A stretch of DNA of 53,379 bases from Reclinomonas americana ATCC 50394 (lineage: Eukaryota). Below the pieces are notes generated by a model that did not search any database, was not told the origin of the DNA, and was given only the letters and a program-made list of their open reading frames with translations. The first letter of the stretch is position 1; each line of letters starts with the position of its first letter. This document shows, piece by piece, positions 1 through 53,379 of this stretch. The translations under genes and the position numbers were made by a program. The stretch covers positions 151,117 through 204,495 of the forward strand of contig PS015106.1 in the NCBI GenBank assembly GCA_048213135.1. The letters are read 5' to 3'.

Positions 1-16
1 TATGTGTACTGTGTGT

Positions 17-18
17 GT

Positions 19-72
<54 letters not shown>
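17..72. repeat. (CT)n/(GT)n microsatellite
   Basis: Directly visible dinucleotide run. Confidence 0.95.
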
Positions 73-289
73 CGAGATGGGTGTGATGGGAGTGTGTGTG
101 CAAAGTACATGCAGGCAAGTGTGCGTGCAAAACCAATGGCATCTTTGCTGCATGCGTCGTGCGGAAAATCACAAGCGAGTGAGTGCGACGGTGGAGAACG
201 AGAGGATGATGTTCTACGTTCAGAGTGCTTGCACGCGTCTTTCCTGAGAGGCGCATGTGGATGCAGAGCGTGATGGCCACAGAGAGTAC

Positions 290-1105
290 GGTCCTCTCCT
301 CTGGCTCCTCTTCTCCTCCTCTGCTTCCTCCTCTTCTGCCTCCTTTTCTGCCTCCTCTGGCTCCTCCTCTCGCTCCTCCTCCTCTGCCTCCTCCTCCTCT
401 GGCTCCGCCTCTGGCTCCTCCTCCTCTGGCTCCTCCTCCTCTGGCTCCTCCTCTTCTGCCTCCTCCTCTTCTGCCTCCTCCTCTTCTGCCTCCTCCTCTT
501 CTGCCTCCTCTTCTGGCTCCTCCTCCTCTGGTTCCTCCTCCTCCTCTGTCTCCTCCTCTGTCTCCTCCTCCTCTGGGTTCTCCTTTGTCTCCTCCTGCTC
601 GTCATCTGCCTCCTTTTGATTCTTCTCTCTCCCTCTGCCTCCTCCTCCTCTGGCTCCTCCTCCTCCTGCCTCGTCCTCCTTTTGTTTTCTTCTCCGTCTC
701 CACCTCATCCCTTGTCCTTCTCCTCATTCATCACCATCGCCTCTGCACCACCGTCCTTCTGCTGCCTGTCTCAAGCGTCACCAGAGTGTCGTTTCTCCCC
801 TGCGCTGTTCTTCTCCTCTTCTCGCGTCCTTTTCCTCTTCGTCATTCTCGCCTCCCGTCTCCTCCTCCTTATCGTGGCCAGCACGACCATCCTTCTCCGC
901 CCTCGTCCTTCTCCGGCTTCACATTCTTGCTCTTCCCCCCGTCAACTTGTTCCTCCCTTTCTTTCTCATCCATGGGCCGCCTCCAAAGCTTCCTTGTTCT
1001 TCGTTCCATCTCCTCTCCTCTCTCTCTTTCTCCTGTTCTCTTCTTCTCCTCCTCCTCTTCTCTTCTTCTCCTCCTCCTTCCTGGCTCTTCCTCCCTCCTC
1101 TCCCT
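290..1105. repeat. CCT-rich low-complexity tract with a ~15 bp unit (CCTCCTCTTCTGCCT / CCTCCTCTGGCT); possibly Glu-rich coding on the minus strand
   Basis: Tandem 15-mers at ~380-570 read EEEEAEEEEP on the minus strand (ORF 220-708). No coherent full gene model could be built. Confidence 0.7.
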
Positions 1106-1440
1106 TGCCTATGACCACTCAGAAAGTCGGAAACGCACTGAGCGTTGCTGTAGAACTGTGAAACTGTATTTGTTTTCCGAATCGCGGGCGCTCTTTTTCG
1201 TTTCCTGCTACAAAATATCGATATCGAACTCGGACGCCTCGGCACCAACCTCTCGCCCAGCTCACTTGATCACTCCAGCACGTCTGCTACTTGTGGCGAC
1301 GACGCCCAGTCAACGTCCTAAACATTGACGATGGCCTTTCGGTGCTGCGCTGTTTCGTAAAGGAAATTCGTTACTTTGCATTGCTGTATTCTTTTTGCTC
1401 CGGTTGCGAGAAAGGGTGATCTCCACACACACAGAACACC

Positions 1441-2221
1441 ATGTTCAATCGTCGCTTGGTTTCCACCCTCGTGCTGTCGGCTCTCGTCGCAGTCATGCTC
1501 GCGCTCGCTGTTTCGGCCGCTGAGGAGGTCGTGGAAAGGTGCGTTTTATGAGATATCGGAGCGATTATGTTGCGTGCGCAAGGCTAATCAACCACCGTCA
1601 GGAACGAGGCCGCCCCTGTTGCCAGCGAGAGCTGCTTGCAGGATCTCGCCACGCTGAAACGTCAGGTCCGCATGTCTGNNNNNNNNNNNNNNNNNNNNNN
1701 NNNNNNNNNNNNNNNNNNNNNNNNNNNNNNNNNNNNNNNNNNNNNNNNNNNNNNNNNNNNNNNNNNNNNNNNNNNNNNNNNNNNNNNNNNNNNNNNNNNN
1801 NNNNNNNNNNNNNNNNNNNNNNNNNNNNNNNNNNNNNNNNNNNNNNNNNNNNNNNNNNNNNNNNNNNNNNNNNNNNNNNNNNNNNNNNNNNNNNNNNNNN
1901 NNNNNNNNNNNNNNNNNNNNNNNNNNNNNNNNNNNNNNNNNNNNNNNNNNNNNNNNNNNNNNNNNNNNNNNNNNNNNNNNNNNNACGGCGACTGTGGCGG
2001 CGCCGGCCCCGGTGGCAGAGGAGGAGAGGGCGGCCCCTGCTGCCGTCGAGGCCGAGAGCGCCCCCGCTGTCGAGACTGAGAGCGCTCCCACCGCTGCCGT
2101 CGAAGCCGAGAGTGCCCCTGCCCCTGTTATTGAGGCCGAGAGTGCTCCCACTGCTGCCACGGAGGAGGCAAGCAGCGCCACGGTGTCGGAGGAGGAAGTG
2201 GAGGCGCAGGCTGCGTTTTAA
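1441..2221 (+). CDS. Small secreted acidic Ala/Glu/Pro-repeat protein (interrupted by gap 1679-1984)
   Basis: ATG 1441 gives the signal peptide MFNRRLVSTLVLSALVAVMLALAVSA. Intron 1539-1601 (GTGCGT..CAG). C-terminal AVEAESAP repeats, TAA at 2219-2221. Confidence 0.7.
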
Positions 2222-2670
2222 TGAGTTGTCCTTTTGTTTTCCCCATGCATGTAACTTAGAACACTTGTTGGTTTTCGCTTCTGTTGTGTTGTTGTTGTCG
2301 CCTGAACCTTTCCCCTCGCTGAATGAAGTATGAGGAACTCGGGTTACGTCATGTCGCGGAAAACAGCCCAAGTATGGCTCTTTCTCGCCAAATCCTGCAA
2401 AACGGACGAAAATCCACTCGCTCACTCTCTCTCCCCCCACGCACGCATGCACGCACACACACACTTTCTCTACGCACGCACACGTAAGCAGGCAGCACCC
2501 ATGTTCCAACCACGCATGCATGCATGCATGCATGAGATACAACTTGCGGTGCGGAGAAATCACTGGATACTCGGGACTCATCACATTCACGACTCGGGAC
2601 GCTCTCATTCGACACACACTTTTGACGTTCGAGTCGTGAGCGGAGAGTACTTGACAAGCAAGCAAGCACT

Positions 2671-4038
2671 ATGGATCTGGTCAGCAACGTGGGCGAGGAC
2701 AGTGTCGGCGCCTCGACGGCCACCATGAGGCCGCTGGTGCGCACGACAAGCGCAGAGAAGCTCACTGCGCAGCAGCAGATGATGTTGCAGCAGCAGCAGC
2801 AACAGCAGCAGCAGCGTCGCCACCGCCATCAACAGCAACACCACCACCACCTCGATCACGATCACAGCCACCTGCAACCGCTGTCGCCGCAGAGCGAGTA
2901 CGAGGAGGTCGAGGTGGAGGTCGACGATGACGACGAGGAGGAGGTGGCGCACAACCCGCTGCCCGACACCGTGGTCATTGTCCCAACTGCGCCAAAGCTG
3001 ATGCTTTCTGTTGCGTGATCCACAACCACTCTCTCTCGCTCTCTCTTGTTGTATCTCCTGTCCGCTCACGTTTGGTGTTAATCAGGACGCGACACGCGAG
3101 ACGGCCACGGCCGCCAAGGACTTTGTGTGCTCGGACTGCGGACAACTGAGCGCCGATTTCGCGCTGTGCCGCAACGGTGAGCACGTCGAGTGCGCCCAGT
3201 GCCTGGCCAAGGCTGGTGGCGCCACGNNNNNNNNNNNNNNNNNNNNNNNNNNNNNNNNNNNNNNNNNNNNNNNNNNNNNNCGGAGTGCGCTGAGCGTCGG
3301 GTGGCCTGCGGCGCCTCGGATGTCGGCTGCTCGTGGACGGGCACCGCCAGCAAGCTGGAGGACCACCAGGGCAAGGAGTGCCGGCTGTGGTTCATTGCGC
3401 CCATGCTGCGCACGTTCCACCAGACCATGAAGGAGCACGCGGCGCACACAGAGCACATGGTGATGGAGATGCAAGGCAAGGTCAACAGCGTCTACGAGGA
3501 CATGGAGCGCCTGAAGGAGAAGATGAAGGCACTGGGCAAGTACGTCAAGGCCGAGCGCGATGCCAAGAAGGAGCGGCAGCGCGAGCGCAAGGCCGAGGAC
3601 GAAGTGCCGTGGAAGTGCATGCTGTGCTCGCAGTTTGTCACCAACCTCACTCAGGATGAGATCCCGTGCATGTTCCACCCTGGCCTGCAGTTTGGCGAGT
3701 CTCTCTTTTCCTTCACCTTTCCATTTCCTTACGCTGACCACCACTCGCTTCACCAATCTGCAGATCCTCGAGGTGGTGCTGCGGTCACTGGACCCGACAC
3801 TCGTCTCAAGTACTCGTGCTGCAACCGCTACGTGGACCAGCACCCACCGGGCTGCACGGCACACGAGGGCCACTTGAGGGACGAGCGCTCAACCATGCTG
3901 CCGGCCGCCGCCGGCACCCACGGCCATGGTGCGGTGATGACTCCGCGAGGCTCACCACGCCCACGATCGCCACGCGAACGACTGGCTCGCCCCGCCATGC
4001 CGGCCTCGTCGGCCAACGGTCGCTCACCACGCCCTTGA
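2671..4038 (+). CDS. RING-like + TRAF/SIAH-type Zn finger + coiled coil + C-terminal Cys/His Zn module (putative E3 ligase/adaptor)
   Basis: Motifs CSDC..C.NGEHVECAQC; C....GCSWTG....L..H...C; a heptad region; CMLC..CMFHPG..YSCC..GC..H. Introns 3010-3085 (GTTGCG..CAG) and 3696-3763 region (GCGAGT..CAG). Confidence 0.7.
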
Positions 4039-4582
4039 TGATCGAGGGGCGCTAATTAAGGGTCGGACCACCCGATTCAGTGGTAGTGGAACGCCATAGA
4101 CCTCCGCTCTTGTGGCGCACGAAAGCCGTCGTGCACCCAACATTTTTGTGGCTGGATATACCTGTCTCTCTCTCTCTTTCTCTCTCATCTCTTCTGTTGT
4201 CTCGTTGTTTGTGTGTTTTGCTGAGCCTCTCGCAAGCGATTTTTTAAATACAAAAGTTGTAGAGTAGTGCCATGTTGTTCACTGCGGGTGGGGATGACAT
4301 CGCACAACGAGAGATCACATGAGGCCCACGGCGCCAGCGTCACGTTGTGCCGACAGGATCGACTTGCCGATAAAGTCCACGGAANNNNNNNNNNNNNNNN
4401 NNNNCCAACATTTTTGTGGCTGGATATACCTGTCTCTCTCTCTCTTTCTCTCTCATCTCTTCTGTTGTCTCGTTGTTTGTGTGTTTTGCTGAGCCTCTCG
4501 CAAGCGATTTTTTAAATACAAAAGTTGTAGAGTAGTGCCATGTTGTTCACTGCGGGTGGGGATGACATCGCACAACGAGAGA

Positions 4583-6548
4583 TCACATGAGGCCCACGGC
4601 GCCAGCGTCACGTTGTGCCGACAGGATCGACTTGCCGATAAAGTCCACGGAATGTCTGCAGATCAACGCAGTGAGCAACACGTACAGAGGAGAAGCACAG
4701 AGGAGGTTCATATGCTCGACCTAATGCTGCTCGTGTCAATGGCAGACATTACGTGGGTGAAGATCTTGCGTTCTGGGTTCTTGTTGAGGGCCTCGAATTT
4801 GCCACGCAGGAACGCAATGCCAGCATCGTAAAGCTGATCCGAGCGCGCAGGAGCTGCGATGTGGCGTGAGATTGCAAGGAGGAGTAGAACGAGAGGGGGA
4901 ATGTCCGCAACTCTGAAAGTCAGGGAACGCGTACGACAGCGACGAGCGCACTAGTTTCTCGCGGAACAAGTCGCTCTTGTTGAGCATGAGGATCACCGGC
5001 CTGCAGCATGTACACAGTCAAGGTGTGAGTGGTGTGGGATGTGGCAGACAGCGACGGCATGTACGCAACGTGGAGTTGAAAAACTGCCCGTTGATCATCT
5101 CGTCGAACAGCTTCATGCTCTCCTCCAAGCGATTCGTCTGGTTGTCCTCGTAGCACGTTCGGTCGTACCTGGCATCAGCTGTGTGAGCAAGAGAACGCAT
5201 ACGAATGATTTAAGAGCGCGCAACTCGTCAAGAGAGACAAAGAACAGCAGAGCGGTGACATTGACAAAACACTTGATCCATTTCCGACGCTCGGGTCGCT
5301 GTCCGCCAACATCAAAGAGACTGCGCATGCAGACAGATCCCATCTCCGATGAGACGCCGCCTCACAGAGATACCTCTCTGCGACGGTCACGAAAACGAAA
5401 CTGATGGTGGAACGGCGCCACCTCCACAGTCTCCTCCACAATACCAGTTGTCTTGACACGAACGCGCAAAATGTCCTCGACGGTCGGCATGTAGTCTGGT
5501 GCGCCAAGCCGCTGCACGCCGTCGAAGAAACTGTGCGTGTGCCCCAGGTCAGCGATATGCACGCTGTACACACGCATACATGCACAGAAACACGACTAAA
5601 CTATGCCGCCGAGTCATACAGCTGGAATTCATTGCGACGAGCGTGTGCATGGCGAATGGCTGAAACGACGAGTGAGCAAAGCTCAACACATTGGTGTGGT
5701 GCGGCATATGCTCACCTTCGTCAGCCCACAAAAGAGCAATGTCGGTGGCCACGTCTTGCGTAAACAACTCCGGTTGGTCGATGCACACCTGATCGTTCTC
5801 GCCCAACCGCAACATACGCTCGGCGCGTGGCTGCCATCACGGGCTGCAGGTCAGAACCAGAGTCGAAAACACTGACAGTAAGTGGACTAGCGTTACGCAA
5901 CCACGTTGTCGGGCTGCAGAGCGAGGTGGAAGAAGCGCACAGCACCCAGCAGCATGTACATATTGAGGCTGCGCACACGCAGCACGATACGTATCATCAC
6001 CGTGTTATCGATAGATCCGGATTCAACCCAACGAAGCCATGCGAGGTGTGTGTGTATATATGTGTGTGAAAGAGCAAGGCGTGACGCAACATGACGTTTG
6101 TGAAAATCCTGCGCAGAATGAGGAGAGACAGAGAACATTGCAACTTGAGTGCGCGATCACACACTGCAGGCTAATGTCAGAGCAACAGTACGCAACACAT
6201 CCTTCAGTCGCTGCCGCTCATCGTCCTTGAAGCCTCCAGAGTACAAAAGACGCACTTGTTTGTAGAACGTTGATTTGCCCGTCTCACCGGCGCCTAACAC
6301 GAAGAGTGAACAAGAGAGAGAATGTGTGTGTGAGAGAGAGTGTGTGTGTGTGTGTTTCAGTGCTACTCACCCAGCATAAGCAGCTTTGTGTGCGTCAGCT
6401 TGCCTCCATGCCGAGTGGCTTCCTCCGCCGCTTGTCGCAACTCCCGGGTCGCCTGTGAGACGTTTGACACTGCGCGTTGTGCGCGACCCTCCACGCGCTC
6501 ATCGTTGGCGTTGGCGACGCCAGCCGCCGTGGACTTGTTGCAACCCAT
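4583..6548 (-). CDS. Heterotrimeric G protein alpha subunit (12 exons)
   Basis: Spliced model: MGC N-terminus, [43 protein letters not shown], ending VGLM-TGA. All 11 introns are GT-AG. Confidence 0.95.
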
Positions 6549-6624
6549 CGCTCGTCAGAGTGCGTCGCGATCCTGTCATGTAGGACACTGTGATTCACGC
6601 TTCCACTTCATTGTCACACGAGCC

Positions 6625-7826
<1,202 letters not shown>

Positions 7827-7955
7827 TCCACCCATCCTCTTTACTGTTTGCTGTACATACGACGCCCGCAGCGGCGTGTTATTAAAAAAAGTTTAGCCCA
7901 CGAATTTGCAAGAAGGAGATTCTTTTCGCGCGCGTTTGAGTGAGCGGGTGGGTGG

Positions 7956-10281
7956 ATGGCGTCGTCGCCACCGCCACTGCGAGTGGCCGATGCGTCCATG
8001 GACGTTGCCTCTGTGCTCTCCCCGCCAACATCACAGCGAGTGCCACTGCCTCCACTCAGTGCCAGTATGCCATTGGCACTCGAGAGCGTGGTGCCTGCGC
8101 GTTCTCGCGTATTCGGGGCACCGCCTGCTCAACTCAGCAGCGCACCCGCTGCTGCCTTTAGCGACTGGTGCGCGCTCTCACTCTCTCTTCCCCATGCCAA
8201 CCAAGAGTCTGATCGAGACAACACGCACACACAGGTCGCGTCTTGCACATCCTCCCGCGCTGCTCGGCCCCGGAATGCACCTGTCGCCTGGCGCAGCAGC
8301 GGCCGCGGCCTCGGCGGTGTCGTCCATGTCGGCGCTGAGTCACACCGAGGACGAGACCGTGGCCTGCGTGATCATCAATCCCAAGAGTGGACCGCGACAG
8401 GGCGCCACCGAGGCCATCATTCAACGCTTTCGCGAGGTCTGTGCGTCGCCACCCCGCCCACCCTATTCTCGTGTCTGTTGTTTCATGCTGGAGGCACGGG
8501 CAGGAACTGGGAGCCGAGCACACGCATGTGATCCAGCCGCCGGATTTCTTGCCGCGCTTCTTGTTTCGTGGTTTCGCCTTGCTGCGAGTCCTCCACATCG
8601 TGTGCTCACCCCCCCCACTGATGGCAGTCTGGAGAAGTACGCCAGCCAGTCGGCCTCGCTGACAGTCTATATCTTTGGTGGCGATGGCACGGTGCAGTGG
8701 GTGATTTGGTCGGCGCTGTCGAGCCCACTGTTCACCATCGACACCATGCCGACATTTGTGCCGCTGCCAGCCGGCACCGGCAACGAGCTCTCGCGTGTCC
8801 TTGGCTGGGTGCGTCTCCCACCACTGCATTTGGGGAAAGAGAACTCGATTCTGACACTTGCACAGGGCACATCGGTGTCAAACGGCGCCGCCATCACCGA
8901 GCTGCTTCGGCGCGTCGAGGATCAGGGCGAGGAGCACTTGCTTGACACGTGGTCGGTGCGCGTTGAACGCGACAGTGATGACGCAGCGGCAGGTGGTGGC
9001 GGTGGTGGTGGAAGCAGCAGCAGCAGCAGTAGCAGTCGAGGTGCTGCCGAAAATCGCCCCATGTCGTACTCGGATCGTGCCTCTGCTGGCGGCGGCAGTC
9101 ACGATCGACGACGCTCCACGCTGGGAGACGACGACGATGATGTCGGTGGTGGCGGCGGTGGTGGTGGTGTAGGCGGCGGCGTTGGCATGTTTGACGATGA
9201 GCCGGTCGAGGAGGACGAAGGAGGCAGAGAGGTTGCTGAGGTCGCATTCGGCGGCGGTGACTATGTGGGCGTCGATGGGCGCTCAGTGGTCTCCTTCTAC
9301 CCCATGAGCTGCTTCTTCAGCATTGGGTGGGACGCAGAGGTGGCGTACGCTTTTGAGCAGCACCGCACGGCCAAGGTCGGCTGCTGTGCCAGGTGTTGTG
9401 GATGCGCGGGCAGTCGTGGCTGGGACAAGTTCCTCCACTGTTTCTGGGGCATGGGGGTGTGCGCACGAGTGTGCTGCTGCTGTATGCCGACGCTGAGCGG
9501 GTCTGCCGTGGTTCGCTCGCTCCGTGTCGACAACCGAGATGTGGTGCTGCCGGCCAACTGTCGCAGTCTGGTGATTGACAACATTCCCGGTCTGGCCGAC
9601 GGCATGGAACTGTGGCACCCCACCGAAGCCGAGATGAACCTGCCGATTGCGGTGCGAGACCTCTCTTGTCTGCGCATCGCGACTCGTGCATCCTCATCAC
9701 TGGTGTCTTTTATTTTGGTGTGCAAGGCTCTGGAAAAGCAACACATGGGCGACGGTCGCATCGAGGTGCTGTCGACTGGCGGACCGCACGAATATGTTGC
9801 GCCCCTTCCCTGGCACACGTCTGCCTCATTCCCTTGCCACTCATGTTTGTACCTGCATCGCTCCAGCTGGCCGTCCGATTGTGCGGTTGCTGCTATCGAG
9901 CACCGCATGTGGCGCAGGGTACGCGAGTGGAAGTCCAGTTTTCCGAGCCGACTGTACGTGTGCGCACTGCCAGTTTCTTATTTGCTCCTCCTCCTCGTCT
10001 CTCACATCGCTGTCCGCCCCACCCGCCAGGATGTACACTACCAGATCGACGGCAATCCGTACCGACACCGCCTACGGTCGGTGCTTGTCGAGCACTTTGG
10101 GACGGTGCGCGTGCTGCGGGCGTCCACGGACGCACCCGATCACGACCCGCACTCGCATGCTGTCTCCTCTCCGCTGTCGTCGAGCAGCGCCAGCGTCGAT
10201 GGCCACCGAGGTCGGCGGAAGAAGCGGCGTAGCAGACAAGGAGCACGCAAAAAGACCTCGCCAAGGACAAGCAGCTTGTAA
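7956..10281 (+). CDS. Diacylglycerol kinase (catalytic + accessory domains)
   Basis: IINPKSG, GGDGTVQWV, PLPAGTGNELSRVLGW, FSIGWDA, NIP, GDGRIEV, QIDGNP. Several short introns. Confidence 0.9.
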
Positions 10282-10340
10282 AAGTGGAAAGAACGAACGA
10301 AGGTCGGAAATTTGAGGGGGGTTTGCCTTACCACGCTGCG

Positions 10341-13300
10341 ATGAGTCTCGCGCGTGACCTGGTGGACGACATATGCGCCGACTTGACGTTTCGCCTCGAG
10401 CAACACGATCGCGAGTTGTGCGTGTGACTCCACCGATACACTCGTCTCCCTCTTCCACTCTCACACACTCGTGCGTGTTCGCGCAGTTCATCGCGACACG
10501 CGGGCGGGCGCGATCGCTCTCGCTCACCACCACCGCCTCCTCCATCGTCGAGTCATCGCGCGCGTCATGCCTCATCGTCACCAAGTGTGTGAGACTCACT
10601 GTGCGCGCGCATGCGTGTGTGTGTGTGTGTTTGCATCTCTCACTCTCGATGCACCAATCATGCAGCGAGTCAACCGCGCAGTCTCGACGATGAGCTCTCG
10701 CGTCTGCAGTTTGCGTGCGTCTCTCACCTCTTTTCTCTCCTGCTCCTCTGTACGTGTGTGCTGACAAGAAAGCGACGAACAGCAGTGGCGCTGCAGGCAA
10801 GCACGTGCGGTTTCCGATGATGTCCGCCAGTGGCGGTGTGGCGAGCGATGCACGCGGCGTCGGTGCCGTGTCGACGTCGGCGCACCAGCACCCACGAATG
10901 CTTCGCGTGTTTGGAGAGGTGGCCGACAAGCTCGAGTTCATTCAGCGACGCAAGCGCTTGCTGAGGGAGGAAATGGTGCATGGAGGCTTCGGCTGCGTTC
11001 CTGCTTGTTTCTCGTGTTCGCTCACTCTCGCTGCCTGCAACACAGGATGCTGAACTGGCGCAGATTGGCGAGTTGCTGCAGCGGCACTACGATGACTCGG
11101 TGCAGCGATTGGATGCGTACATGGCATCGCTGCATGACAAGGCGCGAGAACTCGAGAACGCGCTGCAGCAGGGCGCGAGCGAGGATCGTATCGGCGGCAT
11201 TGGTGCGCCCTCCTCTCGCTCGTGTTGTGTGCGCGTGTTTTGCATTGGCTGATGGGTTGCGCAGAGCACACGTTCCGTGCGCTGGTCGCGCAGCCTGTGA
11301 GTGAGGTGGCGCCGCCGAAGGAGTTTCGCTTGCTGCAGTCGCTGGAGACGCGTGAGAGGCATGCGGAGGCGTTGACGACAAAGAATGCGTTGCTGTCGGA
11401 CGAACTGGAGCGCACACGACAACAGCTGCGCGGTCTGGAGGCCACATCAGCTGATGCGCAGGTGGCCCGGGAGCGTGCACTGGCCGAGCTGCGTGCGTAC
11501 CAGTCGTTTGTCGGGCTCGGGCAGGAGAGCACCACGAAGCTGCTGCGCGACAAGGCCGTGGCCGAGGCCGACCTGGAAGCCGTCCGTCTGCAATGCAATC
11601 AGTGGAAAGCACAGGCGGAGCAGCTGCAGCAGCGTTTGCAGGTGGCACGCGATCAGTACGAAGGCGATGTGCATCGTGTGCGAGCTGACGCGTATGCCTA
11701 CGCCGAGTCGATGCGGAACAAGCATGAGGTCGAGTTGGCGGAGGTGGCCACCACCGGCCTCAAGTCGCTCAATCGCTACAAGGCACACATGGAGACCATG
11801 CAGCGCGAAATCGAAGTGCTGCGGAAGCAGACGGCGACTGCCGGTTTGTCAGCGAAGCGTTGCGCCGAGTTGATCGTATCTCACTGGGAGGGGGTTTGTG
11901 TGGCATGCGCATCAGCGTTCACGGAGGAGCGACTGGGTGAGGAGTATCAGAAGATTTTGCGCGAGGTGCGCCTGCAGCATCAGCAGGAGATTGCGTCGCT
12001 GACGGCCAGGTGTGTTTTTCTGGGTTGGAGATACTTCTGTGCGATGATCTCTCGGTGCTGACTGTGATGTCAGCCACCGCGACGAAATGGGTCGCATGGC
12101 CACAGACTGGGAGAAGCGGGTGGTATCCGCTCGCATCGCACAGGAGGAAGCCATGGAGAACGTACGCGACAACGTGCGTCGACAAGTGCGACTGGCCGAG
12201 GAGCGATTCTCGGGTGCGTCTGGCGGCCGCCCTTGCAGCTGCGCCTGCACGCGCGGTTCTCAATTGTTGTGGTGCAGAGTTGGCACGGCAGCACGAGTTG
12301 GAACTCAGGGAACGAGAGCAGCAAGTCGAAGGTGAGTTGAGCGGCCATGTGCCCAAGTGCGCCGGCAACTGTGTTGGACCCACTCGCCACATGCGTAGAT
12401 GCACGTGCCGAGGTACAACGGCTGCGTGCACACACTGCAGAGGTGCAGTCGGAGCTTCGAAATGAGTTTGAGTATGCGCTGTACAAGGAGCGCGCCAAGC
12501 TGCAGCAAACTGGCGGCGCTCAGTCGAGGCCACAACGCAGTCCGTCACCTCCGCCGTCGTTGGCGTCGCAGCCGCTGTCGTCTGCAGCAGCACGCTCATT
12601 GCGTCATTCAACATCACGCTCGCCCTCTCCGCCACCACCACCGCCCCGCTCAGCGGCGCTCTCTGCCCCGTCATACACAACCATGTCAAATTTTTCTGTG
12701 GTACGTGCGGTGCACACCTGAGCGAGAGATGTGTTGATAGCTGAATCGCATCCTCCACCGGCCAGCCACGTGCACCGTCGCCGCCACCACTACTGCGGAC
12801 CCTGCTCGCCGGTCACCAACCGTCGCCACCGAGTCCAGCTCGTGAGGCGCTGCAGACAGAATTGCGAGCCGTGCAGGCGCAACACGAGGCGGATCTGTTG
12901 CGCGTCAAGAGCGACTTTGAGCGCATCCTGCGCGAGGTGAGAACTTGCGTTGCACGGAAAATGCCGAGTGTCCCTCGCTCACTGCTGTGCAGCGTACCGA
13001 GGTGCTGACGGGCGATGCACAACGGGTGACCGAGGAGCGAACGGCCGAGTTTGAGCGACAGCGACGAACCCTCTACGACACTGTGCATCTACTGCAGGCG
13101 CAGTCAGAGATGCTGGAGAAGGAAAAGGAGCTCTTGAGTTGCGTGTGCCAATGGGGTATACCACGTGGCATGACTCTGTTCTGACACTGTGTGCGGGCAG
13201 GTATGCGGCTTCACCATCACACACCGGCGGCGCAGCGGTTTGGCGAGTTCAGCGCCATTTCCTCGATGACTGGCGGTATGGGTGGCGACCCGACGACGCT

Positions 13301-15028
13301 TGGTCACTCTGATCGGCGTGGGGGCGCGCACGATACCACGTCGACCACGGGAGGCTCCTCGTCGTCGCTGCTCTCGTCTGCCTCCGCCGCCTCCGAGTAC
13401 GAGAGATTATCGCGCAGTGCCAACGCAGCGGGCGGTCGTCGCCTGCAGCCTGCCGAGGCTGCTGCCGATGATCCGCGTGACAGTCGCATGGTGTGTGTTT
13501 CCTCCCTTTCCTTTCTTCCACTCTGTTCGTCCTTGGCCGACATGTTGTGGCGAGCAGCGTCTCTCATCCACAGACCCCATGCCTGCTCGGGAGCGGCAAT
13601 TGCGACAGGAGACCGCCGGTGGCCAAGGGTCGGGTGGCAATGATGTCGGTGCCGCATCGCGCAGCTCGTCGACCGGCACTGGCTATCGATCCCCACCGTC
13701 ACGGTCCGTCGCGCGCGGTTGTTGTCGTGGCTGTGGATGTGGTTGCTCACTGCTCGTTGCTTGTGGTCGCAGTGGATCATCAGCAGAGAACTATCGACAG
13801 TCGCGAGGAGCGACGAGTCCGGAAGAGTCGCCACGACGCGCTGCACCGAGACCCATGCGCTCTCCACCAGAGCATGATCGCGTTGCTGAGCGGTGAACAG
13901 CGCACAATCACGTATCGCTCTTCCGTCACTGCTTCTTACGTTTTTTCTGTGGGGCAGTGACAATGGTCGCTACGGCTCCCGAGGGGAGTCATCCACGCTC
14001 TCGCAAGCCGAGGTGCGTGGATCTGGAAGTAGATAAAAAGAGACGAATGCTCATTGCTTTATTGCAGATGGATCAAATGGTCGACATGCAGGGCAGCAGG
14101 AGACGCTCCGGTGACTCGGTCGCCGCACTGGCAGAGGAGCGTGCGCGGTGAGTGCAAGTCGCCTGCCGATCGTTCGTGATGCGTGCAACTCACACGTGCC
14201 ACACAAGAGAGGAAGAGTTTCTGCGGTCGCTCGAGTCCAACCAGTCGGGTCGGAGGAGCGTTGGCAGTGAAGGTGACGACGTGTCAGCGGCATCCGCTGT
14301 GTTGGCCGAGTATGCGGCCAGCAACGCGCGAGAGGCGCTGCAGTCGTCGTTCCAGTCGTGCGTTTTTTGTGTGGCGAAATCGTCTTATCGCTAGTCTGCC
14401 TCTTTTTATCACTCATGTGCGCTTGCGTGTGTGTGTGCAGAGTATTGCCCCAACGGCCGCTCGGTTCGACGCAACAGCAGTCGGCGAGCCAATGGGATTG
14501 GGAGAAGAGTTTGCGCGAGACTACAGAAACAACTGATCGTTGCGCCCTTCTATCTCCCGATGCTCACGTGCAGGTGCAGTTGCTGACCGACTTCTCGTGA
14601 TAGGCATTGTGCACCATCCGGGATCCTCGCTGTCGCGGCGAGTGGCCGACGCTCTGGCCGATCCCGCGACCCATTCTGTCTCACCCGGGGCACTTTTACC
14701 CGACGACTCACTGGCGGTGTCCTCGACCCTGTCGGCTGTCACCACCGACGATCGCGCAGCCGACGAGGCGATTGCGGCTGGCGCTGCGGCGGCGGCTCGT
14801 CGCGAGGCACAACAAGACGCAGCGCCACAACCAGAATCGGCAAGTGGTCGACGAACGGTGCGTCTATCGGTGTCTATACCCCTCTCGCTCACTCACTCGC
14901 TCACTCACGCATTCTGGCGACACGCGCAGCCCACATCTGGTCTGCAAAAACCGCTGACATACCTGGCGGCTCTGGATCGCTACATTAATAAGCATGCGTC
15001 GTCGAACGCACGGCAAGGGACGGCATGA
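10341..15028 (+). CDS. Long multi-exon coiled-coil protein of unknown function
   Basis: A chain of E/Q/R/L-rich heptad exons joined by short GT-AG introns. Start MSLARDLVDD.., end ..RQGTA-TGA. Some internal junctions are uncertain. Confidence 0.7.
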
Positions 15029-15035
15029 GACCGCA

Positions 15036-15965
15036 TCACAAACTTTCACCTAATGAACCCTGTTGCTGTAGTTCTTGTTCTTGTTCTTGTCGTCGCCGCT
15101 GCTCTTCCGCCTCCCTCTCCCTCTTCTTCTCCGCGTACAACTCGGTGTGTCGTCCAATGTGATCGGTCAGCTCGGCGCGGATCTCACTCGCTCGTCGACA
15201 CGCCGGAAACGAGGTCAGCACATCGGCCGCCACTGCGTCCGTCTCCAGATACTGCAGCGCCACATACTCGGCCATGCCCATGCAATGGAAACCACAATCG
15301 TAGCCATTCTCCTGCTCCTCACAGTCGAGCCAGTGCAGACCGCCAGACAAGTCGGCGTGCTCGGCAAACTTGCTCACGAGTCGCCGTGTCGGTGCTGCAT
15401 TCAAACGGCCCGCCGAATCCGCTGCGTACGCTCGCCGATTGCGACAGTCGATGAACAAGACACTCCTGCACATCGCAATCAGCGATCATCTCCAATCGAT
15501 CTGCGCGCGCACTCACATGCATGCATGCACCAGTGCGATCCACCAACGCGAGTGACATCGGTGTTGTCGTTCACCGGAACCACCACCAGATCGCGTTTCT
15601 CCAGCTGCAGATCCCGACACAACGTCCGCAAGTCGTCGACTGTGCGATGTGTGTGTGAGAAAGGGAATGCAAGAGAGACAAGTCGATCGCATGACACACA
15701 CTCGCCTGGCGCCATTGAGAACCAAAACGCCGCCGATGGCTCCAACACCAACACTCGACTGTGCCCGTGCAACGTGCCCTCATGCGCCAACAATCTTTCG
15801 TGCATTTCTCAGACAGAGGCAGAGACAGTGATTGTCGTGGGGAAACGCACGCAACACAAAGAAGAGCGTCACGAGGTTATCGCTGGCCCATTGCGGAGGT
15901 CGAAGTCGATCCAGATCCTCTGGGAAGATCGTGGCCTCTTCAAAGCTGAACAACTTGGTGTTCAT
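15036..15965 (-). CDS. SENP8: NEDD8-specific protease, Ulp1/C48 family (SENP8/NEDP1-like)
   Basis: DLDRLRPPQWASDNLV, VVVPVNDN...GGSHWSVL, ADS, QENGYDCG (His-Asp-Cys triad). Confidence 0.85.
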
Positions 15966-16030
15966 CTCTCTCACAATCGACAGAAGAGAGAGAGCTTCGC
16001 AGGACGTGTTAGGACTTTTGTTGTTTGTGA

Positions 16031-18630
16031 ATGGCCGCGGAGAGCAGAAAATCAGACGTGGTGGTGGTACTTGCTGGTCTCCCCGACGACGACGACGACG
16101 AGGCAGCAGCAAGCGACGAGGCGGTGCGCGTGCAAAGAAGCAAAAGTGGCCATTTCCGGCCTCTTCACACTCACACACTCTCCCCCTTGTGTTGCACAGG
16201 AGTTCGTCTTTGGTGTTGCAGCTCCTCCTGCTGCTCCTGCTCCTCCTCCTCCTGCACCTGCTCGACCTGCATCATCATCATCATGGTCATCTGTGGCCAA
16301 TGCGCACACTCCACCTGTGCCTGTGTCACTTCGAGGACGACCAGTGGCCTTCGCCGAGCATGTCAACACACACAGTGCGTCGGCAGTGGTCGCCGACTCC
16401 ACTGCTCGTCGTCGCAAGCCACTGCTGTGTGCGTTTTCTCTCCTTCAGTCGCGCATTACACAAGCAGAGGACTGACTGTTGACAGACACAGCTTCGCTGA
16501 GTGAGATTGTGTTGAATGAGTTGCCGTTCACCCCGGCCTGTGGCATGCGCAACGTCGGCAACTCGTGCTTCATGAATGCGCTCATGCAAGCAGTCATTCG
16601 CATTCCATTGTTGCAGCGTGTCTTGCATGCCTTGCAGCGCTTCTCGTTCCCAGTGGAGGCGCCCGTGTGGCAGTCGCTGTTGCGTCTCTCTCTCTCTGTC
16701 TGTCTGTCTGTCTCTCTCCTTCCCTCCGTCCTTGTCTGACTGTGAGAGCAGGATCGACATGTATAGCGAGCTGGCCTCGTTTCCGCGCGTGGCTGGCACG
16801 CATGTGTTGACTGTGGCGCCGTTCTATACGGCGTTGCAGGCGTCGTCGGGCTTTACCTTTGTGCGAGTGCGTACGAGAGTCGGCTTTCCTGGCGTGTGTG
16901 TGGGCTCATGCGCTTTATTGTCGGTGCAGGGCGAGCAGGAGGATGTGCATGAGCTGTGGTGTGCGCTGGCCGATGCGCTGCATCGGGAGTGGGTGGCCAT
17001 TGAGAAGCACATTGATCAGCAGCAGGCGTCGTCGTCGTCGTCAACTGTTGCGCCTTTATGCAGCGTCATTCTTTTCTCTCCAAGAAATAACCACTCCCTT
17101 GATTGTTTTCCGGCAGACTGGCGGTCGTGCACAGCAGAGTGCAGCGTACACGTATGCCAAGTTGGCTGCCGATCTGGCTGGCGATGTGCCACTGGCGGCC
17201 AGCTCCGGCTCCGACTCGTCGTGGGCGGAGGCCGGTGCCAGGAATCGTTCTGCTGGTGTGTATCACGCACCCCAAGTCTCGAGTCACACGCTCAATGTCG
17301 GTGCGCGCAGTGGTTCGTCACAGCACGATTCAGGAGTCCATCATCACGACGCTCTTTGGTGGTCGTCTGCGGCACGACGTGCTGAGGAAACGCGAGAAAG
17401 CCACGGCCAATGTGGAACTCTTTCTGTGCTTGTCGGTGGATTTGCTGGTGCGTGTCTGCGCGATTGTCCACGATCGATCACAGGCCAGGAACATAACGAG
17501 ATTGTGTGTGTGTCGTGCGCGCACAGGACGCACCGCACGCCTCGCTGCCGTCGCTCATCGGAGCCTTTTGTTCGCGCGAACGACTCGAAGGCAAGGTCGA
17601 GCAGTCGTCGTCCTCGTCCTCGTCGTCGCCGTCCTCAGCCGCCGCCGATGGTCCTCGGAAAAAGGCACGCTGTTGTTATTCGTCGTCTTGCTCGCGATTG
17701 GGAATGAGCCACACGCTCACTGCTTGCCATCAGGTGACCGCGTCGCAGTCGACAGTGTTGGATCGACTGCCGCCCGTGCTGGTGGTCCATCTCAAGCGAT
17801 TCGCGTATTTCCTCGATCCGGCCACGAAGCGCATGATGGCTCGCAAAGTGTCGCTACCCGTGCGCTTTGACAATGAGGTACGGATCCGTCAATGATGCCT
17901 TTCTCCCTACTCGTCAGCGATGCTTACTTTGCGTGCACACACGCAGCTCATCATCGAGTCCGAGTGGCTCGTGCATCGCGGCACCACCAACACTGCGGCG
18001 CGCGAGTACGATCTGTTTGGCGTCGTGCACCATCTCGGCGCACACTTGCATGCGGGCCACTACGCGTGCGACCTGAGGATCGCCATGCCGGGTCACCAGA
18101 GAGACGGCGCCTCCTCGCCGGCGTCGTCCACCGTCACCACAACAACGACGGCGAGCAGAGCGCCGGCACCGCCACCGTCTGTGACGCCGTCGTCGTTGCG
18201 TGTTGTGCCGACACGAACCGTGGTTGGCGACGACGACTCGGATGACGAGGATGGTGCTGGTCGACGGCCTCGCCGGCGTCGGCGTCGCGGAAAGCGCGGC
18301 AAGCATGCCGACGGCGACGACGGCGACGATGGAGAAGAGCCATCACCGCCAAAGAATCAAGCAAAGAAAAAGGCAGAGGCGGTCGAGCAGCCGCAGCGAC
18401 GGGCTGCCGCCCCCACCGCTTCCACCACCCCCACTGCAGCCGCAGCAGCCGCAGCAGCAGCGCCGCCACCACCGGTGAGCGCCTCGGTGGAGCGACTCAA
18501 GTGGCGCCGCTTCAACGATGCCGATGTGATTGACGTGCCGGAGAGCGAGGTGTTTGGAGTGGACTCGCAGGCGGCGGCGTACATGTTTATCTTCGTGCGC
18601 CGCGATTGCCGCTCCCTGTTTCCAACATAA
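16031..18630 (+). CDS. Ubiquitin-specific protease (C19), USP10/Ubp3-like
   Basis: Cys box GMRNVGNSCFMNA, QEDVHE, ESIITTLFGG, LPPVLVVHLKRF, His box HHLG....GHY, WRRFND, AYMFIF. Confidence 0.9.
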
Positions 18631-19762
18631 ACAGTGGCACATAGACTTTATATTAAACATCATCAATCATGCAAAAAATGCAGCACTCGTCAGAACGAGG
18701 CCGCTGACCCGCACTGACTGTGCGGCGACTCACGACCTTGGTCGTCACCAATCCAATGCACTCGCCGTCTCCGCGGTGGCGACTGTCGAGCCACCACCGT
18801 CACAGGCGGCGAGCCTCCTCCACCACTCTCCACCACCTCCGCAGGCGGCGGGCTCAGCGACGACCGATGCTGCGACAGCACCGACGTCACTCCGACCAGA
18901 GCCAGCGGCCGCGGCACGCTGCTGCTGCGACTGTGCTCCTCCACAAAACACCCCGGATCGCTATTCGCCTGCGGTCTCCGCAGCTGCGGCAACATCTGCG
19001 GCCGATCACGGTGCGCTTTGTTGTGCGCCGCCGACACTGGCGAAAACGCGCCTGCAGCACANNNNNNNNNNNNNNNNNNNNNNNNNNNNNNNNNNNNNNN
19101 NNNNNNNNNNNNNNNNNNNNNNNNNNNNNNNNNNNNNNNNNNNNNNNNNNNNNNNNNNNNNNNNNNNNNNNNNNNNNNNNNNNNNNNNNNNNNNNNNNNN
19201 NNNNNNNNNNNNNNNNNNNNNNNNNNNNNNNNNNNNNNNNNNNNNNNNNNNNNNNNNNNNNNNNNNNNNNNNNNNNNNNNNNNNNNNNNNNNNNNNNNNN
19301 NNNNNNNNNNNNNNNNNNNNNNNNNNNNNNNNNNNNNNNNNNNNNNNNTTGCGCTTTCCAGCAGCAGCCACCGCCGCCGTGAGCTCTGCACTCGTCATGT
19401 GTCCTCTTCTTCTTCCTCCTCCTCCACCACCAACACGCACACGCACACAGAACACGCAGGAGTGACGATGACGGACTAGACGAGGGCGTTGACGTGTCCT
19501 GCACGGTTGACTGGCGACGTTGACAGCAATCTTGCTGTTACTCTTCATGGTACTCGCTTGCAGAGTACGAAGGGTTCGCCTTGCAGCTCATCCTTCCTTT
19601 GCCTCTCAGAGAGTGAGAGGTGCTTCTTCTTCTCCGAATTCTTCGATTTTCTTGTACACACATTACATTCGTACATGCGCGCGCCGCCACACGCGCTCCA
19701 TAAACAACTGCAGATGACGGCATTGCTGTCATCGCGTCTCTTTTTCTCTCACCTCGCCTTTT

Positions 19763-20953
19763 TTAAAACATTTCTGATTGCAACGTCCACTCGTCGACGA
19801 CGTCGTCGTTGGCGAAGAAGAATTGTGATTGTGGCGGCGGTGGCACCGTGAATGCAGCAGGCGGAGGCGTCAGTGGATCGACAGAGAGCGAGGCGCTGTT
19901 GTGGAACACGGGCAGCGACGGTAGCGGGTAGAATGGTGGTGACATGGGCACCAGTTGTTGTGCGGCCGGTGTTAAAGGTTCGTGATCGTACACGAAGCCC
20001 GGCGAGAGCGACGATGATCCCCAGCCGTGCTGTAGTGCTGGGGAGCTGTCGCAGCTGGAGCTGACGCCGAAGCTGGCCGGGATGGCCTCACACGACGCGT
20101 AGGCATGATGGAGGGCGGCCGACACAGCTGGTGGCGGCGGAGGTGGCGGTGGTGGCGGCGACGACGCCACGCCCGCGAAGCACGTGGTGGTGGTCGTCGT
20201 CACCACCGGCTTGGACTCCAGAGGGAAGAAGGGCGGCGTCATGGCCACCAGAGGCGCCACAGGGTACGCGTGTTGCCAGTACGGCGCAGGAGCAGCAGCA
20301 GCAAAGGTTGTCGTCATCGGCGCTGGCGGTAGAACCATGGATGGAACAACTCCGGTGGACAGCTCAGCAGGCAGCACTAACCAATGCCTGCTGCACCTCC
20401 ACCGGCGAAGAACCAAACAGGGAACTGCCGCAAGACGCCCGATCGCGATCGAACCCCTGCAGCCGACTCCTGCTGCCAATGCCGCCGCCGCGCTTTCCCT
20501 GTCGCTTCTGGTGCACCAGCCGCATGCACTCGCCCTCGTCGCACATGATACGGAAACGCACATTGACGTTGGCAATCATGCGCGTGCGAAACGCGGTAAA
20601 CTCAGCAGGCCCGAACCCCGGCACCTCCTGTTATCGAGAGAATCGTCAGCGATCAGAAGGAGGGAGGAAGAAGGGAGGGAGGAGTGCACACACACCGATG
20701 CCAGGCGATTGCGCAGCACGCTGACGTTGATGCGGTGGCCGACGCCACCGGCCTCGCCTCTTGATTCGGTGAAGCGTGCAGTGAACCATGTGATTGCCGC
20801 GGCCACCTTTGCAGGGTCTGCAGGTGCGCTTGAGCGACTGCTGGCACGGCGGCTGCGTTTGGGTGCCGGCTCTGCATCGGTCTCACTGTTGCTGCTGTCG
20901 TCGTCGACGTCGACGTCGTCCATCTCACTGAAAAATCGCATCTTGCAGGCCAT
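19763..20953 (-). CDS. Hypothetical protein: acidic/basic N-terminus, Pro/Ser-rich C-terminus
   Basis: Coding-like ORFs with one clear intron (~20630-20695). A frame change near 20380 could not be resolved by a convincing intron, so it may be a pseudogene. Confidence 0.4.
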
Positions 20954-21000
20954 TTTCAAAGTAGTGTTCACACTTCTCTCCACACGAGATTTGAAAAAAA

Positions 21001-21434
21001 AATTGATCGGGGGTGAGAATCCGGCTGTCGGGACCACTTTTGCCGGGTCCGAATTCTAAAAATGGCTGGGATGTTTGTGGAAGGCCCTCGAGCTCGCGAA
21101 TCGCTGTGCGGAAAATACATGCTCTTGCACGTGCGGTTTCGAGAGCTGCGCATGCTAGTGGATGTTCTAGGTGGTGGTCAACCTTTGACAGGAAAGACAG
21201 GATGCGCGGACTTGTCAACGCAAGTTGATAATGCGGTCAATTTGAGTGCTTGTGCATGCAAAAACAGCATTGGGACGGAGCTGATTTCAAACTGCACACC
21301 TCGGAGTGCATTGGACCTTTGCCGCGTCTGGATCCGCGCATCGACGTCGACAAACCCACATGACTCGTGATGGACAGGTCTCCGCAACTTGTTGGCGACC
21401 AACAAGTCTCCAGGGTGGCGCTCATCTCGTAATT
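21001..21434 (+). ncRNA. Candidate ~430 nt structured RNA of unknown family
   Basis: End-to-end stem 21001-21017/21421-21434, perfect 10 bp 21201-21210/21333-21342, GCAA-tetraloop hairpin 21212-21231, 9 bp hairpin 21387-21407. Mismatches are mostly G-U on the + strand. Confidence 0.5.
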
Positions 21435-21466
21435 CGTCACCGACACTTATTATTTATTCGCGCTCG

Positions 21467-22853
21467 TCAACCCCACGTGCCAATCGGAATGGTCATGTCA
21501 TCGACATCGTCTCGCCGGAAAATGAAATCTGTCTCCACATCGCAAGGATGCGTCTCCGCGTACTTGATAAAGCCCACCGATTGCATACTGTTCGGCGACG
21601 TGAACACCACACCAACAACAAAAAAGAAGAAACGATGAGAGTGAGTGCAGCATGCACGCAACTACGGCAGCACGGTCGACGGGTGATTCTTGTTGCTGGC
21701 ACCGTAGCCGCGGTCGTTCTCGCACTGCACCTCCAGAATGACTTTCTTGAAGCGGCGGATTTCCATGCCAGCACTGCGCGCCACGTTGATGTCGTGGCCT
21801 TGTGCGTCGACCTGCACATGAAAAAGCAGGCATGAGAGAGACTGCATACACCTCCTTTCTCCTCCTCCTCCTCCTCCTCCTCCCCCACTCTCACCGCCAG
21901 GTCCTCGTACGAGATCTCGTCGGGCGACGGCAAAAACTGAAACGCATCCTGCAGCGACATGAGCGGCACGCGGTCGGTGCCGACATAGTCGCCGCCGGGA
22001 CCACCGCCAGTGAACTTTTCCAGCGTGCCCGACACCTTGTTGCGCGTGTTGGCAAACAGCGCGTATCCTTTCCGATCCGACACCGCCACCGGCAACACAA
22101 TGCAGCGCGGATCGTTGGCACACGCCGGATCGCCCGACTTGTAGTAGTGGTAGTTTGGAATGGAGGCATCTGCGCAGCAGCAGCAGCAGCAGCGGGTGTG
22201 AAATCAGGAGAGAGAGGAAGCAGCAGAAAACCAAGAAGCACGCACTCACCAAACCCAATGTACAGCCACTCAGCGGCCTGGTTCGGCAGGCGCTCCTTCA
22301 TGCGACTCCACAGACGCGCATTGCCGCCCATGCCCACCTCCACCATGAGCTTGGTGACACCGGGAGGCACCGGAATGCGCCCATTCGGACGCAGCACAAC
22401 GCCAATGTCCATCGGCACCAACACGCGATCCGTCTCAACGGAAAACGGCGGCAGCTTGGTGTTGCTGACCTCGGCGGGCGCTGAGAGACGGGCATGAGCG
22501 CAAGAGAAAGAGAGACGGAGAGAGGCGCATGTGACTCACCAACAGGCTGCGGTACTGCAGGCGCTGCAGGTGCTGCAGGAGCGGGAGGAGCGGCAGGAGG
22601 AGCAGCGGCGGGAGGAGGAGAGGATGTCGCAGGTGGAGGCGCTGTTGCTCGCAGTGACTCTGTTGGGGCACAGGCATAGTAAGTCGAGGGAACACTGTCT
22701 CTCCCTCCTACTCGCCCTGTTCTCTCTCTNNNNNNNNNNNNNNNNNNNNCGTACGTACGTACGTACGTACGTACGTACGTACGTACGTCGTACGTACGTA
22801 CGTACGTACGTACGTACGTACGTACGTACGTACGTACGTACGTACGTCGTCTC

Positions 22854-22945
<92 letters not shown>

Positions 22946-23369
22946 CGGTCTTCTTCTTCTCCTTCTTCTTTATCTTCTTCTTCTTTTCTTCCCTCTCTCC
23001 CCTCCGTCCCCTCTCTCTCCCCTCCCTCTCCCCCTCCCTGCCTCCCCTCCCTCTCTCTCCCCTCCCTCCATCTGTTTGCCACTCACCCGCCCTCTCAATC
23101 AGCAACTGCACATGCGTCAACGTCGACTCCAGCTCACTGATCCTCTTCAACAGCAGCTTCTGCGTGGCATCACTGCCGGGCAATGGCGCCGCATACACAG
23201 CAGTGGAGGAAGAGGAAGAGGAAGAAGGAGGAGACGAGTTGTTGTTGTTATTGGTGATTGCACCCAGCGATGAAATGTACATGACACCCAGTGCCCCGCC
23301 CAACACCATGCCCAGCACAACCACACTGGCAGTGATGAGCACACGATGTGACGACGAGGAGTCGTTCAT
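21467..23369 (-). CDS. FkbM-family SAM-dependent methyltransferase with an N-terminal TM anchor (type II membrane protein)
   Basis: N-terminal TM; MVEVGMGG, YIGFEP, VLPVAVSD, VPLMSLQD, VDAQGHD..V..SAG, VILEV; AATAAA at 21453-21458 (-). Confidence 0.75.
22750..22942. repeat. (ACGT)n palindromic tetranucleotide microsatellite followed by (CT)n, inside an intron
   Basis: Directly visible; about 24 ACGT units at 22750-22847. Confidence 0.95.
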
Positions 23370-23448
23370 TGTGTGTGAGTGTGTTGCGTGTTTCCGTCCA
23401 ATGGCATTCTGTTCACTTTGGTTCAAGTCGGCTCACGCACACACACCC

Positions 23449-26400
23449 ATGCGTCGCCGCACTGTTCCGCTGGCCTCCACAGCTGCATCACCGGCAGCCG
23501 CAACAGCAGCAGGCGCGGCATCAGCAACGACAACTTCGGCATTAGTCGGTGCACGACGCGGGCAGGTGGTGTATGCAGCGCACGCGTCGCTGCTGGTCTC
23601 CACGCACACGGCGCGCGTGCTGGCGTGTGTGTGGACCGCGTTTGTGTTTGCACTCTATTTCGTCACGTTGAATCCGTCGTTGCCGGGCGGCGACAGTGGC
23701 GAGCTCATTGTGACTGGTGAGTCACACACACACACACACTGACACACGCACGCACACACTCTCTCTCTTGCACACACGCAGCATGCATTTCCATCCGACA
23801 TGCGCACATTTGCATTCGCGCGTTTTTTTACATTTTTCCTTTATCCTTGTCAGCTGATGCGCTGGGAGTGGCGCATCCTCCGGGCTATCCCACCTTTGTG
23901 CTGTTGGGCAAGGTGTTTATCACGCTGGTGCCCTTTGGCTCGCCTGCGTGGCGCATGAATCTGCTCAATGCGATGCTGGCCTCGATGGCCTCCGGCGTGC
24001 TCTTTTACATTGCATGCCGCGTGACGCGCAACAATGTGGCCATTGCGGCGTTTGCCTCTGGGTTCTTCTCGTTTAGGTGAGGGGAGAGGCGTTTCACTGA
24101 TGCTGGACGGGAGTGGTATTTGACGACTCACTCGCCCTTCCGCCCCCCCATGTTCGACAGTATTCTCACGTGGCAGCATGCGGTCACTGCCGAGGTGTTT
24201 TCGCTGAACAACCTGTTCACCGTGCTGCTGCTGTGGATGGTCATTGAGTTTGCCGATGCGTTGTACGACCTCAAGTATGGTGAGTGACGAGTTAGTTGCA
24301 TGATTCTTGCTACATCGTGACTAATCACTGGCCGCAGCGCAAGATGGCGAGCGTGCCGTGTCGCTCTCTCGACTCGGTGCCTTCCTCTGCGGCTTTGCAC
24401 TGACCAACCAGCACACGGCCATCTTGTTTGAGGTGATGCGCTCGTCGTGTGCGTTTCTGTGCCTTCGCGCGAGTCTCATGACCGCCGCAGTTGCCCATCA
24501 TCCTGTGGGTGCTCGGTCGCATGTGGCCGGAGATCAAGAAGCGGCCGTCGCTGCTGCTCGACTACTTGCGCCTGTTCCTGTACGGCATGTCGCCGTACGT
24601 GTACATGCCACTCACCGCGTTGTGGACACCGGCGCACACGTGGGGTTTGTGTTACTCGGTTGCTTCACAAGTGTGCTCACCCTCACCTCTCTTGTGTATT
24701 TTTTTCGGCAGGCAACTCGGCCACCGTCGACGGCTTCCTGACGCACATTCTGCGTCGCGAGTACGGCACGTTCGATCTCGCCAAGGACCGCAAGGAGACG
24801 CCGGACTTGCTGGAGGGTCTCCGTGCCTACTTTGCGCACTACCAGATGGAGACGCGCTACACTGGCGTGGTGTTTGCTGTGATTGGTCTGGTGGTGCTCT
24901 ACGTTCACCGCGCTCGTTACCTGCGACTGCCTGCGACAGCGGTGTGTTGATTCCGTTGACTGCTGCGGGCGAGTTGATGATTGGCACTCACGCCCCTCAC
25001 CTAACCGACCACAGTCTGCGCCGTCATCGACTTCCTCCTCCTCGTCGTCGTCGTCATCTGCACCGTCCGCCGCCACCTCCTCCTCCTCCTCGACTGCGCG
25101 CGTCTCGTTCGACCGCCACGACTGGCTGCTGGACAACATCCGCACTCCACTGCTCTCCGCACTGACCCTCTACCTGGTGTTCTTCCACTGGCGTGCCAAC
25201 CTCGACATTGCGAGTCCGCTGCTGTACGGCGTGAGTGCTCGCTTCTGGCTGCAGCCGATGCTGGCGACGACCCTCGTGTCGGCCATCGGTGCCTGCACCA
25301 TCTTCAGCTTCGTCTTCCCGCCATCCGCAGCCTCCTCTGGCAAGGAAAGCGGGAATCGCCAGGCGGGCACACTGGCCGCATTCGTGCTCTTTGTTGTGGC
25401 CATTGTTGTGTTCGCCCTCATTATTCACCGGCAATGGGAGCTGGTGAGTGTGAAGAGGTGGTGGCACGGTAGAGATGACTCGCTTATGTATTTGTTTTTT
25501 TCGCAGGTCGACCAGTCCGACTGCGACTACTTCCTGGAGTACGCCAAGGAGATTCTGCGTCCGCTCAGCAAGGGCGCCATTCTGCTCTCTCGCGGCGACG
25601 TGGTCTCCAACTCGGTGCGCTACGCGCAATACTCGGAGGGTATACGGCGCGATGTTTTTATCGTAGAACAAGTGAGTGCGTCTGGCACTCAGCACGCATC
25701 GTGCACCGCACTCACGCACACTGTGCTCAGGAACTAATGACCTATCCGTGGTACGTGGGCGCCACGGCACCAACCATGCCCGCCGTCAAGTTCCCCGGCA
25801 CGATTTGGAGTCTGCGACACGAAGGTCGCTTCAACATTGGCCAATTCATCGACGCCAACATTGACAAGCGCGACATTTACGTGTACTCGGATCTGAAAGA
25901 CGGCAAGTCACGCGTCGTGTGTCAGGAGTGCGTCTGCTCCTCACCGCCCCCTTTTTTGTGCAGGCGACCCCTCGTACGAGGCCAAGTATCAGCTCCGTCA
26001 AGAGGGTCTTTGCTCCAAGTTTGTGCGCAAGTCCGACAAGTTGGACATCAACAAGTGGTTCTACGAGCACCGACACGCGCTGCGCCCACTCACCGAGCTG
26101 CGACTGCCGCCGCTCCACAAGTTTGGCCGCGACACCTGGGAGAGTCACATTCGCCAGGAGGTGCTCATCAACTCGCACAACCGCGACGTGTTCATGATGC
26201 TGGTGCGTCTCCCGTCGTGTGTGCTCTCCAAACACTCACATCTACTCACATTGATCGACGTCGCTGTGCCAGAATGCACCGCCGGCCCAGACGAACTGGC
26301 AGCTGCGGCGCGAGTTGTACGAGGAGGTCGTGAAGCAGCTGGAGCTGTGTCTGGGTCTGTTTGATCCGCAGGCGCCGACCACTGACATTGCGCCGTTCTA

Positions 26401-26770
26401 CAAGAACCTCGGCATCTCGCACTACGAGCTGTCGATGCTGCCGTCCACCAATCCGCTCGCGCGCGAGTTCCACCAGATGGCGCTGATCGAGTACTGGGAG
26501 AAGTTCTTGCAAATGTCGCCCAAGGAGGGCCAAGCAGAACAGATCCGCATGGCCGTCGACGTGGCGCGGCGCGAGCTCGACCAGTTGCGGCGTGAGCGTG
26601 TGGCCAAGGAGGCCGAGGAAGACGACGACGACGACGACAATGATGATGATGGTGGCGACAAGAGCAGCAGCAAGAAGAAGAAGCCTGACGTCAAGCAGCC
26701 GTTCCCGGCTGACGCCGAGGAGCAGGGTGCCGTCGACACCGAGTCAGAGGTAGACGCCACGGGTTTGTAA
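23449..26770 (+). CDS. TMEM260: TMEM260/DUF2723 protein O-mannosyltransferase (GT-C fold)
   Basis: PSLPGGDSGEL, GVAHPPGYP, AWRMNLL, AEVFSLNN, LTNQHT, HILRREYGTF.L, RFWLQP, LSRGD..N..RY.Q. Confidence 0.92.
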
Positions 26771-26887
26771 GGCGTGCACTTTTGCGTAGTTAGAGCAAAA
26801 TGAAGAAAAAACCAACGATACAAGCTTTGTATATTCAAGAGACTCGCTCAACACTTTGCGGGTCCTCGGCGTGTTCCACAACCTCTC

Positions 26888-27748
26888 TCAAGCCGCCACC
26901 TCGTCCACAATTGCCTCCCAGAACTGCAGCGCTTGCTCCTCATCGCTCGCGCCCTCCTCATCGGCCTCGGTCGTCGTCGCATCGTCCTCCACATCGGCAT
27001 CCGAGTCCAACACACTGGCCGCTACATCAGCCGCCGACTCCTCGTCCTCGCCCTTGGGCGCCACAGCCGCCGCCTTGCCACTCGGCTCGGCCTCCGCAGC
27101 CGCCGCCGCCACCACATCCTCATCCTCCAGCGGGTCCTCGCTGTCATCAAACTCTCCAAACACCTCCTCCTCTTCCTCCTCCTCCTCGTCGTCCTCCTCA
27201 TCCTCCTCGTCCTCCTCGTCCTCGTCGGCATCGAGCTCCGCAAACAGCTCCACGTCTTCCTCTTCCTCCTCCTCCTCCTCGTCATCATCGGCCTCCATGC
27301 TGCTCTCATGGAAGGCATTGCTGGCCTGCTCGTGCACCATATCCTCCTCGCTGTCCTCCAGCTCCGCGGCCGCCAGGTCCTCCTCAAGCAGGGCCAAGTC
27401 CGCGTCCACATCCGACTCCTCCGCGTGCTTGTGCGCGCATGCCGCAGTGTGCACGTGCTGCTCCTCTTCTTGTTCTTCAGGGTGTGAGTGGTTGCCCTCC
27501 GTGTCCAGTGCCTGCCCGCAGTACGCGCAGCGCTCCACCAGGTTGTTGTCGACAAAGGTGCCTGGGTGCTGCGGGTGGTCCAGACGCTCTCCACATGTGG
27601 GGCAGTACGAGGCTCCATACGCGCTCACTGCACACACCGCCACCACCACCAACACCAACAATGAGAGTTTCCGCGACCTGTGTGAGAGCAACACATGAGC
27701 ACACAGGAAGAGAGAGCGTGGCGAGTGAGGGGAAAAAACGCACATCAT
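26888..27748 (-). CDS. Secreted, highly acidic protein with an N-terminal CxxC..CxxC/His module
   Basis: ATG AT|intron|G gives the signal peptide MMSRKLSLLVLVVVAVCAVSA, then CPTC..CAYC, HVHTAACAH and D/E tracts, TGA. Confidence 0.7.
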   Translation of the reverse strand: MMCVFSPHSPRSLFLCAHVLLSHRSRKLSLLVLVVVAVCAVSAYGASYCPTCGERLDHPQHPGTFVDNNLVERCAYCGQALDTEGNHSHPEEQEEEQHVHTAACAHKHAEESDVDADLALLEEDLAAAELEDSEEDMVHEQASNAFHESSMEADDDEEEEEEEEDVELFAELDADEDEEDEEDEEDDEEEEEEEEVFGEFDDSEDPLEDEDVVAAAAAEAEPSGKAAAVAPKGEDEESAADVAASVLDSDADVEDDATTTEADEEGASDEEQALQFWEAIVDEVAA

Positions 27749-27973
27749 TTGCGTTCTGCGCTGCTGTGATTTTTTCGGATATCCCAAGCGAGCACCACTG
27801 CTTTATTTGTCTTGTCTGCTCGCGATATTCAAATATCATCGGGGAGGCGGTAGGATGCCTCGCGATCGGGGGCGACTTGCACGCGGCGTGGTGGGCGAAG
27901 TGTGCCGGTGGGTGGTGGGCTCGTGCGGAGATCAGTCACCAGTGCCTGTGTGTGCTGTGGAGTGAGAAGCGTA

Positions 27974-30900
27974 TCAATATGCATGTGTGCGCAAGGGAAT
28001 GCGGCTCACCGATAGCGGCGCGTTTGTGATTGGTGTCGGCGCTGTCGGTCGCGGGATGGCCAGTGCAGACTCACGGCCTACGTTTCGGAGTCGACGGCGC
28101 GCAAGGTGGGCCAGCGAGCTTGGCGACTCCGGCACCACGCTCTCGAATTGCAGTTCATGCAACAGTGCTGCGTGTTGCTGTTGACGCTGTTGTCGCCGTT
28201 GTTCTCGGTGTAACGCGATCAGTTGATACAGCTGTGCAGACGGAGCGACTCCGGATACACTCGGTAGTGGCGGTGCAGCGACTGACGCATCCGTCGGCGT
28301 GCCGTGTGCGCCAAGATCCACGTGGTCAGCGTCGTCCTGCGTCGCTTCTGGCGATCGCTGCTGCTGCCACTGCTGCTGCAGTCGGTAGAGAGCAATGAGC
28401 TGGAACAGATCGGACGACGGCTGCTGCAAGGGTGGTTGAGGAGGCGGTTGTGGACGCTGCTGCTGCTGTTGTTGCTGTTCGCGGAATAGCTGGATGAGGT
28501 GACGGAGTTCCGCAGAGGGCTCGTGGAATGCCGTCGCAGGCTGCTGTCGTTGCTGCTGCTGCTGCTGCCGCTGCTGTTGTTGCTGTTCGCGGAATAGCTG
28601 GATGAGGTGACGGAGTTCCGCAGAGGGCTCGTGGAATGCCGTCGCAGGCTGCTGTCGTTGCTGCTGCTGCTGCCGCTGCTGCTTGCGGAACAGATCAATC
28701 AGTTCATGCAGTTTCAGCGATGGCGCTGGACGCGACAGAGGCTGCTGAGTGGTGGTGACCAAATCAAGTAACGGTCGTCGAGCCACATTCGGCACGGAGA
28801 CCTGCGATCGTCGAGGCGAGAGCAGAGCAGTCGGTGTCGAGGCTGACGACGACAGACGCGCACTGTCCTCAGTGTCGAGAACAGAACCCGGCAAGTCCGG
28901 CTCAGCCAGTTCATCAACCCCCACTCCTGCAGCTTCCGCCTCCTGCTGCTGCCGTTTCCAAGCATCCATGAGCAAACGGATTCGACCCTCGGCGGTGTTC
29001 GATTCTCGCACAAGTCTCAGCAGCGACGTGACAGCAGTCGGTGTAGAGTGCACGGCGGCCACTGCTTCGTCAAATGCTCGCCGCTCGGCGACAGGGCTCA
29101 TTTCTTCATCGTCTTCGACCATGCCGTCGAGGGCGGCGGCCAGTGGCTCGTTGGCCATTCGCATGGCCAGCGCCGCACGCACCGCCTGCGCAGCGGCGGC
29201 CTTCTTGCGTCGCCGCAGGACGACCCACATAGTGACCAGCGTCGCGACAAGTATCACACCACAGCAGCAGGCAACTACCACTCCGACAATCACCGGTACG
29301 CTCAGTCGTGAGCCAGCGACCGCTACTCCAGGCGTCGATGCAGCTGCTTGACCTTGAGCTGCGAACACACATACATCTTATCAGCGACGCGCGCGCACAT
29401 AAAGCTGGTGCACGTGCGCTTATTGCTCACCAGCGGCGGCACCGACGCCAACCGACAACACAGTTGGAGTTTGGACATCCACGAGANNNNNNNNNNNNNN
29501 NNNNNNNNNNNNNNNNNNNNNNNNNNNNNNNNNNNNNNNNNNNNNNNNNNNNNNNNNNNNNNNNNNNNNNNNNNNNNNNNNNNNNNNNNNNNNCGACACA
29601 CTCATGAGGCGACAGAGCAGACTGCAAACCAGCAAACTGAGAGTGGAATCGTACCCGTGACGAGAAGAGGCGGCGACATCGGCACAAAAGAGTCTGCGTG
29701 CGACAAACTGCACCATGTGTATCAGCGAGAAGAGCGAGAAGAAAGCGGATGCACAACGAGATCACGCACCGGACACATATGAACACGTACGGGTACGATG
29801 GGTACCGCGGAGGCAGCTCTGGGTCGTCGATTGGTGGCGTGGGTACTGGCGTGATGTGGATAACCACAGAGCCGAGTTCATCGTGCCGGGCCACGGCTTC
29901 GGAGGTTACCTCCAAACCTCGCACAGTCGGACTGCCAGCAACGCATGCATTCTCCGACGTCGCCAGCGCAACAGTCATGCCAGTCAATGGCAACAGTATT
30001 CCAGAAACACTTACTCTCGAAGCCTCCATGTTTGACACGGCGCGAGGAGAGAAACCAGACAGCGCCGGCGCTACAGATCGCACAGTGTTGTTGTCAGCAA
30101 CTATCACTTGCCGGTGGCCACGCCGAACATACCTCGCACGTGAATGGGATTCACATCGACAGCCACGAAATCATCGCTCGTCGCCGACCTACGACTCCGA
30201 CAGTTAATGAAGAAGCATGGTCATAATCATTCATACATGCACAGACGCACCGGAAACACAAGAATAAATCGCTGGGGGAACCCGACGGGACAGTCACGAC
30301 CACCGAGACCGTGGAGGCACCCACCGCGATAGAAGGCGTCGCGGGACGAACAAGAGCAGCTCCCACGTGCTGACCAGTGCATTGCGCTACGTCGGCCACA
30401 AGAAGGTACTCATCTGCGACAGACGGATGCGATGTGAGATTGCGATTGGTTCGAGGCTCAGGATACTCGCATCAGACACAAACCATTCGTTGCGAGACTT
30501 GACCCTGCAACCACGACATCGTTGGTCCCGAGAGAGCCAATCACGTGTGTGAGCAAAGTGGTAGAGCCTGCAAGTATACAATACACACACAAGTGAGAAA
30601 AAAGTCAGGTATGTCGACGGGAACAGCTCGTGTGCCCACCATTACATGAGGGGCCAAATGTCCCAGCAGCACAGCTCCTAAATGTCGAGAAGGGCACAGC
30701 GTTGCTCGCTCGCTTCACGCCTTGGAAGGAGCTCACAAGACGCACAAAGTACATCGTACTAGGTTCTAACACTGGCTCCGTCGTCTGAGAGCTGACATAT
30801 GTTGGATACGGAGACGGCGGCGGGACGGGAACAGGCACTTCGGCGAGCGAAATAACCTGGCCCGCAAACGAGTCGTCAATAGCGATCTCGAAAGTTGCGC

Positions 30901-33900
30901 CGAATGGAAAAATGACCGGAGTAAAAGAGGCAGAAAAGGAGGCAAGACGTTGGCGAACATCCGTAGCAGCGAGCCGATCTGGCAGAGGCACCGCGAACGC
31001 AGTGGCGGTCTGTACAGTACTCACAAACCGATAGGTTCCACCACTGTATGAGAGCAAGGCAACCACGCGGTAATAGAATGGCTGACCGGGAATGGTACCA
31101 GTCAGAGTGCAGGACACGCGGGATGAATCCGTCGCGCTGTCCGCTGCCACCGTCAACACCGATGACGAAAGACTCGCATCAGCTACAGAAGCCTCGAAGA
31201 TCACAGTCAGCGGCTGCCCGCTGTTGTTAACCGCAGTGCCGTACAACACTGCGGTCAGCGGATCAACCAGCGCGGGCGGAAGCACCTGCAGAGTCGCAAT
31301 CTGCGGCGTGGCGAACGACCGAAGCGGACTCATTTGTGCCGGTGTACCGTCACTTGTCGCCACGACAACTCGGTAAAAGTATACCGTGTCGGGCGTCAGA
31401 CCACCCAACGCAGCAGATACAGCCACATCAGCAGACGCCGGTCCACTCACACTAGCTGGCGTAACAGTGGATGCCAACTGAATCGTGCCACTCACAAATG
31501 TGGACGATGTCGAGTACTCAATCGTCACACTCACACCTGGTCCGTTCTGCACATTCACCGTGCCATGCAACACTGCCTGTACAGCCGTCACCTGTGTCGC
31601 TCCTCCGGTCGTCGTAGCCGTGGCCAGCTTCAATGTCGTGAACGTGGCTGACACGCTGTACTGCGCCGGCGTGCCGTCGCTCGTCGCTGCCACAACTCGG
31701 TAATAGTACACCGTGTTGGGTGTAAGGCCAGTGAGCGATGTTGATACAGCCACATCCGTAGACGCCGGTCCACTCACACTCGCTGGTGTCACGGAGGATG
31801 CCAACAGAATCGTGCCACTCGCAAACGCGGACGATGTCGAGTACTCGATCGTCACACTCACACCTGGTCCGTTCTGCACATTCACTGTGCCGTGCAACAC
31901 TGCCTGCACCGCTGTCAACTGTGTCGCACCGCCAGTCGCGGTAGCCGTGGCCAACTTCAGTGTCGTGAACGTGGCCGACGTGCTGAATTGTGACGGCGTG
32001 CCGTCGATCGTCGCTGCCACCAATCGGTAGTAATACACCGTTTCGGGGGTCAGACCACTCAACGCAGCTGACACAGCAACATCCGTAGACGCCGGTCCAC
32101 TAACATTCGCCGGTGTCACGGAGGGTGCCGACTGGATCGTGCCACTCGCAAAAGTGGACGATGTCGAATACTCGATCGTCACACTCACACCTGGTCCGTT
32201 CTGCACATTCACCGTGCCGCGCAATAATGCCTGCACAGCCGTCACTTGCGTTGCTCCACCAGTCGTGGTTGCTGTTGCAAGCTTCAGTGTCGTGAATGTC
32301 GTCGACGTGCTGTACTGTGCCGGTGTGCCGTCACTTGTCGCCGCAACCACTCGGTAATAGTACACCGTGTCGGGTGTGAGGCCGGTGAGTGCTGCAGATA
32401 CAGCCACATCCGTAGACGCCGGTCCACTCACACTCGCTGGCGTCACGGAGGGTGCCAACAGAATCATGCCACTCGCAAATGTCGAAGACGTCGAGTACTC
32501 GATCGTCACACTCACACCTGGTCCGTTCTGCACATTCACCGTGCCGTGCAACACTGCCTGCACAGCAGTCACTTGCGTTGCTCCACCAGTCGTCGCAACC
32601 GTAGCCAACTTCAATGTCGTAAATGTGGCAGACGTGCTATATTGTGCGGACGTACCGTCACTCGTCGCCGCCACCACTCGATAGTAATACACCGTATCGG
32701 GCGTCAGACCACTCAACGCAGCTGACACAGCAACATCGGTCGATGCCGGTCCACCAACACTCGCCGGTGTCACGGAGGGTGCCAACTGAATCATGCCACT
32801 CGCAAACGTGGACGATGTCGAGTACTCGACAGTCACACTCACACCTGGCCCGTTCTGCACATTCACCGTGCCGTGCAACACTGCCTGTACAGCTGTCACC
32901 TGCGTTGCACCACCAGTCGTCGAAGCCGTTGCAAGTTTCAGTGTCGTGAACGTAGCCGACGTGCTGTACTGTGCTGGCGTGCCGTCGCTTGTCGCCGCAA
33001 CCACTCGGTAATAGTACACCGTGTCGGGTGTGAGGCCGGTGAGTGCCGCAGATACAGTCACATCCGTAGACGCTGGTCCACTTACATTTGCTGGCGTCAC
33101 TGTGGGTGCCAACTGAATCGTGCCACTCACAAATGTGGACGATGTCGAGTACTCAATCGTCACACTCACACCTGGCCCGTTCTGCACATTCACCGTGCCG
33201 TGCAACAATGCCTGTACAGCTGTCGCCTGCGTTGCACCACCAGTCGTGGTTACTGTTGCAAGCTTCAGTGTCGTGAATGTCGTCGACGTGCTGTACTGCG
33301 CCGGCGTGCCGTCACTCGTCGCCGCAACCACTCGGTAATAGTACACCGTGTCGGGTGTGAGGCCGGTGAGTGCTGCAGATACAGCCACATCCGTAGACGC
33401 CGGTCCACTCACACTCGCTGGCGTAACAGTGGATGCCGACTGAATCGTGCCACTCGCAAACGTGGACGATGTCGAGTACTCGATCGTCACACTCACACCT
33501 GGTCCGTTCTGCACATTCACCGTGCCGTGCAACAATGCCTGTACAGCAGTCACTTGCGTTGCACCACCTGTCGTCGCAGCCGTCGCAAGTTTCAGTGTCG
33601 TAAATGTGGCAGACGTGCTGTACTGCGTCGGCGTGCCGTCGCTCGTCGCTGCCACCACTCGATAGTAATACACCGTATCGGGCGTCAGACCACTCAACGC
33701 AGCTGACACAGCAACATCGGTCGATGCCGGTCCACCAACACTCGCCGGTGTCACGGAGGGTGCCAACTGAATCATACCACTCGCAAATATCGACGACGTC
33801 GAAAACTCGATCGTCACACTCACACCTGGTCCATTCTGCACATTCACCGTACCGTGCAACACTGCCTGCACAGCCGTCACTTGCGTTGCTCCACCTGTCG

Positions 33901-36900
33901 TCGCAACCGTTGCCAACTTCAATGTCGTAAATGTGGCCGACGTGCTGTACTGCGCCGGCGTGCCGTCACTCGTCGCCGTCACCACTCGATAGTAATACAA
34001 AGTGTCAGGAGTCAGACCCGCAAGCGCAGCTGAGACTGCTACATCGGTCGATGNNNNNNNNNNNNNNNNNNNNNNNNNNNNNNNNNNNNNNNNNNNNNNN
34101 NNNNNNNNNNCTGGCGTAACAGTGGATGCCAACTGAATCGTGCCACTCGCAAACGTGGACGATGTCGAGTACTCGATCGTCACACTCACACCTGGCCCGT
34201 TCTGCACATTCACCGTACCGTGCAACACTGCCTGCACAGCAGTCACTTGCGTCGCTCCTCCGGTCGTCGTAGCTGTGGCCAGCTTCAATGTCGTGAACGT
34301 GGCTGACACGCTGTACTGCGCCGGCGTGCCGTCGCTCGTCGCTGCCACAACTCGGTAATAGTACACCGTGTTGGGTGTAAGGCCAGTGAGCGATGTTGAT
34401 ACAGCCACATCCGTAGACGCCGGTCCACTCACACTCGCCGGTGTCACGGAGGGCGCCAACAGAATCGTGCCACTCGCAAACGCGGACGATGTCGAGTACT
34501 CGATCGTCACACTCACACCTGGTCCGTTCTGCACATTCACTGTGCCGTGCAACACTGCCTGCACAGCTGTCACCTGTGTCGCACCGCCAGTCGCGGTAGC
34601 CGTGGCCAACTTCAGTGTCGTGAACGTGGCTGACACGCTGTATTGTGCCGGTGTGCCGTCACTTGTCGCTGCCACCACCACTCGGTAGTAATACACCGTA
34701 TCGGGCGTCAGACCACTCAACGCAGCTGATACAGCCACATCCGTAGACGCCGGTCCACTAACATTCGCCGGTGTCACGGAGGGTGCCAACTGAATCGTGC
34801 CACTCGCAAACGTGGACGATGTCGAGTACTCGATCGTCACACTCACACCTGGCCCGTTCTGCACATTCACCGTACCATGCAACAATGCCTGTACAGCAGT
34901 CACTTGCGTTGCTCCACCAGTCGTCGCAACCGTTGCCAACTTCAATGTCGTAAATGTGGCCGACGTGCTATATTGTGCGGACGTACCGTCACTCGTCGCC
35001 GCCACCACTCGATAGTAATACACCGTGTCAGGAGTCAGACCCGCAAGCGCAGCTGACACAGCCACATCTGTAGACGCTGGTCCACTCACACTCGCCGGTG
35101 TCACGGAGGGTGCCAACTGAATCATACCACTCGCAAATATCGACGACGTCGAAAACTCGATCGTCACACTCACACCTGGTCCATTCTGCACATTCACCGT
35201 ACCGTGCAACACTGCCTGTACAGCCGTCACCTGTGTCGCTCCTCCAGCCGTGGTAGCCGTCGCCAGATTTACCGTCGTGAAGGACACTGGGGCCGGAATC
35301 TGAAGACTGGCCCCACCACCGCTCTCCGAAATCGAGCGAACATAGTATGTCGTGTTGGGCAGCAATCCAGTTACAGTGGCAGTAACAGCAGTGTCAGTCA
35401 TGCCAGTCACTGTTGCAGGCGAGATACCTGTCGACAGCGTCGTGACATTGTTGCTAAATGTACTGGAGGTCGAGTACTGAAAAGAAACCGTCACGGCTGG
35501 TCCTCCGTTTGCATTCACCGACGCACTCAACACTGCACTGGTGGCGGCGAAAGAGGCCGGTGACACCTTTGTCGATGACGAGAGAGGAGGCGTGGCGAAT
35601 GCAAGGCCGGAGCTCACTTGCACGTCGCTTCCACTGGTAGCGATGACGCGAAAGTAGTAGAGAGTGTTAGGTACCAGTGGACTGACAGTTGCCGACACCG
35701 AAGTCGCGGTGGCGCCGGTAACGGTGGCGGGTGACACTGCCGAAACGGCAACGACTCCAGTGGTGAATGCAGCTGAAGTCGTATATTCCATGGTCACCGT
35801 AGCCGCAGGACCGTTCTGCGCGTTTACGATACCGCGCAGTACTGACGATGTTGCACCGGATACGGTGGGCGCCGATGTAGTCACAGTCGGACTGAGATAC
35901 GTATCCATCTGCGTGGTGCCGACCTTGAAGTATGTGCCAACAGTTGGTGCATACTGCACACACACGCTAAACAGGGCTGGAACAGTTCCAGCCGGCAGTG
36001 ACAGGCCGGTGCCACCAATCGTCACTGTCAACTGCGAAGCAGTAGCATCAGCCGTCACGCTCGACGCGGTGGTCGAGAGTGGGTTTGTTGAGGTGCACAA
36101 TGCGCCTGGCTCCAGCTGAACGCCGAGAACTTGACTTGCTGGCTGAAGATTGGAGCCGCTAACGACAAATGATGCCGTTGGATCTCGGGCTTTGATCAAT
36201 GCCGGGCTGAATGACTCGCCAAGAGCTGTAGAGACGCGTGGAATGAATTGAAAGTGTGAGAACGCTCTGTCAATGAACTGCGAGAATGAAGAGAGAAAAA
36301 CGCAACTGACAACTAGATTTGCACTGCCGACTTTGAAGTATGAACCGCTTGCGGAGAACCGAATGCAGACCCTGTAATACAGAGGCATCCACGTGAGACC
36401 CAGAATCGACCGTGCACAAACTACTACTACGCACGAGAGATTGCCACCAGGCACAATGCCGACCGCAACCGGCACGACCAGCTGCTGACGATTGCCGGAT
36501 ACCACAAACACGCCGGTCGGTAACACCTGATTCATGGAAAGCGGTCCACCTGGTGTACACGTGCTTGAGCGCTCCAGGAGCACATTATCCGTGGAAGTGA
36601 AGAACGACCCAGTGAGCGTCAGCGTCACAGATGAGTCTGCTCCGCGGACGAGGATCGGTGAGAAGGCAGTGCCGGAGCCTGTACGTATATCATGCAATTA
36701 GTGCTTCCAGCTGGAGAGGACATTTGGTGCGAGCGCGAGTGAGCTTGAGCACGCACCGACTTCAACGCCCAAGGCCAGCTGGTACGCTTCGCTGGCGGAC
36801 CAACGCACACACAGCTGCTTGGCACCGACGGCATTCGCCCCTGACGCATCGACAGTCATGGAGTACGTGGTGGCGCTGACAGCATTGATGTTGCTAACGG

Positions 36901-39900
36901 GAGCAACGCTTGAAACGCTGCTGCAGTTGTCGGAGATGACAAATGCAGCTCCGTCTTCCGCAGTACTGACAAAGCCTTGCCCGGTTACGGCGAGTGCGCG
37001 AGCAAGCAACGGCTCCAACTTGGCGGGAGTGGTGGAAGAGAAGGCAGCTACACACGTGATGCACACAGCATTAAGCCATCACACAGATAAAGCCAAACGA
37101 GAAGCAAAGACTCCGAACCAACAGACAACGCAGCAACATCCACATACGCAGCCGTCGAGGCCCACCGAATGCACATCCGAAACGCCGCCCCAGAGGAGGC
37201 GCTGGCATCGACAGACACCAGCATCGAGTTTGTGCTTAGATATGAGCCAGGAGTGATAGTAACACCGCTGGCCACAGTTGGCGAAGTCGCCGAGGGTGTG
37301 GAGCAACTGGCCGCCAACACCACGGCTGACGAGTCGTATGAACCAGCACCCAAGTCGGCCAGCGACAGCGTGACAAGCCCGCCACCGCTAATGGTGACCA
37401 CTTGTGAAGCGCGATTGAGCACAGCCGGCACGGACAGGTTCGACACGACAGCTGTGCGGAAACAGGGGACACGCGTGAGACAGGCGCAATGTGCAAGTCT
37501 CGAAACGGGTCATATCTCACCGACACTGAGCGGAGACACAAGCGAATACTGCGAATGCGCGGAGCTGCTCCACCGAATGCACAGCGAATATGCACCTGCC
37601 GTCACGGAGGTGGCGTCGACGGTCAGCATCATGGATGTCGGCAACGTTGCAGTTGAGACGGCGATNNNNNNNNNNNNNNNNNNNNGGCAGTTCCAGTTCT
37701 GGGGGAGGGAAGTAAAATGGATTGGCATGTATCTGTCAGCGTGGAAGGAGGGAGGGTCATCGAGATCGACAGCAGCCAGCAAGGACGCAACCGAATGGCG
37801 TGATTGCCGGCGTCGGCAATGTACAGTGTCTGGCTTGTCGGGTCCACATAGACGCCGCGAGGTTGGTTGAACGCCGCAACACTCCCTGTGCCGTCAGCCC
37901 ACAACGGGGTGCCCGATTGTCCGGCAATGGTGGTCACCACACCACCGCTATCAATGCGACGCAGTGCATGGCTCAACGTCTGTCAGTAACGCCACACACA
38001 GTGTCAGCAAGTGTTTCTCCGCATGCATAAAGTCGCGTGAGCGCACTGCACTTACATCGGCGACGTAAAGAAAGTTGGCGGAAGTGTCAAACGACACGGA
38101 GGCCGGTCTGCAACGAGGAGTGAGAAAAAACAAGGTGGTAGCGATACCAGGAGCCATGCCGCCGTCAACTCACGCATTGAATCGAGCTGCACTGCCAGTG
38201 CCGTCTTGGTAGCCGCGCAGACCGGCCGTGCCGGCAAATGTGGTTACTGCGAACGTGCTGAGCACAACTCGTCGAATGGTGTTGTAGCTGCCCATGTTGT
38301 AAACAGCGGTCAGCAGCTCGCCAACACGGATGAGTGGCGTGATGAGGGCGACCACACTCACGAGGTGTCCGCAATGTATGCGTTGCCGGCGCCGTCGAGC
38401 GTGATGCCCTGCGGGTTGTTGAAGCGAGCAGCAAGGCCGGTTCCATTGGCCGTGCCCAGCACAGTGGCAAGGCCGGCGACTGTAGTCACACTCCACACAA
38501 ATGCCGGCATGGTGGTGGCGTACTCCATAGTGATTGATGCTGTGCCTACGCCGCTGGCGTCGACGGTTCCCATCATGGTGGCGGCACTGTCGGCAGTGAC
38601 TGCGGAGCCGGTGGACGCCAGCTGAGGTGCACTGGTCATGGTGGTGAAGCCGAACACGTTGCCGACAATGGGCACGGCAGATGAGGTGGCCACAGCACGG
38701 TAGTAGTAAATGGTGTTCGACGTCAAGCCGGTGACTGCGGCAGATACCAGCGAGCTCGAAGAGCCAGTGAGTACACTCGGCGATGTGGCAACGACGCTCG
38801 CCTGCGGAGCCGTCATCTTTCGGATTACGTTACTGAGGCTGCGCGCAGAATGAGAACAGAAGCGCAGACCCTGTCGAGCTCACACACACTCAATGGTACA
38901 CACCTGTCGGCGACATACACATCACCGCCGGCGTTCACCGCCACACCAAGCGGATAGAAGAAGCGCACAGCGGCGCCCGTACCGTCCACATAACCAGGTC
39001 CATTGGAGCCACCGGCGTATGTGGTCGTGACACCGGCAGCAGTGGTCACACGTCGGATTCCTTGATTATTGAAGTCGCCAATAAAGAGTGCGTCCTCGGT
39101 GGGCGTCAACGCGATGCCTACGAGAAAGTTGAATCGTGCCGCAGTACCGGTGGCGTCGGTATTTCCGCCCGCAGTGCTGCCCGCAAGCGTCGTCACCACA
39201 CCGGCCGATGTAATGGCTCGAATGAGACGGTTCTGGGTGTCGGCCACATACACCGTGCCGGAGGACGCGACACAAATGCCCGAGGGCCCTGGAGGCAGTC
39301 GCGTATGAGATAAAGACCGTGAGCGATGAGTGGCAACACGAGAAAAACCATTAAAGGTGGCCGCAGTGCCGGTGCCGTTGGCGGAGCCGGAGGTGCCCGT
39401 CGCATTGCCGGCAAACGTCGACACGGCGCCGGTGGCCACGACCACTTTTCGAATGGTGTTCGAGTCCGTGTCCGCAATGTACAAATTGGTAACAGTTGCA
39501 TCGGCATCCACGTCACCGGGGTTCTTGAGGATGCCTGGTGTTCCACTGCCGATGCCGTAGGAGCCAGCGGTACCGGCTACGGTGCTTACAATCGCCGTCG
39601 ATGTGACCTGTCAGCATGGTGAGAAGACTGCAAGTCGTTGATAGAGCGCACGATGCACGCAATGCACCTTGCGAATCGTGTTGGAACCCGAGTCGGCCAC
39701 CCACAATGTATCCGTGGAATCAATACCAAGACCACGTGGTCCATTAAACTGCGCCGCAGTGCCGGTGCCATCAGCAGTGCCGCTGACGCCAACCTGACCG
39801 GCAAAGGTGCTGGTGACTCCGCCGGAGGTCACTCGCCGAATGAGATGATTGCCAGTCTGTGTGCAAAGTTTTGGTCGACGTCCAGTGAGAAAAAGGAAAA

Positions 39901-42158
39901 AGCGCGAAGGGGGGACTACTGCTGCTGCGCAACATCGGCCACAAAGATATTGCCAGTGGAATCCACCACGACATCATTCGGGGTGTTGAAGCGCGCCGTG
40001 CTACCGTCGGTGGTACCAGCGTTGCTGACGGAGCCGGCAAAGGTAGACACGGTGGAAGTGGAAAGCACGATCTTGCGGATAGCATTGTTGGTGCTGTCGG
40101 CCACATACAGCAGACCGGCCTTGTCGGAGCGCAAGCCTCGAGGATAGTAGAAGCGAGACGCGGTACCGACACCGTCAGCGTTGCCCGAGTAGCCAGAGCG
40201 GCCTACACACGGAGAGAGAGGAGGGGGGGGGTAGGGAGGGAGGGAGAGGGAGGGAAGGAGAGAGGACGCATGAAAACAAAGACTATAAACTGATAAAGCG
40301 AAAGCCAACAGGGAGACGCAACCGCAAATGGTCGTGACTGTGTAGGGCGCGGTTGTGGAGACACGGCGAAGACTGTGATTGTTTTGGTCCGTAACGTAGA
40401 AGAAACCGGCGCCGTCGAGCGCGCCACCAGCAGGATTGTTGAAAGTTGCAGCAAGTCCATTGCCGTCGTTGCTTGATGAAGCTCCCGAACCGGCAACCGT
40501 GGTCACCGTGCCTCCGGGAATCGTCATCTGTGGAAGCGCAGTGCGGTGAATGACAGCACACGAATACCAGGGAGATGATGACCGCAACTGTTCGGATGGT
40601 GCGGTTGTTATTGTCGACCAGCCACGCAAGGCCATTGGCCGAGTCGATAGAGATGCCCCAGGGCTACGCACGCAGCATGCATTCAGCTTGCGATAGACTC
40701 ACCAGCGACGGCGCGACAAAGGAACACGCACCGAACTCAGACGCGCCACACTGCCTGTTCCGTCGACATTGCCGGGGGTGCCCGCCGTTCCTGCAATGGT
40801 CGTCACCACGGCACCGGGCACCGTGACGCGGCGGATGATGGAGTTGTCGGTCTGTGTTGGTGTGCAGTCGTCAGCGAGCACAGCAACGAACTGAGCTGCG
40901 CATCGTCGTCCATCACGCAACATCGCACAAATACAACGACGAAGTGACACTGTCGTAGTCGATGCCGGCCGGATTCTGCAGCAGAGTGTGAGGAGAACAG
41001 AGACGGGTTCTCGCCAAGAAGAAGATGTGCGCGCGAGTGTACCTGGAACCTGGCGGCCGAGCCCGTGCCATCCACACTTCCGGAGGAGGCACAGGTGCCA
41101 GCAAATGTGGTCACCGCGCCGCCGGGAGTCGTGACGCGCCGAATGCAGTGATTGGCGCCCTGGAGAGGGATGAGGGAGAAGGAGGGAGGGGAGAGGGAGG
41201 TAGAGGGGAAAGGGTACAGAGAAGAAAGGTAAGGGTGCGTGGGAAGGCCAAGAGAGAGAGAGGGAGAGTGGAGAGCGTGGAGAGAGAAGCAAGATAGGAG
41301 TGTGAGGTAACAAGTGAGGGGGATGACAAGCACGAGTGACACGCGGAGTGGCAGAGTCCAAGAGCAAGAGCAAGAGAGAGAGNNNNNNNNNNNNNNNNNN
41401 NNCACAAGTTAACGAGGGACGACACGAAACGGACGGGGAGAGAGACAGCGATCCCCCCGCACCTGTGCCTGTGCCATCTGCTGTGCCGCTGCTGCCGACG
41501 TTGCCCGCGAGCGCCGTCACAACAGCGGCGGGTGAGATTACACTGTGCGTGAACGCCATTGACACCAAGAGGTCAGCCTTCGGAGAAGCAAGCGGCGAGG
41601 GAGTGAGACACACACCGAATAACATGATTAGCTCTGAGGGGGGTTAGGAAGTGTGAGTGGCCGACAGAGACAGCAAGAACAAGCGACGACGAACGGACGA
41701 AGGACACGCACCGATCGGCGACATACACGTTGCCAAGCGAGTCGACGGCCACGCCGTAGGGACCGCTGAACTTGGCCGCGGTTCCCGTGCCCAGTGTGGA
41801 GCCCGCCGCCGGTGGTGTGCCCGCCATCAACGACGAGTACGAGTAGAATGTGGTCTGCGAGGTGCCATACTGTACCGTCACCGTGGTCGACGGCGTGTCG
41901 TTGGCACTCGCGAGTGCACTCATCGTGGCTCCGTTGACGAGGATCTCACTGGGTGGCGCAGTGCCGATGGTCTGTGCGGCGTCGGTGCTCCGTGGCATCA
42001 GCACGATCAGCAGGAGGAGCGCGCAGAGAGCGAGCGTGCTGGAGGCATCGCGAAGTAATCTGTGTTGGCGTGGCGGGGGTGAGGAGGAGGGGGAAAGGGT
42101 GGGGAGAGTGGGGAGAGAGAAGAGAGAGAGCGCACACGCATTGCATTCGCGATTGCAT
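27974..42158 (-). CDS. Giant type I membrane protein: signal peptide, NHL beta-propellers, IPT/TIG-like domains, tandem FN3-like domains, TM helix, Gln-rich repeat tail
   Basis: Signal peptide ..LALCALLLLIVLMPRSTDA. At least 15 NHL units (TxAG..G..DG.G..A.F..P.G...D...YVAD..N..IR), SP...xxTG.NF-type units, 109-aa repeats with GLTPDTVYYYRVVA, TM VIVGVVVACCCGVILVATLVTMWVVL-RRRKK. Spans four N gaps, so continuity is inferred. Confidence 0.8.
28466..28680 (-). repeat. 108 bp near-exact tandem duplication in the cytoplasmic tail
   Basis: PATAFHEPSAELRHLIQLFREQQQQ occurs twice; GCGGAATAGC at 28481 and 28589. Confidence 0.9.
31300..35275 (-). repeat. At least 12 tandem 327 bp (109 aa) FN3-like coding repeats
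   Basis: Near-identical units KLAT..TGGATQVTAVQA.LHGTVNVQNGPGVSVTIEYSTS..; gap at 34054-34110. Confidence 0.95.
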
Positions 42159-42457
42159 CAGATCTGGACGACACACTCTCTGCGTTGTGCGTGTGTGTGC
42201 GTCGCGCTCTTCTTTGACTCTGTGGCTGTCTTACCTAAAGAAGCGCAAGGCCAGGCGACGCATCGTCGTTGATCGGAGTGTTGTGTGTGTGTGTCTGTCT
42301 GTCTGCAAACTGCGCCGAGGTGATTGGCGAGCGCGCTGCGCAGAGAGAAGCGTGGAGCGCTGATGACGACAAAGAGCGAGGAGGGCGCAGACAACACGAG
42401 GTACGCGCGACACGGAGCGAGACAATAAAATGGACGACGCGACGGAGCTGCTGATCG

Positions 42458-42630
42458 CTAGTTACCGATTGGTATACTTAGGTTTCCAGAGTGAGAAACG
42501 ACCAGGAGCCACTTCAATGTCCTTTCAGTTGTCCTGTTCGTTTTCACTCTTCTTTTGCTCTTGGAGAGGAGGACACAAGCAAATGAAAGATGCCCCGTCT
42601 TATTGGTGACTGGTCGTTCACTAGTGGAAA
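42458..42630 (+). other. Candidate structured RNA element with two mutually exclusive pairings
   Basis: 42458-42469/42602-42613 (12 bp, 3 G-U) plus 42488-42507/42532-42550, versus 42483-42505/42610-42630. Confidence 0.35.
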
Positions 42631-43202
42631 TGCATCAATAATTAGACAATATCGTCGTCCATCGATTCGACACTTGCTGAAACCACGAGGAAGTTCGGAA
42701 GGTGGACTGGGCTCTGGGTGCACGTTGTGGAGGAAAGGCTGCTGGCAAGCCCGGGAGGGAGGTTAACTGGAAAGGAAAAAATGCTTGCGTTCGAATTCTC
42801 GAGCTTGGTCATGTGTGGCATTGCATTGGGTGTTCGGAGGCGTGGATGGTGAATATTAGCGAAAGGTGAGGGGGATCCTTGGTGGTCGGTCAGGCACTCT
42901 CCTTCGAATTCGCGAAGGAAAAGTTCAATAGCGCTGCGATGGTGGTGATCGATATCGTTGCTGCAGCACCTGCTGAGATGAAACCGCTGCGGTTCCAAGT
43001 GCGCTCAAGGTTGAGCATGGTGATCATCATGCAGCTGTGTTGCTGTTTGGATTAGTAAAGTTGTTCTTGTTCTTATACAGGTGATAACCAGTAGAATCTA
43101 AGCAGCCTTGAGCGGTTTCCCCATTTACATCATGCACTCAGGAAACGGACGAAAGACTTGCGGCTCACACGAGCAGCCTGCAACCAAGTTAAATCCATCA
43201 CA

Positions 43203-45912
<2,710 letters not shown>

Positions 45913-46153
45913 GGATGAATGTTGTGTGTGTGTTGAAATGCATATGCAGGACATGCATATGCACACGCATGCATGAAATGCCAAACTTCAACCAACATGT
46001 TTAACTGCCTTGGTGATTACAAAGCCCAACCCCATCCAAAACATCAACACAACCACCAGCCATAAATTTTTTCTGTATACTGCGAGAGACACAAATAATT
46101 GTGCTCGGACAAACGGGACAACTCTTACTCGATCATATCACCTGCGCGCGACC

Positions 46154-46238
46154 ATGCTCCTCCTTCGTCGCCTCTTCTCAAGCTCTTCACTCAGTCAGCT
46201 AAAGCGCCTGCCGAAGCGTGGCGGCAACGCGGACAGGC

Positions 46239-46276
<38 letters not shown>

Positions 46277-47196
46277 CTCCCGCGCTCCTCCGCCCAGTCA
46301 CTCACCGCACTCTCTCCCGCGCGCAGCAAGTGTACACCATCCTCGACGAGGGCCCCCTGCTGTGCACGGTTCTCCGCTGCACACCCACGCATTGCCATTC
46401 GCTGCTCATCTCGTTTGCAGGTTGCCGTAATTGTCGATGGCCACCCAGTGATCACGTTGCGTGCATGCATGCACACACTGCGAGTGTGTGCACGCGTGCT
46501 CGAGTCTCACCTCTCGCGTGTTCTCCTGCTGCAGGCCGACGCTCTTTGCACGCGATGGCGATAGCATTCTCCTCCACGGTACAGTCAACGCGCCTCGTCT
46601 CGGTGTGGTGTGCGCATTTAGCACGCTCACTGCTCAGCAGGTCATGCCGCCTCTCGCACCCTCCGCGCGGTGGCCAGTGGCGCCCCGACGTGCATCAACG
46701 TGGCCGCCACCGACGGTCTGGTGCTGGCGCGCGCGCTCTTCCACCACAGTGTCAACTACCGCTCGGCGACCGTGTTTGGCACGGGCGAGGAGATCAAGGA
46801 CGCGGAGGCCAAGATGCGAGCTCTCACTCTCATCAGCGACCGTGTGGTGCCGGGTCGCTGGGAGCGTGCGCGACTGCCGAATGAGTTGCGCTTTCCCCGT
46901 CGTCGTGCCTTGCTTTCTTTCTTTCGACCTCATGGTGGTGCAGCGCCGAAATGCACCTGACGTCGGTGGTGCGTCTGCACATTCACGAGGCTTCGTACAA
47001 GTGCCGCGCGGGTGTGCCGGGCGACGACAAGGTCGACATTGGTGCCGATGCGTGGGACAAGGCGTGGAGCGGTGTGATCCCGTTGGCCAACGAGGTGCCG
47101 AGTGCGGCGGAACTCGATCCGACCATGTCGGCGCAGCATGCAAAGACACCGGACTACATTGCGCAGTGGTTGCCGCCGTACCGTCGTAATAAGTAA
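46154..47196 (+). CDS. NimA-like/pyridoxamine 5'-phosphate oxidase-family flavin-binding protein with a putative mitochondrial presequence
   Basis: KRLPKRG, ILDEG, PTLFARDGD.ILLHG, DGLVLAR..FHHSVNYRS..VFG, PGRW..AR.P, W.GVIPL. N-terminus MLLLRRLFSSSS. (GT)n in intron 1. Confidence 0.85.
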
Positions 47197-49469
47197 TTTA
47201 CAGCAGGTCCTCCTCCTTCATTCCTCTCCATTGATACTGCGCACGAGTGCGCGTGGGCGGAGAACAAAGGCAAGGCAAGCAGCAGCAGGGGTGTCGATCA
47301 TATGCGCTTGGAGAGCCAGATGGCCACGGAGCAGCCGGCGGAGATGGCGCCCGAGATTAATGCGTTGGCCGGTGCCTGCGTGCGGAGGGATGAGATGCGA
47401 CGAGAGGGAAGGAGGGAGGGAGAGAGAGAGAGNNNNNNNNNNNNNNNNNNNNNNNNNNNNNNNNNNNNNNNNNNNNNNNNNNNNNNNNNNNNNNNNNNNN
47501 NNNNNNNNNNNNNNNNNNNNNNNNNNNNNNNNNNNNNNNNNNNNNNNNNNNNNNNNNNNNNNNNNNNNNNNNNNNNNNNNNNNNNNNNNNNNNNNNNNNN
47601 NNNNNNNNNNNNNNNNNNNNNNNNNNNNNNNNNNNNNNNNNNNNNNNNNNNNNNNNNNNNNNNNNNNNNNNNNNNNNNNNNNNNNNNNNNNNNNNNNNNN
47701 NNNNNNNNNNNNNNNNNNNNNNNNNNNNNNNNNNNNNNNNNNNNNNNNNNNNNNNNNNNNNNNNNNNNNNNNNNNNNNNNNNNNNNNNNNNNNNNNNNNN
47801 NNNNNNNNNNNNNNNNNNNNNNNNNNNNNNNNNNNNNNNNNNNNNNNNNNNNNNNNNNNNNNNNNNNNNNNNNNNNNNNNNNNNNNNNNNNNNNNNNNNN
47901 NNNNNNNNNNNNNNNNNNNNNNNNNNNNNNNNNNNNNNNNNNNNNNNNNNNNNNNNNNNNNNNNNNNNNNNNNNNNNNNNNNNNNNNNNNNNNNNNNNNN
48001 NNNNNNNNNNNNNNNNNNNNNNNNNNNNNNNNNNNNNNNNNNNNNNNNNNNNNNNNNNNNNNNNNNNNNNNNNNNNNNNNNNNNNNNNNNNNNNNNNNNN
48101 NNNNNNNNNNNNNNNNNNNNNNNNNNNNNNNNNNNNNNNNNNNNNNNNNNNNNNNNNNNNNNNNNNNNNNNNNNNNNNNNNNNNNNNNNNNNNNNNNNNN
48201 NNNNNNNNAAGGGAGGGAGGGAGTAGGAGGGGGAGTAGAGGGGGAGGAGAGAGAGAGAGAGAGGAAGAGGCAGGAAGGGATAGAGGAGCAGCAATGCTCT
48301 CTGTGAGACACATATCAAAGATGAGGCGCTGAGTGTTCATGCGCAAGCAGGTAGATACGCTCTGTGTGAGAGTGAGATTTGTTATCATCGAGATGAAGAG
48401 GAACAGGCACGCGCACGGAGAGCGAATGAGAGAGAGAGATATGTGCTGTGGGGCGACACAACAAGATGCCCTGTGAAACACTCCAAAGACGTTCACGCAG
48501 GCAGGGAGAGATGCTCTGCAAGAGAGCAAGATAAGATGAAGAAGAACAGCATGTGCGTGAGAGGGAAGTTGCAGAAAGTGTTGTACTCTTGTCGAACTCT
48601 GCGCAGAGAGCAATGAAGAAGAATGCGCACATGCACGCACACGCAGAGAGAGGGAGAAACTGCTGGAAGCGCTGCACTCCTGTGTCAACGTCTGCGCAGC
48701 CCTGCTCATCGAGAAAGAGAGCGATGACGACGAATGCGCACATGCACGCACACACAGAGAGAGAGAAGAGGCAATGCGCAACGCAGGATGATTCGTCATG
48801 CGAATTCAGAGTCGTGCCATCGTGTAGATGAAGAGGAACGGGCGTAGGCAGAGAGAGAGANNNNNNNNNNNNNNNNNNNNNNNNNNNNNNNNNNNNNNNN
48901 NNNNNNNNNNNNNNNNNNNNNNNNNNNNNNNNNNNNNNNNNNNNNNNNNNNNNNNNNNNNNNNNNNNNNNNNNNNNNNNNNNNNNNNNNNNNNNNNNNNN
49001 NNNNNNNNNNNNNNNNNNNNNNNNNNNNNNNNNNNNNNNNNNNNNNNNNNNNNNNNNNNNNNNNNNNNNNNNNNNNNNNNNNNNNNNNNNNNNNNNNNNN
49101 NNNNNNNNNNNNNNNNNNNNNNNNNNNNNNNNNNNNNNNNNNNNNNNNNNNNNNNNNNNNNNNNNNNNNNNNNNNNNNNNNNNNNNNNNNNNNNNNNNNN
49201 NNNNNNNNNNNNNNNNNNNNNNNNNNNNNNNNNNNNNNNNNNNNNNNNNNNNNNNNNNNNNNNNNNNNNNNNNNNNNNNNNNNNNNNNNNNNNNNNNNNN
49301 NNNNNNNNNNNNNNNNNNNNNNNNNNNNNNNNNNNNNNNNNNNNNNNNNNNNNNNNNNNNNNNNNNNNNNNNNNNNNNNNNNNNNNNNNNNNNNNNNNNN
49401 NNNNNNNNNNNNNNNNNNNNNNNNNNNNNNNNNNNNNNNNNNNNTCGTCGTCGTGTCGTCGTCGTCTAG

Positions 49470-49566
<97 letters not shown>
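49470..49566. repeat. (GT)n microsatellite (intronic)
   Basis: Directly visible. Confidence 0.95.
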
Positions 49567-49567
<1 letters not shown>

Positions 49568-49575
49568 ATCTGTAG

Positions 49576-50476
49576 CCGCCGTGGGCATCAAGGGCACCGA
49601 CGCTCTGGTGGTCAATGCGCAACGCGGTGCCGTGCTTGCCTTCGGCTCGTCGGCACAGCTGGCCACGGCCGCTGCACGGAATGCAGTTTTCCAGTTGGCT
49701 GCTGCGGCCGGTGTGTTTCATTTCTTGACCTTGTCCGCGCTTTTCTTCGATGCCCATGTGCGCGATTGCAGAGGATGGCGCCGTGGCTTTGCCCGATGCT
49801 GATGCTCGCATGATCGGTGGCAAGTTTGTGGCTGTCGTTGACGGATCATCGGTGGCCGGCGGCTATGGGTGCGGCTGAGACGCAGACAGAGAGAGAGAGA
49901 GAGTGCTGTTGGAGATCATCATCTCATTCGTGCTGTGTGCAGCTACTCTGGCCTCTTCTGGTCCGACGCTGGTCTCTCGCGTGCCTGGATTGGTGCCGAG
50001 GGTGCATCAGTGGCCGCGCAGAGCGGTGCTGTGCTCAATCGCGACTCAGGTGCCGTGCAAGCCGCGGTGACTGCGGGCCAGGCCAATCTGGTGCCGAAGC
50101 CTGACGTGCGTTGTCACATGTTGCTTTTCCCTTTATTCCAGCATCTCATTCCTCGCGTATTCAGGCCGTGGTGTTTGTGTCGTCGGCCGCCAAGAAGAGT
50201 GGCCGTGTGGACTCGCAGGAGAAGCTGCTGTCGGTGCTGTTGGCACGGCCGGCGGTGCTGACAACGGATCCATTCCAGTTGTCTGCGGCACTGTGGTCCC
50301 GAGCGCAGGCCTCCAAAACACCACTTCTGGTGGTCAAGTCTAACGACGAGGTGGCCAACTTCTCAGGGATCGCCAACGCCACGGCCGACGTGAAGGAGAA
50401 CCCCGCCGCTGTGGAGGCTTTCCGAGGCGTTTTCCCGGCGCCGGCTCCACCAGCCGCCGATGCTGCCAAGAAGTAA
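49576..50476 (+). CDS. 3' part of a gene, possibly a catalytically degenerate ATP-PEPCK-like protein (5' exons in or before the gaps)
   Basis: Four exons joined by GT-AG introns, TAA at 50476. LVVNAQRGAVLAFG, FWSDAGLSRAW.G and KPDAVVFVS recall PEPCK segments, but no GxxGxGKT is present. Confidence 0.5.
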
Positions 50477-50800
50477 GCCTACAGCAGCAGCAGCAGCAGC
50501 AACAGCGTTGTGTCCTTGTATTCGCGTCCGGTGCACCCGCACCCCATTCTCTTCACATTAACAGTGAAAGTAACCTATGCTTTTCTCAAATGATACCTCT
50601 ATCGCGGCTGAGCGCCTTTAATCGCGCACTCAGCAACACAATTTGTTCACCCGGTCTCTTACTACGCACACACACACACACTCGCCGAGAGTTGCACACA
50701 CGCCACCACGCTCACACCCGCACAAAAACATAGAGGATACAGATTGCAGTGATGATGAACGAGGCGCCGCGCAGTTCGACACCTCCCGAGTCCCACATTT

Positions 50801-50872
50801 CTGCATGCCACGACCGGGTAAGCCAAGTGTGACACACATGCGAGTACACGAGATGGTGCATTCACTACTCAC
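50801..50872 (-). promoter_or_regulatory. Predicted 72 nt intron in the eRF1 3'UTR (potential EJC/NMD signal)
   Basis: G|GTGAGT donor at 50872, CTTAC branch-like motif, TGCAG acceptor at 50801, typical length for this genome, 138 nt after the TAA. Confidence 0.6.
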
Positions 50873-51010
50873 CCCCTCGTTTGAACATTTAACAACACAC
50901 ACACATACGACAGATAACGCAATGCATACACAAGAAGAAAAGCCAAGCAAAAAAAAGACATTCGTCGTCGTCGACTGCAAACATGGAGACAATAGAGAGA
51001 CTGCCGCGGA

Positions 51011-53365
51011 TTACATAAAGTCTGTGTGTGGCAAGCAATCTGTGAGCACGAATCGCAGCACGGAACACGACGCAGCGTGCATCAAACAAACCATCGGGAT
51101 CCCAGTCTGCATAAGCAAGCATACACAAGGCGCAGAGTGAGACATCGAGTGACTGATATGTCTATCACAGACTCTCTGTCTTCCTTTCTCAAGAAAACGA
51201 TAAGAATGTTGCCCCCGTATAGTGCCAAGTATCCACGATAGAGCACATCATTGGCTTGGTATGGAGTGAATAAGAGCAGATCATTCTTGGCCATCTAGGT
51301 CGCTGATAACCGCACTAACGAACGGCTGCCAGCTGATGAGAGGCCTCAACAGGGGGGAGAGAGAGAGACAGGGGGGGAAAGAAGGTGGGTTCTTGTTCAC
51401 ACCGTATCTCTTCTTCTCATTTCCTCACTCATGCACAACCTCTTTCTCCTCCTACTCACTTCAGCCAAAGGAGGTGGCCTCTTGCTCACACGATATCTCT
51501 TCATCTGTTTTCCTCTCTCATGTACATCCTCCTTCTCATTTCATCCTATTCTTCTGTTTCACAGAAGGGAGAAAGTGAGACAGGAGGTGGTCTCTTGTTC
51601 ACACAATATCTCCTCTTCTCCTTTCCTCTCTCATGCACATCCTCTTTCTCCTTCTTACCACCAGCCGATCCCCTTCCTGTTCTTCCCAATATCTCTTCTT
51701 CTCTTTCCCTTGTATCACTCTCTTTCTCCTCCTCTTCACTTCATCCTATTCCTCTGTATCACTCACCGTCGTCCTCCTCCTTGCCCGTAATCTCCAGATA
51801 CTCATTCAACTCCGTCAGGTCAATGGCATAGCGCAGAATACCACCAATGCCACCAAAGCCGCGCACAAACTGCGAGCCCTCCTGGCTGAGGTTGGTGACG
51901 AATTCGAGATGGCAACCGAACGTCTTGTATGCGATCGTCAGCCAGTCGGTCATTGGGTCCGAGTCGACGACCTCCAGGTGGGAACCTGCAGCACGAATAT
52001 TTTTTAGCCCCGACATTTTCTCTTCTCCAACACACAACACAAAACAAGTGACAACTCACCAGTCTCCGGGTCCACAAAGTGGCTCTCGTCCTTGGCCTGC
52101 TCGGGGGTGAGGAACTTGAACATTTCATCTGCAAGCGCAATTTAACAATCAGCATCGCGACATCACAACATCTCGTGACTCTCCCTCCTCTCACTAACCA
52201 CCACTGGCAGTGTTGCGCATGACATAGCGCGTGCACTCGAGGTTTTCCCACACAATCAGCGTCTCCACGGCGCCGAGTTCGAGTGCCTTGAGTGTGTCGG
52301 ATACACCAAACACGAACTTGTTCGTGTCTGCAGCACTATCCAGTCAGCAAGCGCACATTTCGCAAGACACAAGACACACGGCGCTTCGCTCAATCAAGAC
52401 CTTGGTGAATCTGCTCGAAGAAGTGATTGATCAACTTCTTCTCCTGCACAAACTTGACCGAGGACAATGATTCGGCAGCCAACTCAATGGCCTGGTTGAA
52501 GCCAGCCTCGCCACCGTACGCCACATCGACACTGCAAATGACCTTGCAGGCCAGGCGCGGATCAAACATGTCCGAGCCGCCCAATTCTGTCTTGAAGTCG
52601 GCCGAACCAGCCAACACCAGTCCCGACACATTCGCTCGGTCGTTGGCGATGAAGAGTTGCGTGGCACACTCGGCCACCTTGCGCAAGTAGTTGTGGCGCT
52701 TCTCCAGACGCAGACGGGCGAAACGCACGGCTGACTGACCACCACGACCGTGTTTCTGCAAATCGAACGAGTGATGAATTCACCTGCAAAGTAAATGGCG
52801 AGCGCGCGCGCGCGCGCACACACTCAGACCTTGGGCAGGTCGACGAGGAACTTGTGAATGACCTCGCGCGAGTTGCCACGCAGTGTACCAAACAGGCAGC
52901 CATTACCGTCCATCACTGCAGTAATCGATTGATCAGCAAGGACACGCATCCACCCCGGCTCTTGTGCACACAGCAACCCACCGATGAAGCCGAACGCCTG
53001 GTCGTCCACCAGCAGCTCCGACAGTGGCTCCGTGTGGAAGCGGTTGTCGCACAGGTACAGCGATGTGTTGATGGGCTTGAATGGTTCAAAGTCATACGTG
53101 ACCTTCTTCTCCTTGCCATCCTCGGTCAGCACCGTGCCGCAGTAGATCACCAAGCCGTTCGGCGGTGTCTGCTCGCCACCTTGGTGAGAGTGCTGCGCGA
53201 GGGCCAGTGCTCTAACAGCCATGCATGCACACAAACCTTGTTGTAGAGCTTCAGACGCTGCATCACAGATGTGATGGCATCGAGCACCGACTGACGATTC
53301 ACACGACTCTTGATGTTGGTGGCCGTGCCCTGCTCTTCGGAAAGCATCTTGTTTGCACGCGAGAT
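51011..53365 (-). CDS. ETF1: Eukaryotic release factor 1 (5' partial)
   Basis: [34 protein letters not shown]. The C-terminus EEDD-DWDPD-DFM-TAA is made by a 15 nt exon (51106-51092) and a terminal exon (51021-51011). Confidence 0.95.
51140..51333 (-). ncRNA. Structured intronic RNA element in the 660 nt eRF1 intron
   Basis: Four consecutive hairpins on the sense strand, two capped by GNRA loops (GAGA 51190-51187, GACA 51162-51159). Confidence 0.55.
51380..51700. repeat. 3-4 degenerate ~90-110 bp tandem repeats in the eRF1 long intron
   Basis: Recurring GGTGG..TCTTG.TCACAC..TATCTC..C.TCT..TTTCCTC.CTCATG.ACA.CCTC near 51383, 51473, 51586, partial near 51677. Confidence 0.75.
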
Positions 53366-53379
53366 CTGCCAGCACACAC

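What the first reader, a model, noticed from the sequence alone, without database searches (positions are those of the whole stretch)
50630..51013. eRF1 3'UTR has a readthrough-NMD autoregulation layout
Seen: after the TAA (51013-51011) the same frame stays open for ~126 codons to TGA 50632-50630. A consensus 72 nt intron (50872-50801, a multiple of 3) lies 138 nt downstream of the stop. Known: in angiosperms and Neurospora crassa, eRF1 mRNA is autoregulated by a 3'UTR NMD signal/intron; low eRF1 allows readthrough that removes the EJC and protects the mRNA. Inference: the same feedback logic operates in this protist, either ancestrally or by convergence. Caveat: the context TAA-TCC is not a classic leaky one.
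Basis: partly seen in the sequence, partly recalled or inferred. Interest (0 to 1): 0.8.

Follow-up and report, generated by a model that had tools for sequence, protein, structure and literature searches.

The report
Possible 3'UTR intron in protist eRF1
The gene for the protein that ends translation (eRF1) in this unplaced protist has a convincing-looking intron after its stop codon, which could let the cell's mRNA quality control hold eRF1 levels steady as in plants and fungi, but the stop is not a leaky one, the long open frame is missing from the second gene copy, and no RNA shows that the intron is spliced.

Summary
The coordinates hold. eRF1 ends DFM-TAA at 51013-51011 (spliced relative and in-genome paralog end alike), the frame is open for 126 codons, and 50872-50801 looks like an intron: 11.2 bits on a model from 120 introns of this genome, above all 8 held-out eRF1 coding introns; 0 of 25 control gene ends have one as good, chance about 1-4%; branch point weak. 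The long frame is not evidence: the second copy (contig C17) has two frameshifting indels and stops after 40 codons, and 2 of 25 controls are open as long. In both copies the next stop lies under 50 nt before, or after, the junction, as readthrough rescue needs, but 9 of 26 controls pass that too. The context TAA-TCCGCG has no +4C, no CARYYA, no hairpin, so a defining feature of the plant readthrough-NMD circuit fails. Best reading: a real UTR intron giving plain NMD feedback without a programmed leak (Selaginella-like; 0.38), level with a decoy (0.37). UPF1, UPF3, Mago are present; no RNA run was listed. The scan noted the full leaky layout before in three fungal genomes. Side find: an H/ACA snoRNA in the 660-nt intron.

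The parts
51767..53365 (-). eRF1 coding exons 7-13 of 15 (53365-53237, 53168-52982, 52915-52830, 52755-52401, 52327-52199, 52128-52060, 51985-51767); exons 1-6 lie beyond the window end
   Evidence: Pfam eRF1_2 and eRF1_3; spliced alignment on the C17 copy, 74% identical to P0121; window introns scored
51107..51766 (-). 660-nt phase-1 intron, host of a snoRNA-like element
   Evidence: donor 11.3 and acceptor 11.3 bits, strict branch site
51204..51345 (-). Box H/ACA snoRNA candidate: two hairpins, hinge box at 51287 (ANANNG here, ANANNA in three of the four copies outside eRF1), ACA at 51209-51207; first pocket fits a conserved 18S rRNA site
   Evidence: three loci in two copies each, 94-98% alike, placed shortly before acceptor-like sites, one locus in an eIF3e-like gene; fold z -2.4; pocket target found in the 18S V8f primer site; no Rfam match
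51092..51106 (-). 15-nt coding micro-exon (DWDPD)
   Evidence: matches DFDPE of P0005/P0121
51022..51091 (-). 70-nt last coding intron; acceptor 51022 has a near-perfect branch site
   Evidence: 7.9 bits; branch in the 92nd percentile
51011..51021 (-). Last coding bases and stop codon TAA (51013-51011), context ATG-TAA-TCCGCG, not a readthrough context
50873..51010 (-). 138-nt U-rich stretch after the stop (139 nt in C17); holds the two frameshifting indels between the copies (near 50962 and 50906)
50975..50997 (-). Strong acceptor-like site ending at 50975 without a branch site; probably a decoy
   Evidence: 10.9 bits, background 1 in 11,989 nt; branch score in the 3rd percentile
50889..50891 (-). 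TAA that is the next in-frame stop in the C17 copy (16 nt before the junction); out of frame in the window's copy
50801..50872 (-). Candidate 72-nt 3'UTR intron, G|GTGAGT...TGCAG, weak branch site at about 50823-50817
   Evidence: 11.2 bits; nulls; signals identical in both copies; splicing not shown
50630..51010 (-). Readthrough frame of the window's copy, 126 codons; non-coding codon use, no Pfam match, not kept in C17
50712..50798 (-). 28-codon frame after the candidate acceptor, in phase with eRF1's last two donors, coding-like codon use, hydrophobic end
   Evidence: LLR +7.9, top 1.3% of 854 non-coding windows; 17-residue hydropathy 2.28; no credible homologue
50617..50622 (-). ATTAAA, possible poly(A) signal; unsupported, since no consensus signal was found in this genome
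50138..50478 (+). Last exon of the convergent neighbour gene (stop 50476-50478); limits the eRF1 3' region to 532 nt
   Evidence: coding-like codon use, LLR +54.9; no Pfam match

Best explanation
The eRF1 mRNA runs on past 50801 and the 72-nt element is a real 3'UTR intron. Splicing leaves a junction 138 nt after a tight TAA-U stop, which makes the mRNA a partial NMD target. High eRF1 means efficient termination and more NMD, so eRF1 mRNA falls; low eRF1 weakens NMD and lets ordinary background readthrough carry ribosomes to within 16 nt of the junction or across it, which clears the mark. This is the two-component NMD-eRF1 feedback proposed for Selaginella, not the programmed leaky-stop circuit of seed plants. 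[quoted passage not shown] Inferred: transcription through the element, splicing, junction-dependent NMD, feedback. The extension peptide has no role.
For: Intron score 11.2 bits at the modal length, above 8 of 8 held-out coding introns of the same gene and 82% of 120 training introns; 0 of 25 control ends, 3.6% of shuffles, 3 decoys in 93,499 nt. Next stop NMD-safe in both copies. Sense-type T-over-A skew in 7 of 9 windows out to +360. Only 3 differences between the copies in the first 330 nt, fewer than in 10 of 10 control pairs (4-14). UPF1, Mago, UPF3 found. The divergent paralog has a plain 3' end (best candidate 4.4 bits, next stop after 19 codons), like the two eRF1 types of angiosperms. 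Precedent: intron 130 nt after the stop in Arabidopsis, 66 nt in Selaginella without a leaky context.
Against: No RNA. Branch site weak (likelihood ratio about 0.45). A 10.9-bit acceptor 170 nt upstream seems to be a decoy, so this U-rich stretch does make splice-like sites. An A-rich patch at +119 to +132 resembles the patches that end U-rich tracts in several controls, and control flanks lose their T skew after about 150 nt on average, so the mRNA may end before the donor. 3 of 10 control pairs have longer difference-free stretches. The Upf2 family was not found (the tool says this does not show absence). Intron-marked NMD is not universal in protists. The Selaginella circuit is itself a hypothesis in the paper.
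Confidence: 0.38

Rival explanations
1. Ordinary gene end: the mRNA stops near +120 to +140 or the element is never spliced; donor and acceptor are chance matches in TG-rich DNA and the open frames reflect an A-poor UTR.
For: Weak branch site; a second strong but branchless acceptor nearby; long frames common (2 of 25 at 126 codons or more); A content only 14% in the first 140 nt; frameshifts between the copies; 2 of 25 controls reach 9 bits or more.
Against: Chance of an 11.2-bit pair is about 1-4%; the gene was singled out in advance by precedent; low divergence and skew extend past the acceptor.
Confidence: 0.37
2. Full readthrough-NMD circuit: the stop leaks by design, through a signal unlike the plant CARYYA context.
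For: Intron candidate and next-stop position fit in both copies; the C17 geometry (16 nt before the junction) matches Arabidopsis (<25 nt); intron plus layout in 0.6% of shuffles and 0 of 29 controls at 8 bits or more; all three frames open for 39 codons or more in both copies, against 2 of 29 controls.
Against: TAA-T, no +4C, no CARYYA, no A at -2/-1, no stable hairpin; TAA-T occurs in 3 control genes; frame not conserved.
Confidence: 0.1
3. The intron is real but not an eRF1 sensor: either neutral (this genome is very intron-dense and its NMD may ignore junctions) or it makes a snoRNA host transcript NMD-sensitive so that snoRNA output is uncoupled from eRF1 output.
For: 14 coding introns in this gene; the gene hosts an H/ACA snoRNA candidate; human snoRNA hosts often yield NMD-sensitive RNA (PMC4233243); EJC-independent NMD in Tetrahymena.
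Against: The eIF3e-like host of the same snoRNA has no comparable element (best 6.5 bits); strong candidates are rare in control ends.
Confidence: 0.1
4. The acceptor at 50801 serves an alternative last coding exon: splicing from 51766 or 51091 gives an eRF1 with a hydrophobic tail anchor.
For: Both donors are phase 1 and join in frame to a 28-codon stretch with coding-like codon use (top 1.3%), a hydrophobic end and no difference between the copies over 125 nt.
Against: About ten windows were in effect tested, so p is near 0.1; no homologue; it loses the conserved DFM end; the good donor at 50872 needs no such reading; 0 papers.
Confidence: 0.05

Closest known systems
Seed-plant eRF1-1 intronic RT-NMD 3'UTR (Nyiko et al. 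2017, PMC5397192; abstract, passages, Discussion part 1 of 2, supplement passages and part 7 read)
   Same: eRF1 gene; intron about 130 nt after the stop (138 here); next stop close before or after the junction; extension peptide not conserved; a second eRF1 gene with a plain 3' end.
   Different: Plant stop context is CAATCA and almost invariant; here TAA-TCCGCG. Plant intron and NMD are shown by experiment; here neither is.
[quoted passage not shown] S10 legend)
   Same: 3'UTR intron more than 50 nt after a stop that is not in a readthrough context.
   Different: Single-copy gene there, intron at 66 nt; the circuit is proposed, not tested, in the paper; the intron here is only predicted.
Neurospora crassa erf1 readthrough and 3'UTR-intron NMD (Kurilla et al. 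2020, FEBS Lett 594:3504; not held, title seen only in a reference list)
   Same: By its title: eRF1 autoregulation through a 3'UTR intron.
   Different: Readthrough is part of it; earlier scan notes on fungi report a leaky stop and a hairpin, neither of which is found here. Details of the paper not seen.
NMD-sensitive snoRNA host genes (Lykke-Andersen et al. 2014, PMC4233243; abstract and passages read)
   Same: Translation-factor gene with an intronic snoRNA candidate and a possible NMD feature.
   Different: Human data; there the NMD forms come from alternative splicing; nothing shown here.

Membership tests
eRF1 (class I release factor) | eRF1 domains, NIKS, YxCxxxF and GGQ motifs, acidic C-terminus | tested here: met
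   Pfam eRF1_2 and eRF1_3 over cut-off; motifs visible in the modelled protein, 74% identical to P0121. Motif names are recalled.
RT-NMD 3'UTR (PMC5397192) | NMD element in the 3'UTR: spliced intron more than 50 nt after the stop, or UTR over 375 nt | tested here: inconclusive
   Strong candidate at +138; splicing and UTR length not shown.
RT-NMD 3'UTR (PMC5397192) | Stop codon in a readthrough context (stop-CARYYA, +4C foremost) | tested here: not met
   TAA-TCCGCG in both copies; no stable downstream hairpin.
RT-NMD 3'UTR (PMC5397192) | [quoted passage not shown] | tested here: met
   243 nt past the junction (C98), 16 nt before it (C17); 9 of 26 controls would pass a like test.
RT-NMD 3'UTR (PMC5397192) | Readthrough context conserved across relatives | not testable with these tools
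   No DNA of a close relative: best metagenome loci 47-65% identical; P0004, P0005 and P0121 came without DNA.
RT-NMD 3'UTR (PMC5397192) | mRNA rises without NMD and falls with more eRF1 | not testable with these tools
   Needs experiments.
Two-component NMD-eRF1 feedback (Selaginella type) | 3'UTR intron after a non-leaky stop | tested here: inconclusive
   Non-leaky stop met; intron predicted only.
Two-component NMD-eRF1 feedback (Selaginella type) | NMD and EJC machinery present | tested here: inconclusive
   UPF1, Mago, UPF3 found; Upf2 family not found; Y14, eIF4A3 and SMG factors not searched.
Box H/ACA snoRNA (side find, 51345-51204) | Hairpin-hinge-hairpin-tail with H box and ACA three bases before the end (recalled definition) | tested here: met
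   H box ANANNG in the two eRF1 copies and in C85, ANANNA in C611, C509 and C703; 0 of 38 pairs show a two-sided change (copies too alike).
Box H/ACA snoRNA (side find, 51345-51204) | Pocket pairs with rRNA around a U, 14-16 nt from the box | tested here: inconclusive
   First pocket (5+5 nt, 14 nt from the H box) predicts a 12-letter target; of its four variants, the one in the universal 18S V8f primer site is the one held by all 25 listed of 141 papers. The organism's own rRNA was not found (searches gave bacterial rRNA); second pocket untested.

The most novel reading that the evidence does not exclude
The 3' end of this eRF1 gene is an alternative-splicing switch: besides the normal DFM form, whose mRNA carries a 3'UTR junction and is NMD-sensitive, the phase-1 donors at 51766 or 51091 can splice straight to 50801 and give an NMD-immune mRNA for an eRF1 with a hydrophobic tail anchor, a membrane-bound release factor that my search did not find in print.
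Probability: 0.05. Interest if true: 0.75.

Novelty: new member of a known kind. Interest (0 to 1): 0.38.

Why it matters
eRF1 feedback through a 3'UTR intron is described for seed plants and Neurospora. A case in a protist that falls with neither (unplaced long branch) would bear on whether the circuit is ancestral or arose repeatedly, and a version without a leaky stop would be a living example of the simpler two-component stage that Nyiko et al. proposed as the precursor. My paper searches listed no protist case, but the library lacks most subscription papers, among them Kurilla et al. 2020, which may survey other eukaryotes. One RT-PCR settles the main doubt. As it stands the evidence is one predicted intron.

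Tried and rejected
RNA: no RNA holder listed, so no reads were laid. Relatives: the metagenome scan returned 80 loci, none close; comparing their 3' ends showed no transcript-versus-genome gap that marks a UTR intron. Taxon: CCT6 best identity 63%, unresolved in an 87-row tree; not placed. Poly(A) signal: no consensus among the control ends, so ATTAAA at 50622 is not used. Alternative gene ends: a 40-nt intron starting inside the stop codon (51014-50975) scores -4.0 and is shorter than all 120 training introns (minimum 58); acceptor 51040 is the branch site of 51022; acceptor 50975 lacks a branch site and its frame differs between the copies; a profile of 85 mostly distant homologues preferred 50975, the profile of the close relative gave DFM*. 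Readthrough peptide: non-coding codon use, no Pfam match. Small separate gene at 50861-50712: no Pfam match, no Atlas hit, 4 weak hits of which 3 are multi-stretch and 1 has no stretch. Rfam on 50400-52100: 3 matches, all far under the gathering score; no tRNA. Own rRNA searches gave only bacterial operons; the assembly holds bacterial contigs. The Mago control row had a wrong stop and was dropped; 4 further rows with more than 60 N were left out of the 25 clean controls.

Full report
The gene. The window's end holds the 3' part of an eRF1 gene on the minus strand (Pfam eRF1_2 and eRF1_3). The genome carries the locus twice, on C98 (the window) and C17, 96% alike over 1.6 kb; I read them as the two haplotypes, since most families searched came in such pairs. 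The closest proteins found are unnamed (P0004, 86% over one exon; P0005 and P0121, 74-76% over the whole). A spliced alignment to P0121 recovers 15 exons on C17, with 5-, 5- and 8-nt micro-exons near the start and a 15-nt and an 11-nt exon at the end. The protein ends DFM*, as P0005/P0121 do (EDFM) and as a divergent paralog in the same genome does (LDDFM*); 10 of 52 distinct eRF1 ends from the metagenome loci end FM or FI. Acceptor 51022 has a near-perfect branch site. The organism is an intron-dense eukaryote that I could not place.

The observation. In the window the frame after TAA is open for 126 codons, and a 72-nt GTGAGT...TGCAG element starts 138 nt after the stop. The second copy differs by a 1-nt deletion and a 2-nt insertion before the donor; there the frame stops after 40 codons, 16 nt before the junction. 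The long frame and the 3n length thus work together in one copy only, and the extension has non-coding codon use.

Is the intron more than chance? I built a splice model from 120 introns placed by homology in Ras-family and CCT genes (the second round used the model itself, so the set leans towards good sites). Lengths start at 58 nt and peak at 60-80. The candidate scores 11.2 bits; the 8 held-out eRF1 coding introns in the window score -3.2 to 9.7; 18% of training introns reach 11.2 in leave-one-out. Controls were gene ends whose stop I fixed by eye from C-terminal motifs: 19 of 33 ends printed, 8 of 58 models and 2 of 4 tubulin loci, plus Mago, which was mis-set and dropped; 25 of the 29 have few N. 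None has a candidate of 11.2 with the donor more than 50 nt after the stop, 2 reach 9, 3 reach 8. Shuffles of the eRF1 flank reach 11.2 in 3.6% of 2000; long introns, flanks and antisense gene bodies gave 3 decoys in 93,499 nt, about 1% per UTR. Against it: the branch site is weak (12th percentile; 2 of the gene's own introns are as weak or weaker), and a 10.9-bit acceptor at 50975 without a branch site shows that this U-rich stretch can make decoys. With a prior of about one in six I put the intron at roughly 0.6; that figure is my estimate.

Does the mRNA reach it? Unknown. No RNA run was listed and no poly(A) consensus emerged. T-over-A skew is positive in 7 of 9 windows out to +360, and the first 330 nt carry 3 differences between the copies against 4-14 in 10 control pairs; both hint at a long UTR. 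But 3 of 10 controls have longer clean stretches, control flanks lose their skew after about 150 nt, and an A-rich patch at +119 to +132 could mark an early end.

The open frame. 2 of 25 controls are open for 126 codons or more, 8 of 25 for 40 or more, and 9 of 26 have their next stop at +88 or later, which is all that rescue needs. All three frames are open for 39 codons or more in both eRF1 copies, against 2 of 29 controls and 0.35% of shuffles; the first 140 nt are A-poor (14%), which the whole-flank shuffle does not keep, so I give this little weight.

The stop context. Nyiko et al. define the RT-NMD 3'UTR by three features: an NMD element, a readthrough context (stop-CARYYA, +4C foremost) and a next stop in a safe place (PMC5397192). 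Here the context is ATG-TAA-TCCGCG in both copies; TAA-T also ends 3 control genes; the following 60-149 nt fold no better than shuffles (z +0.55, +1.46, +1.05). The second feature fails, so the gene is not filed as RT-NMD. It can still work like one in part: in C17 the next stop sits 16 nt before the junction, as in Arabidopsis (<25 nt), and the plant extensions are not conserved either. The paper's supplement lists Selaginella eRF1 with a UTR intron at 66 nt and a non-leaky stop and proposes a two-component NMD-eRF1 feedback for it. That is the closest match.

Machinery. UPF1 (213 bits), Mago and UPF3 families are present; the Upf2 family was not found, which the tool does not count as absence. 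In Tetrahymena NMD does not need Mago (PMC5499736, abstract), so presence does not show junction-dependent NMD. The divergent paralog (C3421/C5469; C14481 may be its N-terminal part) has no UTR intron candidate (4.4 bits) and a stop after 19 codons, which recalls the regulated and unregulated eRF1 types of angiosperms; one pair proves nothing.

Side finds that bear on it. The 660-nt intron holds a 142-nt element present at three loci, each in two copies and 94-98% alike, ending about 70-100 nt before an acceptor-like site; one host is eIF3e-like (PCI over cut-off, eIF3_N under it). It folds as two hairpins with a hinge box and a final ACA, and its first pocket fits the conserved 18S site of primer V8f (positions 1487-1507 in PMC12483254, seen in the listing). 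It is most likely an H/ACA snoRNA; Rfam has no match. That opens the rival that NMD features serve a snoRNA host (PMC4233243), though the eIF3e-like host shows no like element. The 28 codons after 50801 in phase 1 look coding-like and end hydrophobic; this is the novel case, at low odds.

Literature. Read: PMC5397192 (abstract, passages, Discussion part 1 of 2, supplement passages and part 7 of 7; the rest of Table S2 not seen), PMC4233243 (abstract, passages), PMC5499736 (abstract), PMC9809470 (two passages). Kurilla et al. 2020 is not held; title only. Searches: 85 papers, 25 listed; 0 with eRF1, UTR intron, protist, nonsense-mediated, readthrough; 0. Earlier scan notes report the leaky-stop layout in three fungal genomes; I did not check them.

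Verdict. A good intron candidate follows a tight stop; the long frame is incidental. Plain NMD feedback 0.38, decoy 0.37, programmed readthrough circuit 0.10, neutral or snoRNA-related intron 0.10, tail-anchored isoform 0.05. New member of a known kind if confirmed; interest 0.38.

Noticed in passing
window 51345-51204 (-); L002; L003:1532-1673; L004; L236; L237: Unannotated box H/ACA snoRNA candidate in the eRF1 intron, with near-identical copies in an eIF3e-like gene and a third gene; first pocket fits the conserved 18S V8f site; no Rfam family.
   Followed up: partly
G000:C3421 and C5469 (L230, L231), C14481 (L232): Divergent second eRF1 (43-50% to P0121) with GGQ kept, a long acidic tail ending DFM*, and a plain 3' end; the C14481 piece has NIRN where eRF1 has NIKS and may be its N-terminus.
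   Followed up: partly
G000:C17 (L006, L007) and C98 beyond the window end: The eRF1 N-terminal motif region is built from consecutive 5-, 5- and 8-nt micro-exons; the C-terminus from 15- and 11-nt exons.
   Followed up: partly
genome-wide training set: GTTGCG is the commonest donor (22 of 120), ahead of GTGAGT (19); earlier notes on this genome report the same class.
   Followed up: no
L041 and L043 (metagenome contigs): eRF1 genes of two related unnamed eukaryotes end TGA-CTTCCC with 44 and 48 open codons, a leakier-looking layout than the one studied here.
   Followed up: no
window 50891-50886 (-): A TAA directly followed by ATG opens a short frame that would cross the candidate intron in phase 1 into the 28-codon stretch (34 codons in all), intact in both copies.
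   Followed up: partly
window 51760-51350 (-): The 5' part of the 660-nt intron is an AG-rich stretch with internal duplications of about 60-120 nt, seen by eye.
   Followed up: no
window 30605-41600 (-): Very long gene with many tandem repeat units of about 100 residues and NHL-like repeats; names recalled, not tested.
   Followed up: no
G000:C1, C2: The assembly contains bacterial contigs (rRNA operon on C1, intronless chaperonin on C2); no eukaryotic rRNA was returned by two searches.
   Followed up: partly
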